From Verrucomicrobiales bacterium (GTDB lineage Bacteria > Verrucomicrobiota > Verrucomicrobiia > Verrucomicrobiales > SLCJ01): a DNA stretch of 64,000 bases. Location: NCBI GenBank assembly GCA_046075565.1, contig JBJTQJ010000052.1, positions 64,001 to 128,000 of the forward strand, given 5' to 3'. Positions within the stretch are counted from its first letter, which is position 1, and each line of letters begins with the position of its first letter. Below, one piece after another: positions 1 through 64,000 of this stretch. A program made the position numbers and the translations under genes. The notes under the pieces were generated by a model. It did no database searches, was not told the DNA's origin, and saw only the letters and a program-made list of their open reading frames with translations.

Positions 1-372
1 AAAAGCCTGCCTGCCATCCAAGCCGACCCGTCCCGCCTGCGCGAGCTTCTCTTTGAACTCCTGCGCAACGCCGCCGAAGCCGCCTCTGCCGCCGGCAATG
101 GCCAAGTCGCCTTCGACGCCTTTGCCCCCGGCCAAGCGAGCCCGATGGACGACCCGCATGTCGATATCTTTATCCGCAACTCCGGTCAGACCATCACTTC
201 TGCCAAAATCGCCACCGCCTTCGAACCCTTCCACGGCACCAAAGGTAGCGACCATTTCGGCCTCGGCCTGCCCACCGCCGCCATGATCACCCAGCATCTC
301 GGTGGCAAACTCGGCATCCGCAGCCACGAAGGCACCACCACCGTCTGGCTCGCCCTTCCTGCTCTGCCTTGA
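1..372 (+). CDS. Sensor histidine kinase, C-terminal HATPase_c domain (5' partial)
   Basis: Frame 1 is open from base 1: DPSRLRELLFELLRNAAEA (N box), FEPFHGTK (F box), GLGL (G2 box). Confidence 0.85.
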   Translation, partial: KSLPAIQADPSRLRELLFELLRNAAEAASAAGNGQVAFDAFAPGQASPMDDPHVDIFIRNSGQTITSAKIATAFEPFHGTKGSDHFGLGLPTAAMITQHLGGKLGIRSHEGTTTVWLALPALP

Positions 373-434
373 TCAATTGGTGAAGACACATTCGCGATGG
401 AATTTCCCGCGAGCTGTCCCACCATGATCGCGAT

Positions 435-1832
435 ATGACCGAAATCTCTTCCGCCGAGCGCAAAATGCTCGACCATGGTCTCGGAGAAGCCGCCATCCGG
501 GCCTTCGCCCATGCCCGAGCGGTCCATCTCTCGGGAGCTTCCTCGCTACTCGGTGAATTGGAAATCGAGCCTGCCACCGGCCTCGCGTCGAGCACTCATC
601 TTGATGCCCCGCCCGCCGGCGACGAACTCATCGCCCGCACCGTCGTGATCAAACTCAACGGCGGACTGGGCACCGGCATGGGTTTGGAAAAAGCCAAATC
701 ACTGCTTGTGGTCAAAGAGGGTCACAGCTTCCTCGATCTCATCGCCCGGCAAATCCTCCATCAGCGCGCGACTGCGCCCTCGTTGCGCTTCTTGCTGATG
801 AATAGCTTCAGCACCAGCGACGATACCCGCGCCGCTCTCTCGGCGCATCCCGATCTCGGTGATCCCGCCGCGCTCGAAATCATGCAAAACCGCGTGCCGA
901 AACTCCGCGCCGACAATGGCGAACCCGTCGAGTGGCCCGCCAATCCCTCCCAGGAATGGTGCCCGCCCGGCCATGGCGACATCTACGCGGCGTTGTTAGG
1001 AAGCGGATGGCTCGACCGCCTGCTCGCCGAAGGCGTGCTCTATGCCTTCATTTCGAATTCCGATAACCTCGGTGCCACCCTTGATGCGAATTTGCTCGGC
1101 CACTTCGCCGCTTCCGGCGCCCCTTTCCTCATGGAAGTGACCCGTCGCACCGAAGCGGATAAAAAAGGCGGCCACCTCGCCGTGCGCAAAAAGGATGGCC
1201 GACTTGTACTGCGCGAATCCGCCCAGTGTCCGAAAGAAGACGAAGCAGCCTTCCAGGACATCGACCGCCACCGCTACTTCAATACCAACAACCTCTGGTT
1301 GCGACTCGACCGACTGAAGGAAGCGCTCGACGAAGCGGGCGGAGTCCTCCCATTGCCGGTCATGCGCAATCACAAGACCGTCGATCCGCGCGACCCGCAA
1401 AGCCCGCCCGTCGTGCAACTCGAAACCGCCATGGGCGCGGCCATCGAATGTTACCCCGGTGCTGACGCCATCGAAGTGCCCCGCACCCGTTTCGCGCCCG
1501 TGAAGACGACCGCTGATTTGTTGGTCCTCCGTTCCGACGCGTGCGTGCTCACGCCCGACTGGCGTGTCGAATTGCATCCCGACCGCGAAGGCGTGCCACC
1601 CGTGCTCGACCTCGATCCGAAAGAAACGAAACTCGTCGATGGGCTTGAGACTGTTTTCGGCACCGGCGCGCCGTCCCTGCTCGCTTGCGATCGACTACTC
1701 ACCCGTGGACCGATGATCATTCCCGCCGGAGCCGCTTTCGCCGGAAAAGTGGAAATCCACAATCTTTCGTCTGAACGAATCGCCATTCCCGCGCGTCTCT
1801 ATGAGGACGAATCCGTGCCACTCGCGCCGTGA
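435..1832 (+). CDS. UTP--glucose-1-phosphate uridylyltransferase, eukaryotic-type UDPGP family
   Basis: Motifs KLNGGLGTGMG..KAKS, WCPPGHGD, SNSDNLGA, KKGGHL, FNTNNLW, LETAMGAAI, RFAPVK. Confidence 0.93.
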   Translation: MTEISSAERKMLDHGLGEAAIRAFAHARAVHLSGASSLLGELEIEPATGLASSTHLDAPPAGDELIARTVVIKLNGGLGTGMGLEKAKSLLVVKEGHSFLDLIARQILHQRATAPSLRFLLMNSFSTSDDTRAALSAHPDLGDPAALEIMQNRVPKLRADNGEPVEWPANPSQEWCPPGHGDIYAALLGSGWLDRLLAEGVLYAFISNSDNLGATLDANLLGHFAASGAPFLMEVTRRTEADKKGGHLAVRKKDGRLVLRESAQCPKEDEAAFQDIDRHRYFNTNNLWLRLDRLKEALDEAGGVLPLPVMRNHKTVDPRDPQSPPVVQLETAMGAAIECYPGADAIEVPRTRFAPVKTTADLLVLRSDACVLTPDWRVELHPDREGVPPVLDLDPKETKLVDGLETVFGTGAPSLLACDRLLTRGPMIIPAGAAFAGKVEIHNLSSERIAIPARLYEDESVPLAP

Positions 1833-2539
1833 ACGAAACCCCGACCATCAGTCCGCCGCACCGCAAATCCCGCGCCCTTCCGCGTGGTCTCGCCATCGCC
1901 GTGATCATCCTCGCCCTCGCGGGGGGAGGATGGATCCTGCTCGACAAACTCGCGAATCTTCCCGCCCAAGTTGCCGGAGGACTCGGCAATGCGGCCGCCG
2001 ACACCGCCCGCGCCATGGCCCGCGTGGTCAAAGATGCCCTGACCATCGAGCCGAAGATCATCGTCTCTTCAACCATCATCCATGAAGGCGCGAAAGGAGC
2101 CTTTGAAGTGACCTTCGCCGAGCAGGAAATGACCCACGACCTTCGTTACGAAACCACCTGGCTCGGCAGCCGTAAGGTCCTGCATGCGCGCGGGCGATTC
2201 ACCGTAAAGGCCGGCTACAATCTTGCCGACGGCGAATGGTTCGTCGAACAAAAGCCCGACGGAACATGGATCGTCAATCTTCCCGACCCCACCGTGCTCT
2301 CCTGTGAACTGAAGGAGATCAACATGGTCGCCGATGACGATGGCATGTGGAATAAACTCAATGCCACCGACCGCACGCAGGTTCACCAGCAACTGCTCAC
2401 CGAAGCCCGCGCCAAAGCCGGGAACAAGGAATTGTTCGAACAGGTGGAAAAGGAACTCGGCCGCCGCCTGCGCGAGGCTGCCGCGCGCGAACAAGGAACA
2501 CCCGTGCCCGCCATCGGTCATTCCAACTCCCTCCTCTAA
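1829..2539 (+). CDS. DUF4230-like membrane-anchored protein
   Basis: N-terminal TM helix; GRFTVKAGYNL and LPDPTVLS motifs; GTGA overlap with the upstream gene. Confidence 0.7.
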   Translation: MNETPTISPPHRKSRALPRGLAIAVIILALAGGGWILLDKLANLPAQVAGGLGNAAADTARAMARVVKDALTIEPKIIVSSTIIHEGAKGAFEVTFAEQEMTHDLRYETTWLGSRKVLHARGRFTVKAGYNLADGEWFVEQKPDGTWIVNLPDPTVLSCELKEINMVADDDGMWNKLNATDRTQVHQQLLTEARAKAGNKELFEQVEKELGRRLREAAAREQGTPVPAIGHSNSLL

Positions 2540-2546
2540 CAAACCC

Positions 2547-2834
2547 GTGCTACCCAATCCCCTACAGAAAAACCAAACCACCGGCAACCCGATCAAATCC
2601 CACGCCATGGCCGGGCTCGGTGCGTTCTGCGCTTTCTATCTGGCCAATCCCGGCTGGGGATTGATCGACTTTATCCCGGACAATCTCCCCATCATCGGCA
2701 ACTTCGACGAAGCCGTGGCGAGCCTGCTCCTGCTGCGCGTTCTCGCCTACTTCGGTATCAACCTCGTCGGCATCGGCGGCAAAAACCCGCCCGCCCAGGG
2801 CCGTGTCATCGATATCGACGGACCGGGGAAGTGA
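2547..2834 (+). CDS. DUF1232 (YkvA-like) small membrane protein; start uncertain
   Basis: IDFIPDNLPIIGNFDEA motif; in-frame GTG at 2547. Confidence 0.75.
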   Translation: MLPNPLQKNQTTGNPIKSHAMAGLGAFCAFYLANPGWGLIDFIPDNLPIIGNFDEAVASLLLLRVLAYFGINLVGIGGKNPPAQGRVIDIDGPGK

Positions 2835-2872
2835 TTGCAATGGGTGTCCCATCGAAGCATACTTTCCGGTCC

Positions 2873-2905
2873 TTGCACCGGCGAGCCATTTCGGCTAGGT
2901 TAGCC
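2873..2905 (+). promoter_or_regulatory. Putative sigma70 promoter with overlapping palindrome for the TA operon
   Basis: TTGCAC-N17-TAGGTT ends 6 nt before ATG 2908; GGCTA-ggt-TAGCC inverted repeat overlaps the -10 element. Confidence 0.5.
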
Positions 2906-2907
2906 AC

Positions 2908-3207
2908 ATGAGTCCACAGACCATCGAAGTCAGGGTCGATCCCGCATTGAAAAAGAAAGCCACCAAGGTTTTGGACGGGCTTGGGCTCGACATGGAAAGC
3001 GCGGTGCGCGTTTTTCTTACCAAGGTGGTCTCGACCCATTCGATCCCCTTTGCTCTCGCCGAAGAGCCGGAGAACTACCGCTTCAGCGCGAAGGAAACAA
3101 AAGAGATCCTCGCGGCCAAGCGCGAAGCTCGGAAAAAGAACCAACTAAGCGGACCTTTCACATCGGCGGAGGCGCTCGTTGGCCATCTGCGCAAAGCTCG
3201 TCCGTGA
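2908..3207 (+). CDS. RelB/DinJ family antitoxin
   Basis: IEVRVDPALKKKATKVLDGLGLDMESAVRVFL..IPF ribbon-helix-helix pattern; overlaps the toxin gene. Confidence 0.9.
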   Translation: MSPQTIEVRVDPALKKKATKVLDGLGLDMESAVRVFLTKVVSTHSIPFALAEEPENYRFSAKETKEILAAKREARKKNQLSGPFTSAEALVGHLRKARP

Positions 3208-3464
3208 AGGTTCAAACCACCAACCGTTTCGACAAAGCATTCGCACGTTTGGCCCCCAGGGACCAAAGGCGAGTGGAAGCGGTCCTGATGCTCTTCATGG
3301 ATCAGCCTTTCCATCCCTCGTTGAAAAACCACGCACTCTCCGGAAAGCTGCGTGGCACGCGCGCCTTCAGCGCCGGCTATGACCTGCGAATCGTCTATGA
3401 GGAGGAGGGTGGCCATGCCCTTGTGTTGCTGCTGAACACGGGAACGCATGACGAGGTTTATTGA
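3204..3464 (+). CDS. RelE/YafQ family mRNA interferase toxin
   Basis: HPSLKNHALSGKL, YDLRIVY, C-terminal GTHDEVY. Confidence 0.9.
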   Translation: MKVQTTNRFDKAFARLAPRDQRRVEAVLMLFMDQPFHPSLKNHALSGKLRGTRAFSAGYDLRIVYEEEGGHALVLLLNTGTHDEVY

Positions 3465-3575
3465 AGAGCCTCCCACAAGCGTCACTCCCCGGAAAATCTT
3501 CCGTTATTGTATCGGCGAGCCAATGGGCACCGCCTATTTTCCAAGAAAGACGCGCCACCACAATCCCCCTACCAA

Positions 3576-3619
3576 CCGGAGGAACACGATCCCGCGATGT
3601 CGTGTCCGTTGCCTGCGCG
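3576..3619 (+). repeat. GGAG-type REP-like palindrome, copy 1
   Basis: 39/44 identical to 39563..39606. Confidence 0.75.
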
Positions 3620-3705
3620 CATCCCTCCCCCAAGGCCAGCCGGATTGTGTCCCAGAGCCACGGGCCAGCCCCATTGTCTCCAAAAGACATTTTCTATTTT
3701 GCTGT

Positions 3706-3721
3706 CGGCATGTTAAATGCT
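3706..3721 (+). promoter_or_regulatory. Putative sigma54 (-24/-12) promoter
   Basis: cGGCATGttaaaTGCT with exact GG-N10-GC spacing, about 20 nt before ATG 3743. Confidence 0.55.
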
Positions 3722-3742
3722 TAATAGTTACAAAGCACCATC

Positions 3743-4213
3743 ATGGATACCCCACCGCCTCCACCACCTCCTTCCGAACCAGCCACCCCGCCACCACCTC
3801 CGCCGGCTGTGGCGAATGGCACGGCATCTTCGGAAACCGGGCTGGCACCGAACATCGCCGCTGCTCTGGCCGTCTTTTTCTCCTTAATCGGGGGCATCGC
3901 CTTTCTGGTGCTTGAGAAGAAAGACCAGTTCGTCCGCTTCCACGCCATGCAGTCCGTCATCTTCGGTGGCATCAATGTCGTCTTCTGGACGGTGTTTTCG
4001 GTTGCCGGGTTCATTCTCGCCTTTATTCCGTTCATCAATATCATCGCCGGCCTGGCGATGCTGATCGTCGGACCGATTGTCGGTTTGGTCATCCTCTGCA
4101 TCTGGGTCTTCCATGTCTTCAAGGCATTCAGCGGTCAGGAATACAGCCTGCCCTGGGTTGGCAAAATGGCCCGCCAGCAACTCGCCAAGATGGGTGGGCC
4201 TCCGGTGGCGTGA
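3743..4213 (+). CDS. DUF4870 family membrane protein
   Basis: Pro-rich N-terminus; GLAPNIAAAL, EKKDQFVRFHAMQS, YSLPWVG. Confidence 0.85.
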   Translation: MDTPPPPPPPSEPATPPPPPPAVANGTASSETGLAPNIAAALAVFFSLIGGIAFLVLEKKDQFVRFHAMQSVIFGGINVVFWTVFSVAGFILAFIPFINIIAGLAMLIVGPIVGLVILCIWVFHVFKAFSGQEYSLPWVGKMARQQLAKMGGPPVA

Positions 4214-4272
4214 CAAATTGCCCGCCGTGGTGTAATCTGCCGACATCGGGCCGCTGTGCCCGTCGCCTGCCC

Positions 4273-5601
4273 GTGATCCGATTTCCCATCCATCTTCGAA
4301 CCTGGCTTCCGGTCATTTTGGCCGGGTTGATGGTTTCTTGTGGAAAGTCCCCCACGGTCGAAACGAGCGATGAAGGGCACACGGACTCCACCGAGATCGC
4401 GGCCGAAGCCTTCGCGGAAGCTCCGGAAGTCGAGCCGGCCGCGCCCGTCTTCGTGCACGACAAGTCGCCGCAGGTTTCCATTCTGCTTTACCATGAGTTC
4501 TCCGCCTCGGGCGCTGCCACGGATATGACCATTCCGACGGCGGACTTCCGCGAGCAAATGCAACGCATCAAGGATAGCGGGCATGCGGTGATCAGCATGG
4601 AGGACTTCCTGGCTTGGAAACGCGGTGAAAAAAATATCCCCGATCCAAGTTTCATGATCACGATGGACGACGGATGGCGCTCGGTTTATACCGATGCCTA
4701 TCCCATTCTGAAGGAGTTCGGATTTCCTTTTACCATTTATCTCTACACGAATTATATAGCCGGCGGCAGCAAATCGCTGAGTATCGAGATGATCAAGGAG
4801 ATGTTGGACAACGGCGCGACCCTCGGGTGTCACAGCCGCAGCCATCCTTATCCTCCAACCGTGCGCGCGGCCGTGGCCAAGGGACCCGAGTCTGCCGCTG
4901 AGTTTTTCCGCCGTGAGATGGTGGAAACCGCCGACAAACTCGAAAGCCTGATCGGTGTGCGCCCGAAAACCTACGCTTACCCCGGTGGCTTCCATTTGCC
5001 CGAGATGGCCCCTTTCGCCGAAGAAGCAAAATACGAGGCCCTCTTCACCGTCAATCCCGCCAAGGTGACATGGGAAACACCGATGGACGAGGTCCACCGC
5101 TATGTCATTCTCGGCAAAGCATCATCCAGCTTCGCGTCGGCCACCTCGTTCAGCGGCATTCCGCTCGGTCGCCGCTTGCTCGGAGCGGATGGCAAGGAAT
5201 TGAAACTCGCGGTCGCGCCCGCCGATGGAAGCACCATCACGGAACGTCAACCGGAGATCACGGCTGATCTCACACCCATTCCCGATCTCGATCCCTCAAC
5301 GGTCTTCCTGCGCGTGACCGGACTGGGCCGGGTCGATGCGACTTTCGACCCCGCGACCAAACAATTGAGTTACCGCATGCCGGTGCGGCTGCGCCAGCCG
5401 GAATGTTCGGTTTTCCTTTACTGGAAACGTCTCAACGAGGAAGAATACGATGCGCCCATGGTATGGAGCTTCAACCTCGATCGACGCGCCAGTTTGTTGG
5501 GAGAAATTCCTCCGCCGCCAGCAGGCGCAAAAGCCCCGCCACCGGTCAACAACGCCTTGAACGCGCCCGCAGCTCCCTCTGAAAACGGAAAGCAAGGGTG
5601 A
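4273..5601 (+). CDS. Polysaccharide deacetylase family lipoprotein; start uncertain
   Basis: Lipobox-like LMVSC; ILLYH, ITMDDG, HSRSH, YAYPGG. Confidence 0.85.
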   Translation: MIRFPIHLRTWLPVILAGLMVSCGKSPTVETSDEGHTDSTEIAAEAFAEAPEVEPAAPVFVHDKSPQVSILLYHEFSASGAATDMTIPTADFREQMQRIKDSGHAVISMEDFLAWKRGEKNIPDPSFMITMDDGWRSVYTDAYPILKEFGFPFTIYLYTNYIAGGSKSLSIEMIKEMLDNGATLGCHSRSHPYPPTVRAAVAKGPESAAEFFRREMVETADKLESLIGVRPKTYAYPGGFHLPEMAPFAEEAKYEALFTVNPAKVTWETPMDEVHRYVILGKASSSFASATSFSGIPLGRRLLGADGKELKLAVAPADGSTITERQPEITADLTPIPDLDPSTVFLRVTGLGRVDATFDPATKQLSYRMPVRLRQPECSVFLYWKRLNEEEYDAPMVWSFNLDRRASLLGEIPPPPAGAKAPPPVNNALNAPAAPSENGKQG

Positions 5602-5688
5602 AGTGTTTCTCGCTCGCTTCGTGGCCAAGCCAGGAAACGCCTCCGCGCGTTGACAAAGCGCCCTGTCGGCCCGTCATTGTCCGCGCCC

Positions 5689-6507
5689 ATGCCGCCCCCT
5701 CCGTTCCAGAAGATTTTCGGCCCGCTTACCATGCCGGGTATCCTGCGCATTTGGGTCGGGTTCCAAGGCATCGTGTTTCTCCTTTTGATGGTGCGTGGTC
5801 CGGTCGGCGCGAGGGATATTTATGAAATGCTGATGCTGGATTGGGACCGGATCCTCAGCGGCCAAGTTTGGAGAGTGGTGAGTTTCATTCTTATACCTCC
5901 GGTCAGCCCGTTTTCCACGACCGGTCTCCTCTTCATGTTTTTCCTGGTGATGTTCACCTTCTTCGTGAACGACATCCTGGAGCAAGCTTGGGGCAGCCGG
6001 GGTCTGAGCGCTTTCTTTTTCACCGGCGTGGTCGCCTGCATCGGCGCAAGTTCCCTTTTCCCGCCCGCCCAGTTTTCCGCCGCCGCTTACCTCGGAGCGA
6101 GTGCCTTAATGGCTGCTTCGACGGTGGCCCCGCGATTGGAGGTCCGGTTGATGTTCGTGCTTCCGGTGCCGCTGTATGTCGTCGGTGGGTTGGCAGGCGT
6201 GGGATTGCTCGCCGATGTCTTCCGCATCGGGCGAGTCGCTCCGGCTTACTCGATGGTGCCGCTTTTGGCCGTGGCCAACTATCTGATCTGGGCCGTGCCG
6301 ATTTTCACGCGTTATCTCGCCCATCGCGGGGAGACCCGCGAGCGTCGCGCGCGCTTCGAGGAAGGGAAAGTGGCCAAAGGGGATGCCTTCCATACCTGTG
6401 AGTCCTGCGGCGCGACGGAAATCAGCCATCCGGACCACGAATTCCGCATTACCGCCGCCGGAAGGGAACTGTGTAACGTCTGTCGCGAGGAAGCCCCGAA
6501 GTCTTGA
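5689..6507 (+). CDS. Rhomboid-like multi-pass membrane protein with C-terminal Cys/His zinc ribbon
   Basis: GQVWRVVSFILIP; FHTCESCG...LCNVC. Confidence 0.65.
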   Translation: MPPPPFQKIFGPLTMPGILRIWVGFQGIVFLLLMVRGPVGARDIYEMLMLDWDRILSGQVWRVVSFILIPPVSPFSTTGLLFMFFLVMFTFFVNDILEQAWGSRGLSAFFFTGVVACIGASSLFPPAQFSAAAYLGASALMAASTVAPRLEVRLMFVLPVPLYVVGGLAGVGLLADVFRIGRVAPAYSMVPLLAVANYLIWAVPIFTRYLAHRGETRERRARFEEGKVAKGDAFHTCESCGATEISHPDHEFRITAAGRELCNVCREEAPKS

Positions 6508-6596
6508 GAATCAACGGGCCTTTGCCAGACGTTTCCTTACTGCGGTGACGCTGATTCGGTCGTGGACAAATTTGCCGGATTGGCGTCCATTTCCCT

Positions 6597-7649
6597 ATGA
6601 CTCCGCGTGCCCCTCTTCTCCTTTCTCTCGTGTTGCTCCTCACGCCGCTGGCCGGCGCCGGAGAACGACCGGAAGACCCGTTGGTCAAGTCCGCGCCTCC
6701 CTTGGCCACCACGCCGGATGATCCATCCATCGACACACGATTCAACTTGAAACGCCTGCCCGAAAACGACAGCGACCTGCAACTCATCCAGGCGGCCGTT
6801 GACAAATCCCTGCCCCGTTCCCTCAAGGCACTGGTCTGCATCGAAATGGGAGGCGGCTCCGGCAGCGGGGTCATTGTCTCCCCGAATGGTCTCATCCTTT
6901 CCGCCGCCCACGTGGTCATGGAGCCGGGCAAGGACCTCGACATCATTCTTCCGGGAGGAAAAAAAGTCAAAGCCGAGACCCTCGGCCTCGTGCCGGATAC
7001 GGATGCAGGTATGGCCCGTATCATCGACGAGGGCACCTACGACTATGTGCCCTTGGGCGATTACGCTTCGCTCAAACTCGGCCACTGGTGCTACGCACTC
7101 GGACATTCCGGTGGCTGGGATGAGAAACGCGGCCCGGTCGTGCGCATCGGTCGCATCATTCGCCTCAAGGACGGGACGATGCAGTCGGACTGCAAACTCA
7201 TCGGCGGCGATTCCGGTGGTCCCATCTTTGACATGCAGGGACGGCTGATCGGTATCAACAGCCGTGTGGGCAGCAACGTCGAGGAGAGTTTGCACTGCCC
7301 GACGGATGTTTACATTCGCGAGGACGTGCCAATGCGCAAAGGACTGGTGGTCGGCCAGGACGAGCCCGCGTTCTTCGGGGTCACTACCGTCGAAAACGAC
7401 GGCAAAGGCGTGCGGGTGACCAAAGTGCTGGAAGACGGACCGGCGGACAACGCGGGTTTGAAAGAGAAAGACACCATCCTCTCCGTTTTTGGTGAAGCCA
7501 TCGCCGACAAGGCGGCTTTTTCCGCCATCATCAGCGCGACCAAAGCGGGTGAGCGCATCCCCATTCGCGTGCGCCGGGCCGATGGGAAGGAAGAAGATAT
7601 CTGGATGCGTTCAACCAGCCGTGATGGCTTCGACGTGATGGGCACGTGA
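6597..7649 (+). CDS. HtrA-like S1C serine protease with PDZ domain
   Basis: Signal peptide; catalytic triad in SAAHV, TDAG and GGDSGGP; C-terminal PDZ. Confidence 0.9.
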   Translation: MTPRAPLLLSLVLLLTPLAGAGERPEDPLVKSAPPLATTPDDPSIDTRFNLKRLPENDSDLQLIQAAVDKSLPRSLKALVCIEMGGGSGSGVIVSPNGLILSAAHVVMEPGKDLDIILPGGKKVKAETLGLVPDTDAGMARIIDEGTYDYVPLGDYASLKLGHWCYALGHSGGWDEKRGPVVRIGRIIRLKDGTMQSDCKLIGGDSGGPIFDMQGRLIGINSRVGSNVEESLHCPTDVYIREDVPMRKGLVVGQDEPAFFGVTTVENDGKGVRVTKVLEDGPADNAGLKEKDTILSVFGEAIADKAAFSAIISATKAGERIPIRVRRADGKEEDIWMRSTSRDGFDVMGT

Positions 7650-7670
7650 ACCACTGATCACACCAATACC

Positions 7671-8654
7671 ATGAGAACAATCTTCATCCTCATCACCGCG
7701 ATTCTGTCCTCTGCTGCCCTTGCGCAGGTCGATGCCTTGCCCGCCACCGAACGAGTGAATGGCATGGAAACCACCCGCGCGTTCACCGCCGCCATCGCAT
7801 CCATGCGCGCGAGCGTGCTCACGTTGCACAACCCCGGAGAACGGGATCCCATGGCCATGGCCACCTTGGTTGCTCCGGGCATCGCCGTCGCCAAAGCCAG
7901 TGATCTCGAAGGCAAAAGCTCGTTCGAGGCCCGCGACGAACGCCGCCGGACGATCAAGGTTTCCCTCGACCGCGTGGATGAGCCGTCGGATCTCGCCGTC
8001 CTGAAAGTGGAGTGGGAAGGCGGCAAACCCATCAACTGGGCCGATGATGCACCCCAACTCGGAAAGTGGGTGGTCGCCACCACGCCCCGCATTGGCATGG
8101 TGCGTGTCGGTTTGAATGCCGCCAACATGCGTCCCATCGATAGCCGCGGCGCCAGCCTCGGAGCCATGCTCGAGGATGCACCGAAGAAAAAGAAGGGTTG
8201 TCTGGTTGGTGATGTCATCCCCGATGCGGCCGCACAGAAAGGTGGCATGGAGAAAGAAGACATCATCGTGAAGGCCGGTGACAAGGCTATCACCAAACGG
8301 GAGGATCTTTCCGAATACCTCAAAGCGAAAAAGCCCGGTGAGGTCGTGAAGTTTGAAGTCCTGCGCAAGGGCAAATCGGTGAAACTCGACGTCACGCTCG
8401 ACTCGCCTTCGGACGTGCTCGACAAGATGAACCGCAACCAGCAGATGAGCGGTCGCACCTCCCGGCGCAAGGATCCCTTCCCGATGATCCTGCAAACCGA
8501 TATCCCCGTGCCGCCGGAATCCATGGGCAGTCCCTTGCTCAATCTCGACGGTCTCGCTATCGGCATTCTCATTTCCCGCACCGACCGCGTCACCACCTAC
8601 GCCTTGCCAAAGGACGTGGTGCTCAAGGTGTTGGAAGGTGTGGCGAAGGAGTAA
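7671..8654 (+). CDS. Trypsin-fold/PDZ protein, probably catalytically inactive
   Basis: Signal peptide; AKASDL, SDLAVLKV, ESMGSPLLNLDG; PDZ domain internal. Confidence 0.75.
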   Translation: MRTIFILITAILSSAALAQVDALPATERVNGMETTRAFTAAIASMRASVLTLHNPGERDPMAMATLVAPGIAVAKASDLEGKSSFEARDERRRTIKVSLDRVDEPSDLAVLKVEWEGGKPINWADDAPQLGKWVVATTPRIGMVRVGLNAANMRPIDSRGASLGAMLEDAPKKKKGCLVGDVIPDAAAQKGGMEKEDIIVKAGDKAITKREDLSEYLKAKKPGEVVKFEVLRKGKSVKLDVTLDSPSDVLDKMNRNQQMSGRTSRRKDPFPMILQTDIPVPPESMGSPLLNLDGLAIGILISRTDRVTTYALPKDVVLKVLEGVAKE

Positions 8655-8709
8655 GCGGGAAAGACCGGGACGCCTTACCACGGTCAGGAACGTGGCCGAC
8701 CTTGAAAGC

Positions 8710-8813
8710 GGCAGGGACCGCTGTCCCAACAGTCCGTGAGCTCGCGAGGAAATCGCAAACGCAGAAGTGTGGCGGATCTTCTCCCGCGGACGTTTGGGAC
8801 AAACGTCCCTGCC
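8710..8813. repeat. Inverted REP pair (REPIN-like)
   Basis: GGCAGGGACCGCTGTCCCAACAGTCCG at 8710..8736; inverted copy at 8787..8813 (22/27 identical). Confidence 0.75.
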
Positions 8814-8941
8814 CTTGTCGTTTGGACGATGGTGTGGCATCAGCGATCACAGCACCACAAGGCCGGGAGCACATGCTCCGTGCCAGCGTTTCCCCCATTT
8901 CCCCGCTTGTCGCATGGCCAGACGGGGTGTTGAGTTGACAG

Positions 8942-10132
8942 ATGTAAATCCTCGTCCATGACTACGCCGGCCATGCCTTTCCCGTGCCTTTGAGCAGGGC
9001 CTTGGCTGCCCGTGGTCACGAGGTGGCCCACGCCTTCCCATCCAGCCTGCAAACCCCGCGCGGGGAACTCCGCCGCCGCGATGGCGATCCCACCGGACTT
9101 TCGTTCCACGAGATCGCCATGGATCCAGAGTATCCGAAATACAAATACTCGTTCGTGCGCCGGCGCTCCATGGAGGTCGCCTACGGGCACGCGGCCGCCG
9201 CCTTTATCCGGTCGTGGAAACCGGATATCACCATCTCCGGCAACACCCCCACGGAAACCCAGGAGCCGATCAGCCGGGCCGCCAACGAGAACGGGGGGCG
9301 ATTCTACTACTGGGTGCAGGATTTCTACAGCCTGGCCGTGGACAAACTGCTGCGGAAAAAGATCCCCATCGTCGGAGGTTGGGTCGGGGCCTACTATAAG
9401 ATGTTAGAAAGGAAGCAGTTCGAGCGCAGCTCCGGCGTGGTCGCCATCACGGGCGATTTCACGCCGATCCTGCGTGATGAGTTCGGCGCGCCCGAATCAA
9501 AGGTCGCGGTCATTCCGAATTGGGCGGTGCTCGAGGCGCTGCCGCAGCGGCCGAAGGACAACCCATGGTCCCGACGCATGGGTTTGCACGACAAATTCGT
9601 TTTCCTTTGCTCGGGAACGCTCGGCATGAAACACAATCGCGCGCTCTTGCTCGAACTCGCGCGAACCCATCGCACCAATCCCGAGGTCCGCGTGGTCGTG
9701 GTTTCCGAAGGAATCGGCTCCGAGTGGTTGAAAAAGGAATCCGCCGATTTGCCCAACCTTATTCTTCTTCCTTACCAGGACTTCTCCGAACTGCCCGACA
9801 TGCTGGCGAGCGGCGATGTGTTGGTGAGCGTGCTCGAGGAAGACGCCGGGGTCTTTTCCGTGCCATCCAAGGTCCTCAGCTATCTCTGTGCCGGACGCGC
9901 CATCCTGCTTGCCGTGCCGGAGGTGAATCTCGCCGCGCGGATCGTGCGCGAACACGAAGCGGGCTTGACCGTGCCACCGGCAGATATGGCGGGCTTCCTC
10001 CGCGCCGCCGCCGCGTTGCTCGCCGACCCCGCCGAGCGGGAGCGCAAGGGAAGCAACGCGCGCAGTTACGCCGAAGCCACTTTCGATATCGAGGAAACGA
10101 CAAGGAAGTTCGAATCGCTGTTCCGCATCTAG
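8942..10132 (+). CDS. GT4 (WcaI-like) glycosyltransferase with TAA at codon 2 (pseudogene or sequence error)
   Basis: Reads ATG TAA ATC CTC GTC CAT GAC TAC = M*ILVHDYAGH, in frame with ORF 8984..10132; SGTLGMKH and SVPSKVLSYL motifs. Confidence 0.8.
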
Positions 10133-10139
10133 CAACCCC

Positions 10140-11311
10140 ATGTCGCGTATACTCTGGATCACACGGCAAGACACCCGGCCACTTGATAGTGGCGAGTTAA
10201 TCTATTCCGGCGGATTGCTGCAATCGCTCGCCGCCACCGGACAATTCGAGATCACCGTGCTCGCGCACGATGCGAAGAAAAACGTGGCCGAGGGACCGGA
10301 CGTACACTGGAAGTTAACCGGCCCCATCCCGACCAACCGCTGGAAAGCAATGTTCACCAGTTGGCCCACGGATGCCTGGAGGTTGGGCAACGACCGATCC
10401 CGCGCCGCCTTGCGGCAACTGCTGGGCGAACAAATATGGGATTGGGTGGTCATCGACCAGGCCGCCTGTGCCTGGGCTTGGATGAACTCGCCGGCCACCG
10501 CTCCCGCTGGGGCAAACTCGCTTACATCGCCCACAACCGCGAAGCCGATGTGCGCCGGCAAATCGCTGCCGAGGGAGATGGCTCATGGCCGATGCGCATG
10601 GCCTTGCGATTGGATGCGAGCAAATACGCCGCCATGGAAGATCGTCTGGCCGCCGCAGTCGATCTCGTGACCGCCATCACTCCGCGTGATGAACAGCTTT
10701 TCCTGCAAGCACATCCCGGCAAGACCACCATCTTCCTGCCACCGGGTTATGTTGGCAATCCCCATGATGGACTGGGCCTGAATGCAGAAACCCCGGTCGC
10801 CGTCGTGCTTGCCGGGGCTTTCGAATGGCTCGCCAAACGCCGCAACCTCGAATCGTTCCTCACCGCCGCCACGCCTGTTTTCCCAAAGCAAGGCATAAGC
10901 TTCACCGTGGTTGGCAAAGCTCCGGACGGCTACTTCGATGCTCTGAAAGCGAAATTCCCATGGTGCGAATGCGCCTGCAATGTGCCGAGCATCGCACCAT
11001 GGCTCGACGGAACCCGCATCGGCCTCATTCCCGAAGCCCTCGATGGCGGGTTCAAAATCAAGGCCCTCGATTACATCTTCCGTGGACTGCCGGTCGCCGC
11101 CATCCGACCCGCCTTGAGCGGACTTCCCATCGACCCCAATTTTGATGCCATCGTCGCCGACGACCAAGATGGCCTCGTGCGCGCGATCGCAGAACGAATT
11201 CACGACATTGATTTCCTCACCCGCGCCGCAAACTCCGCGCTCGAGAAATGTCGTAACTCTTTCGACTGGAAGGATCGAGGCGTGGCGCTGGCCGGTGCGT
11301 TGCGGAGTTGA
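10140..11311 (+). pseudogene. GT4 glycosyltransferase split by a frameshift near 10478 (or sequence error)
   Basis: N-half in frame of 10140..10670 and C-half (YIAHN.E, GGFKIKALDY) in frame of 10361..11311; one extra base at GC-TT-G joins them. Confidence 0.75.
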
Positions 11312-11322
11312 TCGCTTTACAG

Positions 11323-11423
11323 GGCAAGACCGGGACGGTCTTGTTACGACTCCGATGGATTCTCAAGGGCCATATCCTCTTGAGTCTCCATTTCAATCGT
11401 AGCAAGAGCGTCTCGCTCTTGCC
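11323..11423. repeat. Divergent GTAG-type REP pair
   Basis: GGCAAGACCGGGACGGTCTTGTTACGA versus reverse complement of TCGTAGCAAGAGCGTCTCGCTCTTGCC, 23/27 identical. Confidence 0.75.
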
Positions 11424-11507
11424 ATGCTGGGATAAGGCGAAAGAGACGATGATGGTCATCAACACTTTCGCAAAGTAACGAGCATGGGAGCTAAAATGAT
11501 TGCGACC

Positions 11508-12296
11508 TCAAGTCCCGAGCCAACGATGGAAATTTTCCTGCAGACGTTGTGATAACTCTGATGGCGGAAGACCGCGCCATGTCCCGAGGATTTCCGCATA
11601 GCGCGCGAGATTGCCGGGATGATGCCGCCTCGGGTTGTCGAGGTGATGGGTTCGGCACTCTTCCGGAGCGGCCATATCGGGCGCATCCGTTTCGATGAGG
11701 ATGTTTTCCAATGGCATCGAGGAAAAGGTCTCGCGGGCCGCGCCTTTACGGGGCTGCAGGGCGTAGCCTCCGAACCCTAACAAACACCCGTCTTCAATCC
11801 ACACACGCGCTCGATCCGGGCTTCCGGTGAAGCCGTGGAGCAAGCAACGTCCCGGGCGGCGTGGCAATGTCGGCCATTGGCGTTCGAGATCTTCCCATGC
11901 TTTCAGGCAATGGATCGTGACCGCGCGCCCGAGGTCAGCGGCCAATTCCATCTGGGAGACAAAGACCCCGCTCTGGATGTTGATGTCAGGGCCTTTTACC
12001 CAACGATCGAGTCCGATTTCCCCAACCGGGCAACCCGGGAATTGCTCGAGATAGCCAGCCAATGTTTCCAGCCAAGCCGGGGTGCGGTCCGCAACGTGCC
12101 ATGGATGCAAACCGAAAGAGGGGATGACAAACCCGGGAAACTCCCTCGCCAAACGTGCTACTTCCGACCAGTCGCTTTCACGGGTTCCATTGACCACCGC
12201 GCGTCCAATGCCGAGATCTTGCAGCGACGCGACAAATCCGGCGTCGAGTGGTGGCAGTCGCGAATCGTGCAGGTGATTGTGGGCATCAATCCACAT
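11508..12296 (-). CDS. tatD: TatD family hydrolase
   Basis: IDAHNH, GLHPW, VGEIGLD, TIHC, LLHGF, IETDAP. Confidence 0.92.
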   Translation of the reverse strand: MWIDAHNHLHDSRLPPLDAGFVASLQDLGIGRAVVNGTRESDWSEVARLAREFPGFVIPSFGLHPWHVADRTPAWLETLAGYLEQFPGCPVGEIGLDRWVKGPDINIQSGVFVSQMELAADLGRAVTIHCLKAWEDLERQWPTLPRRPGRCLLHGFTGSPDRARVWIEDGCLLGFGGYALQPRKGAARETFSSMPLENILIETDAPDMAAPEECRTHHLDNPRRHHPGNLARYAEILGTWRGLPPSELSQRLQENFHRWLGT

Positions 12297-12720
12297 GGGA
12301 ATCCAGCGCCTCTTTTGCGAGAGTTTGGATACGCGTCACCACGGATGCGAGTCCGTTCAGACGCGTCGGGGTGATCTGACGTTCCAGTTTCAAGCGGGCA
12401 GGCCAATCGAGATTGATGGCAGCCAATTCCCTGGCGGAACAACCATCCGCGAGCCGGACGGTCACGCCGACGAGTCCGCGCACCATGACGGAATCGGCGA
12501 GGACGCGAAAATGAAGGCTGGTGATATCACCATCCACCGCGAGATGAACCCTCGACACGCAACCGTGAACGCGGTTTGTTTCGGTACCGAGTGCTTCGGG
12601 AAGTTCGGTCGCTTTTTTCCCCCAATTCGCGAGCGCGCCCAATCGCTCCTGAGGATCCGGCAGTAGAAGCATGTCTTCCACCAACGTGTCCAAGCGGGCT
12701 TCGATTTCCATGCGGCTCAT
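12286..12720 (-). CDS. sufE: SufE family Fe-S sulfur acceptor
   Basis: VHGCVSRV, ADSVMVRGL, TPTRLNGL. Confidence 0.88.
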   Translation of the reverse strand: MSRMEIEARLDTLVEDMLLLPDPQERLGALANWGKKATELPEALGTETNRVHGCVSRVHLAVDGDITSLHFRVLADSVMVRGLVGVTVRLADGCSARELAAINLDWPARLKLERQITPTRLNGLASVVTRIQTLAKEALDSHVD

Positions 12721-13259
12721 GGTGCCAGCGCTTGTTCAATGGCCGCGATGACCTCCGGGCTCTCCGGTTTTTGTTTTGGCTCGAAACGGGCCAGTGGTTT
12801 CCCATCCTTCCCGATGAGGAATTTGCCGAAGTTCCACTTCACGTCACCGGGGAAAGCGCCATCCTTGCCGGTGAGGGCAGTATAAAGCGGATGCTGTTCC
12901 GCGCCCTTCACGTGGATTTTTTCCATGAGGGGAAAACTGACCTTGAAACGATTGCTGCAGAATTCCTGGATTTCCTCGGCGGTGCCGGGTTCTTGTCCTC
13001 CGAAGTCATTGCAGGGAAAAGCGATGACCGTGAAGCCCTTGGCGGAGAATCGCTGGTGAATTTTCTCGAGTTCCTCGTATTGCGGGGTCAGTCCGCATTT
13101 GGACGCGGTATTCACCACCAGCACCACCTTACCGCGATGGGCTGCCAGGCTGGTGCTCTCTCCGGTGATGGTTTTGAAGGGAATTTCGGCAAGGTCACCG
13201 GCCAGAGCGCAAACGCCGGAACCGAGAATGGCGAGGGTGGAAAGGAAAATGCGGATCAT
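12717..13259 (-). CDS. Glutathione peroxidase (Cys type, BtuE/Gpx family) with signal peptide
   Basis: VNTASKCGLTPQY, FPCNDFGGQEPG, KWNFGKFL. Confidence 0.92.
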   Translation of the reverse strand: MIRIFLSTLAILGSGVCALAGDLAEIPFKTITGESTSLAAHRGKVVLVVNTASKCGLTPQYEELEKIHQRFSAKGFTVIAFPCNDFGGQEPGTAEEIQEFCSNRFKVSFPLMEKIHVKGAEQHPLYTALTGKDGAFPGDVKWNFGKFLIGKDGKPLARFEPKQKPESPEVIAAIEQALAP

Positions 13260-13355
13260 AATGCCGAAGATACGCGTTCGGGAGCGGCCACGTTTCGCCG
13301 GAAATGGGAACATGGGTTACGTTGACGGTTCGTCCGTGAAGTTCGTGCGAACGCT

Positions 13356-14165
13356 TCACGGAACATTTTCGGAACGATGCGGGTTCCAGAAACCATTCTC
13401 CTCATCGGGGCCGAACCAGCCGAGGCCGGCAGCATCCGCGTCCCCGCCATGGGGGTTCTCACCGACCGCCCGGGTATTTTTTGGTTCGGCGGTCACGCGT
13501 CCATCGCACCAGGCGACGAGGGCTTTTCCATTCGCGCGGAAATGCACGGTGGGTGAGGGGCGTTGGCCGCTCGGACCGGCGCCGAAATCCCAGAAGGGCG
13601 GTTCGCAATAAGGGTATTCCTGAATTCCACCTTCGCGCGCGTAGGCCGTGGTCGCGAACATGACGGTGTGTGCGGGATTGCCGACACGGCCCGGATGTTC
13701 GGGAATCCGCAGGCCGCTCGCGCGGTCGAATTTTCCTCCCGGCCGGCCGCCGATGTATTGCGCGTTGTATCCATATCCCCCGGTGCCGGTTTCAAAACTC
13801 TCCTTGCCTTCGACCATGGCCGTGAGCAAAGGACAGGGTGTAATCTGACGCGATTTTCCCAGATAGGGGGCGAGGAATCCATCTTCCGGAGCAAATGCCT
13901 GACCTCCTTTGCGCGCGCCGTGCCAGCGCTTGTTGTTTGTCCGGTCATCGGCCGGAGCGAAGGTGCCGTGATCCGCGACATACAGCAGATTGGCGGCGGC
14001 CAGTTGCCCGAGGTTCTGGCTACTGCGTGCGATGCGGGCGCCTGTGACGGCTTTCTGCAAGCTTCCAAAACCAACAACCGCCAGCACCGCGATCACGACG
14101 AGCACGATGAGCAGCTCGACGAGCGTGAAGCCGGGGCGTCGGAAGTTGGCAGTTGGAAAATTCAT
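13356..14165 (-). CDS. Prepilin-type N-terminal cleavage/methylation protein with H-X9-DG-like C-terminus
   Basis: RRPG/FTLVELLIVLVVIAVLA; GGYGYN; HFRANGKALVAWCDGRV. Confidence 0.88.
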   Translation of the reverse strand: MNFPTANFRRPGFTLVELLIVLVVIAVLAVVGFGSLQKAVTGARIARSSQNLGQLAAANLLYVADHGTFAPADDRTNNKRWHGARKGGQAFAPEDGFLAPYLGKSRQITPCPLLTAMVEGKESFETGTGGYGYNAQYIGGRPGGKFDRASGLRIPEHPGRVGNPAHTVMFATTAYAREGGIQEYPYCEPPFWDFGAGPSGQRPSPTVHFRANGKALVAWCDGRVTAEPKNTRAVGENPHGGDADAAGLGWFGPDEENGFWNPHRSENVP

Positions 14166-15439
14166 CAGGGCGTAGTGGGCCGGACGGCGAGTCGGAAATG
14201 GGCGCTGGGAGAGGAAGGTAAGGGCAAAGTGACGGTTTGGCGACGGATAACTCCGATGCTGGCGATGGGTGAGGCCGAAACGTCGCCCAGAGTGGGGGAA
14301 AAGGGCGCGACGGGTTTGAATGCCCCGCCATCCGTGGAACGTGCGATGGTGTCCCAATCTTTGAGATTGAGGGAGCGTTGCACTTCCAGAACCAGTCCCC
14401 GGGCACGCGTGTCGCGGTTGAATTCCAGCACCACGGAGCCGTAGGTGATGTTGATGGACATCGCTGGTTCGTTTTCCCTTCGCGTCGGTTCGCGGCCGAG
14501 GGCAAACTCGAGGGCATTCGAACAACCATCATCATCCGCATCGACTAACCAGGCCGACGATTCGGACGGAATCTCTTTGATGCCGACCCATGTCGTGAAA
14601 TCAACCGGTGTCGAGATCCCGCCGATGGCTTCGAGGTCGAAACCACCCGAGCCGGTGGTGACCGATGGGTCGTAGATTGGCGATCCTTCGCTATCGAAAA
14701 ACTGCCCGGTGCCGGGAATATCGACGACCCGCACATGAGTGATGGCGTTGAGATTGACAGCCCCACTAACAACCACTGAATGCGACGTGAGTTGCGAAAG
14801 ATCAAACGGTGTGCCCCAGGAAATTCCGTAACCATTCGCGTGTTTGCCCGCGAGGTTGAAGACATTGGTGGCATTAAAGACTCCATAAGCGGTAATAGAC
14901 GATGTGCTCAACGAACGCGACGGAAACCGCGCGAAGACGTTGCCATTGCTCGACACCTCAATGTAGGCGAGTTCGCCGAAAATCTGGTTGCCACTCGAGA
15001 ATCCATTTTCAAAGACCGCGAGGTCGGCGCCGGGAAGATCGGCAATCGGACGCGCCAGGGTAATGGTGATGTGGCCGGGCAGGAAGCCGCTGGTGACCTG
15101 TGTGGCGGTCAAATCGCCGAGCGAAACGGTGTCGAGATAATGATCTCCGGTGACCGGGCCGAGGGCCCACTGGGGATCGTCATTCGTGTCGTCCCCCGGA
15201 TTCGCGCTTTCGTAGCTCACGACTTGATTCGCCCACGTGAAGAATAATGGATTCACCCGATTCGCGGCACCCGGTTCTCCATCGAGTCCGGTAGCACCTT
15301 CTCCATCCGGACCGATGAAGCCGGGAATTCCGGCGTCGGCTTTTGTAGGATCCGATCGTGGCCCGGAATACGGACCGGCGGCGGCCAATCCCGCAAGCAC
15401 CATGACCGAGCACGCAATGATATGAGAGGGTAATTTCAC
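14165..15439 (-). CDS. Secreted cell-surface protein, candidate cobalamin-binding
   Basis: Signal peptide; VSLGD, DLAVFENGF, ELAYIEVSSNG, GFDLEAIG; translationally coupled inside the riboswitch operon. Confidence 0.7.
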   Translation of the reverse strand: MKLPSHIIACSVMVLAGLAAAGPYSGPRSDPTKADAGIPGFIGPDGEGATGLDGEPGAANRVNPLFFTWANQVVSYESANPGDDTNDDPQWALGPVTGDHYLDTVSLGDLTATQVTSGFLPGHITITLARPIADLPGADLAVFENGFSSGNQIFGELAYIEVSSNGNVFARFPSRSLSTSSITAYGVFNATNVFNLAGKHANGYGISWGTPFDLSQLTSHSVVVSGAVNLNAITHVRVVDIPGTGQFFDSEGSPIYDPSVTTGSGGFDLEAIGGISTPVDFTTWVGIKEIPSESSAWLVDADDDGCSNALEFALGREPTRRENEPAMSINITYGSVVLEFNRDTRARGLVLEVQRSLNLKDWDTIARSTDGGAFKPVAPFSPTLGDVSASPIASIGVIRRQTVTLPLPSSPSAHFRLAVRPTTP

Positions 15440-16413
15440 GCGGAAATTCTCCGGCGGCGGATACCAAGCATGAAAACTCCGGCAAGGCCAAGAACGGCCG
15501 CGCCCGGTTCGGGAATCGGCAATGTCGAGAGAGGCGCATATCCATAGGAAACGGCATCACCGCTTCCAAAGCCCGCCCGATTCACCCAGCCGAGATACTC
15601 TGTTCCGCCATTCGTGAAGGTGGCTAGACTCGCGTAGTTGGAGTTGTTGAAACCGGGCGCGACGAGGGTTCCTGTCTCACTGGTGCCGAGATCGAGCACG
15701 CGGATGCCATTGATTTGATATCCGCTCGCGTAGAGCCGGTTGGTTGTCGAATCCACCGCCAGGTAACCACTCACGCCAAGATTCGCTACAAAAGTGCCGT
15801 TCGCGAGGGTGAGCGGCGTTCCTGCGATGGCCGTGGTGATTTGCGCGGCGGTATAGCGGTAGATGTTATTGTCGTTGGCATCGAGCCCGGCATGGGCGAG
15901 ATAGACATTTCCGACATCATCCATGGCGATGCCACCCGAGAAATCGGAGAACGCGGTAATCAGGGTTGTGATGGTGCCACCGGATGAAATGTGATAGAGA
16001 GCCGATGAACCGAATCCCTGCGAACCGACCATGAGCAAGGCGCCCGATCCGTAGTTGACGCCCGCATAAGGATTATTGGGCGGGGCTATCGCGGCGTTGA
16101 AAGTGGTGGCGGTATTCGTGCCGTCGTAACTTCGCGTGCCGGAGTTGGAATATCCGATGTGCGTGGAAGTGATGAAGCTTGAATCACCTGCTGGTGCGTT
16201 CGTGTAAGGAGTCGCCGTCGACGCTCCGAAAGTATCCTGCCGGATGAGGTTTCCGTTGTGGCCGTATACAAAACGACCGTCCGGCAGATGGCCAAGAGCG
16301 GTATTGGTGAAGTTTTGCGTATTCGGCAGGGGCAACACAGTCCATGACGCGCGGGCCGTGGAAACAAAACCGGCCGCGATGGCGGCCGCCAATACAAACA
16401 ATGATTTTTTCAT
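15436..16413 (-). CDS. PEP-CTERM sorting-domain protein, beta-propeller-like
   Basis: Signal peptide MKKSLFVLAAA; blade-like GGIAMDDVGNVY and GYLAVDSTTNRLY; C-terminal IPEPG-TM-RRRR. Confidence 0.88.
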   Translation of the reverse strand: MKKSLFVLAAAIAAGFVSTARASWTVLPLPNTQNFTNTALGHLPDGRFVYGHNGNLIRQDTFGASTATPYTNAPAGDSSFITSTHIGYSNSGTRSYDGTNTATTFNAAIAPPNNPYAGVNYGSGALLMVGSQGFGSSALYHISSGGTITTLITAFSDFSGGIAMDDVGNVYLAHAGLDANDNNIYRYTAAQITTAIAGTPLTLANGTFVANLGVSGYLAVDSTTNRLYASGYQINGIRVLDLGTSETGTLVAPGFNNSNYASLATFTNGGTEYLGWVNRAGFGSGDAVSYGYAPLSTLPIPEPGAAVLGLAGVFMLGIRRRRISA

Positions 16414-16483
16414 GTGGTGTCCTTTGCAAAGACGGGGTGGATGAAAAGGACAATCCTTTTCCCCGAATGCGAAAGGACTACCC

Positions 16484-16612
16484 CCGCACGGACGTTTTCG
16501 CGACGCCGTTGTCCATTTCAGGACGGTGCGGTTTTCTCCGCCGGTTCGAACCCGGACTTTGACCTTTGCGCGACAGTGAGGGACTTTCACCCTGCTTTCC
16601 TAGGCCGGCGGA
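16484..16612 (-). promoter_or_regulatory. Cobalamin riboswitch (short/variant class)
   Basis: Minus strand TCCGCCGG..AGGAAAGCAGGGTGAAAGTCCCTCACTGTCGCGCAAAGGTCAAAGTCCG..CCGGCGGA; L5 UCGCG is complementary to the CGCGA loop of a downstream hairpin. Confidence 0.88.
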
Positions 16613-16801
16613 TTGGTTGGATAATGGAAAGATCGAATCGAAACCGCAGGCGGCTTCGTTGGTGACAAGATGCTTTAGGATACACGGGTCGTCAAGTATC
16701 GGATTCCTTCAAATCTCCCGTCAAAGTCGGCGAATCCAAATATCCAACGAATCCGGCAGATCCCGGGGTGGCAAGCGCCCGGCCGCCGCGTATGGTGGGG
16801 C

Positions 16802-17560
16802 ATGACATCTGCAGTGGAGCCCAATCCGGCGCGTCGCCGCCCCACCTTCATCCAGGTGGCCCTCATGGTTTTGCCGATTGGCACGGTCGTGCTGGGAACC
16901 ATCGCCATGCTCTGGTATTTCCACGAAGGTTCACGCCCGGGAGCAAAGGAAGAACGCGGCCTTTACACCAAGGAACCAACGGCGGCTTCCATTCGTGACA
17001 GCGTGCGGAAACTCTCCCTGCCCCCGTTGGCGGTGCGCGGGGAAGCCACGGAAGCCGGTGGAGTAGGCTGGCAGGCGACGATGAGTTTGATCGAAGGCGC
17101 GACTGGCGAAACGAACATGGGTTATCAACCGGTCCTGCATGAATACGACTCCGGCGCCGGAAAATGGCGGCATCTCTGGGTGGACAACTCCGGCAAACGC
17201 AACCTCACCGAGATCATCGAGGTGCGGGCACGCAGCGTCCCGACCGGCAATCGCGAGGGACTGGCGGTGCATTTGCCCATCGCGGTGGCCCTCGAACTGG
17301 CCCAAGCCTTTGCGGGTACGGAAAATCGACGCACCATACGTTTTGTTTTTCTCGGCGGAGGTCAGGATCCGACGGGCGAGCAATCCTATGCCGAGTTGAT
17401 GAAAGACCGGCGCATCAAGGTGCAGGGGGTTTTTGATCTCGATGCCTCGGATTTCCGCGCCGCCGCCTGCCTCGATGCCTCCGGCCAAATCGACGATACC
17501 GCTCTCATGCGGGAGGTGGAAAACCTGCGGCAGAATATCCGGCGCGCCGCCAACCAGTGA
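16802..17560 (+). CDS. Membrane-anchored protein with degenerate M28 peptidase-like fold
   Basis: One TM helix; IAVALELAQAF...RRTIRFVFL, but no HxD or DD metal ligands. Confidence 0.55.
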   Translation: MTSAVEPNPARRRPTFIQVALMVLPIGTVVLGTIAMLWYFHEGSRPGAKEERGLYTKEPTAASIRDSVRKLSLPPLAVRGEATEAGGVGWQATMSLIEGATGETNMGYQPVLHEYDSGAGKWRHLWVDNSGKRNLTEIIEVRARSVPTGNREGLAVHLPIAVALELAQAFAGTENRRTIRFVFLGGGQDPTGEQSYAELMKDRRIKVQGVFDLDASDFRAAACLDASGQIDDTALMREVENLRQNIRRAANQ

Positions 17561-17634
17561 GTGAGAAAATCCCGTGCGAGGTTGATTTCTCCGCTCCGGG
17601 TTCTAGAGTTGGCGTCCACCCGCATTCCTGAATT

Positions 17635-18858
17635 TTGGCCCGCATCGTCCAGAAATACGGCGGCACGTCCGTCGGCAATCCCGAACGCATCCGCAATGTC
17701 GCCCGCCGCCTGATGGAAAGCGCCCGCCAGGGCAATCAGGTCGTCGGAGTCGTCTCCGCCATGGGAGGCGTGACCGACAAGCTTATCGGGCTTGCCCGCG
17801 AGGTCTCGGAAGACCCCGCCGCCGGCGAAATGGATGTGCTCTTGTCCACGGGGGAACAAACCACCATTGCCCTCGTCTGCATGGCTATTCAGGCGATGGG
17901 CGGCAAGGCGATTTCCATGACCGGTCCCCAGGCTGGCATCCTCACTGATTCCGGGCACACCCGCGCCCGCATCCTCGACATTCATCCGGAGGCGGTGACC
18001 CGGGCCCTCGACGAGGGAGCCATCGTGGTGGTCGCCGGTTTCCAGGGGCAATCGGTGCAAGGCCGACTCACCACCCTCGGCCGCGGTGGTTCCGACCTCA
18101 CCGCCATCGCCATGGCCTCGGCGGTGAAAGCCGACCTCTGCCAGATCTTCACCGATGTGGATGGGGTCTATACCTGCGACCCGCGTATCGTGCCCGACGC
18201 GAGAAAATTGCACGAGATTTCCTACGACGAAATGCTCGAAATGGCCAGCAGCGGCTCGAAAGTCATGCAGGCCCGATCGGTCGAATTCGCAAAAAAATAT
18301 GGCGTGCCCTTCGAGGTGCGCAGCAGCCTCAACAACGAACCCGGAACCCTCGTTACCGAAGAACACCCCAACATGGAATCAGCAGTCATCCGCGGCATCA
18401 GCCTGGAACGCGACCAGGCCAAGGTCACCATCAACGATCTGCCCGACGAACCCGGCGTCTCGGCGAAAGTTTTCAGCGCGCTTGGTCGCGCCGATGTGAA
18501 CATCGACATGATCATCCAGAACGTGTCGAAGTCCGGCAAAGCCCGGATTTCCTTCACCGTGCATCGCAATGATCTCGGACGCGCCGAGAAGGCGCTCGCC
18601 CCGGTGGTTTCCTCATTTGATGGCTCGATGATGGAAAGCGAAGCCGGTATCGCGAAACTCAGCGCGGTCGGTATCGGCATGCGCTCCCACTCGGGTGTGG
18701 CCGGGGAAATGTTCGATGCCCTCGGCAAAGGCGGAGTGAACATCCAGATGATCTCCACTTCCGAAATCAAGATTGCCGTCACCATCGATCAGGATCGGGC
18801 GGAAGAGGCGGCCCGCCTCGTGCACGCCGCCTTTGCGCTCGGCCGACGCGAGGCATGA
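17635..18858 (+). CDS. lysC: Aspartate kinase
   Basis: VQKYGGTSV, VVSAMG, TTLGRGGSD, TDVDGVY, two ACT domains; TTG start. Confidence 0.96.
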   Translation: MARIVQKYGGTSVGNPERIRNVARRLMESARQGNQVVGVVSAMGGVTDKLIGLAREVSEDPAAGEMDVLLSTGEQTTIALVCMAIQAMGGKAISMTGPQAGILTDSGHTRARILDIHPEAVTRALDEGAIVVVAGFQGQSVQGRLTTLGRGGSDLTAIAMASAVKADLCQIFTDVDGVYTCDPRIVPDARKLHEISYDEMLEMASSGSKVMQARSVEFAKKYGVPFEVRSSLNNEPGTLVTEEHPNMESAVIRGISLERDQAKVTINDLPDEPGVSAKVFSALGRADVNIDMIIQNVSKSGKARISFTVHRNDLGRAEKALAPVVSSFDGSMMESEAGIAKLSAVGIGMRSHSGVAGEMFDALGKGGVNIQMISTSEIKIAVTIDQDRAEEAARLVHAAFALGRREA

Positions 18859-19850
18859 AGATTCGCCGACCATCGCCGGGTCCGGGCACACGGTGGACAC
18901 GCCGCGCCACCCTCGGAGGACTCGTCTCGCTCTGTCTTCCTCGCTGGAGCCCGGCCGTGCCGGCCAAGGGTTTTGATCCGCGTGATGTTGAAGCCAGCCT
19001 GCGCCTGCAAATTTACCTCGACCGCCAGGGCTTCGGTCCCGGTAAAGTGGACGGCAAGCCGGGTGAGTTCACCCGCAAGGCGGTCGATTGCTACAACACG
19101 ACCATCGGTCTCGCCCCCGGCGACTACAGCGCCGTGCTCAAGGAGTCGGAAAACATGCCGATCTGGAAAAACCACCTCGTGAGCGAAACGGACTTCGCGT
19201 GGGTGGATGCCACTTTGCCAACCGATCCACCGGAACAGGCAAAGCGGAAACTTCTCCCCTACCGCAGTCATCTCGAGTTTCTCGCCGAGCGATACCATAC
19301 CGACGAACCATGGTTGAAAAAGTCGAACCCGAAAATCGACTTTGCCAACCTCAAGAGCGGCGACACCGTGCGTGTGCCCAACGTCGTGCCTTTCGCGATC
19401 GAAAGTTTGCCACGTCCTCACCAATGGGCCTCCACTCCCGCCTACGCGAAACGCACCGCGCTCGTCGATACCAATTACAAATTCGCCTGCATCTTCGAAG
19501 AGAACCGCATGATCGCGGCTTTCCCCGTCACTCCCGGCGAGGAAAAATTTATCCACCGCGGCGATTGGAAAATTGTCGTCATGCAAGCATGGCCGCAATT
19601 CCGTTGGGATAAATCCATGCTCGAAGCCGGACTACGCGGCGAGGAATTCCACATGCTCCCGCCCGGCCCCAATAGTCCCGTCGGCGTGCTCTGGGCCGGA
19701 CTCAACCGCTCCGGCATCGGACTCCACGGCACCGCCACGCCCGAAACCATCGGCCGCTCGCGCAGCGCCGGTTGCATCCGCCTCGCCAACTGGGATGCCG
19801 TGCGCCTTCCCAATTTCTTGCGCCCCGGTTGCCCAGTCGTGGTGCGATGA
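18855..19850 (+). CDS. L,D-transpeptidase family protein with peptidoglycan-binding and LysM-like domains
   Basis: LQIYLDRQGFGPGKVDG; PGPNSPVG; GLHGT; SAGCIRL; twin-Arg-like leader. Confidence 0.88.
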   Translation: MKIRRPSPGPGTRWTRRATLGGLVSLCLPRWSPAVPAKGFDPRDVEASLRLQIYLDRQGFGPGKVDGKPGEFTRKAVDCYNTTIGLAPGDYSAVLKESENMPIWKNHLVSETDFAWVDATLPTDPPEQAKRKLLPYRSHLEFLAERYHTDEPWLKKSNPKIDFANLKSGDTVRVPNVVPFAIESLPRPHQWASTPAYAKRTALVDTNYKFACIFEENRMIAAFPVTPGEEKFIHRGDWKIVVMQAWPQFRWDKSMLEAGLRGEEFHMLPPGPNSPVGVLWAGLNRSGIGLHGTATPETIGRSRSAGCIRLANWDAVRLPNFLRPGCPVVVR

Positions 19851-20030
19851 CCCGCCCCCGGTTCGAACCCGCGATGAACCATCGGACTTGAACTCCGAAA
19901 AGAGAACCACAGACTTCGCTGATACTGGGAGGGATGGATGAGGTGCTTTTCTGCCGAATGGTTTCTTATTCTTTCGACGGGCATTTGTCAACTTGAGCCC
20001 CCTCCGCTCTCCGCGTATCATTGTGCTGCC

Positions 20031-20321
20031 ATGGATTCCCCCGCACCCGATCGCGCCGCCGCCGAACTCAAGGCGATGCAGGATTCCATCTACCGGGAGA
20101 AAATCCTCCGGGCACGCCGCCAGACACCGGAGGAGCGCTTGGCCGATGTCTTCGTGCTAACCAACTCAGCGTTCGCCCGCATGCATGCGGGAGCGATGTG
20201 GCAGGCGGGAACAACGGACGAGCAGGAAGGATGGCGGATCGTGCGACAGAGGCTCGCCCGTTTGAGCAAAGTCCATGACGCCGGGCGCTTTGTCAGCCAC
20301 CCCCCATCCCCCCGCGCATGA
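20031..20321 (+). CDS. Small helical protein, candidate antitoxin
   Basis: 96 aa; DSIYREKILRARRQTPEERL; ATGA overlap with the nucleotidyltransferase gene. Confidence 0.65.
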   Translation: MDSPAPDRAAAELKAMQDSIYREKILRARRQTPEERLADVFVLTNSAFARMHAGAMWQAGTTDEQEGWRIVRQRLARLSKVHDAGRFVSHPPSPRA

Positions 20322-20884
20322 CCATCGAGCAACTTGCATGTGCTGTTCTGGATGCCTGTGAGGCCGAGGGGGTCGATCACATGCTCACCGGCGCCTTCGC
20401 GCACGGGCTCTATGGTATCCCACGTTCGACAAAGGATGTGGACGTCGTGCTCAGTATCACTGCCGACGACTCGATCACGAAAGTGGTCAAGCGGCTCGAT
20501 GGCATCGTCCTATTCGAACCCCAGGTCCAGTTTGACACCCTCATGTGGGGCAGGCGCCTTGTAGGAGAGTCCATTGGCACACCTCCCTTCCAAGTCGAAC
20601 TTTTCGAGTTATTCGACGATCCTTTTGTCCTTTCCCAGTTCAAGCGGAGGCGGCGAATGGTCTCCGCCCAGATCCAGCGCGAGACGTGGCTGCCCACGCC
20701 CGAGGACGTCATCGTGCAAAAGCTCCGCTGGGGCCGGAACAAGGACCTCGATGACGCCCGCGACGTGCTCGCCGTGCAGGGACCGGAAACTCTCGATATA
20801 ACCTACATCGAGCACTGGTGCAGCCAGCACGGCACCGTCGCCCGACTCCAGGAAGCTCTCGCCGGCATCCCGCCGCTCGATTGA
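20318..20884 (+). CDS. Nucleotidyltransferase (Pol-beta superfamily, DUF6036/AbiEii-like)
   Basis: GAFAHGLYGIPRSTKDVD; EDVIVQKLRWGRNKDLDD. Confidence 0.8.
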   Translation: MTIEQLACAVLDACEAEGVDHMLTGAFAHGLYGIPRSTKDVDVVLSITADDSITKVVKRLDGIVLFEPQVQFDTLMWGRRLVGESIGTPPFQVELFELFDDPFVLSQFKRRRRMVSAQIQRETWLPTPEDVIVQKLRWGRNKDLDDARDVLAVQGPETLDITYIEHWCSQHGTVARLQEALAGIPPLD

Positions 20885-21272
20885 CTTTTCCATCGGGGCA
20901 GCGTGGGAAATCCTCGCCGTTTTCGGTGGACATCTCACCCTATTCTTGGTAAATCGCACATGAGATGGTCTTACCCGAAGAACCGCTGTCTCCCGATGTC
21001 GGGCTGGCTCGTCCGTTCCCGATTCCGCAAGGACTGAAAGCCGGGCATCTCACCGGTCACCATTTTCGGCCATTCTCCGCGCCATTGCGATCACGACAGG
21101 ATTGTCGTGGCTCCAAACCTGAACAGCGACACGCGGATGTTCGGAGCAACCAAAATCCTGTGGTTGCCGAAAAAGCCAAGAGCAAGAGAAGCCTCGCTCA
21201 TGTCCCCTGTCGCCCTCCACATGACTCTCCGGGAAGTTTGACGCCGCATGGGGCCTCGCTCATGATTTTGGT

Positions 21273-21757
21273 ATAAATGTCATCACTGCAATGGTGCGCT
21301 CGATGTGGGACTTTCTTTCTGCCCCTATTGCGGGGTGCGCGCCGATGTTGATTTGCGGCAGGTGCATTTCCGAGATCTCGGACCGACAGAAGGGCAGAAA
21401 TGTCCCTCGTGCAGCGGCAAACTCGGAGGCATCGAGTTTCCCGGCAAGACGCCGATCGTGATCGAGCGTTGTCTTTCCTGCCATGGCATGTTTTTCAATC
21501 CGGGGGAGCTGGAAGCCGGAGGACTGCGGCGGCTCATGGAGTGGTGGCGCGTGGGTGGAAAGCTCGTTTACGAGCAACACCAACACGAAAAAGCCCGGAT
21601 TCTTTATGGCAAATCGGAGACCCCGACCTTCCACAAATCGGTCGAACCGGCGTCCTCCTGGCTGCCAAAAGAATCGAAGACGCCCGAGTATCCGATATAC
21701 TCCGGCTGGGAGGATATCGTGGTCTGTCTACTGGAAGGGTGGCTTTCGAATGGCTGA
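21273..21757 (+). pseudogene. zf-TFIIB zinc-ribbon protein with damaged start
   Basis: KCHHCNG..FCPYCG, CPSC, IERCLSCHGMFFNPGELE; the expected ATG AAA TGT reads AT AAA TGT. Confidence 0.6.
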
Positions 21758-21854
21758 GTCGGGACAGAAAAAGGATGGAGGTGTCCGAAAATGGGAAATT
21801 TTGCTGGAAGAAGCCACGTTGTCCTGCTAGATGATGAATAAGGAGGTAAGAATT

Positions 21855-22745
21855 ATGAGATTCCAACAAATTGTCGTAGGGGTAGATTTTTCGCCGAACA
21901 GTCGCCAGGCGCTCAGGGAAGCGGCGCGTGTGCGCCGGGACAGCCACACCGGAGTGGTGGCCGTGCACATCATCGAAAAATCGCTGGTCGAGGACCTGAA
22001 AAAGCACGCCAAGATGACTGAAGAAGTGATTCAGCAGCAGGCTGAGAAACGTCTTTCGTATTGGCTGGCGGAATTCCTGGGTTCCGACCACGGTGTGGCA
22101 AGCGAGGCCGTGATTGCCCATCCCTTCGAGGGAATCATACACGCGGTGGAACGCCACCAAGCCGATCTGCTCGTGCTCGGATCACGCGGCATGGAGGCGG
22201 ACGGCGGTCACCCGGGAGCGGTGGCGAGCAAATGCATCCGCAAGACGCCCGTCGATGTGTTGCTCGTCCGGCGAGCCCAGGATGGGCCATTCCAACGTGT
22301 GGTCGCGTGCCTCGAATTCACGGAGACCTCGGCGCGGGCTTTGGAATGCGCGATTGCCGTCGCAACGGCGGACGGTGCGGTGTGCGAGGCGCTGCATGTG
22401 CATGTTCCTCTCGTGCTCGGCGATATCGCCCTCGATCCATTTCCACCATCCGAGTCCGTGCAACTGCACGACAACCGGGACCAGGCCGCGCGTGCTGAAT
22501 TTGAAGCGTTCGTGGCCAAGTATGGGAAAAGCGAAGATGGCGTCGTGGTCATGCCGAATTTCCAGACCGCCGCCAGTCCGACCGATGGCATCATCGACCA
22601 CTTGCGCCAAAGCAAAGCAGACCTGGCCGTGCTCGGCACACGCGGACGTTCCGGCTTGCGAGCCTTCCTGCTCGGCACCACCGCCGAACGGCTCGTGCAC
22701 GATGCCCCATGCTCCTTGCTCGTGGTCAAAGAGCACAAGGCCTGA
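21855..22745 (+). CDS. Universal stress protein with tandem UspA domains
   Basis: IVVGVDFS, DLLVLGSRG, DLAVLGTRGRSG..LLGTTAE; AGGAGG RBS at 21841. Confidence 0.93.
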   Translation: MRFQQIVVGVDFSPNSRQALREAARVRRDSHTGVVAVHIIEKSLVEDLKKHAKMTEEVIQQQAEKRLSYWLAEFLGSDHGVASEAVIAHPFEGIIHAVERHQADLLVLGSRGMEADGGHPGAVASKCIRKTPVDVLLVRRAQDGPFQRVVACLEFTETSARALECAIAVATADGAVCEALHVHVPLVLGDIALDPFPPSESVQLHDNRDQAARAEFEAFVAKYGKSEDGVVVMPNFQTAASPTDGIIDHLRQSKADLAVLGTRGRSGLRAFLLGTTAERLVHDAPCSLLVVKEHKA

Positions 22746-22770
22746 GACCCTAGCATCGGAGGGGTTCCCA

Positions 22771-22807
22771 ATCCCGACGGGATTGTGTCCCGGAGCCCGG
22801 GGTTGCC
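22771..22807 (+). repeat. GGGTTGCC/GGCTACCC-type repeat, partial copy
   Basis: Matches reverse complement of 25389..25447; also matches 3642..3664. Confidence 0.7.
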
Positions 22808-22884
22808 ACGTGCATCGGACAATTTTGCTATTCAAATGCCCATAGGTTACAGGGACTGAAATGCTCAACTTGGCGCGTAGGCCC

Positions 22885-22976
22885 GTAGCGGCACCGCTTC
22901 CGGTGCCGGGCGAAGGACGCTCCACCTCCTCTGAGCCGCGAGGTCCCCACCTCGGAACGCGAAGGCGTTCCGCTAC
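22885..22976. repeat. Inverted GTAG REP pair (REPIN-like)
   Basis: GTAG-CGGCACCG-CTTC-CGGTGCCG and reverse-strand GTAG-CGGAACGC-CTTC-GCGTTCCG. Confidence 0.8.
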
Positions 22977-23137
22977 TGGGAGAAATTCTTAACTGGACGC
23001 GTATGCCCGGTTGGATTCAATCCTTGACTGTCTCTGCTCCATCGAATGCACCAACGGCAGATTCAGAGCAAGACGCTATAACTCCACTCGATTTCCCGAT
23101 GATCGTTGTTCCTTGGGATCTGTTAGTCGGGCCGCGG

Positions 23138-23527
23138 TCAGCGGCGCACCAGGCCGAGGAAAGCCCGGCGTTCCGTCCAGAGCAGGAAGAGAGAGGAGGC
23201 CGCGAGAAAGAGCATGATCGGACCGAATAACCCCTCTCCCTTGAGCAGGAATGCGTGGAAAGCGGCGATGTTCAAGATGATCGGCCCGAGCACGAGCAGG
23301 CCGAGATTCCTGGTCAGGGGAATGACGACGAGCAATCCTCCGATCACCTCCAACACTTTCACGAACCCAAGGTATCCGGTCGGGAACAACGCGCCCATGA
23401 AAAGGGCGGGAGGTGAGCCCTCCGGCGGAGGCGGAGGCATGGGCATGAATTGCAGGAAGTAATTGAGTCCGAAGACAATGAAGAGGAGGCCGAGAAGGCC
23501 GGCGATAACGTGGGCTGCGATTTTCAT
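23138..23527 (-). CDS. DoxX family membrane protein
   Basis: LLGLLFIVFGLNYF, VKVLEVIGG, LGPIILNIAAFH. Confidence 0.8.
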   Translation of the reverse strand: MKIAAHVIAGLLGLLFIVFGLNYFLQFMPMPPPPPEGSPPALFMGALFPTGYLGFVKVLEVIGGLLVVIPLTRNLGLLVLGPIILNIAAFHAFLLKGEGLFGPIMLFLAASSLFLLWTERRAFLGLVRR

Positions 23528-23581
23528 ATTGAATGGATGGGGGGCAGATGTGGAATGTGGACTTGGGGTCGATAGGGCGGT

Positions 23582-24298
23582 TCAGGCGAGATCAAAAAGC
23601 AAGCCTTCGGAACCAGCTTCACCGGTGATCTCCAGTTCGCCCGCTTCCTCGGTGCTTACGGCATCACCTTCACGGAGCGGCACGCCATTGACGGTGAATT
23701 GTCCGCGGGCGGCATGGAGCCAAATCCCGCGTCCGGGTTTCACCTCATGGGTTACCGACTCTCCGACGCGTGGACGAAGCAGGAAAACCTCGGCATCCTG
23801 GAAGATGACGGCGGAGCTATCGCGGCCGTCCGGAGAGATGACCAGGGTTTTGGCGGCGGCCGGACCGGAGGCGGGTTTCCATTCGGTGTAGCGGGGTTCG
23901 AGTCCGCGGGTGTGCGGCTCGATCCAGATTTGCAGGAAATGGGCCGAATCGGTCGGAGACGGGTTGTATTCGCTATGGCGCACGCCGCGCCCCGCACCCA
24001 TGAGCTGGATTTCTCCGGGCCCGAGGATGCGCCCATTGCCCATGCTGTCCTGGTGCTGCAGTTTGCCCTCGAGCACATAGGAAAAGATTTCCATGTCGCG
24101 GTGAGGGTGGGTGGGAAAACCCCCTCCGGGCGCGACGCGGTCATCATTGATCACACGCAGGGAACGGAAACCCGTGTGGCGGGGATCAAAATAGTCGGCG
24201 AAGGAGAAGGTATGATGGCTGTTTAACCATCCGTGATTGGCATGACCGCGGTCATTGGCCAGACGAACGGTGAGTCGGGGAGTCGAGTTGGTTTTCAT
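23582..24298 (-). CDS. Pirin family protein (YhhW-like)
   Basis: HGWLNSHHTFSFADY, FPTHPHRDMEI, HSEYN, FLQIWI. Confidence 0.93.
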   Translation of the reverse strand: MKTNSTPRLTVRLANDRGHANHGWLNSHHTFSFADYFDPRHTGFRSLRVINDDRVAPGGGFPTHPHRDMEIFSYVLEGKLQHQDSMGNGRILGPGEIQLMGAGRGVRHSEYNPSPTDSAHFLQIWIEPHTRGLEPRYTEWKPASGPAAAKTLVISPDGRDSSAVIFQDAEVFLLRPRVGESVTHEVKPGRGIWLHAARGQFTVNGVPLREGDAVSTEEAGELEITGEAGSEGLLFDLA

Positions 24299-24440
24299 AA
24301 CGAGTTGAGTATTTCATCGAGCCGGCTTTTCCGCCAATGCCGATTCGTTGGGCTGGGTCAACCCGCCAGGCATAGCAAACTTTGGGGGAGGAAAGAGATT
24401 TTCCATCGGCCCGGATGGCGTTATCATGCGCTTCACAGGC

Positions 24441-24671
24441 ATGTTCGAACTGCGTCATCTCAAATACTTCGTGGCCGTGGCCGAAGAAGGCAGCATCAAC
24501 CGCGCCGCCGCCCGGTTGCGTCTAACCCAACCGGCGCTGAGCCGTCAGATCCGTGCCTTGGAAGATGAAGTGGGCGAATGCCTGCTTTCCCGCACGGGAA
24601 ACTCCATCCGTCTCACCGAAGCCGGCCAACTCTTGCTCGGGGAAGCCCGGGGCGTGCTCGAACGGGCCGAA
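24441..24671 (+). pseudogene. LysR regulator truncated after the HTH and linker
   Basis: ELRHLKYFVAVAEEGSINRAAARLRLTQPALSRQIRALE; similarity ends at the repeat cluster; no effector domain. Confidence 0.85.
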
Positions 24672-24683
24672 TCCGCCCCAAAG

Positions 24684-25447
24684 CCCGGGGTTGCCCCGTG
24701 CGCGGGGCTACCCCGGGAAAACCATCCCCTGCAGAAAACAACCCTCATCGGGAAGTCGTTTGTTTTTGCTCTGCGGCGACGTGTTTCACCAGACCAAATT
24801 CCCATTAGCATTGTTCCGGTATCTACCGGTATGGACGCTGCCTGTGAGCATTCCTCGGAGTCGTAAGAAGACCGTTGAGGCCTTCGAAGCCCTGGCGAAG
24901 TAGGCCCGGTCTTGCCCTGGGATCTGTCGCCGGAAGGTCCAGAACGACATCAAGATATCGACCTTGCGGAAGCTTTCGGCGAAATGACTTCGGATTGACG
25001 ATTGGTTGAAAAGCGTTCGACATCCGTCCCCAAAGCGGTGTCATCCCCGACAGGTCGGGGTTGCCACCGCACTCCAACACACTCGCTTGGGCAGTCGCTG
25101 TGTTGGACTGCGCCGGCTGTGACAACGCTTTCGGTTGTGGAGCACGGCGACTCGTGCGGCACCCCGCACGAAATGGCCTCACTCACTTGTAGGGCCCCGA
25201 CGGCGTCGGGGCTACGCTTGACATGGAACCTCATTGGGAAATTGATTGTTTTTGCCCTGCGGCGGCGTGTTTCACCAGACCAACTTCCCAGTAGCATTGT
25301 TCCGGTATCTACCGGTTATGGAGGCTGCAAGGGTTGCGTCCAAAGGGGGCACAACCCTTACAGGGTTGCTGATCTTTGGTTTGGACCTCCCTGGGTAGCC
25401 CCGCAAGCGGGGCAACCCAGGGCTCTGGGACACAATCCCTTCGGGAT
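24684..25447. repeat. Composite repeat cluster: inverted terminal palindromes, two ~100 bp direct repeats, internal REPs
   Basis: 24684..24717 inverted versus 25389..25422; 24743..24841 versus 25229..25328; REPs at 25030..25076 and 25189..25215. Confidence 0.8.
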
Positions 25448-25573
25448 AGGGAAGAACCCAGAGGATTAGGAAAAAGAGCAGTTCATCTTGTGGGTGAGAG
25501 AATACCCACACACAAGCCTCTGGGTTTCAATTTCTTCTTCGTGTTACTTCGTGTCCATTCGTGGTTTCTTTCT

Positions 25574-26767
25574 TTATTTCGCCGACGGAAGAATATCCCC
25601 TACGACCAACAGAGGACCCACATAGTAAGTCATGTTTTCCGGCAGTTTCGTGATCTCGAATCGCACGGTGTGCTCACCTGGCTTCATCTCGGGCAAGAAA
25701 AAGAATCTGCCCATCCTCTGCTCGGCACGATAAGTCTCCTTCCGCGAAATCACCACCGGCCCCTTGCCATCAATGAAGGCGGAAACCCTTGTCTCCTCGG
25801 GTCCCGGTAGATCGATGAAGCCCGCTGTCGTCCCTTTGAATCGTATCGTCAACGTCGCGCCTTGAGCGGAGGTCTTAACCGCCGCAGGGAACATCGACGA
25901 GGATCGATCTTGCCCGCGCGCGATGATGGGATCCTTGGCCACATCCACCGGCGACCAGTTTCCACCGAGGGAAGCCGCTTTGATAGGCACCAACTTCGCT
26001 TTGTTCCACGAACCAGCGTCCAACGGCGCGGGCAGACGATGCGCACCTGCGGTGCCGACCTTTTTCATGGCGGCAAACGACCTTACGATGACATCTCGAT
26101 AGATATCATGACCTATCTCGCCGGGATGTGTGCCATCTTCGGCGAAGATCCTCTTGCCCTCCTCCTTCTTCCCTTTGAAGACCAGCGACCGATCTTTCAC
26201 CTGACGCGTGACTTCGAGCCCGAAGTCAATGGTCGGAATCCCGTAATGGTTTGCCACGCCTTCCATGATCGAGCCGAAGGCAACATTCCTGCCCGAGGAA
26301 AGCGCCGACACCATGCGTTCGCTGATCGTGTAAACGAAGCAGATATCGGTCGTCGGATCGTTGGTCCAAATCTGCCGGACAATTCCCTCCATCGACTTGA
26401 GATCCCCGCCATTGACCCGGAACTCGACAAATACCAGGTCGGGCTTGTGCTGGAGCACATGACCGCCGAGACGGCAGGCCCCATAAGTGGAACCGGTTCC
26501 GGAAACGGCGGCGTTGATTTCAATAACATTCGTCTTTGCATTCGCCGCCTTGAAATGGGCGAGGGTCTTGACTCGCCATCCCTCGGCCTTGGTTATGCTC
26601 CCCCCGAGATAAGCAATGCGCACATCGCCGCCCCGATCCAGCTTGGCGAAGAAATTGGGCAATCCATCCCTCGCCCGAAGCTCTTCCGCGAGCTTAACAT
26701 CGAAGTCAGTTGCCGCCCGCAGAAATCCGGGAATCAGCGCAATGCAAAACAATATCAGATTTCTCAT
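25574..26767 (-). CDS. SGNH/GDSL hydrolase family secreted protein
   Basis: YLGGSIT, NAAVSGTGS, VEFRVN, DGTHP; signal peptide. Confidence 0.88.
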   Translation of the reverse strand: MRNLILFCIALIPGFLRAATDFDVKLAEELRARDGLPNFFAKLDRGGDVRIAYLGGSITKAEGWRVKTLAHFKAANAKTNVIEINAAVSGTGSTYGACRLGGHVLQHKPDLVFVEFRVNGGDLKSMEGIVRQIWTNDPTTDICFVYTISERMVSALSSGRNVAFGSIMEGVANHYGIPTIDFGLEVTRQVKDRSLVFKGKKEEGKRIFAEDGTHPGEIGHDIYRDVIVRSFAAMKKVGTAGAHRLPAPLDAGSWNKAKLVPIKAASLGGNWSPVDVAKDPIIARGQDRSSSMFPAAVKTSAQGATLTIRFKGTTAGFIDLPGPEETRVSAFIDGKGPVVISRKETYRAEQRMGRFFFLPEMKPGEHTVRFEITKLPENMTYYVGPLLVVGDILPSAK

Positions 26768-26875
26768 GGTGCTCTCCTTGGTCGCAGGAAATGGGTTCCT
26801 CATCATGCCTGATTCTCTCGCCATCGCAACATCGGATGTGCGCCACCAGTTCCAGGTGGGCGGGTGAAACCAACT

Positions 26876-27886
26876 TCAGATCCCTGGCATGAGTTTCACG
26901 CGATCCCAGTCGGAGGGTTCGAGGCAGCAAGGGTCGCGGCGGACGAAGTGGCCGGGTTCGATTTCCACGAGAGGCATGTCGAGGCCGACGGTTTCCTGGT
27001 AACGCGGGTGAGCGATGCGGTGGCCAAAGGCGCTGCCGGCCGGCGGATCGATAGGCGAGGGCACATCTCCTTCGAGCAGGACCCGCTGGGGCTGTCTTTC
27101 CGGATCCGGCACGGGAATCGCGGAGAGCAGGGCCTTGGTGTAGGCGTGGCGTGGACCATGGTAGATGGTTTCCGCGTCGGCCAGTTCGACGATCTGGCCG
27201 AGATACATGACGGCAACGCGGTCGGACACGTGTTTCACGACGGCGAGGTCATGGGCGATGAAGAGATAGGCCATGCCCATCTCACGCTGGAGGTCGAGCA
27301 TGAGATTCAGCACCTGACTCTGGATGGAAACATCAAGCGCGGATACCGGTTCATCGGCGATGATGAGGCGTGGCTTGAGCGCGATGGCGCGGGCGATGCC
27401 GATGCGTTGGCGTTGGCCGCCCGAGAACTCGAAGGGGAAACGGTCGGCGGCTCCTGATGGTAAACCCACTTTTTCGAGCAATTCTTGCACCCACATTCTC
27501 CGCTCCGCGCGTGTGCCGAGATTCTGGATCTCGAACGGTTCGGAAAGAATGTCTCCGATGGAGAAGCGCGGGTTGAGGCTCTCCGCGGGATCCTGGAAGA
27601 TCATCTGGATGTCACGGCGCAGAGGACGGAGCGCGCGGCTGGAGAGCAAATTCAGATCGATTCCGTCGAAGCGAACATCGCCGGATGTGGCCCGATGCAA
27701 ACGCACGATGGCTTTTCCGAGCGTGGACTTGCCGCATCCGCTCTCGCCGACCAGCCCGAGGGTTTCGCCGGTCTCAAGGCGCAGGCTCACATCCCGCACG
27801 GCCTTACACCATTTGCGGGTGCGCATGAGGACCCCGCCCTTGACCGGGAAGTTCACGGAAAGATGTTTTACATCGAGCAGGGGCAT
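26876..27886 (-). CDS. Peptide ABC transporter ATP-binding protein (OppF-like)
   Basis: GESGCGKS, FSGGQRQR, ADEPVSALD. Confidence 0.93.
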   Translation of the reverse strand: MPLLDVKHLSVNFPVKGGVLMRTRKWCKAVRDVSLRLETGETLGLVGESGCGKSTLGKAIVRLHRATSGDVRFDGIDLNLLSSRALRPLRRDIQMIFQDPAESLNPRFSIGDILSEPFEIQNLGTRAERRMWVQELLEKVGLPSGAADRFPFEFSGGQRQRIGIARAIALKPRLIIADEPVSALDVSIQSQVLNLMLDLQREMGMAYLFIAHDLAVVKHVSDRVAVMYLGQIVELADAETIYHGPRHAYTKALLSAIPVPDPERQPQRVLLEGDVPSPIDPPAGSAFGHRIAHPRYQETVGLDMPLVEIEPGHFVRRDPCCLEPSDWDRVKLMPGI

Positions 27887-27894
27887 GAGGTCTG

Positions 27895-28875
27895 TTAGGA
27901 GCGGGCGGTGCAAATCGGGCAACCCTCGACCCAATGGCCGGGGGCGATTTCCATCATGGGATAGCGGGTTTCCAGGGTTTCTCCCTCGCGTCCCATACGC
28001 TGGCAGAACCGGCAGCCGGGCACGAGTTGATGGAGCGGGGCCACCATGCCCGGAATCACCGGCAGGCGGCTCTTTCTCGGTGTTTCGAGACGCGGCATTG
28101 AAGCGAGCAGCCCGCGGGTGTAAGCATGGGAGGGATTGCGGAAAAGGGTCTTCGCGGGAGCGCGTTCCACCACGCGGCCGGCATACATCACGACCACTTC
28201 GTCGCAGGTCTCGGCAATCACCCCGAGGTCGTGGGTGATCATGATAATCGACATACCGACTTCCTTTTGCAGCGATTTCAGCAACTCGAGAATCTGCGCC
28301 TGCACAGTCACGTCCAGCGCGGTGGTCGGTTCGTCGGCGATGAGCAAGGCGGGTTTGAGGGCGAGCGCAATGGCAATGCCGACCCGCTGGCGCATGCCGC
28401 CGGAAAGCTGGTGCGGGTATTCCATGGCCCGGATCTCCGGCGCGGGAATGCCCACCTTGTCGAGCACCTCAATGGTCTGCTTCCACGCTTCCGCTTTGGT
28501 AGCTTTGCCGTGGGTGAGGAAAACCTCGCTGACCTGGCGTCCGATGCGATGCACCGGATTGAGCGCGGTCATTGGTTCTTGGAAAATGACCCCGATGCCT
28601 TGGCCGCGGATCGTCCGCATTTCCTCGTCGCTGGCGGTTGCCAGATCCTTGCCTTGGAAAAGGACTTGTCCGGCGGCGATGCTCCCGGAAGGTTGGGGCA
28701 AAAGGCGGGTGATGCTCATGGCGGTCACACTTTTGCCGCACCCGCTTTCCCCGACGATGCCGACCGTCTTGCCACGCGGCACGGAAAAACTCACCCCATC
28801 CACCGCCGTCAGCAATCCGGCGTCGGTGGCGAAAGTGGTGCGCAAATCGCGCAGTTCTAACAGCGTCTCGCTCAC
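27895..28875 (-). CDS. Peptide ABC transporter ATP-binding protein (OppD-like)
   Basis: GESGCGKS, LSGGMRQR, ADEPTTALD. Confidence 0.93.
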   Translation of the reverse strand: MSETLLELRDLRTTFATDAGLLTAVDGVSFSVPRGKTVGIVGESGCGKSVTAMSITRLLPQPSGSIAAGQVLFQGKDLATASDEEMRTIRGQGIGVIFQEPMTALNPVHRIGRQVSEVFLTHGKATKAEAWKQTIEVLDKVGIPAPEIRAMEYPHQLSGGMRQRVGIAIALALKPALLIADEPTTALDVTVQAQILELLKSLQKEVGMSIIMITHDLGVIAETCDEVVVMYAGRVVERAPAKTLFRNPSHAYTRGLLASMPRLETPRKSRLPVIPGMVAPLHQLVPGCRFCQRMGREGETLETRYPMMEIAPGHWVEGCPICTARS

Positions 28876-31142
28876 GATTTGGGAAGGGGTTGGGGTGGCG
28901 GTGGCGCGGGCTCTTCACCGGTGGCGGGCGGCGGGCCATTCCGGTAGTTGTCGTGGATGGCCATGACTTCGGGGAATTTCCGGTTCTCCACCCGCGCTTC
29001 GAGGGTTTCCTCCCTCATCTTTTCGTCAATCCACCAGACATAACTGTCGAATCCGATATAACAAGCCGCAGTTGCATACTTCTCCGGCCAGCGGATCCAC
29101 CGCCACGAGGCCTCGCGCAGGAAATTGATGCGCACCGCGGGAATGAAAATCCCCTCGTCGTAAATGAGTTGCTCGATCTCCGCCGTCAGACGCGACATTT
29201 CCTCCAGACTGGTGGCGACCCGGTGGGCTTCGGTTAGCTTGTCCATTTCCGGATTCGAGTAACTGAAGAGGTTGTTGGTGTCGGTCTTGACCCGTCCGTC
29301 TTTTTCGTAGGCATTGCTGCTATGAAGAAACTGGAAGTAATCGTTGATGGGAGGGCTGAAGCCCCAGGAATTGTAACCGATCTGATGCAATTTCTGCCCG
29401 ACCTTCTGAAAGGCGCCTGTTCCCTCCATGGCATCCACCTTGATTTCAATGCCGGCCTTTTTCGCCAACTCGGCCAGAAGGTTCAGGGTGGCGACGCGGG
29501 TGGCTATCTGGATGACGGTGACGGAAACGCTCAAGCGTTCGCCCTGGGCGTTCTTGAGAATTCCATCCGCATCCGGAATCGTGTAACCCGCGGCCGCGAA
29601 ATGCTCGCGGGCCTTCGCCACATCATGGGGACGTGCTTTGACTGGTGGGTCTTTGATCAGGACATAACCCTCCTGCAATGCGTTGCCCCGCACACCGTCG
29701 CCGCGGAGGAGGATCTTGATCACGGAGTCCCAATCGCAAGCGTAGGCCAGACCGAGGCGGACATCCTTGTTGTTGAGCGGCGGTCGGGCGACGTTGAGAT
29801 AAAGCCCGCTTCCGGATCCTGGCCAGACATTGTAGAAGGTATGGCGCTCGATGTAGCCATTGAAGACCTCGGGGATTTCGCTGCGTTCATACCAGTATTC
29901 GGGAACGCTGAGAGGGAAAATGTCCAGCCCTCCCCCGCGGAAGACTTCCCAGGCTTTCGGGATGTCCCGGATGACCCTGTGTTCGATGCGATCCGCATTG
30001 AAGCGGTAGCGGCGGTAACGTTTGTCCTTGGCCCACCAGTTCTCGACCCGGAACATGGTAATCGAGCGTCCCTTGTTGATGCCCTCGGGACGGAGGGCAT
30101 AGGGTGCGACGGTGGGTCGGCAACGCCAGTCGTAACGTTTGTCGAAGTCGGGACCGATCTCGGAGTAGAATCCCGTGTGGGCCGGATAGTTGCCCGCCAG
30201 CACCGGCGCCAGGGGTTTCTTCTGCTTCAAGGTCACCGAGTAGATGCTATCGGAATAGACGGTCAAATGGGAGAATTGCTCGCGGTAATACTGCTGGCCG
30301 TAGGTGTTATTTGTATAGGTGTTGAGGTGCAGGTAATAGGATGTGAGGAAATCCTCGGTGCGCACCGGTTTCCCGTCGGAGAACTTCGCTTCGGGATCGA
30401 TGTGGTAATAGACCGTGCGTTCATCCGGGGACATGGCCCAGCGGTCCGCGACGCCGGGAATCATTTCGCCGGTGTCGGGATGCATCTCGACCGGCAGCAT
30501 CTCCACATTGTCGTAATGCTCGGAGCGGAACGAGTTATTGGAATCGTTGCCAACGACACGCAAGGTAGGTGGAAAAGCCGGCATCATCTGGTGGAAGGTG
30601 CCACCCTTCTTGGCCTCTGGAGAACCGACTTCCGGAGCATCGAGGTTGGTCACCCAAGCCAAATCCTTAGGCAGATCGGCGAGGGTGGCGAAGGTAAAGT
30701 ATCCGGGTTTCTGCAATTCGAGGCTCTTCTTCCGGGCGGTTTCCAAGATGATTTCCCAATTCGCATCGGTCGCGACGAGGCGTTTTTCCATGGAGGAAAA
30801 ATCTCCCGCCACGACCGGCCGGGATTTCTCGACCTCTTTTACTCCGGGCAACGAACGGGCCCAAGTCAAAAGCGGCTCCGGCCACGGGGTGGATGCGTTC
30901 TGGGCCAGCTCCTTGGCCAAGCGTGGGATGTCTTCGCGTGCCTTTTCCAAAGAACCGGCTGCTTCGAGCGACTTGACCATCAGTTGATCGCTGACGAACT
31001 GATCGTGATACTCGCGATCCCAATCCCGCAGGAAATTCTGAAACTCCACTTTGGAATCATACGGCTCGAAGTCCTCCTTGGCCCCGCATCCGGAAAAGAG
31101 CGGCCAGAGAACCAGAACAAAAATGGCACGGACGAATCTCAT
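28872..31142 (-). CDS. Family 5 extracellular solute-binding lipoprotein (YejA-like)
   Basis: Lipobox FSGC; GSPEAKKGG, AKFSDGKPV, NWWAKD. Confidence 0.88.
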   Translation of the reverse strand: MRFVRAIFVLVLWPLFSGCGAKEDFEPYDSKVEFQNFLRDWDREYHDQFVSDQLMVKSLEAAGSLEKAREDIPRLAKELAQNASTPWPEPLLTWARSLPGVKEVEKSRPVVAGDFSSMEKRLVATDANWEIILETARKKSLELQKPGYFTFATLADLPKDLAWVTNLDAPEVGSPEAKKGGTFHQMMPAFPPTLRVVGNDSNNSFRSEHYDNVEMLPVEMHPDTGEMIPGVADRWAMSPDERTVYYHIDPEAKFSDGKPVRTEDFLTSYYLHLNTYTNNTYGQQYYREQFSHLTVYSDSIYSVTLKQKKPLAPVLAGNYPAHTGFYSEIGPDFDKRYDWRCRPTVAPYALRPEGINKGRSITMFRVENWWAKDKRYRRYRFNADRIEHRVIRDIPKAWEVFRGGGLDIFPLSVPEYWYERSEIPEVFNGYIERHTFYNVWPGSGSGLYLNVARPPLNNKDVRLGLAYACDWDSVIKILLRGDGVRGNALQEGYVLIKDPPVKARPHDVAKAREHFAAAGYTIPDADGILKNAQGERLSVSVTVIQIATRVATLNLLAELAKKAGIEIKVDAMEGTGAFQKVGQKLHQIGYNSWGFSPPINDYFQFLHSSNAYEKDGRVKTDTNNLFSYSNPEMDKLTEAHRVATSLEEMSRLTAEIEQLIYDEGIFIPAVRINFLREASWRWIRWPEKYATAACYIGFDSYVWWIDEKMREETLEARVENRKFPEVMAIHDNYRNGPPPATGEEPAPPPPQPLPKS

Positions 31143-32677
31143 CGGTAGGTGGTGAACTTTTTGGGATCAAAGGCCTCGCGGAGCGCCTCACCAACAAAGG
31201 TGACGAGCAGGAGGACAAAAACGATCATGAAGAAAACGCTGGAGACAATCCATGGCGCGGTGCGGAGGTTTTCGACCCCGTCGCCGAGCAAGCGCCCCCA
31301 ACTGGCATACTTTTCCGGCAATCCGAAGCCGATGAAATCAAGGGAGGTGAGGGCCGACGAAATACCGGTAATGGAGAATGGAATGAGCGTGACCAGCAAG
31401 GCGATGGTGTTGGGCAGGATGTGTTTGAAGATGATCCGCCCCGATCTCGCACCCATGACACGCGCGGCGGCCACATAGTCGCGGGCTTTTTCCCGGTAGG
31501 TTGCCGAGCGCATGTAGTAGCTGCATCCGATCCAAGAGAAGAGGCAGAATACCCCGATGATCAAGGGCAGGGTGATATTCTCTTTCTCCATGATGCTCAC
31601 GAGGATGATCACGAGGTAGAGGAACGGGATGCTGCTGAGCACCTCGATGAAGCGCTGCATGATCAGATCGAAGATACCGCCCCAGAATCCCATCATCAGG
31701 CCCAAACTGGTGCCGATGACATACGTGACCAACAGGTAAAGCGCGGCCGCCTTGAGGATGACTTGGAATCCACCAAACAACTGGGCCGCCACATCCCAGC
31801 CCTTGCCATCCGAGCCAAGATAATGACGCCGCTCGAAGTTGGGGGCGATGGGCGGATAGTCCATTTCCTGCCAAGGGCCGATTTCCATGGAGAGGACGGC
31901 GTCCGCACCCTCCTCGCGTTTTTCCTCGATCTTCCGCCCCATGTCCCACTTCGCGTTGTAAACGATTTTTCCATCCGGCGAGAAGGCTTCTTCGGTCAAG
32001 TGTTTTACGCCCTCGCGGAAACGCGCCTGCCAGACCCGTTTGCCATTTTCGCCGGGAGTGAATTTCTGGGCCAATCCGGAGAAGGGTTGACCATCGGTAT
32101 AAAACAGTTTGCCATCCTTCTCCTGAAGATTGATCGCGACTCCCGGGTCGGTGTCGGAGACGGGGTCCCAGGGAATGAGAGGAAGCACCACTTTGCGGCC
32201 ATCGTTTTTCTCTTTGACCAACTCGCCCAATTTCCGATAATCGGTTTCCGCTTCGCCGGGCAATCCGAAGGTGCTAGCCGGATAAATCTCTTTCCGGAAG
32301 GCGGGAAAATACCATTGGCCATCGTGTTTCACCGCGAGGGCACGGCGGCCGACCAAGGCTTGGTCCAAACAAGCCAGAGCCACCAGAACCAGCAGGATGC
32401 GGAACGACCACACGCCGCGCCCGATTTCCCCGAAGCGCTTGAGTTTGCGCGCGGTCATCGGGGTGAATTGGAATTGCCTTGTGGAAACCAACCAGACACC
32501 GAGCGCTCCGAACGCGAGCGTCAACACGACGCCGAGCCAAGGTTGCCATGCGGGCAAGGAAGTGAAGATCCAACTCACGGTCGGGAAAACCACCGTATTG
32601 CCCTCGCTGGAGAGCACCTGCCCCACCATGGCCAGGACAGTGCAGAAGAGAACGAAGATGCCGAGCAGAAGGCGCAT
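31139..32677 (-). CDS. ABC permease (YejE/OppC-like) with large periplasmic insert
   Basis: HYLGSDGKGWD; EAA-loop YVAAARVMGA; GEALREAFDP. Confidence 0.9.
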   Translation of the reverse strand: MRLLLGIFVLFCTVLAMVGQVLSSEGNTVVFPTVSWIFTSLPAWQPWLGVVLTLAFGALGVWLVSTRQFQFTPMTARKLKRFGEIGRGVWSFRILLVLVALACLDQALVGRRALAVKHDGQWYFPAFRKEIYPASTFGLPGEAETDYRKLGELVKEKNDGRKVVLPLIPWDPVSDTDPGVAINLQEKDGKLFYTDGQPFSGLAQKFTPGENGKRVWQARFREGVKHLTEEAFSPDGKIVYNAKWDMGRKIEEKREEGADAVLSMEIGPWQEMDYPPIAPNFERRHYLGSDGKGWDVAAQLFGGFQVILKAAALYLLVTYVIGTSLGLMMGFWGGIFDLIMQRFIEVLSSIPFLYLVIILVSIMEKENITLPLIIGVFCLFSWIGCSYYMRSATYREKARDYVAAARVMGARSGRIIFKHILPNTIALLVTLIPFSITGISSALTSLDFIGFGLPEKYASWGRLLGDGVENLRTAPWIVSSVFFMIVFVLLLVTFVGEALREAFDPKKFTTYR

Positions 32678-32683
32678 GAAAAA

Positions 32684-34036
32684 TCAATGGTAACTCACCC
32701 GCGGATCGGTGAGGGCGACGAGGAAATCGGAGAGCACGTTGCCCAGCAGCATGAGCAGGGAGCTGATGGTCAAAATTCCCATGGTGACCATGTAATCGCG
32801 TTCGAGGGCGGAGTTGAAACCGAGCAGGCCGAAGCCATCGATATCGAAAATCTTCTCCACGATGAAACTGCCCATGAGGAAAACCCCGAGCACATGACCA
32901 AGGGTGGTGGCAATCGGAATGAGCGAATTGCGCAAGGCATGGCCGACCACCGCTTTGGGAAAGGCCACACCCTTCGACACGGCCGTGCGCACGTAGTCGG
33001 CGGCGAGGTTTTCCATAAGATTGTTTTTCACCATCATGGTCGTGATGGCGAAGGAGCCGACCAGATAACAAAGCAACGGCATGGCCGCGTGGGACAGGAT
33101 GTCTTTGATCTTATCGAAGGTCCCGAGGTCGGCGAAGTTGTCGCTCACGAATCCGCTGATCGGGAACCATCCCAGGTTCGTCCCGAAGACGAGCAGGAGC
33201 ACGGAGGCGAGGGCGTAACCCGGAATCGCATAACCCATGAAGATGAGGATGGAACTCAAGTTGTCCACATAGGTGCGGTGGCGGATGGCCTTGACCACCC
33301 CAAGCGGGATACATATCCCGTAGGTGGCGATGATGGTCAGGATGCCGTAGAAGGTGGATATGGGAAAACGCCGGGACATCATTTCCCAGACCGGCTCGTT
33401 GTAGCGGTAAGACCGCCGCAGATCGCCTTGCAGAAGACCGCTGAACTCTTTCTGGTGGATCAAGACCCTTGCGCGGATGGTGTCGGGTGGTTTGCGCTCC
33501 CCGACCGGCAAGCCCTTGAGCTTGCGTGTGAAAGCCCTGAAGCCGGTTTCCCCCATGGCATCGAGCCAACGGCCCTGGAGTTCCGATACCGTTTCCACCT
33601 GGATGGTCCATTCCGAACCGAGCGGAGTGCCATCCGCCGCCATGGTGGCCGAAACGACTTTTTCTCCTTCCACTTGCACCTTTACCAGTTTTCCCGAACC
33701 GGAAAGAGCGACCTCGACCTCATTCTGTCCGGTGGGAATTTCCTCGCGGGCGACCTTGACTTCCCGGGGCAAAATCCCGAACCAACGCAAGTAGGCCACC
33801 GGGATGCTCTTGTGGAAATCGAAACGTTCCTGGTCGTCCAGAGTCTGTTGCCAAGCTACCGTGCGGGCCATTTCCTCCTTCGCCCCCCGTTTTCCCGATT
33901 CCCCGGCCTGACGGGCCGCCTTGAGGGCATCCATCGGTCCTCCGGGCGCCAGTCGCGTGATGGCGAAGACCATCAGGGTGATCCCGACAAAGGTCAGCGG
34001 AATCAATAGAAAGCGGCGGATGAAGTAGGCTCCCAT
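32684..34036 (-). CDS. ABC permease (YejB/OppB-like)
   Basis: YFIRRFLLIPLT, APGGP, DYVRTAVSKG, DPRV. Confidence 0.9.
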   Translation of the reverse strand: MGAYFIRRFLLIPLTFVGITLMVFAITRLAPGGPMDALKAARQAGESGKRGAKEEMARTVAWQQTLDDQERFDFHKSIPVAYLRWFGILPREVKVAREEIPTGQNEVEVALSGSGKLVKVQVEGEKVVSATMAADGTPLGSEWTIQVETVSELQGRWLDAMGETGFRAFTRKLKGLPVGERKPPDTIRARVLIHQKEFSGLLQGDLRRSYRYNEPVWEMMSRRFPISTFYGILTIIATYGICIPLGVVKAIRHRTYVDNLSSILIFMGYAIPGYALASVLLLVFGTNLGWFPISGFVSDNFADLGTFDKIKDILSHAAMPLLCYLVGSFAITTMMVKNNLMENLAADYVRTAVSKGVAFPKAVVGHALRNSLIPIATTLGHVLGVFLMGSFIVEKIFDIDGFGLLGFNSALERDYMVTMGILTISSLLMLLGNVLSDFLVALTDPRVSYH

Positions 34037-34176
34037 ACGGCGGATTGCAGGTCCCTGCTTAGGCTGGCTAGCAGGCCTAATCAAGCCATTTTCGAGCCAT
34101 CCAGCGGATATTACGGAATCCAGCTTGCCAATATTGCGCGTTGCACTGACTATCCCCTCTGAATACCCCGATTTTC

Positions 34177-36579
34177 ATGTTTCCATTTTTCTCCGAATCC
34201 CGGCGACTGACACGGGGCCCGATCTTCCGGAAGTATTTCGGCATCAGGAATGATCATTTCACCGGGGCGGCTTGCTGCCCGGGCAGTCCGTCGAAGCGGC
34301 TGACCATTGCTTTGCTGGACGCGGAGGGAAAAATCGCGGGGATTGCCGTAGCCGACCAGCCAAGCCCCCGGGCACAAGTCGGCCAAGATTGTGGATTCCG
34401 CATTCCGATTCCGCTGGCGTGGGCGCGCAATCCAGATGCCCATCCCCATTTCTCGTTCCGGATTCTCGAGACTGGTCTCGAATTTCCCAAGGAGGCTCGA
34501 AAATTCTCTCTCCCTCGCAAAAGCAAGGTGAGAAGCCCGGTCGCCGCCATCGAGGCGGCAAAGATTCTGACTCGACTTCGGGCAGCGACCCGGGAGTTGG
34601 CTTATGCCCCCCGGCCGTGGCTTCTGGTGATCCACGAGACCCATCGCACCGGCGCACCGTTGATAGCTCTGTCCCTCGCCCGCCGGATTGCTGGCGCGCT
34701 CACTGCCACTCCACTCACCCTATGCCTTGGCGAAGAAGGCGCGTTATTTGGAGATTTCGCCGCTCTGGGCCCGGCGGTTGGAGGTTTGAGCATCCTTGAT
34801 GGAGAGGATGACTTCATCGTTGGCCAAATCCGGGAGGAATTGGCGGGCTTGCGTTCGTTTTGCCATCCGCGAGCTCTGGTGAACTCGTTCTGCAGCGCCC
34901 CTTTGGTGCCTGCACTTGCCGCGGCGGGATTCGAAATCGTGTCGCTCGTCCATGAATACCCGTTCGCGTTTTCGGACAGAGCCATCCGCGAGATGCTGGA
35001 CCATAGCGCGGAGTTGGTATTTCCCTGCGAGGATGTGCGGCGAGAGTACGCCCTGAGATTCGGCGAACCTGCGGTTCCGGTGCACGTGCGTCCGCAAGGT
35101 GTCAACGTCACCCACCCCCCATCCGCGAAGACGCAGGAATGGAAAGTGGAATGCGGCCTGCCATTGGAGGCACGTGTGGTTTTGGCGTGCGGCACCGTGG
35201 ACTTGCGAAAAGGATTCGACTGGTTCTGCGATTTTGCCCTTGGGTTTCTTCGCCATTCCCCGTTCGCTTCTTCGACCCATTTCGTTTGGCTCGGAAAATG
35301 CGGGGACCGAGATCTTGTTTTCCATTCCATGCTACCCCTGAGACTGGCAGGGTGGGAGTCTCATGTGCACCTTGCTGGAGAGCGCCCGGATCCTTGGACT
35401 GTCTTGGCTTGCGCTGATGTTTTCCTGATGTGCTCGCGTATTGATCCTTTTCCTACTGTCGTGCTCGAAGCCTTGGCTCTTGGCATCCCCGTGGTCGGAT
35501 TTGATCGGGCCCAGGGATGCGCCGAACTACTGGAAAAAAGTGGATTCGGAAGGGTGGTGCCGGCCGGTGATCAGGCCGCTGTTCGCCAGGCCATCGAAAG
35601 CTATCTGGGCAATGATGATTATCGCGCCGAAATCCGCCTTCGCGCACCGGCGTGGATTCAAGCACATTTTCCCGTCGATGGTTATGCAACAACCGTTGCG
35701 AATTACCTAGGACTTCAGGCTGCGCCAACCACGCCGCGCTCCCCGGATTGGGTAGTAGATTCATCGGAAAATGCTTCTGTACCCTTTGTTTCTTGGAAAG
35801 GCGCCCTCACCAACTCGCTCCGCGGGTTGCGGGCGTCCATTGCTTCGGGGGAGAATCCTCTCTCGTGGCCGATGCCCTGGGGGCCGCTCGAGTTTCAACG
35901 GGCTGGGACGATTCCGCCGCAGCTAGAGGACATCATCCTCCATGAATGCTATCGGGTCGCCAGCGAAGAACCCATCCGCCGCATCGTCGAGGGCGGATGC
36001 AATGTTGGCGTGTCGGTCCTTTGGTTCGCCTCCGCCTACCCGGAAGCCAGCATTGAAGCTTACGAGGCCGACCCCGCACTCGCCGATCTCTGCCGCAGAA
36101 ACCTAACAACCGCCGGGCTAGCCGCGCGCGCGGAAATTGTTTCAGCCGCACTTTGGACCCGCAATGGCGAGGTCGGCTTTGACGCGACCGGCGATGATCG
36201 CGGGCACATCTCGACCTCGGAAAGCGCAGAACACGTGCCCTGCCGCGATATCGCTGCTGTAATCGCCGATGGTGTGGACTTGCTGAAACTGGATATCGAA
36301 GGCGCGGAAATCGATTGCCTCGAGCATCTCCTGGATACCGGAGTCATCCGCAAGGTCCGCCATCTCGTGGCGGAAGTGCACCTCGCCCAATCGACCGCGC
36401 ATCGCGCTTATCGAATGCTCGCCGGACTCGCCGAGGCCGGGTTCGCCACCACATTCGAGGCCGGGACACACAATTGGTGTGGACCCGATACGACGCGATC
36501 GCCGTTTCCCTCGGTTGGTAGCAACCGCACCTTCATGCTGCTCCGCGCCTGGCAAAGCAATAACCTGCCCACTCCATGA
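34177..36579 (+). CDS. GT4 glycosyltransferase fused to an FkbM family methyltransferase
   Basis: HETHRTGAP, RKGFD, SRIDPFPTVVLEA; then EGGCNVG, YEADP, LLKLDIEGAE. Confidence 0.85.
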   Translation: MFPFFSESRRLTRGPIFRKYFGIRNDHFTGAACCPGSPSKRLTIALLDAEGKIAGIAVADQPSPRAQVGQDCGFRIPIPLAWARNPDAHPHFSFRILETGLEFPKEARKFSLPRKSKVRSPVAAIEAAKILTRLRAATRELAYAPRPWLLVIHETHRTGAPLIALSLARRIAGALTATPLTLCLGEEGALFGDFAALGPAVGGLSILDGEDDFIVGQIREELAGLRSFCHPRALVNSFCSAPLVPALAAAGFEIVSLVHEYPFAFSDRAIREMLDHSAELVFPCEDVRREYALRFGEPAVPVHVRPQGVNVTHPPSAKTQEWKVECGLPLEARVVLACGTVDLRKGFDWFCDFALGFLRHSPFASSTHFVWLGKCGDRDLVFHSMLPLRLAGWESHVHLAGERPDPWTVLACADVFLMCSRIDPFPTVVLEALALGIPVVGFDRAQGCAELLEKSGFGRVVPAGDQAAVRQAIESYLGNDDYRAEIRLRAPAWIQAHFPVDGYATTVANYLGLQAAPTTPRSPDWVVDSSENASVPFVSWKGALTNSLRGLRASIASGENPLSWPMPWGPLEFQRAGTIPPQLEDIILHECYRVASEEPIRRIVEGGCNVGVSVLWFASAYPEASIEAYEADPALADLCRRNLTTAGLAARAEIVSAALWTRNGEVGFDATGDDRGHISTSESAEHVPCRDIAAVIADGVDLLKLDIEGAEIDCLEHLLDTGVIRKVRHLVAEVHLAQSTAHRAYRMLAGLAEAGFATTFEAGTHNWCGPDTTRSPFPSVGSNRTFMLLRAWQSNNLPTP

Positions 36580-37208
36580 ACGACGAACTCCTAACAATTG
36601 AAGCTCCCCCAGCCCCAGGCTCAAGGGATCCGGCATGGTCGCCAGAACTGGCCTTCTCCGTTGAGCAGGCTTCGCCCGGGCAACGGAAATCACTTGGCAA
36701 AGGAGTTACCCTGCGCACAGGCTACGCCGAAACCCCATTCGGTCGCGCCCTTCTCGCGCAAAGCCCGCGCGGGCTTTGTCACCTCGCCTTCCTCAATCCG
36801 TGGGGAGAAACCGAAGCGCGGAATGATCTTGTCGCCCGTTGGCCTGCGGCAAAGTTGATTCGCGATGGTGACGCGGCCGTGATTCTTGCAAAAGACATTT
36901 TTCATCCCGCGGGAAAGCATACCAAGCCCTTGCACCTTCATTTAGCGGGTAGTGCATTCCAGCTCGCTGTCTGGCAAGCCTTGCTTGCCATCCCTGTTGG
37001 CACGGTCAGCATCTACAGCCAGATAGCAACGGCAACCGGAAACCCGAACGCCCACCGCGCCACCGGAACGGCCATCGGCATGAACCCCGTGGCATGGCTG
37101 ATTCCTTGTCATCGTGTGATCCGGCGCGATGGCGCGACCGGCAACTATCGCTGGGGACGAGAACGCAAACTCGCCATGCTCAAACACGAAGGGGTGCGAG
37201 GGATTTGA
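36576..37208 (+). CDS. ogt: Methylated-DNA--protein-cysteine methyltransferase (Ogt / Ada C-terminal type)
   Basis: FQLAVWQAL, NPVAWLIPCHRVI. Confidence 0.88.
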   Translation: MNDELLTIEAPPAPGSRDPAWSPELAFSVEQASPGQRKSLGKGVTLRTGYAETPFGRALLAQSPRGLCHLAFLNPWGETEARNDLVARWPAAKLIRDGDAAVILAKDIFHPAGKHTKPLHLHLAGSAFQLAVWQALLAIPVGTVSIYSQIATATGNPNAHRATGTAIGMNPVAWLIPCHRVIRRDGATGNYRWGRERKLAMLKHEGVRGI

Positions 37209-37249
37209 TATCGATAGCGGGTCGCGTGATTGCTACAGGGACCACTCGA

Positions 37250-37432
37250 TCAGAGATCGGTCGAAGAATCCCCCTTCACGAACAAGGCGACCAGGAACAT
37301 CCCCACCGCGGCGAATAGGAGTTTTGGCATCCACATGCCCATGACGTAAAGAACTCCATTGACCAGCAAACCGAAGGTGCCCCAGAAGATGAGTTTGCCG
37401 CGGATTCCGAGATTGCTCCACCAGTTCAACAT
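37250..37432 (-). CDS. Small two-TM hypothetical protein
   Basis: 60 aa with two hydrophobic segments; same strand as the upstream operon. Confidence 0.5.
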   Translation of the reverse strand: MLNWWSNLGIRGKLIFWGTFGLLVNGVLYVMGMWMPKLLFAAVGMFLVALFVKGDSSTDL

Positions 37433-37607
37433 GGATTTGTTTGCGTGAGGTTTCTCAGTGATTGGAGATCCAATGGGTGATCAGTCTGGCCAGAGCCAGC
37501 AACGCGAACACCACGCATGTTGTGAGAATCATCATGGCCATGGACGGCTCCCTTTGCCTGAGTTCATCACGAATAGCGGATTGCGTTAAGATCACGGTCA
37601 TCCATTT

Positions 37608-37946
37608 TCACTCCTTCACGACCTTTCCACCGAGCGAGAGGATGCGGGCCTTGCCTTTGGCGTCCTCGGCTTCGGCAATTTGGCCGGCGCGGACATACAT
37701 TTGGGAGAGCCCGGTCCAGGCGAGGAGGTCGTTGGGCCGGATCGTGGTGGCCATGAGCCCGGCGCCGATGGCTTCGGTGGTTTCACCGGTTTTGAGCAAG
37801 GCCATGCCAAGTGCATGCCACGCATCGAAGAATTGGGGATCGCGCTCCACGCAAGCCCGGTAGCCCTCGATGGCTTTCTCCAATTCGCCGACGGCAAGTT
37901 CGCCATTGGCATCATCAAAGAGATCCTGGGTTTCCGCGTCGGGCAT
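37608..37946 (-). CDS. Tetratricopeptide repeat protein
   Basis: AIEGYRACVERDPQFFDAWHALG; PNDLLAWTGLS. Confidence 0.85.
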   Translation of the reverse strand: MPDAETQDLFDDANGELAVGELEKAIEGYRACVERDPQFFDAWHALGMALLKTGETTEAIGAGLMATTIRPNDLLAWTGLSQMYVRAGQIAEAEDAKGKARILSLGGKVVKE

Positions 37947-37952
37947 GACTTT

Positions 37953-38297
37953 TCAGCCGGGCGGCCAGTCGAGGGGGCGTCCGGCGAGCAGATGGACATG
38001 CAAATGCGGCACGGCCTCGCCGGCGTCGCGTCCGCTGTTGATGACCAGGCGGAAGCCCTTGGTCTCATCGCGCACACCGAGTTGGTCCGCGATGTCGCGG
38101 GCGGCAATCAGAAGATGTCCGAGTGTGGCTGCGTCGTCGTCATCCGCGCGGGCGATCCGGACAATCGGTTTTTTCGGAACCACGAGAATGTGGATGGGTG
38201 CCTGCGGATTGATGTCGCGGAAGGCGATGCAGACATCATCCTCGTGCACGATGTCGGCGGGAATTTCCCGCGCGATGATGCGTTCAAAGAGGGTCAT
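37953..38297 (-). CDS. HIT (histidine triad) nucleotide-binding protein, HinT-like
   Basis: TLFERII, FRDINPQAP, HLHVHLL. Confidence 0.93.
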   Translation of the reverse strand: MTLFERIIAREIPADIVHEDDVCIAFRDINPQAPIHILVVPKKPIVRIARADDDDAATLGHLLIAARDIADQLGVRDETKGFRLVINSGRDAGEAVPHLHVHLLAGRPLDWPPG

Positions 38298-38835
38298 GCG
38301 GTTCGAGAGTGGGCGCGAGCTGGTGCGAGGCGATGAAGTCGAGGATCTCGCGAGCCAGGGCCTCGCAGTCCTTGCGCCATTTGCCGGTCCCGCGCAACTG
38401 GCGCACGCAGGGCCGGAGTTCGCGCACCTTGACTTCGCGCGCGCCGTGGGCGGTGCAGGCTTCGAGGTGTCGGCGTAGGCCGGCAAAGAAATGCAATTCG
38501 AAGCCATTGCCGGCTTCGCGCGCCATTTCGGCCAAGCGGAGCACCGGGGGCGGCGGTGTCGCATCGATGTGGGCGGCGATATCCGCGCAGTCGAGTTTGT
38601 CGAGCAAGGCCTTCATGCGCTCGAGGAGAGCGGGGAGGGGAATGACGGTGCCTTCGTAGTTCCGGACGAGATATTCCATGATGCCGCGCGCGATATCATC
38701 GGCGGGCCAGAATTCTCCACGACCGGAGGCGCGCGCCGCTTCTTCGATACGCTGGCGGATCCATTCCTCGTCGCAAGGCTCCATCGGCAGATTGCCGACG
38801 CTGAGGAGCGGTTGACGGTGGGGAAGGGAAATCAT
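38284..38835 (-). CDS. Hypothetical protein with ATP-cone-like N-terminal domain
   Basis: EPCDEEWIRQRIEEAARASG..ADDIARGIMEYL..VIPLPALLERMKALL..ADIA resembles the ATP-cone helix pattern. Confidence 0.6.
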   Translation of the reverse strand: MISLPHRQPLLSVGNLPMEPCDEEWIRQRIEEAARASGRGEFWPADDIARGIMEYLVRNYEGTVIPLPALLERMKALLDKLDCADIAAHIDATPPPPVLRLAEMAREAGNGFELHFFAGLRRHLEACTAHGAREVKVRELRPCVRQLRGTGKWRKDCEALAREILDFIASHQLAPTLEPHDPL

Positions 38836-38859
38836 GGAGGAGAATGTAACGGGCGTTTG

Positions 38860-39363
38860 TTAGCGACCGGGGGAGGGGAAAAGCTCGATTTGTTGGACCG
38901 GGCGACCGGCAGCGGTATTTTCGAGCGATTGGATTTCTTCGATGAACTCCTCGACGGCGGTGAACTTCCGGTAAACCGAGGCGTATCGCACGTAGGCGAC
39001 GGGGTCGATATCGCGGAGCATGGTCATGACTTTGTTGCCAATGGTGGCGGAAGGGACTTCTCTCACACCGTCGGACTGGAGTTCGTTGATGATGTCGTCG
39101 ATGGCCTTGTCGAGCACGTCGATGGAAACCGGGCGCTTTTCGCAGGCCTTGACGACCCCGCGGAAAAGTTTTTCCCGGCTAAATTCCTCCCGACGATTGT
39201 CGCGTTTCACCACCGCGAGGGTGGCCTGTTCGATGGCCTCGTAGGTTGTGAACCGATGGCCGCATGCGAGACATTCGCGACGCCGGCGAATCGACGTCCC
39301 TTCTCTGGCGAGTCGGGAATCAACCACCTTGTCATCCAATGAGCCACAGCGAGAACAGCGCAT
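38860..39363 (-). CDS. nrdR: Transcriptional repressor NrdR
   Basis: MRCSRCG, IRRRRECLACGHRFTTYE, VVKRD, VAYVRYASVY. Confidence 0.97.
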   Translation of the reverse strand: MRCSRCGSLDDKVVDSRLAREGTSIRRRRECLACGHRFTTYEAIEQATLAVVKRDNRREEFSREKLFRGVVKACEKRPVSIDVLDKAIDDIINELQSDGVREVPSATIGNKVMTMLRDIDPVAYVRYASVYRKFTAVEEFIEEIQSLENTAAGRPVQQIELFPSPGR

Positions 39364-39376
39364 TTCTGCGAAACAA

Positions 39377-39423
39377 CCTCAAAATATGGGGGTAAAGTCA
39401 CGATGGCAATCATTATCTTGTGG
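39377..39423. promoter_or_regulatory. Tandem NrdR boxes
   Basis: cctCaAaATaTgGggg (39377..39392) and aatCattATcTtGtgg (39408..39423), 31 bp apart. Confidence 0.7.
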
Positions 39424-39562
39424 TTTTTGGTCAAATTTCCCAAATGAAATGCAAATAATGTTTAACAATTGAGGAGGTCTTTCGACCTTGCGGCTGGCCC
39501 TCATCGGCCGTGATGCCGGGGCAGGAACCCGGGTCGGAGTGCCCGAATCGCGTTTTTCCTAC

Positions 39563-39606
39563 CCGGAGGGACACGATCCCGCAGGGTCGTGTCCGTTGCC
39601 CGCGCG
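39563..39606 (+). repeat. GGAG-type REP-like palindrome, copy 2
   Basis: Matches 3576..3619. Confidence 0.75.
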
Positions 39607-39698
39607 AACGACAGGCCATGTCGGGCAAGCCGATGACGCGGACCCCGACCCTCCTCGTTTTAGGCACCAGAGCCCTCAGGCGCCTGTGCGGAACCGTG

Positions 39699-40367
39699 TC
39701 AGCTCACCGGGCATCCTCCCCTCACCGCCTCGAACTGATGGGCATTGAGCGGGGTCTCGCGGGTGGAGATATTCCACTCCGGTTGCCGTAGCCCGAGGGT
39801 GTCGGCGAGTTCGGAGCCGAGGAAGCCGGCTTCGATGCTGATCTTCATGTCGTGTTTGGTCACGGGATTGAGACGGAAGGGATAAAGAAGAAATCGCATC
39901 CAGAGCGACTGCCGCGCGGGTTCGCGCGCCAGGAAGAACCGGGCATTTGTTAGGCGCGCACCGAGTATAGACAAGGTCCGATCATCAAAGTGGTGTAACA
40001 TCAGACAAACCATGACACCATCAGCATCGGCGAGGGCATCGGAATGGAAGATATTTTCCTGCCGCCATTCGAAGCGGGGGTCGTCCGGCCAATCGGGCGG
40101 ACGTGGTGCCAAATCAATGGCGGTGAAATGGATGGAAAAGTCGCGCGACAGGTGGCTCTGCAAACTCCGGGCGAAGGAACCATCACCAGCGCCCAGCTCG
40201 ACGATTTTCATGCCCGGCCTGAGATGTTTCATCAAACGGGTGCGCAACCAGCGGTCATTACCCATGAGTGTATTGATGAACCGGAGGTCGCGCCGGGAAG
40301 CAACCGCATCCGGGTGATCCGGCGGCAAATGGTCGAGGATTTCCGGTTGGGGATTTCTCGTGGTCAT
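39699..40367 (-). CDS. Class I SAM-dependent methyltransferase
   Basis: EILDHL..SRRDLRFIN; VELGAGDG; LHHF. Confidence 0.85.
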   Translation of the reverse strand: MTTRNPQPEILDHLPPDHPDAVASRRDLRFINTLMGNDRWLRTRLMKHLRPGMKIVELGAGDGSFARSLQSHLSRDFSIHFTAIDLAPRPPDWPDDPRFEWRQENIFHSDALADADGVMVCLMLHHFDDRTLSILGARLTNARFFLAREPARQSLWMRFLLYPFRLNPVTKHDMKISIEAGFLGSELADTLGLRQPEWNISTRETPLNAHQFEAVRGGCPVS

Positions 40368-40380
40368 CGCTCGGGATCGC

Positions 40381-41361
40381 TCAGGTGATGAACATACAAT
40401 CGCCGTAGCTGAAGAAGCGGTAGCGTTCTTTCACGGCCTCGCGATAGGCTTCGAGAATCAACTCGCGTCCGGCCAGCGCGCTCACCAGCATGAGCAGTGT
40501 GGATTTCGGAAGATGGAAGTTGGTCAGCAGCGCGCCCACGCATTTGAACGTGTAGGGCGGGTGAATGTAGATGGAGGTAACACCCGGCCCGGCCTGCGGA
40601 TGTGCTCCCGGTTCGGTGGCGGATTCGAGCACGCGGGCGCTGGTGGTGCCAATGGCGACGACACGGCGGGCCCCGGCCATTGCGGCCACGGTTTCATCCG
40701 GCACGAAGAATTGTTCCGCGTGCATCTGGTGATCGGTGATCGCTTCGGCTTTCACCGGCCGGAAGGTCCCGATGCCAACATGCAAGGTAACAAAAGCGTG
40801 CGGGATGGCGGCGAGGATTTCGTCGGTGAAATGGAGCCCGGCGGTCGGAGCGGCCACCGAACCGGCCGCGCGCGCATAGACGGTTTGGTAACGCTCGCGA
40901 TCCTCTTCTTCCTGGGCGCGGTTCATGTAGGGAGGCAGGGCCAGTTGGCCGTGGCGTTCGAGATCGATTTCCATGTTCCACCGGATGCGGCGCATGCCTT
41001 CTTCGACCACGGCTTCCACGGTGCCGGTGGCCCCGGCTACGCTCACCACCGCTCCGGGCCGCATTTTTTTGCCCGGTTTGACGAGACAATGCCAGACCAG
41101 CGGCTCGGGCTCCGCGATCCTCAGGATCTCGATTTTGCCATCCTCGGAGAAAAACCGGGCGGGCACGACCCGGGAGTTGTTGAAAATGCAAATGTCGCCG
41201 TCACAAAGAAGGGATGGAAAGTCCCGGAACATGGCATGGCGGATCGTGCCGGCCGCGCGGTCCACCACCATCATTCGCGATGCGGCGCGGTCCGGCAGCG
41301 GGTGAGCGGCGATCAACTCATCCGGGAGTTCGTAATCAAAGTCCGACGTTTTCAGGCTCAT
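40381..41361 (-). CDS. queA: S-adenosylmethionine:tRNA ribosyltransferase-isomerase
   Basis: FDYELP, LPPY, RYQTVYA, AAPTAGLHF, TNFHLPKSTL, YRFFSYGD. Confidence 0.97.
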   Translation of the reverse strand: MSLKTSDFDYELPDELIAAHPLPDRAASRMMVVDRAAGTIRHAMFRDFPSLLCDGDICIFNNSRVVPARFFSEDGKIEILRIAEPEPLVWHCLVKPGKKMRPGAVVSVAGATGTVEAVVEEGMRRIRWNMEIDLERHGQLALPPYMNRAQEEEDRERYQTVYARAAGSVAAPTAGLHFTDEILAAIPHAFVTLHVGIGTFRPVKAEAITDHQMHAEQFFVPDETVAAMAGARRVVAIGTTSARVLESATEPGAHPQAGPGVTSIYIHPPYTFKCVGALLTNFHLPKSTLLMLVSALAGRELILEAYREAVKERYRFFSYGDCMFIT

Positions 41362-41451
41362 GCGCCGTATCAATACGACGCATCAGGCCCTGAAGCCAAG
41401 GGACATTTTCCAGATGACGAATTCCCCATCTGATGGCATGGGTGGCTGCCG

Positions 41452-42069
41452 ATGAATGAACCGATCGAAATCACCGTGGCGCGGGGGGCCGAAGTCCTGG
41501 CGCGTATGGACGCTCTTGCCGAGTTGCGGGTGCGTGTTTTCCGGGAATGGCCTTATCTCTATGACGGCGACACCGCCTATGAACACGACTACCTCTCGAC
41601 CTATGCGAAGTGCCCCGAGGCCATCGTCGTGGTGGCCAGCACCGGCGGACGTGTGATCGGGGCATCCACCGCCCTGCCATTGAAGAAAGAACCGGACACG
41701 GTCCGCGCCCCTTTTGCATTGGCCGGCTTGCCCGTCGAGTCTTATTTTTATTTCGGGGAAAGTGTTCTGCTACCCGAGTTTCGCGGTCGGGGCATTGGCG
41801 GGAGGTTCATGGAGGAACGATTGCGGGAAGCGAGCGACACCGGCTACACCTGGGCGACATTTTGTGCGGTCGAACGTGATCCCGCCGACCCACGCCGTCC
41901 GCACGGTTTCTTGGATCTTCATCCTTTCTGGGCCAGCCGCGGCTTCGAAAGACGCGCCGACCTTGCCACCGAATTCCACTGGAAGGAAATCGGAGAAACG
42001 GAGTCCACGGCCAAACCCATGGTCTTCTGGGTGAAATCACTCTCAACCAACCCGCCCGCCCATGGCTGA
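41452..42069 (+). CDS. GNAT family N-acetyltransferase
   Basis: VFREWPYLYDG; YFGESVLLPEFRGRGIG. Confidence 0.88.
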   Translation: MNEPIEITVARGAEVLARMDALAELRVRVFREWPYLYDGDTAYEHDYLSTYAKCPEAIVVVASTGGRVIGASTALPLKKEPDTVRAPFALAGLPVESYFYFGESVLLPEFRGRGIGGRFMEERLREASDTGYTWATFCAVERDPADPRRPHGFLDLHPFWASRGFERRADLATEFHWKEIGETESTAKPMVFWVKSLSTNPPAHG

Positions 42070-42925
42070 ATCCTTTCCCATCGCCCTCTCGACCATGGGC
42101 ATCGAACGCCCGCTTTGTTACGAGGATGTCGTTCGATCGTTGGAGGCAGAGGCCATGCTCGCCGCCGAAAAAGGAGCGCGCTTGCTGGTCTTCCCGGAAT
42201 ATGGATCGATGGTCTTGACCGGTTTGCCCGGTATGACAACCGATCCGAATGACGTGCGATCGCAGATCGAAGCCATCCAAGTCTGGCGCGAGCAATGGTT
42301 GCAAACCCATCTCGAACTCGCCAAGAAACACGGGCTCTCCATTATCGCGTCATCGTTTCCATGGCGAGGATCGAATGACACCACGACCAACCGCGCGTGG
42401 CTTTGTCATCCGGATGGCCGGTATGATTTCCAAGACAAACAAATGATGACCCGCTTCGAACGCGAACAGTGGGATATTGCCAGTGGCGGTGGAGGGCTCA
42501 AGGTTTTTGAGGTCGGCGGGATCCGCCTGGCGATCGCGATTTGTTATGACGTCGAGTTTCCTTTGCTTGTCCGCGCGGCGGCGGAAGCGGGGGCGGAATT
42601 GATTGTCACGCCAAGCAATACGGATGGCTGGCATGGCTACTGGAGGGTCTGCACCGGCGCGCGCGCGCGGGCGCTGGAGAACCAGTGTTATGTCGCAATG
42701 GCTCCGCTCGTGGGCGTGGCCGACTGGACGACGGCCATTGATGTGAATGTCGGTATGACCGGTGTGTTCGGTCCGATTGACACCGGATTTCCCGAGGATG
42801 GAATTCTCGCGAAGGGGGAACAAGCGGGAGGGTTGTTATGCGCCGAATCGTTTCCCGCGCGGTTGCGTTCGGTGCGAAGGCATGGGCAAAATCACAATTT
42901 CGCCGACTGGGATCTTCAACCGTGA
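42062..42925 (+). CDS. Carbon-nitrogen hydrolase (nitrilase superfamily)
   Basis: Catalytic E-K-C in VFPEY, QDK and ICYDVEFP. Confidence 0.9.
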   Translation: MAESFPIALSTMGIERPLCYEDVVRSLEAEAMLAAEKGARLLVFPEYGSMVLTGLPGMTTDPNDVRSQIEAIQVWREQWLQTHLELAKKHGLSIIASSFPWRGSNDTTTNRAWLCHPDGRYDFQDKQMMTRFEREQWDIASGGGGLKVFEVGGIRLAIAICYDVEFPLLVRAAAEAGAELIVTPSNTDGWHGYWRVCTGARARALENQCYVAMAPLVGVADWTTAIDVNVGMTGVFGPIDTGFPEDGILAKGEQAGGLLCAESFPARLRSVRRHGQNHNFADWDLQP

Positions 42926-42979
42926 TGGAAACGGGAGCCCGGGTTTTACGCACAGCAACTCAGTGCTCCTCCGCAAGCT

Positions 42980-44680
42980 TCACTCGTCCTTGAGCAATTC
43001 CTTGTAAAGCAATTCAAGGGCTTTCTCGTCTTTGGCCGCAGGGTCATCCGGAGTCGGCCCAGGCACCACGGGGCCGGGTTCGCCGCCGGGAGTGGTTTCT
43101 CCCGGTGGTGTCGGGCGCGCAGAGGATCCCTCCTTGTTTCGAGCGGCATCCCAGGCATTAATGCGTTCGCTAAGATCTTCGCCGGGATTGGTCGTTGTTC
43201 CGCTCAGGATCACGGAGGTCCACGCTGCTGATTCTTCGCCGGGCTTGAAGAAGGGGGGAGGATTTTCCATGAGCGAATCCTGGGAGATGCCGATTTGGAT
43301 TTGCCCGTCCAGTTTGCCGTTCGAAGCGATCCTCATTTCGCCGGTCACATACGCCCTGCCGATGCCACGGGCCTTGATCTCGCTGATGCGGGTGCCTTCG
43401 GGGGTGAGATTCAGGACGGCGCTGGTTTCGTCGAAATCGAGTCCGGCCAGTTCCCCCGCAGTTATATCGCCGAGTCCGTTGAGAGCGGCGAGTTCGCGTA
43501 TTTGTGTCCTACGGACAGTGATCGGACCTTCGATGGTCCATGTATTGAGCGGGTCGGAAGTCCGCCATGTCAAACGGAGGCCTTCGGCGTTCAGGGTGCC
43601 GGAGAGGTAACGGTTGACGTTCTTGGGCAAAATATCCGCGAGGTTGACGTTGTTCAGGTCGAGCAGGAGTTCGGCGGTGGCTCCGGGGGCTGAAGGAATG
43701 GTGCCTTGAGCTTCAATGAAGCCGACGGGGGCATTGGCTGGTTTGTTTTCGACGGGAGCGGCGAATTGGAACGCGCTGCGTTTCAGTTTCGCACCATCGG
43801 ACCGAAGTTCGGCGCGAAGAACCTCGATGCGAAGGGCAGGCCAGCCGGGCAAGGTGAGCGTGCCATCGCGACCACCGCCAATTTGCAAATCGAAGTAGGT
43901 AGGTGAACCATCTTCGGAAGGCCGCTCGAGCAAAGAGAGCCGAACCTTACGCAGTCCGGGAAGCGCATCGCGGGCGGCGGCGGTGGAATTGGCGGGCACC
44001 CCGAACACGATGTCGGCCTGGGCCACCGTCACGTCGCTGAAGTGGATGCGCTCCGGTTCGTCGGCGAGAAGAAACCCAGCGGCGGTGGCGCGCGCCCGAT
44101 TCAGGGCAGCGACGGCGACCGGAAGAGGCGCGGCAAGACTGACTTTCAGATTCGCGATGGCACAACCTTCCACTTGCCAACTGCCTCCCAGAAATGAACC
44201 GGGGTTCAACCGCATCTCCACTTCCTGAAACTCCGCGGTGCGGATCATGGAACCCGGCTTTCCTTGCATGGCGGCTTGGCCGACCATCAGGCTCAAGGCG
44301 CGCAATTTCGTGTCTTTGATCGCAACGGACTCAAGGTCGAGGTCACGGGTGAGAGTCCGGGCCACACCTTCCTGGAAACGACCGGTGCCGGTGGAAGCAG
44401 CCACCACGAAATAGGTCACGGCCAGCAAAACGACCAGCGCGGGCACACCGAAATACGCGAGCCGGGAAAAAAAACGAATCCACCGGGGGTCGCGGACCAG
44501 TCCGGATTTGGTCTTGCCCGTGCGGCGGCGTTTCTGGCGGCGCACCGTCACCTTGCCGGTCTCCGGGTCCACCTCGCGTTCCTCACTGCGGACGCGCGAA
44601 CCTTCCGGGCGGTTCTCGCGGAGGCGATCCACCATTTCCTGGTAAGAATACTGCAGCTTGGGGTCGCGATCGGCAGACAT
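42980..44680 (-). CDS. Membrane-anchored beta-rich (AsmA-like) protein
   Basis: Basic N-terminus, single TM, amphipathic beta strands, C-terminal LSGTTTNP.EDL. Confidence 0.55.
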   Translation of the reverse strand: MSADRDPKLQYSYQEMVDRLRENRPEGSRVRSEEREVDPETGKVTVRRQKRRRTGKTKSGLVRDPRWIRFFSRLAYFGVPALVVLLAVTYFVVAASTGTGRFQEGVARTLTRDLDLESVAIKDTKLRALSLMVGQAAMQGKPGSMIRTAEFQEVEMRLNPGSFLGGSWQVEGCAIANLKVSLAAPLPVAVAALNRARATAAGFLLADEPERIHFSDVTVAQADIVFGVPANSTAAARDALPGLRKVRLSLLERPSEDGSPTYFDLQIGGGRDGTLTLPGWPALRIEVLRAELRSDGAKLKRSAFQFAAPVENKPANAPVGFIEAQGTIPSAPGATAELLLDLNNVNLADILPKNVNRYLSGTLNAEGLRLTWRTSDPLNTWTIEGPITVRRTQIRELAALNGLGDITAGELAGLDFDETSAVLNLTPEGTRISEIKARGIGRAYVTGEMRIASNGKLDGQIQIGISQDSLMENPPPFFKPGEESAAWTSVILSGTTTNPGEDLSERINAWDAARNKEGSSARPTPPGETTPGGEPGPVVPGPTPDDPAAKDEKALELLYKELLKDE

Positions 44681-44711
44681 CGGGGAAAATCAGGAAGCAA
44701 GAAAATGGTGA

Positions 44712-47204
44712 TCAGGGCGAGATGGAAGCGGCATTCACCGAGGAAGCATTGAGCGGGCGACCGGATGGATCGAGCACACGCACGGTGAGGAAAATCATCA
44801 GGGCCTTCCGTGAACTCTTGCGGGCATTTGATTTGAAAAGACGTCCCAGGATCGGAGCATCCCCGAGAATCGGGACCTTGTCGTTGATGGTCTCGGACTG
44901 TTCCCCGAGCATACCACCGACAAAAATGGTCTGGCCATCGTAAACACTGGTGCTCGTCTTGAGGTGGCGGGTCTCAAAGATCGGCTGGATGATCCTGTTT
45001 TCAGTGATGATAATGCTTGTCGGACGGCCGAGACCATCTATGGCGCCGGAGGTAATCGGGGTGCCGTAATTGACGAAGCCGATGAACTCGCGGTGGGTGA
45101 TATCCATGTTCACTTCCACGAGTTTTTTATCGGCGGAAACAACAGGATCCACTTCGAGAATGGAGCCGACAGGTTTGGAGTCGAAGGCGGCCGGGTTCGC
45201 CGGGGTAACAGGGAAAGTGGTCACCGTGGCCGGACTCAAGAGACCACCGCCGCCGCCACCACCAAGCGCATCGTTGCCGACGGAGTTGGGCAACTCCGGC
45301 GGATCAAACTCGGTCGGGTAGATGAAATCGCGAATCACCTCGATGCGGGCGGGCAGACCACTGCGCGTGGTCACCGTCGGCGCGTTGAGGAAGTCGGTGC
45401 CTTTGGCTTGGGAAATCGCGCGGATGACGACTTGGAAATTCGGCTCGGACAACGCACCGGCGATGGAAAGAATTCCTGGCGCGCGCAGCACACCTTGCGC
45501 GAGTTTGCTGGCGTCCTGCACATCGAGCAGGCGGTCGAGATTCCGTCCGGTGAAAGCGGTATCACCGCTCCGGTTGCCCGCGGTCACCGGGTTCGATCCG
45601 ACTGGTCCTCCGCCGGGATAATTGAAAGGATACGTGTTGGGCGCGAGCATTCCCGGGCCGGTGCCCCCGGCAACCGCCACACCATTCGATCCGGTGAAGG
45701 CACCGAGCAACCAGTCGAAACCGAGTTCGCGCGCGGTTAATTCATTCACCTCGAGCATCTTGGCCTCGATGGTCACCTGGGGATTGATGTTGGACCTCGC
45801 CGCTTCGATCATGCCCTCCAGCATCTCGTGATTGGCCTGGGAGCTCCGCATGGTCACCGTGCTCGTGCGGGGGTCGAAATTCGCACTCGCCCCCTCCGGG
45901 AATGTCAAACCGGTCTGCTCCAAAAATGTTTTCGCGGAAAGCCTTTGCAGTGCCAAACCACCGCCGCCCGGATTTCCGAAGGGATCACCCGCATCGCCAC
46001 CGGCTTGGGTTGGCACATTGGAAATGAAATCCGGGGGAACATCATAGGTCCGCGTGTAAAGCGAGGCATTCGCCGATGCCGGGGGCACGAGCACCACGGC
46101 AAATGGCTCGACCACCACGGCGAGCCCGGCTTGTTCGGCCAGATAACGCAGCACCGCTTCCAATGGCACGTCGGTGAGGCGGAGATTGATCTCGCGATTG
46201 ATCACCTGCTGGGCGAACGGCTCGTCCAAAGAACCGATGCGCAGAATCACGCTCACGCCGCGTGCTTCACCCTCTTTCGCACCACGATCCAACATGCGGG
46301 CTTTGGAGACGACGGTCTGCAACGCATCGCGGATATCAACTCCTTCGAGCGCGATGTTGTCGATCTGAATCTCGCGCAGTTTCTTGCCGATGGCATCACG
46401 AGCCGCCACCTCGGTGACCTGCCCTTGGGCCTGCGCAACGGTGGCGCGCACGGCGGCGGCGTTTGCCTCGGGGTTTTCCGACGTCCATCCTTGGTCCACC
46501 TGCCGGAGCATGCGGGCCCGGCTGTGGTTGTAGGCGGCACCGGCATACTCGATGATGGCGCCTTCGACTTTTTCCATGCCCTCGCGGGCCGCGACATTGT
46601 AACGATCAATCCGCAGAACTTCTTCGTAGGTGGCGCGGGCTTCATCAAAGCGTCCGAGATTGTAGTGCGATTCCGCGAGCGTGAGCAAACGCAGGACTTC
46701 CTTGCGGTTGGCCGCCAGTTCCGGAGAGTTCGCGGGAGGATAACGCACGGGATCCTGGATCTCGGCCAAAAGGCGTTTGGCAGGACGGTTGTCCGGATCC
46801 ATATCAACGGCCAGAACCCGATCGAGCAACGTTTTGGCTTCGGGGTAGCTGCCCGCGCTCGCCAGACGACCGGCTTCCTCGGTGGCAATCTCCGAAAAAG
46901 TATCGCGGGCGGCCGCACGGGTGGCGAGAGTCATGGGCGACTGCGGCAAGGAAGCACGCGCGGCCGCGAGTTTGTCGAGAGCGATGGCGACTTCCCCCTT
47001 CGCGGCCAATTCTCGTGCCTCAATGGTGGCGGCATCGGCCGCCCGGGTCGCATTGGCGCGTTTCTCGGCCTCGATTTCCGCCATTCCCGCGATGGAATGC
47101 GGGCCGGAATCCGCGATCGGACCAGCCACGACGGCGCACCAAGAGGCGCCCAAGAAAAGGGCAACCAGGAGGTTTCGGGATCGGGTCGTGGGTCTGGGTT
47201 TCAT
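44712..47204 (-). CDS. Type II/IV secretin (GspD/PilQ family, Amuc_1098-like) with TPR N-terminus
   Basis: QVTIEAKMLEV, ELGFDW, APTVTTRSG, KVPILGDAPILGRLF. Confidence 0.9.
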   Translation of the reverse strand: MKPRPTTRSRNLLVALFLGASWCAVVAGPIADSGPHSIAGMAEIEAEKRANATRAADAATIEARELAAKGEVAIALDKLAAARASLPQSPMTLATRAAARDTFSEIATEEAGRLASAGSYPEAKTLLDRVLAVDMDPDNRPAKRLLAEIQDPVRYPPANSPELAANRKEVLRLLTLAESHYNLGRFDEARATYEEVLRIDRYNVAAREGMEKVEGAIIEYAGAAYNHSRARMLRQVDQGWTSENPEANAAAVRATVAQAQGQVTEVAARDAIGKKLREIQIDNIALEGVDIRDALQTVVSKARMLDRGAKEGEARGVSVILRIGSLDEPFAQQVINREINLRLTDVPLEAVLRYLAEQAGLAVVVEPFAVVLVPPASANASLYTRTYDVPPDFISNVPTQAGGDAGDPFGNPGGGGLALQRLSAKTFLEQTGLTFPEGASANFDPRTSTVTMRSSQANHEMLEGMIEAARSNINPQVTIEAKMLEVNELTARELGFDWLLGAFTGSNGVAVAGGTGPGMLAPNTYPFNYPGGGPVGSNPVTAGNRSGDTAFTGRNLDRLLDVQDASKLAQGVLRAPGILSIAGALSEPNFQVVIRAISQAKGTDFLNAPTVTTRSGLPARIEVIRDFIYPTEFDPPELPNSVGNDALGGGGGGGLLSPATVTTFPVTPANPAAFDSKPVGSILEVDPVVSADKKLVEVNMDITHREFIGFVNYGTPITSGAIDGLGRPTSIIITENRIIQPIFETRHLKTSTSVYDGQTIFVGGMLGEQSETINDKVPILGDAPILGRLFKSNARKSSRKALMIFLTVRVLDPSGRPLNASSVNAASISP

Positions 47205-47278
47205 CCTCAAGCGATATTCGCAGTGATCGAACTCTGAACAAAGCCTTTTCTTTCCTCCAACGCAAGCCGCTCTTGCGC

Positions 47279-49180
47279 CTATTTTTCAGGTGATTTGGAT
47301 TCCGGGATCCAACGGTAAATGCGGTTGTCGTGCACCGGGCTTTCGAGCGCCCAGGCGGTGTAGGCCAGCTCGAAGCGCCCGCCATGCTCGACAAAATCGA
47401 GAACCTCGGGGTGGGTGGACCGGGCTTTCGACTCATGGCCGACATAGAGAAACAGCTTTTTCCCCTCCCCATCGGCCTTGGCACCGGCCTCCCGGACCTG
47501 TTCCAAGGAATCCGCCCAGCGCACGAGCGGGTCGTAGGTCACGGCGTCGCTCCAGAGGTCCAGGGTCACCACTTCCTTGTCGAAATTCGGAAAATCCCCG
47601 CCCCGGGCCAAGCGGACCAGCTCGCGCCCATCGGATTTTCCATGTTTCCAGAAGACCAGAATCGCGGAGACCGACGAAATGGCGAAAACGCAAGCGACCG
47701 CCCCCGCGAGCCAGCGTCCGCGACCGCGTGCACCCCCAAGACCCAGCCCGGCCAACACAATCATGCCCGGGAGGGCGGGAAGGGCATACCACCAGAGCAG
47801 GACATTTGCCGACAACACCGAGCGGAGGTAAAGCGGCACCAGCGAGAAAAAATGCAGCAGGGCCAACACCAGAACCACTTTGCCGACAGTGGATTTTTTC
47901 CACGCCACCCAGCACCCCCACCCCGCTAGCAGATAAAACGCGATAGCCCCGGCGGTCCGCAGCGGGGAATGGACCGCCCCGGGATTGACGGGATTTTCCC
48001 AATCGGCCAATCCCCATCCACAGCCGTTGCCGAGGAAAAACAAGGTGTCCCGCCACCATCCGGGGGGAATCGTGCCGACCATGGCGGGGTTACTTTGGAG
48101 CTGCTCGCGCAGTTGAATCATGCCGGGAGTAAGCACCAGACCGGCCGCTAAAGCTGCGAGCAATCCGCCGCCGGCCCAGCGCGTCAGATGATGCACCGCC
48201 TCGCGGCGGCCACCGATGATCCGCCATCCTGCCAGCATGAGAAAGATGCCCCCTTGGCCCAAAGCCACTGCGATCAAGGAGCCGGGATTGGCCCACATCG
48301 CGACCAACTGGCACATTCCATGCCCGACCCACGCGCTCCAGCGTCCGGACTGCAATGCGGCAAGCAGGAAAACATACCCGGCCATAATCGCCATGATCAT
48401 GATGCTGTAGCCCCGCGCCTCCGTGCTGTAGCGCACATGCCATGGATGGATGGCGAGAAGAAGGGCCATGGCAAATCCGGCCGAAGGACTCCCCATGCGC
48501 GCCCCGACCAAACCGGCGAGCAGAATCGTGGCCAGCCCAGCCAACAGAGGCGGCACCCGCGTCGGCCACTCTTTCACCATGCCATCCGGAGCCCCGGCGG
48601 CTTTTTTCCACGTGTCGTGGCCCACACGAGCGAGGATACTGTAGAGAAAGCCATTGTTGCCGGTGGAATTGCGGAAGGCGGTCTCCGCCCAACGCGGTTG
48701 GCGGAATTTTTCACCCTTTTCCCCGCAGTTTTTCCATTCTCCGGCGATGATGCGCACGTAGTTGTGCGATTCGTCGTTGTAGAGCGAATGGCCCATGCGG
48801 GGCAAACGGAGTCCGAGACCTAACAACAACGTGAGCAAAATCGCCGGCCAAAACCAGCGCGGGTGCGCGGGCGGATGCTCCAACAACCCAGGCAATTCCG
48901 ACGGGCCGATCCACCCCGGCTGATCGAGTTTGGAAAAAAGCCCGGCGCTCGCCGAGGCGAGAGCCGCCACCACCGCGACCGCCACCCCACTCCACCAGAG
49001 GCAGGTGGCCGCCATCGGCTCCACCCGTATTTTCCCCGCTCCTTCAACGGATGCCGCGGCCTCGGCCCAAGCCGTGCGGGCATCGCTGTTGGCAATCAAA
49101 ATACCCGCCACCAGCAAGGCCACTCCTCCCGCCACGATGGCCGCACGGTGGTTGCGGGCTCGGAAGTTCGTTGGGCCCAT
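47279..49180 (-). CDS. Multi-pass GT-C glycosyltransferase (PMT/ArnT-like); start uncertain
   Basis: LRL...SLYNDE; HVRYSTEARGYS; many TM helices. Confidence 0.75.
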   Translation of the reverse strand: MGPTNFRARNHRAAIVAGGVALLVAGILIANSDARTAWAEAAASVEGAGKIRVEPMAATCLWWSGVAVAVVAALASASAGLFSKLDQPGWIGPSELPGLLEHPPAHPRWFWPAILLTLLLGLGLRLPRMGHSLYNDESHNYVRIIAGEWKNCGEKGEKFRQPRWAETAFRNSTGNNGFLYSILARVGHDTWKKAAGAPDGMVKEWPTRVPPLLAGLATILLAGLVGARMGSPSAGFAMALLLAIHPWHVRYSTEARGYSIMIMAIMAGYVFLLAALQSGRWSAWVGHGMCQLVAMWANPGSLIAVALGQGGIFLMLAGWRIIGGRREAVHHLTRWAGGGLLAALAAGLVLTPGMIQLREQLQSNPAMVGTIPPGWWRDTLFFLGNGCGWGLADWENPVNPGAVHSPLRTAGAIAFYLLAGWGCWVAWKKSTVGKVVLVLALLHFFSLVPLYLRSVLSANVLLWWYALPALPGMIVLAGLGLGGARGRGRWLAGAVACVFAISSVSAILVFWKHGKSDGRELVRLARGGDFPNFDKEVVTLDLWSDAVTYDPLVRWADSLEQVREAGAKADGEGKKLFLYVGHESKARSTHPEVLDFVEHGGRFELAYTAWALESPVHDNRIYRWIPESKSPEK

Positions 49181-49245
49181 GGCGGGTGCTTTCGGAAAAC
49201 CAAAAACGCCCGCCGCGAGGGGCGGCGGGCGTTTTTTGAGCGGAA

Positions 49246-51579
49246 TCACTTCGTCTTGAAGTGAATCGAGGTGCGCCATTGGCTCCCCTCGGGGAAGCGG
49301 CGCAGGGTCATCGAATCCATCGTCGAGACCGTGTCGATGACCTCGCGGATGGTGTTTTCTTCGGAAAGAAACTCCTCGCGGGAAGAATCATCGGGGAACA
49401 CCGTGCTGGCGTTGTTCTTCGCCAGGTCGAGCCACTCGAGCGCCGTCTTGGTCAGCGGGTCGAAGCGCATTTTCAGGACCAGACCACGGGGAGCATTGGC
49501 GTCGGGTTTGGCGGCGGCCAGTTTGCCAGCCAGCATCTCCGAGAAGTTCTTCGACGTGCTGAGGAAGAAATACTTCTCGCTGATGGAAGCGGAGGGCAGG
49601 AAGTCGTCGTTGGTGAAGCCGCTGACCGGATACGAGAAGGTCTTCAAGCCGAGGCTTTCTTTCTCGCTGATCGACGGGTCGGGCAGATTGATCCTCGAAT
49701 CTTCCGGCATGGGCAGGGCGGCGAGCATGCCTTTGATGGCGGGCTCCATTTCCTTCCAGCCTTCGGTGATGAGGGCGCGGTTCACAACCGGGCGCAAAAG
49801 GGCCATACGCGGGACGCGGCCTTTGGTGAGCGCTTCCGGCAATCCGGGGAATTTCGGAATGGGAGCACCCATATCCATCACGAACGCGCTCTCGGAATCC
49901 ACCGCCCCGCCGATCTTGCCACGGGCCGCTTTCCAAAGGGCCGTCACATGTGGAAGCATCTTGTCGCGGAAGAGAGTGAACTGCTCGGCCATGCCCGCTT
50001 CCTTGCCGGGTTCGCTTTCGGCATAGCGATGACCGAGTTCGTAACCGATTTCGGCGAGATCCTCGAGCAGATCCACCACTTTGCTGGTGTAGTTTTTGTC
50101 AGCACGGGTGTGGATGGCCAACATGGTATCTTCGCTGTCGAGGGCATTCGCGAAAGCCAGAGGCACGCTCGCGTCGAGGTCGGGGCTGTCGGCACCGCCG
50201 AGGCCTTCGAAGCGGACACCATTTTCAAACCAGCCCGCGCCGCAGAAAGCGGTGTCGGTGCCACGGGCGAGTTCGGTGAGCGTCTTGCCGGCTTTTTCCA
50301 CCAGGGCAATCACATCGCGCAAGTCGCCCATGGATTTGATCTCGCCGAGCACACCCGTGGCCATATCGGAAAGCCAAGAGTAATCGGCCGAAGCGCGGAA
50401 ACTCTTGTTCACTTCCTCGGCAGCCATGAGCACGAGGAACGGATTTTTGCCTTTCGCTTCACCCAACATCGAAAACTCCGGGCGCGCGGCCATGGATTCG
50501 TCTGGCTTATCCGTGAATTTGAGGGCTTCCGGATTGGGTGCGAGGAACAGCACGAGCGATTCGCCGCGCAGGCCGAAGCCGAAGCTGACTTGCTTCTTGA
50601 TCAAGGCCGCGTGCAGCTTCTCGATTTGCGCTGGTTCGAGGTCCTCGCTCATGCCCTCGCGCATGTCGTCGATACTGATCATCTCCGCCGCCTTGACGGT
50701 GAACGAGACGAACTTTCCGCCGCCCATTTCTTTTTCTTCCTTCACGACAAAGGGCGGAATTCCTTCGGACATCTCGCTGTTCCACGAAGCCAGCATCTCC
50801 TGAACCTTGTCGGCCTTGCCTTTGGCTTCCACGGCGATATAAAGCATCGGGGGGTCCATCTTCTCGACGCTTTCAAGAATCACGTCGAAGTTTTTCTTCA
50901 GCACGTCGGTCATCGGGTTCACGTATGCATCGCTGGTATCCTCGATGAGACCCTGTTCCTGGGCCATCTGGACCAACGCCGTGCGATAGGTGGTGGCGTT
51001 GACCAAGTTCATCAGTTTGAGGAGTTGGGTAGTCTGGGTGCCGGTGCCGGGACCGGTGGCGACCGTCAGCTTGCCGCTGGTGAACATGTCGAAATATTCA
51101 CCGGCTTCCGTGCCAACCCCGACCGGGCTGTCATCCGGGGCTACCGCCGGCCCGTCGGCAGGGGAAGGTTCGCCATCGGGTGTCGTGGGAGCGGCGGGAG
51201 CGGCCGCCGCGGGTGCGGGCAGATCTCCTTCGCCGATGCCCATTTCTTCTTTGGCTTTTTTCCACAACTCGGTCCCTTCCAGCTTTTTCTTCACCTGGCC
51301 GAGGTCGAACATCACCAGCGTCTCGAAGTCCTTCGAGAGCCCGGCACCATGCCCAATCAACGGGGCGATTTCCGCAGCGCTGACCGAAGGTTTCGGAGCC
51401 TCCGGCGCTGGAGCGGGGGCCGGGGTTCCTGGTGTGGTAGCGGGGGCCGTGCTGACGGGTGCGGCAGCGGTTTCGTTGCCCGGAGGCGGAGTTGCGGCTG
51501 GTTCCTTTTTGCCGCATGATGGAATGACTGCCAGCGTAAAAGCCGCCAGCGCAAGTGGGATTAGTTTATTTCTTTTCAT
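49246..51579 (-). CDS. Large hypothetical lipoprotein
   Basis: Lipobox IPSC followed by a Pro/Ala linker; long ORF with coding-like third-position bias. Confidence 0.8.
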   Translation of the reverse strand: MKRNKLIPLALAAFTLAVIPSCGKKEPAATPPPGNETAAAPVSTAPATTPGTPAPAPAPEAPKPSVSAAEIAPLIGHGAGLSKDFETLVMFDLGQVKKKLEGTELWKKAKEEMGIGEGDLPAPAAAAPAAPTTPDGEPSPADGPAVAPDDSPVGVGTEAGEYFDMFTSGKLTVATGPGTGTQTTQLLKLMNLVNATTYRTALVQMAQEQGLIEDTSDAYVNPMTDVLKKNFDVILESVEKMDPPMLYIAVEAKGKADKVQEMLASWNSEMSEGIPPFVVKEEKEMGGGKFVSFTVKAAEMISIDDMREGMSEDLEPAQIEKLHAALIKKQVSFGFGLRGESLVLFLAPNPEALKFTDKPDESMAARPEFSMLGEAKGKNPFLVLMAAEEVNKSFRASADYSWLSDMATGVLGEIKSMGDLRDVIALVEKAGKTLTELARGTDTAFCGAGWFENGVRFEGLGGADSPDLDASVPLAFANALDSEDTMLAIHTRADKNYTSKVVDLLEDLAEIGYELGHRYAESEPGKEAGMAEQFTLFRDKMLPHVTALWKAARGKIGGAVDSESAFVMDMGAPIPKFPGLPEALTKGRVPRMALLRPVVNRALITEGWKEMEPAIKGMLAALPMPEDSRINLPDPSISEKESLGLKTFSYPVSGFTNDDFLPSASISEKYFFLSTSKNFSEMLAGKLAAAKPDANAPRGLVLKMRFDPLTKTALEWLDLAKNNASTVFPDDSSREEFLSEENTIREVIDTVSTMDSMTLRRFPEGSQWRTSIHFKTK

Positions 51580-51642
51580 GGTCTGGGAGGAAATGCGTCT
51601 AAGCATGCCCGTCTAGCCCGTCATCGTCAAGCAGGGATCCCG

Positions 51643-52074
51643 TTATTTGGACGGAAACCATTGATATAGAAAAAAATAGACAAGAACGCCCGTGACCGAA
51701 ACATAAAACCACGCTGGAAAGGTCCAGCGCGCCCACGCCTTGTGTTTTTCGAACCGGCCCTTGAGCGCGTGCCCGAAGGTCACGAAGATCAGGGGAAGGA
51801 TGACCATGGCGAGGATGATATGGGTGATGAGCATCGTGTAATAGATGGTTTTCCATATTCCCTCGCCGCCGAATGGCGTATGCACGCCCTGAACAAGAAT
51901 CTTGTGCGCCACATAACCGACAAGAAACACTGCCGACACACAGAAGGCCGACATCATGCATTTCCGATGCGCCTCCTTCCTTCCTGATTTGATGAAAATG
52001 AATCCGGCCGCCAATAGAATTGTGGCAATACTATTGAGAAAGGCGTTGATGGCGGGTATGTCCTGAACGGTCAT
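51643..52074 (-). CDS. DUF420 family membrane protein
   Basis: PAINAFLN, HRKCM, HIILA, WFYVSVTGVLVY. Confidence 0.9.
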   Translation of the reverse strand: MTVQDIPAINAFLNSIATILLAAGFIFIKSGRKEAHRKCMMSAFCVSAVFLVGYVAHKILVQGVHTPFGGEGIWKTIYYTMLITHIILAMVILPLIFVTFGHALKGRFEKHKAWARWTFPAWFYVSVTGVLVYFFLYQWFPSK

Positions 52075-52889
52075 GGCTGGGGAGTCGTGGGTTGATCCGA
52101 TTTGCGCCCGCCGGTCAGAGCGAGAAAAACCACCACCACGACAACAAGCCCGACCAGCCACCAGAGCGACCGCCCCTCGGGTTCCTGCTCGGAGAGCACG
52201 GCTTTCAAATCCTTCAGCAAGGTTTCACGGGTGGCCTGTGAACGCACGGGATCGATTTCAAGAAGGTTGTAATAACCGCGGATGTGGCCGGCACCATCCA
52301 CCAGCACGACCCGCGGATCGTGGGCGAATGGACCCTCGGCGGCAATGATGTCGGCCTGCGTCGCCGGATCATATCTCGTCACCTCCATGAGCTTGAACTG
52401 GCTGTCGGGTCCGGTCATCAAGGCGGTCATCTCCGCGGGTTTGTCGGTGGTGAGGAACCACCAGTTCGGCTTGTCCACCCCGTGCAACTCGGCCCAGCCT
52501 TTCAATCGTTCCGGGCGATCCGCTTCCGGTTCCAGGCTGAAAGCGATGAACTTCAACTTCTCCGGGTTTCCCGCTTCATCGCCAAGCGCGCGCAGTTCGG
52601 CGAGCACACCCATACATTGTTTCGGGCAAGAAGTGTAAACATACGAAGCGATGTAGGTCGAACCCGCCAGTTCCGCCAGATTGACCTTGCGGCCACTGCG
52701 CTCAATCATCTCCGGAGCTTGTTCGATGCGTCCGAGAAGTCGGGGGCGACCTTGTTTTGGGTCAGCGTTTTGCATCGACTGTTTCACGATGTTCGCACCG
52801 ACCACCACGCCGAGCGCCACGATGATCACGAGCATCCAAACCGTCCATGGATTGATGCGTCGGGAAGCGGGAGCAGGCGTCTGGGTCAT
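52071..52889 (-). CDS. SCO1/SenC family copper chaperone
   Basis: YTSCPKQC (CxxxC); FAHDPRVVLVDGAGHIRGYY. Confidence 0.88.
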   Translation of the reverse strand: MTQTPAPASRRINPWTVWMLVIIVALGVVVGANIVKQSMQNADPKQGRPRLLGRIEQAPEMIERSGRKVNLAELAGSTYIASYVYTSCPKQCMGVLAELRALGDEAGNPEKLKFIAFSLEPEADRPERLKGWAELHGVDKPNWWFLTTDKPAEMTALMTGPDSQFKLMEVTRYDPATQADIIAAEGPFAHDPRVVLVDGAGHIRGYYNLLEIDPVRSQATRETLLKDLKAVLSEQEPEGRSLWWLVGLVVVVVVFLALTGGRKSDQPTTPQP

Positions 52890-52992
52890 GGTGCCACACC
52901 ATACGTCCGGCCCGCGCAATGAGAAGCACTATTTGCATCGACAGACCCGGTGTGGCCCAAAAAATGGCTTCCTCGTGCTGGCGCCGGGCCTC

Positions 52993-53967
52993 TCACCGCA
53001 CGCGGCGGAGTTTCGTGACCAGCAACCGATTGCCGGAGCCCTCGATGGACTGCACTTGGCGATCCAATACCTGCCAGTGATCGGAAACAAGAACGTGGTC
53101 CAGCGGCAGGCCGAAGGGGGGCACGGGCATCCACGTGGATTGAAATCCGTGGCCCTTGCCACTGTCACGCAGGCGGCCATTCGCGAGCACCTCGTCGAAG
53201 AGATCGGAGAATGGATGCGCCCCAAGTGCTCCGGCGACGATGCGTGGCCCCTCGTGCGCCCCCGCCGCATCGGCAATGGCGAGAAGGGCTTGGCGGCGGC
53301 TCGGGAAGTCGGCGGCACGCCACGGACCCGGCGGCATGGTGGTGGCAAGACGGAAAAGCGACCCGTCGGTTAGCTTCAGGGTCCAATCACAGGAGGGTTC
53401 GCCCGCCTCGCGTGTCCGGGTGCGGCTGAGATCGCGCTCCAGTTCAAGCCGTGTGAAACACCAGAGACCGGGCGTATTTCCATCCGGCGTATTGATCCAA
53501 TGGACGGGATACCTTTCCCTTGCCGCTTGGAATGAGTCCTGGTAGAAGCGGTTACCGACACCGCCCGCGATCACGAGATCGGCATTGGCACCGAGGATTT
53601 TTTCTAACAACGCGGTGCTTTCACCATCCGGGTCGATGTGGATCACGGCGATGGTCAGAACCGGCCCTGCGGAAACATCCCCGGTGGGTTCCGGTCCCCG
53701 TTCGGGCAGGAAATATGGCACCACCGGCCAGACCAGCCAGATCGCGACCATGATGCCGAGAATCACCCGGCCGAGCGACAAACCAATCAAAAAGAGGATT
53801 GTGCCGGTGATGCAGAGAACAAGAACAAGCAACCGATAGGCAGTGATGGCCTCAACCCAAGCCCAGTGCCCACACCATTGCGTCAGCGCGGCATAGATCA
53901 TCGAACCGGAGACCGCCACGAACGGCAGCACCTTCATCCATCGAATCGGCCATTTGATCCACTTCAT
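52993..53967 (-). CDS. Endonuclease/exonuclease/phosphatase family membrane protein, partly degenerate motifs
   Basis: Three N-terminal TMs; IVAGALG, LPLDHVLVS, GSGNR. Confidence 0.7.
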   Translation of the reverse strand: MKWIKWPIRWMKVLPFVAVSGSMIYAALTQWCGHWAWVEAITAYRLLVLVLCITGTILFLIGLSLGRVILGIMVAIWLVWPVVPYFLPERGPEPTGDVSAGPVLTIAVIHIDPDGESTALLEKILGANADLVIAGGVGNRFYQDSFQAARERYPVHWINTPDGNTPGLWCFTRLELERDLSRTRTREAGEPSCDWTLKLTDGSLFRLATTMPPGPWRAADFPSRRQALLAIADAAGAHEGPRIVAGALGAHPFSDLFDEVLANGRLRDSGKGHGFQSTWMPVPPFGLPLDHVLVSDHWQVLDRQVQSIEGSGNRLLVTKLRRVR

Positions 53968-54521
53968 GTTCCCGCCGAGCCGGCTTGGATAACCTCTTCC
54001 TTGAGCACGCCGATGAAGGGAAGGTTGCGATAACGACCATCGTAGTCGAGTCCGTATCCGACCACGAATTCGTTCTGGATTTCAAAACCCGTGTAGTCGG
54101 CCTGCACTTCCACGGAACGCTCCTTTTTCTTGCTCAGCAGCACGCATGTCTTGACGCCAGCCGCGCCGCCCTCGCGGATGAGGCGTTCTTTCACGGCTTT
54201 CAAGGTCAAGCCGGTATCGAGGATGTCGTCGAGGATTAGCACATGGCGTCCCTCGACATTCGGCAACGGGGTGGCGCTGAATTTCACCTCACCGCTGCTG
54301 CTGGTTCCGCCGTGGTAACTCGAAGCGACCAATGTCTCGATGCGCAGCGGGATATGCACCCGCCTCAAAAGATCGGCCATCAGGATCATGCCCCCGTGGA
54401 GAATCACCAGCACGGACAGATGCTTGCCAAGATAATCGCGAGTGATCTGTTCGGCCAACTCGTCCAAACGGGCCAGAATGGTCGTTTCATGGAATAGGAT
54501 TTTTCGCAGGTCCTCGCGCAT
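53964..54521 (-). CDS. hpt: Hypoxanthine phosphoribosyltransferase
   Basis: VLILDDILDTGLTL; FVVGYGLDY..YRNLP. Confidence 0.96.
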   Translation of the reverse strand: MREDLRKILFHETTILARLDELAEQITRDYLGKHLSVLVILHGGMILMADLLRRVHIPLRIETLVASSYHGGTSSSGEVKFSATPLPNVEGRHVLILDDILDTGLTLKAVKERLIREGGAAGVKTCVLLSKKKERSVEVQADYTGFEIQNEFVVGYGLDYDGRYRNLPFIGVLKEEVIQAGSAGT

Positions 54522-54667
54522 GGACAATCCAACCCCATGGCGGGCGATCTGTCCACCGCGAATCGCCGCCCTCCAGGGTGGAGGGAAGGATTGATCGTGA
54601 CAACCGCCGGCGGGCCTGCTATGCCTCGGGATAGTCGCCGGATTTGCCATCCGGCGTCCCCTTTCCC

Positions 54668-55461
54668 ATGGCCCCTTTCACCGAAAAAGATCCCCGCGCA
54701 CTGGTGGTCGTCGGGCTTCTCGCCACGGCGGCATTTTTGCTGCTCGCCTTTCTCATCAAATCCGGTTTCGGAAGGTCGGATGCGGACGACCCGTCAACGG
54801 TGCCTTGGCAAATGCCCACGCCGCCCCCCGATGCCGCCGAGCGGGAAAAACTCGCCCGTGGTGTGATGGAGACCGTTCTGGCCGCGAAAGGATGGCGGCA
54901 GTGGTTGCCTTTGGTTCGGGATCCGGCGCGAGTGGAACCGATGATGCGGTCGCACCACGAAATCCAGGGCCACGGCCTGATTCCGGGAGGCACCAGCCTT
55001 TGGCGGATGACCGATGCCGGGTCAGCGGAGCGTATCGCTTGTTCCGCCCTTCTGCGATTGCCGGATGGTGAGATACTTCCCTTCGCTTTTGTGTGGAGCA
55101 ACGGCGCCTTCCGCTTCGATTGGGAGGACTGGTCCGCCCACGGAAGCATCGCCTGGCGGGAATGGATTGATTTGCGGCCCAGCCGGGAACACGAATTGCG
55201 TGTCCTTGTCGAGGCCGCCGATGCTTCCATCGGATCTCCTCCCGGCGCGCCCACGAATTGGAAGCGCGTGACCCTTTCCCATCGCGACTCGCCTGTGAAG
55301 TCAGTAGCCTGGTTGACCGGGGAAAAGTCACCCGCGAGATTCTCGGCCTCCTCAAAAACGGAGAACCTGTGCCTGTTACCGTGAAAACCCGGTGGGAAAA
55401 GGTCGGAGACATAGACGCCGCCATCGTCGTCGCGCTTGTGCATCAGGGATGGAGTCCGTGA
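54668..55461 (+). CDS. Hypothetical membrane-anchored protein with probable frameshift at 55323..55326
   Basis: FDWEDW motif; adding one A to GAAAAG continues into VTREILGLLK...VALVHQGW. Confidence 0.6.
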
Positions 55462-55532
55462 GTGAATTTGGGGATAGGGGCCGGAGCAGTTTTTTCATTG
55501 ACCGCCAACACCCAATTGGGCAACATGCATAA

Positions 55533-55895
55533 ATGCAACGACGTGGATGTCTTGGTCTCTTGTTCTCGCTTTCCGCTTTGCTAGTCTTGTCGAGTGGTTG
55601 GTGGGTTTGGAATTGTGCACCCATTAAAAATCCGGCAATCGAATTCGGATACTACGGGCGTTACCACAAGGTGCAGCGGGTAATCTCGCAGATCCCCGGC
55701 GCGAGTATTGTCGATTCATGGAAACACGAGGATATCGTGCTCGAAGATTTCGGATTCACCGTCTCCCTGCAAGGCAAAGAAGCGAAGCGGGTTAACTTCT
55801 GGGACGGCACACCGATCAAGGAAAGCGGCGATGACGAGGAGATCCGGTCTTATGTGTTGGCCGAGCTTCAATCGCCCGAAAGTGCGGTGAAGTAA
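55533..55895 (+). CDS. Hypothetical protein
   Basis: 120 aa with N-terminal TM/signal; overlaps the 3' end of the convergent gene. Confidence 0.55.
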   Translation: MQRRGCLGLLFSLSALLVLSSGWWVWNCAPIKNPAIEFGYYGRYHKVQRVISQIPGASIVDSWKHEDIVLEDFGFTVSLQGKEAKRVNFWDGTPIKESGDDEEIRSYVLAELQSPESAVK

Positions 55896-56761
55896 TCCGC
55901 GAGCAGGCTGGTGGCTTGTTTCTCTGCCTCATCCAGCGGAAGACCGACCGGCACACCCGGACGCTGGTGTTTCGTATGTGACAGCCAAGCGAATTTAAGC
56001 AGATCGGAGCGGCGACGGAGGATATCCAACGCTTTCGGTGGCGGGGGCGTTGATGCTTTGACCTCGAGCAAGGGAAGGAGATCGACCAAGGCGGCATGAG
56101 CCATGAGGCTATGGCCCTCGCTGCCGGGATGGACGCCATCGCCGGCGAAGACGAAGCGCGGCTCATTCTTTTTCCGCGTGGCGATGGCGGACTTCAAAGG
56201 CGCGCGCATGTCGGCGACTTTCCATCCCCGTTTCCGTTGCGCGATCAGCCACTCGGCCTGCGCATCGAGCACGGAATCGTAGCCGTGCTTGTCGGTGTCG
56301 GCATTGTCGATCCGAAACGGCGGAGGAGTCGCGAGAACAAGAGTCGCTCCGGCTTCGGTCGCCGCCGTGGCGAGTTTTTCCATGCCCTCGCTGTAGGCTT
56401 TCATCCTCGCTACATCGAGAGGAAGATAGATGCCGTCGTTCATGCCATAACAGGCGATGATGTGGGTGGGCCGATAGAGCGCGAGGATGCGGCCGAGACG
56501 TTCATGCAAGCAGGGCCGTGGGAAAGAACCGCCGGCATGACCGGGCTCCGACAAACCGGAAACCGTTTCACTCCCCAAGCCCATATTGACGATCTCGGCG
56601 GCACGGAATTTCGGGTCGGCACGCAAGGCGGCCTCGACTTCGACCGTCCATCCTCCGGCCTGGGTGATACTGTCGCCGAGAAACAACACACGCGGCCCGG
56701 CGGACGCAAGGGCCGGACAGAGGAGCAAGAACAGAAAACAAAACCGCGTGCCGCGTGTCAT
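55868..56761 (-). CDS. SGNH/GDSL hydrolase family protein
   Basis: FLGDSIT, GLGSET, YGMND, DGVHP. Confidence 0.9.
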   Translation of the reverse strand: MTRGTRFCFLFLLLCPALASAGPRVLFLGDSITQAGGWTVEVEAALRADPKFRAAEIVNMGLGSETVSGLSEPGHAGGSFPRPCLHERLGRILALYRPTHIIACYGMNDGIYLPLDVARMKAYSEGMEKLATAATEAGATLVLATPPPFRIDNADTDKHGYDSVLDAQAEWLIAQRKRGWKVADMRAPLKSAIATRKKNEPRFVFAGDGVHPGSEGHSLMAHAALVDLLPLLEVKASTPPPPKALDILRRRSDLLKFAWLSHTKHQRPGVPVGLPLDEAEKQATSLLADYFTALSGD

Positions 56762-56932
56762 CCGGACAAAACGGCGGCGGGACCGAGCATCTTGCCCAAT
56801 CCTGTCATTTTAACACTCTTATCGATATATTCTCCTCTTTCGCCTCGGCCCCTCGGAGCATGCGCGTCAAGTTAACAGGTTTGAGCCTGTTCCATCGGGT
56901 TTATCGAGGGGCGCCTGTGCCGCAAAAGTGTC

Positions 56933-57045
56933 GGAGTGCGCCGGCAGAGGGAGCCTTTGGCGGCCGTCGACGGCGCTTTGGGGGTGGAGCGTCCATGCCC
57001 AAAGCGGTGTCGTCCCCGACAAGTCGGGGGTGCCACCGCACTCCA
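56933..57045. repeat. Inverted GGAGTGCG-type REP pair
   Basis: 56999..57045 is 44/47 identical to 25030..25076; diverged inverted partner at 56933..56981. Confidence 0.8.
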
Positions 57046-57193
57046 CACATTGGCCGGCGCTTTGGCCGTATCAAAGCACCTCCTTTGGAGGATATCCCGC
57101 CAATTTTCCTTAATTTCACGCCTATGCCCTTTCAAAGGGGTGCCCTTCGTAGCTTCTGGTGCTAAACTCACAGGACCGGGCATCTTGCCCGCT

Positions 57194-58225
57194 TTATCGG
57201 GTGAGTGGTCCGAATCCGCGGAAGGAGCCGGAATCGAGCGGGGGTTCTTCCGGCAAGAGTTCGTCGGAGTGGAGATGACGATCACAAATACCATGGAATT
57301 CTTCCGGCGTGCTGGCGCGGCGGATCTCATGGAGAAAGACATTGCCCTCGCTCACGCCATCGGCCGTGAAGTTGAGGAACTTTTTCATCGCCTGCACGAG
57401 ACGGTTCTCCGGTGTGCCGGGGATCCGCAAGACATCCCAGAGGGTTTGGATATAGCCCCGCAGGTCGCGCATGGTTGGCGCGGGTGCGGGGATGCCCTCA
57501 CAGTGGCTGCGGATACGCTTGAACAACCACGGATCGCGGATGGCACCGCGCCCGATCATCACGCCGGCCGCGCCCGTGCGCTCCCAGAGAGCGAGTGCGG
57601 TGCGGGTGGAGACCGCATTGCCATTGGCGATGACCGGGCAGGGCATGGTCTCGACGGCGATGCGGATGGCATCGAGATGCACCGGCGTCGCATACCCATC
57701 GCGCACCGTGCGCCCATGCACGGTCAATCCATCGATGGCATGGCGGCGGAAAACATCTAACAAACGCGGAAATTCTTCCTTGCTCTCGTAACCGACGCGG
57801 GTCTTTACCGTGAAGGTTCCTTGCAAGGAGTCGCGCAGAGTTCCGATGATGCGGTCGACATGTTCGGGTTGGCGGAGCAGGCCGCCGCCTGCATCCTTGC
57901 GGCAAACGACAGGGGCCGGGCAACCGAGGTTGAGGTCGATGCCGGAAGCTCCGCGCTTTTCCATTTCCACGGCCACCCGCACGAGGTCGGGAATGGAGCG
58001 TCCGATCATTTGCGCCACTACAGGCTGGCCGGTCGGGTTTTCTTCGAAACATTTCGCCACCGCCGGATCGACGCGCGCGTTCTCATAGACGCGGGTGTAT
58101 TCGGTGACATACCAATCCGGATCCCCATAGGCATGCATGACCCGCAGGAAGGCATGATGGGTGACGTCCTGCATGGGTGCGAGCACCAGGGCGGGACGTT
58201 GGAAGCCGGGCAGCCACGCGCGCAT
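57194..58225 (-). CDS. tRNA-dihydrouridine synthase (Dus family)
   Basis: LAPM, IDLNLGCP, VKTR, VHGRT, ANG, VMIGRGA. Confidence 0.92.
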   Translation of the reverse strand: MRAWLPGFQRPALVLAPMQDVTHHAFLRVMHAYGDPDWYVTEYTRVYENARVDPAVAKCFEENPTGQPVVAQMIGRSIPDLVRVAVEMEKRGASGIDLNLGCPAPVVCRKDAGGGLLRQPEHVDRIIGTLRDSLQGTFTVKTRVGYESKEEFPRLLDVFRRHAIDGLTVHGRTVRDGYATPVHLDAIRIAVETMPCPVIANGNAVSTRTALALWERTGAAGVMIGRGAIRDPWLFKRIRSHCEGIPAPAPTMRDLRGYIQTLWDVLRIPGTPENRLVQAMKKFLNFTADGVSEGNVFLHEIRRASTPEEFHGICDRHLHSDELLPEEPPLDSGSFRGFGPLTR

Positions 58226-58260
58226 GGGAGGTTGCGGGGCGGAGGGTTGGAACGGGTGTC

Positions 58261-59193
58261 TTAGTGCACCCCGCGCGCGGCGAGCCAACGCTCGCAATCG
58301 AGCGCGGCGGCGCAGCCTTGTCCGGCGGCGGTGATGGCCTGACGGTATACGTGATCGGCCACGTCACCGGCGGTGAAAAGACCGTCCACGCTCGTCATCG
58401 TGCCCTGCTTCTGCAGGATGTAACCGTTCTCATCGAGGTCGGCGAGGTTGGCAACAAACGCGCTATTCGGCACATGGCCGATGGCGACGAAAACGCAGGC
58501 GACTTCCAATTCCGACTCGGCTCCGGTCTTCAAGTTTTTCAGAGTCACAGCGCGCATTTTTCCTTTTTCATCGGGCAAATAGGCGCTGATGGTGGAATCC
58601 CAGATCGGTTCGACCTTTGGATTGGCGAGCGCGCGCTCGGCCATGATCTTCGAAGCGCGCAGAGTATCGCGGCGGTGAATCAGATAGACCTTGCTCGCAA
58701 ACTTGGTGAGGAAACCTGCTTCCTCGCAGGCGGAGTCGCCACCGCCGACGACACACACCGGCACATCGCGGTAAAAGGCTCCGTCGCAGGTCGCGCAGGA
58801 GGTGAGACCGCGCCCTATCAGTTCTTTCTCGTTCGGCAAACCGAGGTGGCGCGGGGCCGCACCCGTGGCCACAATCACCGAGCGGGATTCGAGCCAGTTC
58901 TCTTCCCCAATCTGCACGCGGAAATGTCCCTCGGGTGCTTTTTCGATCTTCTGCACGACCTGGTAATCCAATCGTGCGCCGAACTTCATCGCCTGTTCCT
59001 GCATCTTGAACATGAGGTCAGGCCCCATGACTCCTTCGGGAAAGCCGGGGAAGTTCTCCACCTCGGTGGTAGTGGTCAGTTGTCCGCCGATTTGGGTGCC
59101 CGCGATGAGCAGGGGATTGAGGTTGGCCCGGGCGGTATAAATGGCGGCCGTGAAGCCGGCGCAGCCCGTCCCGATGATGATGACACTTTCCAT
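58261..59193 (-). CDS. trxB: Thioredoxin-disulfide reductase
   Basis: GGQLTTTTEVENFPG, CATCDG, GGGDSA, YRQAITAAG. Confidence 0.97.
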   Translation of the reverse strand: MESVIIIGTGCAGFTAAIYTARANLNPLLIAGTQIGGQLTTTTEVENFPGFPEGVMGPDLMFKMQEQAMKFGARLDYQVVQKIEKAPEGHFRVQIGEENWLESRSVIVATGAAPRHLGLPNEKELIGRGLTSCATCDGAFYRDVPVCVVGGGDSACEEAGFLTKFASKVYLIHRRDTLRASKIMAERALANPKVEPIWDSTISAYLPDEKGKMRAVTLKNLKTGAESELEVACVFVAIGHVPNSAFVANLADLDENGYILQKQGTMTSVDGLFTAGDVADHVYRQAITAAGQGCAAALDCERWLAARGVH

Positions 59194-59392
59194 GCCGAAC
59201 CATGGCCGGGTCCGGGCCATCGTCAATGGCCGCATGCATTTCCCAGTGATTCATGCCCATCTTCCACCGGATTTTCTTCTGGCTGCCTATGAAGCAGTGC
59301 CACCGCACCTCCCCCGGCCGCCTCCGGTGGGGAAACCCCGCCCGGCCTCCGTTCCAGAGAAAAAAAAGACCACTTCAGCACGTAATAGGGGT

Positions 59393-60832
59393 ATGCCTTT
59401 CCATTTCTTTATAAAGCGGCAAGGCCGAGCGAGAGCCTCCCGGCCAAAATATCTGCCATTTTTCTCCGGCTTGCTCTGCCTCCCTCTTTTTATGTCTGTG
59501 TCTGCAGCGGCCCAGAACAAGGCAAAAGCCGATTGCCGAGCATCTTCGCCGCGATACACCCTCGTCGAATCGATTGACATTGCACCCGTGGTGTCCGATT
59601 TCCGGGTTGGCTTCGACCTGCTAACAACCTCCAGCCACCAGTTTGTCGCCTATTACGATGCCGAACGCCGCATGACGGTTTCCTCGCGCGCACTCGACTC
59701 CAAGGTTTGGACCCACCAGGTGCTCCCGTCGAATGTGGGTTGGGATTCGCACAATTACATCACCATGGCTCTCGACCCGGATGGTCATCTCCATGTCTCC
59801 GGCAATCTCCACTGCAATCCGCTTGTTTATTTCCGCACGCGGAAACCAGGCGACATCACGACATTACAAGCGGCTCCGATGACCGGCGAACTGGAGGATA
59901 AGGCCACCTATCCGCAATTCCTTCACGACGCGAAAGGACGGCTTGTCTTCACTTACCGGCATGGCAGCTCGGGCAACGGGATCAACATCTACAACCTTTA
60001 CGACACCGCGACCCGCACCTGGTCGCGTATGCTGGATACGCCACTTTTCGACGGCGAGGGGCTGCGCAACGCGTATCCGAGCCTGCCGACCTTCGGGCCG
60101 GATGGATGGTTCCACACCCACTGGGTCTGGAGAGACACTTCCGACTGTGCCACCAACCAGCATCTCTCCCATGCGCGCAGCCGCGACCTCCTCCACTGGG
60201 AGTCGATTTTCGGACAACTGGTCAAACTTCCGATCCGCTTCGACCAGCGCGAACTGATCGTGGATCCGATCCCGAGCGGCGGCGGGATCATCAATGGCGG
60301 CCATCGGCTCGCCTTTGATTCGAACAAGCGGCCACTGTTGGCCTACCACAAGGCGGATAAAGAAGGGAACATGCAGATCTATGTCGCCCGCGCTGGCAAG
60401 AACTCGTGGGAAAGCCATGTTCTAACAGATTGGAACACACCCATTCCCTTCGCGGGCGGCGGGACCATGCCGTTCATCGGCATCGCCATCACCCGCTTCG
60501 AACAAATCGCCCCGGGTATCCTTGGCGTTGGCTACAACCACAAGGAACACGGCTCGGGACTCCTGCAAATCGATGAGCGCACCCTCCAGCGGGTGGACAA
60601 GGATATCAAGCCGCCCCCGTCACTTCCGCCCGAACTCAAACGCCGGACCAGCACCTTTCCCGGGATGGGTATCCAACGGATTTCCGAGACCGATAAAACC
60701 GGCGGAGGCTTCACCTATTTGCTCCAGTGGGAATCGCTCGAGGCCAATCACGACCGCCGACCGGAACCACCCCTGCCCGCACCGAGCATGTTGCGCCTCC
60801 ACAAGCTGAAACGCACGGCCGGCACGGAGTGA
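59393..60832 (+). CDS. BNR-4 repeat secreted beta-propeller protein; start uncertain
   Basis: WDSHNY, HVSGNLH, TYP.F, YRHGSSGNG, WVWRDT. Confidence 0.8.
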   Translation: MPFHFFIKRQGRARASRPKYLPFFSGLLCLPLFMSVSAAAQNKAKADCRASSPRYTLVESIDIAPVVSDFRVGFDLLTTSSHQFVAYYDAERRMTVSSRALDSKVWTHQVLPSNVGWDSHNYITMALDPDGHLHVSGNLHCNPLVYFRTRKPGDITTLQAAPMTGELEDKATYPQFLHDAKGRLVFTYRHGSSGNGINIYNLYDTATRTWSRMLDTPLFDGEGLRNAYPSLPTFGPDGWFHTHWVWRDTSDCATNQHLSHARSRDLLHWESIFGQLVKLPIRFDQRELIVDPIPSGGGIINGGHRLAFDSNKRPLLAYHKADKEGNMQIYVARAGKNSWESHVLTDWNTPIPFAGGGTMPFIGIAITRFEQIAPGILGVGYNHKEHGSGLLQIDERTLQRVDKDIKPPPSLPPELKRRTSTFPGMGIQRISETDKTGGGFTYLLQWESLEANHDRRPEPPLPAPSMLRLHKLKRTAGTE

Positions 60833-60871
60833 AGAAGCGACACGGGGCCGATAACCCGTGGATACGGGCAT

Positions 60872-60914
60872 AAAAAAACCGATGGTCCGTCCGGGAAACG
60901 AACGAAACCACCGG
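60872..60914 (-). terminator. Rho-independent terminator
   Basis: CCGGTGGTTTCGTTCG-loop-CGGACGGACCATCGG followed by T7, just after the stop at 60930. Confidence 0.75.
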
Positions 60915-60929
60915 TGCGGAGAGCCGGCC

Positions 60930-61103
60930 TCATTCATCCGACTCGCTTACCTGGCCAAGGTATCGGTGGAGCGCCTCGCAAGTCTTGCGGCGCTCATGGC
61001 GGCGGGCTCGCGTCTTGGCGGCGCCATCGGAAAGGTCTTTTCCTTTACGGGAGAGCTTGCGGAAGCTCCCCATTCCTCCATTGGTGGTTTTGGTCAGGTC
61101 CAT
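60930..61103 (-). CDS. Small basic hypothetical protein (57 aa)
   Basis: A-rich leader before ATG, own terminator and candidate promoter; KTRARRHERRK. Confidence 0.65.
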   Translation of the reverse strand: MDLTKTTNGGMGSFRKLSRKGKDLSDGAAKTRARRHERRKTCEALHRYLGQVSESDE

Positions 61104-61154
61104 TTTTTTTGTTGTTTTCGTGCCCGCCACCATGGCGGGACAAATTTCAGGATT

Positions 61155-61171
61155 AGCATGGAGTCTGCCAA
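61155..61171 (-). promoter_or_regulatory. Putative sigma54 promoter
   Basis: TTGGCAGACTCCATGCT with exact GG-N10-GC spacing. Confidence 0.55.
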
Positions 61172-61337
61172 AATAGCGAGAAAATTCATTGCGCGGATTT
61201 TCCGTCCTGCCACAAATCCCCCAAGGACGGGGCGGGACTCCCCCGAATTCCCGGGGGAATTTTCATTTTCGCCCTTCTGGCACTTATCTTTGAACGCGGG
61301 GGGCCGCCGGTCTGGCGGGCATGGCCGGATTCCGGGC

Positions 61338-63173
61338 TCACGATTTGCCGCTGGCGCTTTTCTTGTTCTGGTCCACGAAGATCTGGATTTCCGCCTCGCG
61401 GGTGCCGAGGACTTCCTGGGCGCGTTGGAGGGCATTGCGGGTGGAGACGTTCGGGTTGCCGGTGGAATGGATGAAGACATTTCTCCGGTCGAGGCGTTCA
61501 AGGGTTCCGGCGTTCCGGAGGACACGATAGACACTCTTCGTGACACCGGAGATGAGCAGGTGGCGCCCTTCCGCCGTGACGGCGTCCATCAACTCCTCGA
61601 GGGCGAGCACGCTGGTGGCGTCGAGGTTGCGGGCGTTGCGGAGGCGGAGGATGATCACCTTGAGCATCGGGTCCTGCATGCTGCGCTGGATCTGATTGCG
61701 GAAAAGATCGGCGGCTCCGAAGAAGAGGTCGCCTTCGACATGGACGATGGCGATGGCCGGAATTCGGCGGCTGGTGGTTTCGGTCAGCGCTCCTTCTTCG
61801 TTAAATTCGTATTCGACCAGCTCGGGACGGGCGGCTTTCCTCAGGTAAAGCATGACGGAAACCGCGATGCCGGTGAAGATGGCGACGTAGAGCGGCACCA
61901 GCAGGGTGGCGAGCAAAGTGGCGACAACGGTGATGGCATCCGAGCCGGTGGCGCGCAAGCACACGCGGATCTGCCTGGGGTTGAACAATTTCCATGCCAC
62001 GGCGATGACGAGACCAGCCAGCACCGCTTTCGGGATCCACCCGACAAGAGGACCGATGGCGAAGGCGAGGCCCCCGCAAATGAGGCCGTTGATGAGCATG
62101 CTCAAGCGGGACTTGCCCCCGGCCGTGCGGGCGAGGGCGGTGCGGGTAAGCGAGCCAGAGGCTGGCAGCCCACCGACGCAAGCGCTGGCGAGGTTCGCCA
62201 TGCCGAGGCCATAGAAATCCTGGTCGAGATTTACCTTTTCCCCGCTGCGCCCGGCCATGCCCTTGACCGTGACCGAAGTCTCGAGCGAGGAAATGAACCC
62301 GAGGGCGAAGGCAAGCCCGAACAAGGCTCCGAGGTCGTCAAGAAGGTTGGGCGTGGGAACGGGCAACTTCGGGTGCAAATCGGAGGGCAAATAAGCACCC
62401 AGACGAGGCAAAGAGGCCACCATCGGCTGGAACATACCGACCCCTAGTGTCAACAAGGTGGCCACGAACATGGCGAGGGCAAAACACGGCCAGCGGGGCC
62501 GCCACCGGCTGAAGACTTCGTAAATGACCAAAGTCCCCGCGGCCACGCAGACGCTGGCCGGGTTTACTTCCGCCCATTTTTCCAAGAGCCGCCCGATCGT
62601 GCTGAAAAACGTGCGGGGAGCGACTTCACCGGGCCCGCTGAGGCTGATGGCAAACACGTCTTTCATTTGCGTGGCCATGATGAGCAGGGCGGCCCCGGAG
62701 AGGTAACCGATCATCACGCTTCGGCTGATGTATTGCACCAGTTCGGCGACGTGGAGGAATGCTCCGGAAACAAAAATCACCCCCAGTAGCACGGCCAGCC
62801 AGGGCATGAGTTCGGCTTGGCGCATGCCAAGCGCGGGGTAGGTGGCGAAGAAGCTGAAGACGGTGAAAGCGGTGGCGTTGGTGGGGCCCAAGGCGACAAA
62901 CCGCGACGCGCAGAACAACCCGGCCGCCATGGCGGCCACGGTGGCGCAGGCAATTCCTTGCGCCAGGCTCATGCCCGCGATGCTCGCGAAGGCCATGCCT
63001 TGTGGCAAGGCGAGAAGCGCCACGTTCAAGCCGGCGATGCCGTCCGCTTTCAAGTCCGCCCGCCCGTAACCAGACCATCCTTTGCGCGCGGGCAGCAAGT
63101 CCACCGTTTGTCCGGCGAAAAAGGCCCGGGCCTCGCGCCAAAGCAGCTTCAGTCTGGTTGTTCGTCTGGGCAT
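61338..63173 (-). CDS. SulP family anion permease with STAS domain
   Basis: DGIAGLNVALLALPQGMAFA, GPTNA, SGSLTRT, EGDLFFGAA. Confidence 0.93.
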   Translation of the reverse strand: MPRRTTRLKLLWREARAFFAGQTVDLLPARKGWSGYGRADLKADGIAGLNVALLALPQGMAFASIAGMSLAQGIACATVAAMAAGLFCASRFVALGPTNATAFTVFSFFATYPALGMRQAELMPWLAVLLGVIFVSGAFLHVAELVQYISRSVMIGYLSGAALLIMATQMKDVFAISLSGPGEVAPRTFFSTIGRLLEKWAEVNPASVCVAAGTLVIYEVFSRWRPRWPCFALAMFVATLLTLGVGMFQPMVASLPRLGAYLPSDLHPKLPVPTPNLLDDLGALFGLAFALGFISSLETSVTVKGMAGRSGEKVNLDQDFYGLGMANLASACVGGLPASGSLTRTALARTAGGKSRLSMLINGLICGGLAFAIGPLVGWIPKAVLAGLVIAVAWKLFNPRQIRVCLRATGSDAITVVATLLATLLVPLYVAIFTGIAVSVMLYLRKAARPELVEYEFNEEGALTETTSRRIPAIAIVHVEGDLFFGAADLFRNQIQRSMQDPMLKVIILRLRNARNLDATSVLALEELMDAVTAEGRHLLISGVTKSVYRVLRNAGTLERLDRRNVFIHSTGNPNVSTRNALQRAQEVLGTREAEIQIFVDQNKKSASGKS

Positions 63174-63643
63174 GGCGATTCTTCCCCGCCGGGCAAGGTG
63201 ACACCAAAGAAATCCTGCATCACCTGCCGGTAAACCGGTTGTTTAAATTCGGGCAGCCATTCGAGCCGGAATTCATGGGGTGCGATCCATTTGAACGAGC
63301 GGAATTCGGGATGGCTCGTCTTGAGGTTAATGTCGGCGTCGGTGCCGAGGAAGCGGCAGAGGTAGTAAGTCTGTTCTTGGCCGACATTGCGCCCGAAGCG
63401 CCGCATCGGTTTGGGGAACCGGTAACGGTATCCACCTTTCCGCATCACGATTTCGATCAGGCCCGGTCGCAAGCCGATTTCCTCGCCCAGTTCGCGCACG
63501 AGGGCATCGTCGGGATTTTCACCGCGATCCACGCCGCCTTGGGGAAACTGCCATGCGTTCCGATGGCGGATCCTTTCGGCAATAAGCAACCGGCCCTCGT
63601 GATTCACGAGAAGAGCGGCGACATTGGGGCGATAAATTTCCAC
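63149..63643 (-). CDS. rppH: RNA pyrophosphohydrolase (Nudix)
   Basis: YRPNV, WQFPQGG..GE....ALVRELGEEIG, GQEQ, FKQPVY. Confidence 0.85.
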   Translation of the reverse strand: MEIYRPNVAALLVNHEGRLLIAERIRHRNAWQFPQGGVDRGENPDDALVRELGEEIGLRPGLIEIVMRKGGYRYRFPKPMRRFGRNVGQEQTYYLCRFLGTDADINLKTSHPEFRSFKWIAPHEFRLEWLPEFKQPVYRQVMQDFFGVTLPGGEESPCPDEQPD

Positions 63644-63681
63644 GGCGAGATTTCTTCCTTCCTCTTTGGTCCGTTCATGGC

Positions 63682-64000
63682 ATGATGGCAAGTGAAATGC
63701 TTCGGATTCGGAGAATATCTTTCATTGGAGCGGCCATTTTTTTCGCGGTCTGGCTCGTTTGGTGGCTCCAACCCGAGCATCGGCTCCGCGCCAAGGCGGA
63801 AAATTTGCTCGAAGCCCTCGAGGATGCCGACCGCTCGGACCTCCAGAAATTGCTCGACTCCACCTACAGCGACCCCTGGCACGACAACCGTGACGAAGCC
63901 ATCGGCAATGCCATCGAGGCGTCGAAACAATTCTACAGCCTCAAAATCACGCCGATGGACTACCGCGTTGCCACCGGAGCGGATTTTTCGGGCACGGTCA
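63682..64000 (+). CDS. Hypothetical protein, possibly NTF2-like (3' partial)
   Basis: Open frame to window end: TM segment, then WWLQPEHRL...YSDPW. Confidence 0.6.
   Translation, partial: MMASEMLRIRRISFIGAAIFFAVWLVWWLQPEHRLRAKAENLLEALEDADRSDLQKLLDSTYSDPWHDNRDEAIGNAIEASKQFYSLKITPMDYRVATGADFSGTV

Follow-up and report, generated by a model that had tools for sequence, protein, structure and literature searches.

How does a bacterium that depends on vitamin B12 take it up when its genome encodes no recognisable B12 receptor for the outer membrane? BtuB, a TonB-dependent receptor, serves this purpose elsewhere. The question is raised by a three-gene operon behind a cobalamin aptamer in a 64,000-nt stretch of a Verrucomicrobiales genome (referred to here as the window). 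On the evidence set out below we put the probability at about 0.72 that this operon functions as a B12-repressed module for corrinoid acquisition with a dedicated pilin-like component.

The host genome, which is 100% complete as judged by marker genes, encodes a MetH equivalog (1781 bits), a methylmalonyl-CoA mutase and a B12-radical-SAM protein. A tblastn search detected no full-length MetE, and genome searches for CbiC, CbiD, CobS, Peripla_BP_2 and DUF4465 (PF14717) returned none of these. As it has MetH, and no full-length MetE or corrin synthesis genes were found, the host must import B12. It has one full-length TonB receptor, of the siderophore type, and a second, fragmentary one interrupted by a TGA codon; neither reaches the BtuB cut-off. 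The genome lacks a BtuB equivalog, and FecCD is represented by two weak matches only (33-34 bits). Within the window, a Pfam scan of 47 open reading frames turned up neither a TonB receptor nor BtuF/CD nor a B12 enzyme, in agreement with the earlier note on this DNA. A B12-requiring host without the usual importer but with a riboswitch operon points to an undescribed, pilin-assisted form of B12 uptake.

All three genes lie on the minus strand: gene 1, encoding P0001 (15436..16413, 325 aa), gene 2, encoding P0002 (14165..15439, 424 aa, with a GTG start), and gene 3, encoding P0003 (13356..14165, 269 aa). Neighbouring genes overlap, at GTGA and TGATG, just as had been described when the genes were called translationally coupled. 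A candidate promoter (TTGACG, an 18-nt spacer and GATACT; 16695..16724, minus strand) is located ~85 nt upstream of the aptamer. It is the sole such match within positions 12500-16900, but because 1.6 matches would be expected by chance the site is a weak one, and it is its position alone that fits.

A cobalamin riboswitch had been proposed to precede the operon. In a permissive scan of positions 16200-17100 the AdoCbl-II model RF01689 matched over its full length (1-81 of 81) at 16538..16611 on the minus strand, identifying a short, class-II-like aptamer that is separated from the ATG of gene 1 by 125 nt on the coding strand. The match scores 35.0 bits (E 2.3e-6), 1.5 bits under the gathering score of 36.5, and no Rfam match at gathering level was obtained across the whole window; the covariance-model check therefore returned a complete aptamer that misses the curated threshold. 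It is the only RF01689-type candidate in the 3.9 Mb genome (in a genome-wide search run without RF01482). Over about 100 nt the leader shares a mean identity of 94% with its counterparts in four other genomes, the proteins of which are only 45-48% identical to those encoded here; this argues that the match is not due to chance. A model built from these five leaders retrieved a sixth copy, in locus L028, and the aptamer is near-identical in L005, L007, L008, L016 and L028. The aptamer core and a covarying P4 stem are common to 18 further leaders; over 20 leaders, pair 43:57 of P4 is CG in 10, UA in 5 and AU in 3, and pair 45:55 is GC in 12 and CG in 6. The core elements CUGUCGCGCAA and AGUCC also occur in leaders that match RF01689 and RF01482 at gathering level. 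We accordingly uphold the proposed riboswitch, with a score below gathering level. Its likeness to the class-II/AdoCbl-variant cobalamin riboswitches (RF01689; clan CL00101) extends to all 81 model positions; apart from its slightly low score, it differs in having GGAAAGC where relatives have GUGAAU and in carrying ~90 nt of additional conserved structure after the aptamer.

That additional structure forms part of a conserved leader (16448..16616, minus strand; alignment of six leaders) in which the aptamer is followed by ~90 nt of further conserved stems, the expression platform. RNAalifold placed 53 pairs in the six leaders; compensatory changes are seen in 6 of them, every one located downstream of the aptamer. 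In the final conserved hairpin, the 5' arm contains a candidate anti-Shine-Dalgarno segment, GTCCTTT (16472..16478, minus strand), which is perfectly complementary to AAAGGAC in the Shine-Dalgarno region of gene 1 (16419..16425, minus strand; ATG at 16413-16411). The two segments covary in all six leaders, with a complementarity of 7-10 nt that ends 5-7 nt before the ATG.

Among the three proteins it is P0002 that resembles a known B12 binder. The earlier note had described a secreted protein, and the N-terminus, read directly as VKLPSHIIACSVMVLAGLAAAG/PYSG, is a plain signal peptide with no lipobox cysteine at the cleavage site. P0002 matched no Pfam or NCBIfam family yet has more than 2,096 homologues, and comprises a BtuH-like beta-sandwich (approximately residues 64-276) and an Ig-like C-terminal domain (approximately 326-424). 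When its AlphaFold2 model (mean pLDDT 73) was compared with 48,161 chains by VIA-align, the top rank went to BtuH2 (7biz_B, chain residues 317-592; Z 11.9, rmsd 3.4, 155 residues aligned) and the second to the BtuH-containing 8blw_B (Z 10.4), with CBM32/discoidin and generic beta-sandwich folds close behind (Z 10.1 and below). A profile of the N-terminal domain gave 8blw_B as its top hit among PDB sequences and the sole near-significant one (residues 394-497, a borderline E of 0.022), covering the same region as the fold match; profiles of the whole protein and of its second half recovered no BtuH. Among the invariant residues of P0002 are the acidic and Asn positions E144, N145, D240, D268 and E270. 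As the N-terminal domain is folded like BtuH's B12-binding domain, P0002 is predicted probably to bind corrinoids.

P0002 shares this fold with BtuH of Bacteroides thetaiotaomicron (BtuH2/BT1956, 7BIZ; the BT1490 domain, 8BLW chain B), and like btuH its gene sits in a locus controlled by a B12 riboswitch. Both BtuH2 and P0002 pair a domain of the binding type with an Ig-like domain, which is N-terminal in BtuH2 and C-terminal in P0002. Identity is only 16-17%, however, and BtuH is a surface lipoprotein whereas P0002 has no lipoprotein signal. In passages of two reports, BtuH is described from gut Bacteroidota and three Firmicutes only (PMC8941943, PMC13616437); the P0002 family, found in PVC phyla and Cyanobacteria, falls outside the range given there.

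P0001 begins with a signal peptide and ends in PIPEPGAAVLGLAGVFMLGIRRRRISA, in which PIPEP, a hydrophobic stretch and RRRR can be read as a PEP-CTERM tail. The corresponding model, PF07589, matches 12 of 17 members of the P0001 family but not P0001 itself at E<=0.1. The family profile matches NHL-type six-bladed propellers (Pizza6, E 4.6e-9; PknD, E 3.5e-7), in keeping with the description of the first gene product as a PEP-CTERM protein resembling a beta-propeller. Its comparison to BtuG did not hold. PF16819 (BtuG) was not listed for P0001 in the Pfam scan, 8blw_B was absent from the family profile matches at E<=10 and PF14717 (DUF4465) did not match, and we rejected a seven-bladed BtuG/YncE-type propeller in favour of the NHL type. 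By sequence, no known B12 binder could be related to P0001; structure comparison with such binders, which had been suggested for the operon, gave the BtuH matches in the top two ranks for gene 2.

What P0001 may do is instead suggested by its position. Of 27 orthologous operons, 14 have a DUF4465 protein encoded first after the riboswitch, usually with a PEP-CTERM tail. DUF4465 proteins, including ones from Coraliomargarita and Haloferula, bind B12 according to passages of a report on this family (PMC13398666). P0001 has the same slot and type of anchor as these BtuJ/DUF4465 proteins (PF14717), which are jellyrolls and not NHL propellers. Occupying the slot of proven binders in relatives, P0001 probably serves for capture or docking at the outermost position, a putative assignment made by analogy.

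P0003 combines a prepilin-type leader with an enlarged pilin-fold head. Both N_methyl (PF07963; 29.9 bits, cut-off 21.2) and TIGR02532 (29.2 bits, cut-off 16.3) match, and the model consists of a helix (residues 15-66) and a beta head (pLDDT 89.5). Its top structural matches are nearly all pilins; the ten best are pilins without exception, at Z scores of only 5.8 to 3.5, and Foldseek gave no match at E<=0.001. The gene had been labelled prepilin/H-X9-DG-type, of which the first half is borne out. The C-terminal spacing reads H208-X12-D221-G222 and is kept in the family alignment. PF07596 and TIGR04294 were both absent from the P0003 matches listed at E<=0.1, and we therefore rejected strict membership of the H-X9-DG/DUF1559 group. 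Some relatives do match PF07596, namely those in L059 and L071 (first part only) and the pilin-like genes of L094-L097. Genes for a possible assembly context are present, with a Peptidase_A24 prepilin peptidase on contig C119 and a Secretin-domain gene in the window at 44712-47210 (Pfam).

To what extent is this arrangement conserved? Over 65 related loci of the P0002 family for which 1500 nt or more of upstream sequence were available, a cobalamin riboswitch lies upstream in 49. An RF00174 match at gathering level stands upstream and on the same strand in 34 of 51 scanned loci, with three more in permissive mode, and matches of 44-114 bits occur at the equivalent position in orthologous operons. 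The 16 loci in which no riboswitch was detected comprise 4 from Verrucomicrobiota, 1 archaeal-labelled MAG and 11 from Cyanobacteria or cyanobacteria-like genomes. P0002- and P0003-like genes are adjacent in 41/44 loci from Verrucomicrobiota, 6/9 from Planctomycetota, 1/1 from Kiritimatiellia and 1/1 from Lentisphaerales. On the question whether the trio stays behind cobalamin riboswitches, the riboswitch linkage and the pairing of the second and third genes are conserved, and the first slot varies. One carrier of the operon, Chthoniobacter flavus Ellin428 (locus L011), is in culture. Individual operons include further B12-related genes: L071 has a TonB receptor served by a separate riboswitch, L081 a BtuF-like gene and the cyanobacterial L054 metE.

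The association of P0003-like genes with B12 extends beyond these operons, into other families of Verrucomicrobiota. Such genes are present in 44 of 101 genomes of the phylum Verrucomicrobiota that we sampled, adjoining a P0002-like gene in 11 genomes and lying no more than 3 kb from a Peripla_BP_2 (BtuF-like) gene in 17 (counts made by reading tables of gene places). In 14 loci fetched for the closeness of the two genes, the pilin-like gene is followed by Peripla_BP_2, then by FecCD in 8, and an ABC ATPase is also present in 6. Just upstream, 12 of the 14 have a cobalamin core match on the same strand, and the three that the Rfam check covered have matches to the Rfam cobalamin clan at or above the gathering score. 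None of these pilin-btuF operons encodes a secreted capture protein. A cobalamin leader precedes 7 of 16 orphan P0003-like genes, and none was found for the other 9, indicating that B12 is not the only association of the wider pilin family. Whether carriers possess btuB, a question that the earlier note had posed, was addressed with TIGR01779 (E<=1e-10), a model that here stands proxy for TonB-dependent receptors: it matches in none of the 17 genomes with pilin-BtuF adjacency. Likewise, it matches 0/16 genomes of f12 and 0/10 of f19, the two families in which these pilins are most abundant, with P0003-like matches in 16/16 and 9/10 genomes, an inverse relation that exists at family level among related genomes, which are not independent observations. 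From this distribution P0003 is a putative member of a subfamily dedicated to B12 import.

From these features, folds, linkages and neighbourhoods we infer a course of events as follows. Plentiful B12 would switch the operon off: ligand bound to the aptamer would allow the pyrimidine-rich segment to base-pair with gene 1's ribosome-binding site, and the overlapping start and stop codons would pass the translational block on to genes 2 and 3. When the operon is expressed, P0001 would be displayed at the cell surface by its PEP-CTERM tail, capturing or docking outermost; P0002 would be secreted and take up the corrinoid in its BtuH-like N-terminal domain; and P0003, anchored by its N-terminal helix, might carry or guide B12 on its way between outer membrane and inner-membrane step, and so stand in, at least partly, for BtuB. 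The original idea of corrinoid capture aided by a pseudopilin is supported independently by the riboswitch linkage, the DUF4465 slot, the BtuH-like fold and the pilin-btuF operons, and has shed its BtuG propeller and H-X9-DG label.

Other explanations share some of this evidence. P0003 could be a secretion helper only: a minor pseudopilin, specific for its cargo, within a type II secretion system that exports P0001 and P0002 and never touches B12 or its import. A pilin fold with a prepilin leader, the secretin and prepilin peptidase genes, co-regulation with the presumed cargo, and the need of P0002, which has no membrane anchor of its own, to leave the periplasm in order to act at the surface would all be accommodated. 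We nevertheless consider it unlikely, given that relatives of P0003 sit directly upstream of btuF-like genes, mostly followed by btuC/btuD-like ones, where no secreted capture protein is encoded, and that 7 of the 16 orphans stand alone behind a cobalamin leader. With no BtuB-model match in the pilin-btuF genomes, the step missing there is import and not export.

Less probable still is an operon that is repressed by B12 but serves some need other than uptake that arises under B12 shortage, for instance attachment to partners producing the vitamin. The same riboswitches control metE and other B12-independent enzymes, so riboswitch control alone does not tell uptake from bypass genes; the P0002-like gene that shares an operon with metE in L054 and the resemblance of P0001 to a generic surface propeller suit this explanation too. 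It fits poorly with B12-binding domains as the best structural matches of P0002, with DUF4465 binders, a TonB receptor and BtuF-like genes in orthologous operons, with a pilin subfamily joined to btuFCD-type genes and with a host that must import the vitamin. That the RNA element is no working sensor at all, being a chance or decayed match in front of three ordinary, constitutively expressed surface proteins, is very improbable: the score below Rfam's curated threshold, in a window with no gathering-level match, is outweighed by the conservation of five leaders from divergent genomes and a sixth found by their model, by the covarying stems and by the RF00174 matches at the equivalent place in orthologous operons.

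Within the preferred reading, corrinoid acquisition with a pilin-like component, a bolder and more doubtful version, which we offer tentatively, is that the PVC pilin-like subfamily replaces BtuB altogether. A fibre resembling a type IV pilus or type II pseudopilus, with a secretin as its passage across the outer membrane, would receive corrinoid from binders at the surface (BtuH-like, DUF4465 or propeller proteins) or bind it itself, and by retraction or relay deliver it to BtuF-BtuCD or another inner-membrane carrier. If true, a pilus-type machine would for the first time be known to import a vitamin, and a branch of the very large, uncharacterised expansion of prepilins in PVC bacteria would gain its first ligand and function. 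Ligand-binding minor pilins offer a parallel: ComP of Neisseria (5HZ7), a pilin that binds a substrate, DNA, to be brought into the periplasm, has the pilin fold in common with P0003 and ranks among its top structural matches (Z 4.4). The substrate proposed for P0003 is a vitamin in place of DNA, its head is about twice as large, and the mechanistic likeness is a hypothesis. The BtuB-BtuF-BtuCD system of Escherichia coli has the task itself in common with the proposed module, namely riboswitch-controlled import of B12 across two membranes, and relatives of P0003 share operons with genes like E. coli btuF, btuC and btuD. Unlike E. coli, the host lacks a BtuB equivalog and BtuF, and where a receptor gene would be expected there stands a pilin-like gene.

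The passage of vitamin B12 across the cell envelope is known in Proteobacteria (BtuB-BtuF-BtuCD), and gut Bacteroidota add surface binders, with BtuG, BtuH, BtuJ and BtuK established in Bacteroides as riboswitch-controlled. To our knowledge, no such route is known for the PVC phyla, whose members are common in soils, freshwater and marine habitats and the gut. Many of the Verrucomicrobiota genomes sampled here have no match to the BtuB model. The operon under study lies on the minus strand and is preceded by a cobalamin aptamer of the AdoCbl-II type (16538–16611). Gene 1 (P0001, 325 aa) begins with an ATG at 16413, 125 nt 3' of the aptamer, and extends to 15436; gene 2 (P0002, 424 aa) opens with a GTG at 15439 and closes at 14165, and gene 3 (P0003, 269 aa) occupies 14165 to 13356. 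These coordinates contain the GTGA and TGATG overlaps claimed for the three genes, and a weak promoter-like site lies on the same strand at 16724–16695.

At Rfam gathering level the whole window gave zero matches. A permissive Rfam scan of 16200–17100 aligned the leader to all of RF01689 (model positions 1–81 of 81) with 35.0 bits (gathering score 36.5; E 2.3e-6). The doubt left by this sub-threshold score is removed by conservation of the leader across loci: about 100 nt are 94% identical on average in four related loci (L005, L007, L008 and L016) whose P0002 homologues are merely 45–48% identical to that of the window. The cobalamin riboswitch that the earlier note had placed ahead of the trio is thus upheld, though its full-length match falls 1.5 bits short of the threshold. 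A covariance model built from the five near-identical window-type leaders recovered a sixth aptamer copy, in L028; this model is narrow, its sole yield being the window-type aptamer (six copies in one scan, one weak match in another). In a wider alignment, 18 further leaders have the core (CUGUCGCGCAA..., AGUC...) in common, and the P4 stem covaries; these leaders are those of L102 and L091, which pass the Rfam gathering score (RF01689 and RF01482, respectively), and of 16 loci found with our own profile.

The conserved region runs about 90 nt past the aptamer into more stems, where compensatory changes occur at six base pairs. In 6/6 leaders, the pyrimidine-rich arm of the last hairpin is a perfect complement, over 7–10 nt, of a purine stretch that ends 5–7 nt ahead of the start codon, and the paired segments covary (GTCCTTT/AAAGGAC in the window and L028, TTTCTTC/GAAGAAA-type in the others). 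This complementarity suggests translational control through a masked ribosome-binding site, a mechanism that we infer from the leader sequences.

The host genome (GCA_046075565.1; 129 contigs totalling 3.9 Mb, with marker genes indicating 100% completeness) encodes a MetH equivalog (1781.5 bits, cut-off 1497), a methylmalonyl-CoA mutase and a B12-binding radical-SAM protein. CbiC, CbiD and CobS were not found in the genome, and tblastn for MetE gave two weak partial matches and no full-length one. Since MetH and the mutase are present without corrin synthesis genes, the organism appears to need ready-made cobamide, and we predict from its gene content that it is a B12 auxotroph. It also appears to lack a textbook B12 importer. 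Neither Peripla_BP_2 nor DUF4465 was found in the genome, and FecCD gave just two matches of 33–34 bits. The two matches to TonB-dependent receptors are a full, siderophore-like one, scoring 50 bits with the BtuB model TIGR01779 against a cut-off of 599.7, and a stop-interrupted fragment; tblastn of the host genome with a riboswitch-linked TonB receptor (from L071) and a BtuF-like protein (from L081) returned nothing. The sole cobalamin-type element detected in the host with RF00174, RF01689 and our own nhmmer cobalamin profile appears to be the one that fronts this operon: RF01689 matched the window aptamer and one chance-level site (17.1 bits), RF00174 gave none among the 150 of 419 first-look candidates scored, and the nhmmer profile gave nothing. 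A predicted B12 auxotroph whose sole detectable B12 riboswitch sits on this operon would provide a directly testable handle.

P0002 falls in no Pfam or NCBIfam family, yet its homologues number more than 2,096; the N-terminal domain, about 255 residues long, is present in Planctomycetota, Kiritimatiellia, Lentisphaerales and Cyanobacteria as well. The AlphaFold2 model (mean pLDDT 73) consists of two beta-sandwich domains behind a disordered segment (residues 1–63). Structural comparison with BtuH had been suggested in the earlier note. Foldseek with the whole model was uninformative, returning just generic matches to beta-sandwich proteins of two domains (TM score at most 0.26). A domain-level VIA-align search against 48,161 chains ranked BtuH2 first (7biz_B residues 317–592, Z 11.9; rmsd 3.4 Å over 155 residues, 16% identity) and 8blw_B residues 392–660 second (Z 10.4), with generic carbohydrate-binding and discoidin domains following from Z 10.1. 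The former chain is a B12-binding lipoprotein of B. thetaiotaomicron and the latter a lipoprotein bound to BtuB1. According to passages of two papers, 7BIZ is BtuH2, in which the C-terminal domain binds B12, and BT1490 is a BtuH domain fused to a BtuG propeller (PMC13616437, PMC8941943). When a profile of 26 diverse P0002 N-domains was searched against 177,635 PDB sequences, the top match was again 8blw_B (394–497), at a borderline E of 0.022; BtuH was absent from the PDB matches of profiles of the whole protein and of its second half, which hit only DARPin and Cu-SOD sequences at chance level. On the top VIA-align ranks and the borderline 8blw_B match we base the label BtuH-like for the N-domain, which shares the BtuH fold and is probably a remote homologue. 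BtuH is a lipoprotein, whereas P0002 has no lipoprotein signal. Were this family of more than 2,000 unnamed members truly related to BtuH, it would carry a B12-binding fold into the PVC phyla and Cyanobacteria.

Between the two domains, P0002 has a conserved acidic motif, D-x-D-x-D-G ... N-x-L-E-Y/F-A-x-G (residues 297–318, window about 14486–14551), which resembles a calcium-binding or dockerin-like repeat; a planctomycete homologue (L078) has a Dockerin_1 match at the matching place. P0002-like genes also occur on contigs labelled Syntrophus (L041), Methanobacteriota (L044), Methanosarcina (L050), Alphaproteobacteria (L052) and Gracilibacteria (L064). Their 44–53% identity to PVC or cyanobacterial versions suggests that these are mis-binned or contaminant contigs and not true hosts.

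We fetched 80 loci encoding P0002 relatives. At Rfam gathering level, RF00174 lies 5' of the P0002 relative on the coding strand in 34 of 51 loci (6/16, 12/12 and 7/12 in three batches, and 9/11 in outgroups drawn from Planctomycetota, Kiritimatiellia, Lentisphaerales and one cyanobacterium). Permissive scoring added L079 (100.7 bits), L052 (45.6) and L018 (39.3), the last having been missed by the Rfam fast filters at gathering level; L061 scored 30.9 bits. The L006 element, matched by nhmmer at E 1e-20, is an unconfirmed candidate, as Rfam did not report it at E≤0.001. Five more loci carry the window-type aptamer. Of the 65 loci that have at least 1500 nt of upstream DNA, 49 show a cobalamin element within 3 kb 5' and in the same orientation when all kinds of evidence are combined, 10 of these 49 calls coming from our own nhmmer profile alone. 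That profile was trained on 37 Rfam matches, so its matches to the training loci are circular and just the additional loci count. The 16 loci in which no element was detected comprise four from Verrucomicrobiota (L042, L043, L047 and L056), an archaeal-labelled MAG (L044) and 11 from Cyanobacteria or cyanobacteria-like contigs. Linkage to cobalamin riboswitches, which the earlier note had proposed to test across Verrucomicrobiota and Planctomycetota, is supported in most of these loci.

The trio expected behind these riboswitches is conserved in part. Of the 44 Verrucomicrobiota loci that could be assessed, 41 have a P0003 homologue that follows the P0002 homologue within 2 kb (L027, where it is split in two pieces, was counted as lacking), as do 6/9 loci of Planctomycetota and the single loci of Kiritimatiellia (1/1) and Lentisphaerales (1/1); in Cyanobacteria the P0002-like domain has no pilin partner (0/12). 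It is the first gene that varies: in 14 of 27 loci it encodes DUF4465, usually with a PEP-CTERM tail, and in nine further loci another PEP-CTERM protein. DUF4465 occupies this slot even behind the window-type aptamer of L016. DUF4465 is the BtuJ family; according to the Results and Discussion of PMC13398666, eight divergent members bind B12, among them proteins of the Verrucomicrobiota Coraliomargarita akajimensis and Haloferula luteola, and pilins, PEP-CTERM and these phyla by name go unmentioned in those sections.

Individual loci show further arrangements. The cultured Chthoniobacter flavus Ellin428 has, at L011, the riboswitch together with a first gene and both P0002-like and P0003-like genes. 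In Lentisphaerales (L071:1696-8671), one riboswitch precedes a TonB-dependent receptor. A second precedes a protein of 1,071 residues in which a pair of DUF4465 domains is fused to a P0002-like domain, and a DUF1559-type prepilin comes next; the locus thus combines the capture, BtuH-like and pilin elements with a classical receptor. In L081, from a Verrucomicrobiia MAG, a BtuF-like binding protein is encoded beside a prepilin gene, and an Acido-Lenti-1 RNA (L081:10611-10656, plus strand; 42 bits, gathering score 37) lies a few kb 3' of the B12 operon. In the cyanobacterium Capilliphycus (L054:5055-10014), a cobalamin riboswitch is followed by genes for DUF1636, a P0002-like protein, a 218-residue protein and MetE. 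Just upstream of the riboswitch, on the opposite strand, seven loci (L011, L015, L017, L018, L026, L031 and L052) have a gene for a DUF6580 membrane protein, and a database protein of 607 aa (P0055) joins DUF6580 to a P0002-like protein. The single DUF6580 gene of the host genome (C25:93559-94104, in L083) adjoins porphobilinogen synthase. We found no mention of DUF6580 in open-access PMC papers and bioRxiv preprints.

P0001 fits the description of gene 1 as encoding a PEP-CTERM protein with a beta-propeller: its sequence has a signal peptide and a PEP-CTERM-type tail, PF07589 matches 12/17 family members, and NHL plus PEP-CTERM proteins make up the clusters closest to it in the ESM-Atlas. A search of 5.8 billion clusters yielded just 18 proteins of this small family, whose profile matches NHL-type six-bladed propellers (Pizza6, E 4.6e-9; PknD, 3.5e-7). 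P0001 matches neither BtuG (PF16819) nor DUF4465. Homology to BtuG, to which the earlier note had pointed, is rejected at sequence level on the unmatched PF16819 and the NHL propeller profile.

P0003 has a prepilin cleavage/methylation motif that scores over both curated cut-offs, and in its confident model (pLDDT 89.5) the N-terminal helix is long and the beta head enlarged. Each of the ten best structural matches is a pilin or pseudopilin, at low Z (PilA4 5.8, EpsG 4.6, ComP 4.4, PilV 4.1 and PulG 3.8 among the top matches); Foldseek with the model gave nothing at E≤0.001. Gene 3 had been described as a prepilin of the H-X9-DG type, and of this description the prepilin part agrees with the motif and fold. 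Strict membership of DUF1559/H-X9-DG does not hold: the spacing is H-X12-DG, and PF07596 and TIGR04294 are unmatched.

In an even sample of 101 Verrucomicrobiota genomes, 18 have a P0002-like domain, 44 a P0003-like gene at E≤1e-20 and 73 Peripla_BP_2. By hand reading of gene positions, 11 genomes have the P0003-like gene beside a P0002-like gene and 17 have it no more than 3 kb from a Peripla_BP_2 gene, with G065 having both kinds of neighbour. We fetched 14 of the pilin/Peripla_BP_2 loci, picked for closeness of the two genes. In all 14 the pilin-like gene is followed by Peripla_BP_2; FecCD comes next in eight (L091–L097 and L100), six of which have an ABC ATPase too, and in L093 stop and start codons overlap. 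Rfam cobalamin-clan aptamers lie directly 5' of the pilin-like gene in three of the 14 (RF00174 in L101, RF01482 in L091 and RF01689 in L102). Our own profile places the aptamer core at the same position and strand in 12 of the 14, nine of these by that profile without Rfam confirmation, and did not find it in L089 and L100. Sixteen strong P0003-like genes have neither neighbour; a cobalamin leader precedes seven of them and is absent from nine. In these seven (L103, L104, L105, L107, L111, L115 and L116) the aptamer core found with our profile lies directly 5' of a solitary pilin gene, beside which no P0002-like or BtuF-like gene was detected. Several genomes have 3–7 P0003-like paralogues. 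In L092 (7339–9165) and L093 (7338–9164), the pilin-btuFCD genes are succeeded, in the same orientation, by a homocysteine S-methyltransferase/MTHFR fusion gene, which ties that operon to methionine synthesis. We also considered P0003 as a plain stand-in for a missing BtuF and rejected this as a general rule, because its relatives directly adjoin BtuF-like genes.

As a proxy for TonB-dependent receptors we used TIGR01779 at E≤1e-10, which matches 58 of the 101 genomes. It matches 0/16 and 0/10 genomes in f12 and f19, the two families richest in P0003-like pilins (16/16 and 9/10), and every genome of f2 (9/9), f5 (11/11), f6 (5/5) and f17 (5/5), where such pilins occur in 0/9, 1/11, 1/5 and 0/5, respectively. 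By hand count among these inter-related genomes, 13 pilin-positive genomes have a receptor match and 31 have none, against 45 and 12 of the pilin-negative ones; because the sampled genomes are related to one another, no statistical test was applied. On the question of whether carrier genomes have btuB, TIGR01779 is unmatched in all (17/17) genomes with pilin-BtuF adjacency.

Together, these data are best read as a B12 capture operon. When B12 is scarce, the leader would permit translation, and translational coupling would yield the three proteins in fixed ratio. P0001 would be displayed at the surface by the PEP-CTERM/exosortase route, its putative role in capture being suggested solely by the slot it occupies. 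P0002 would leave the cytoplasm by the Sec route and, judging by fold and context, its BtuH-like domain would bind corrinoid. P0003 would be matured by prepilin peptidase, which the host encodes, and would operate at a point between the outer membrane and transfer across the inner one, as a relay anchored in the membrane or within a fibre that passes through the secretin; the DUF6580 membrane protein is one candidate for the inner-membrane carrier. The main rival for P0003 is that it serves purely as a helper in secretion. That explanation fits poorly, being at odds both with operons in which a riboswitch, a pilin and btuF follow one another and with solitary riboswitch-pilin units. For the capture operon itself, we regard a categorically new, pilus-type route of vitamin import as a tentative proposition, with a probability of roughly 0.3.

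A large BtuH-like family beyond Bacteroidota and Firmicutes would appear to be new, as would a PEP-CTERM mode of display for candidate B12 binders. Above all, this appears to apply to a pilin-like component that shares operons with btuFCD-type genes, under predicted control by B12 riboswitches, in genomes negative for the BtuB model. Such a riboswitch-regulated subfamily would give one branch of the expanded PVC prepilins its first hint of a function. In open-access PMC and bioRxiv, the relevant BtuH literature found concerns Bacteroides throughout, and titles and opening abstract lines on H-X9-DG, DUF1559 and SBP_bac_10 name no ligand. No link between pilins or DUF1559 and cobalamin was found in the same two collections.

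A glutathione peroxidase gene (12717–13313) lies 42 nt 3' of P0003, also on the minus strand, and the gap contains no terminator-like site. Its best NCBIfam model is PRK10606 (183.7 bits, under the cut-off of 270), a model for peroxidases of the BtuE type, BtuE being encoded in the btuCED operon of E. coli. The adjacency may be coincidence, as different genes follow the P0003 homologue in annotated related loci (e.g. L011 and L035). About 28 kb from the operon, the window encodes a secretin-domain protein with TPR repeats (44712–47210, minus strand), after whose gene come two long ORFs without Pfam matches (47279–49279 and 49246–51606); the secretin-domain protein may be part of the outer-membrane channel of a pilus or secretion system.
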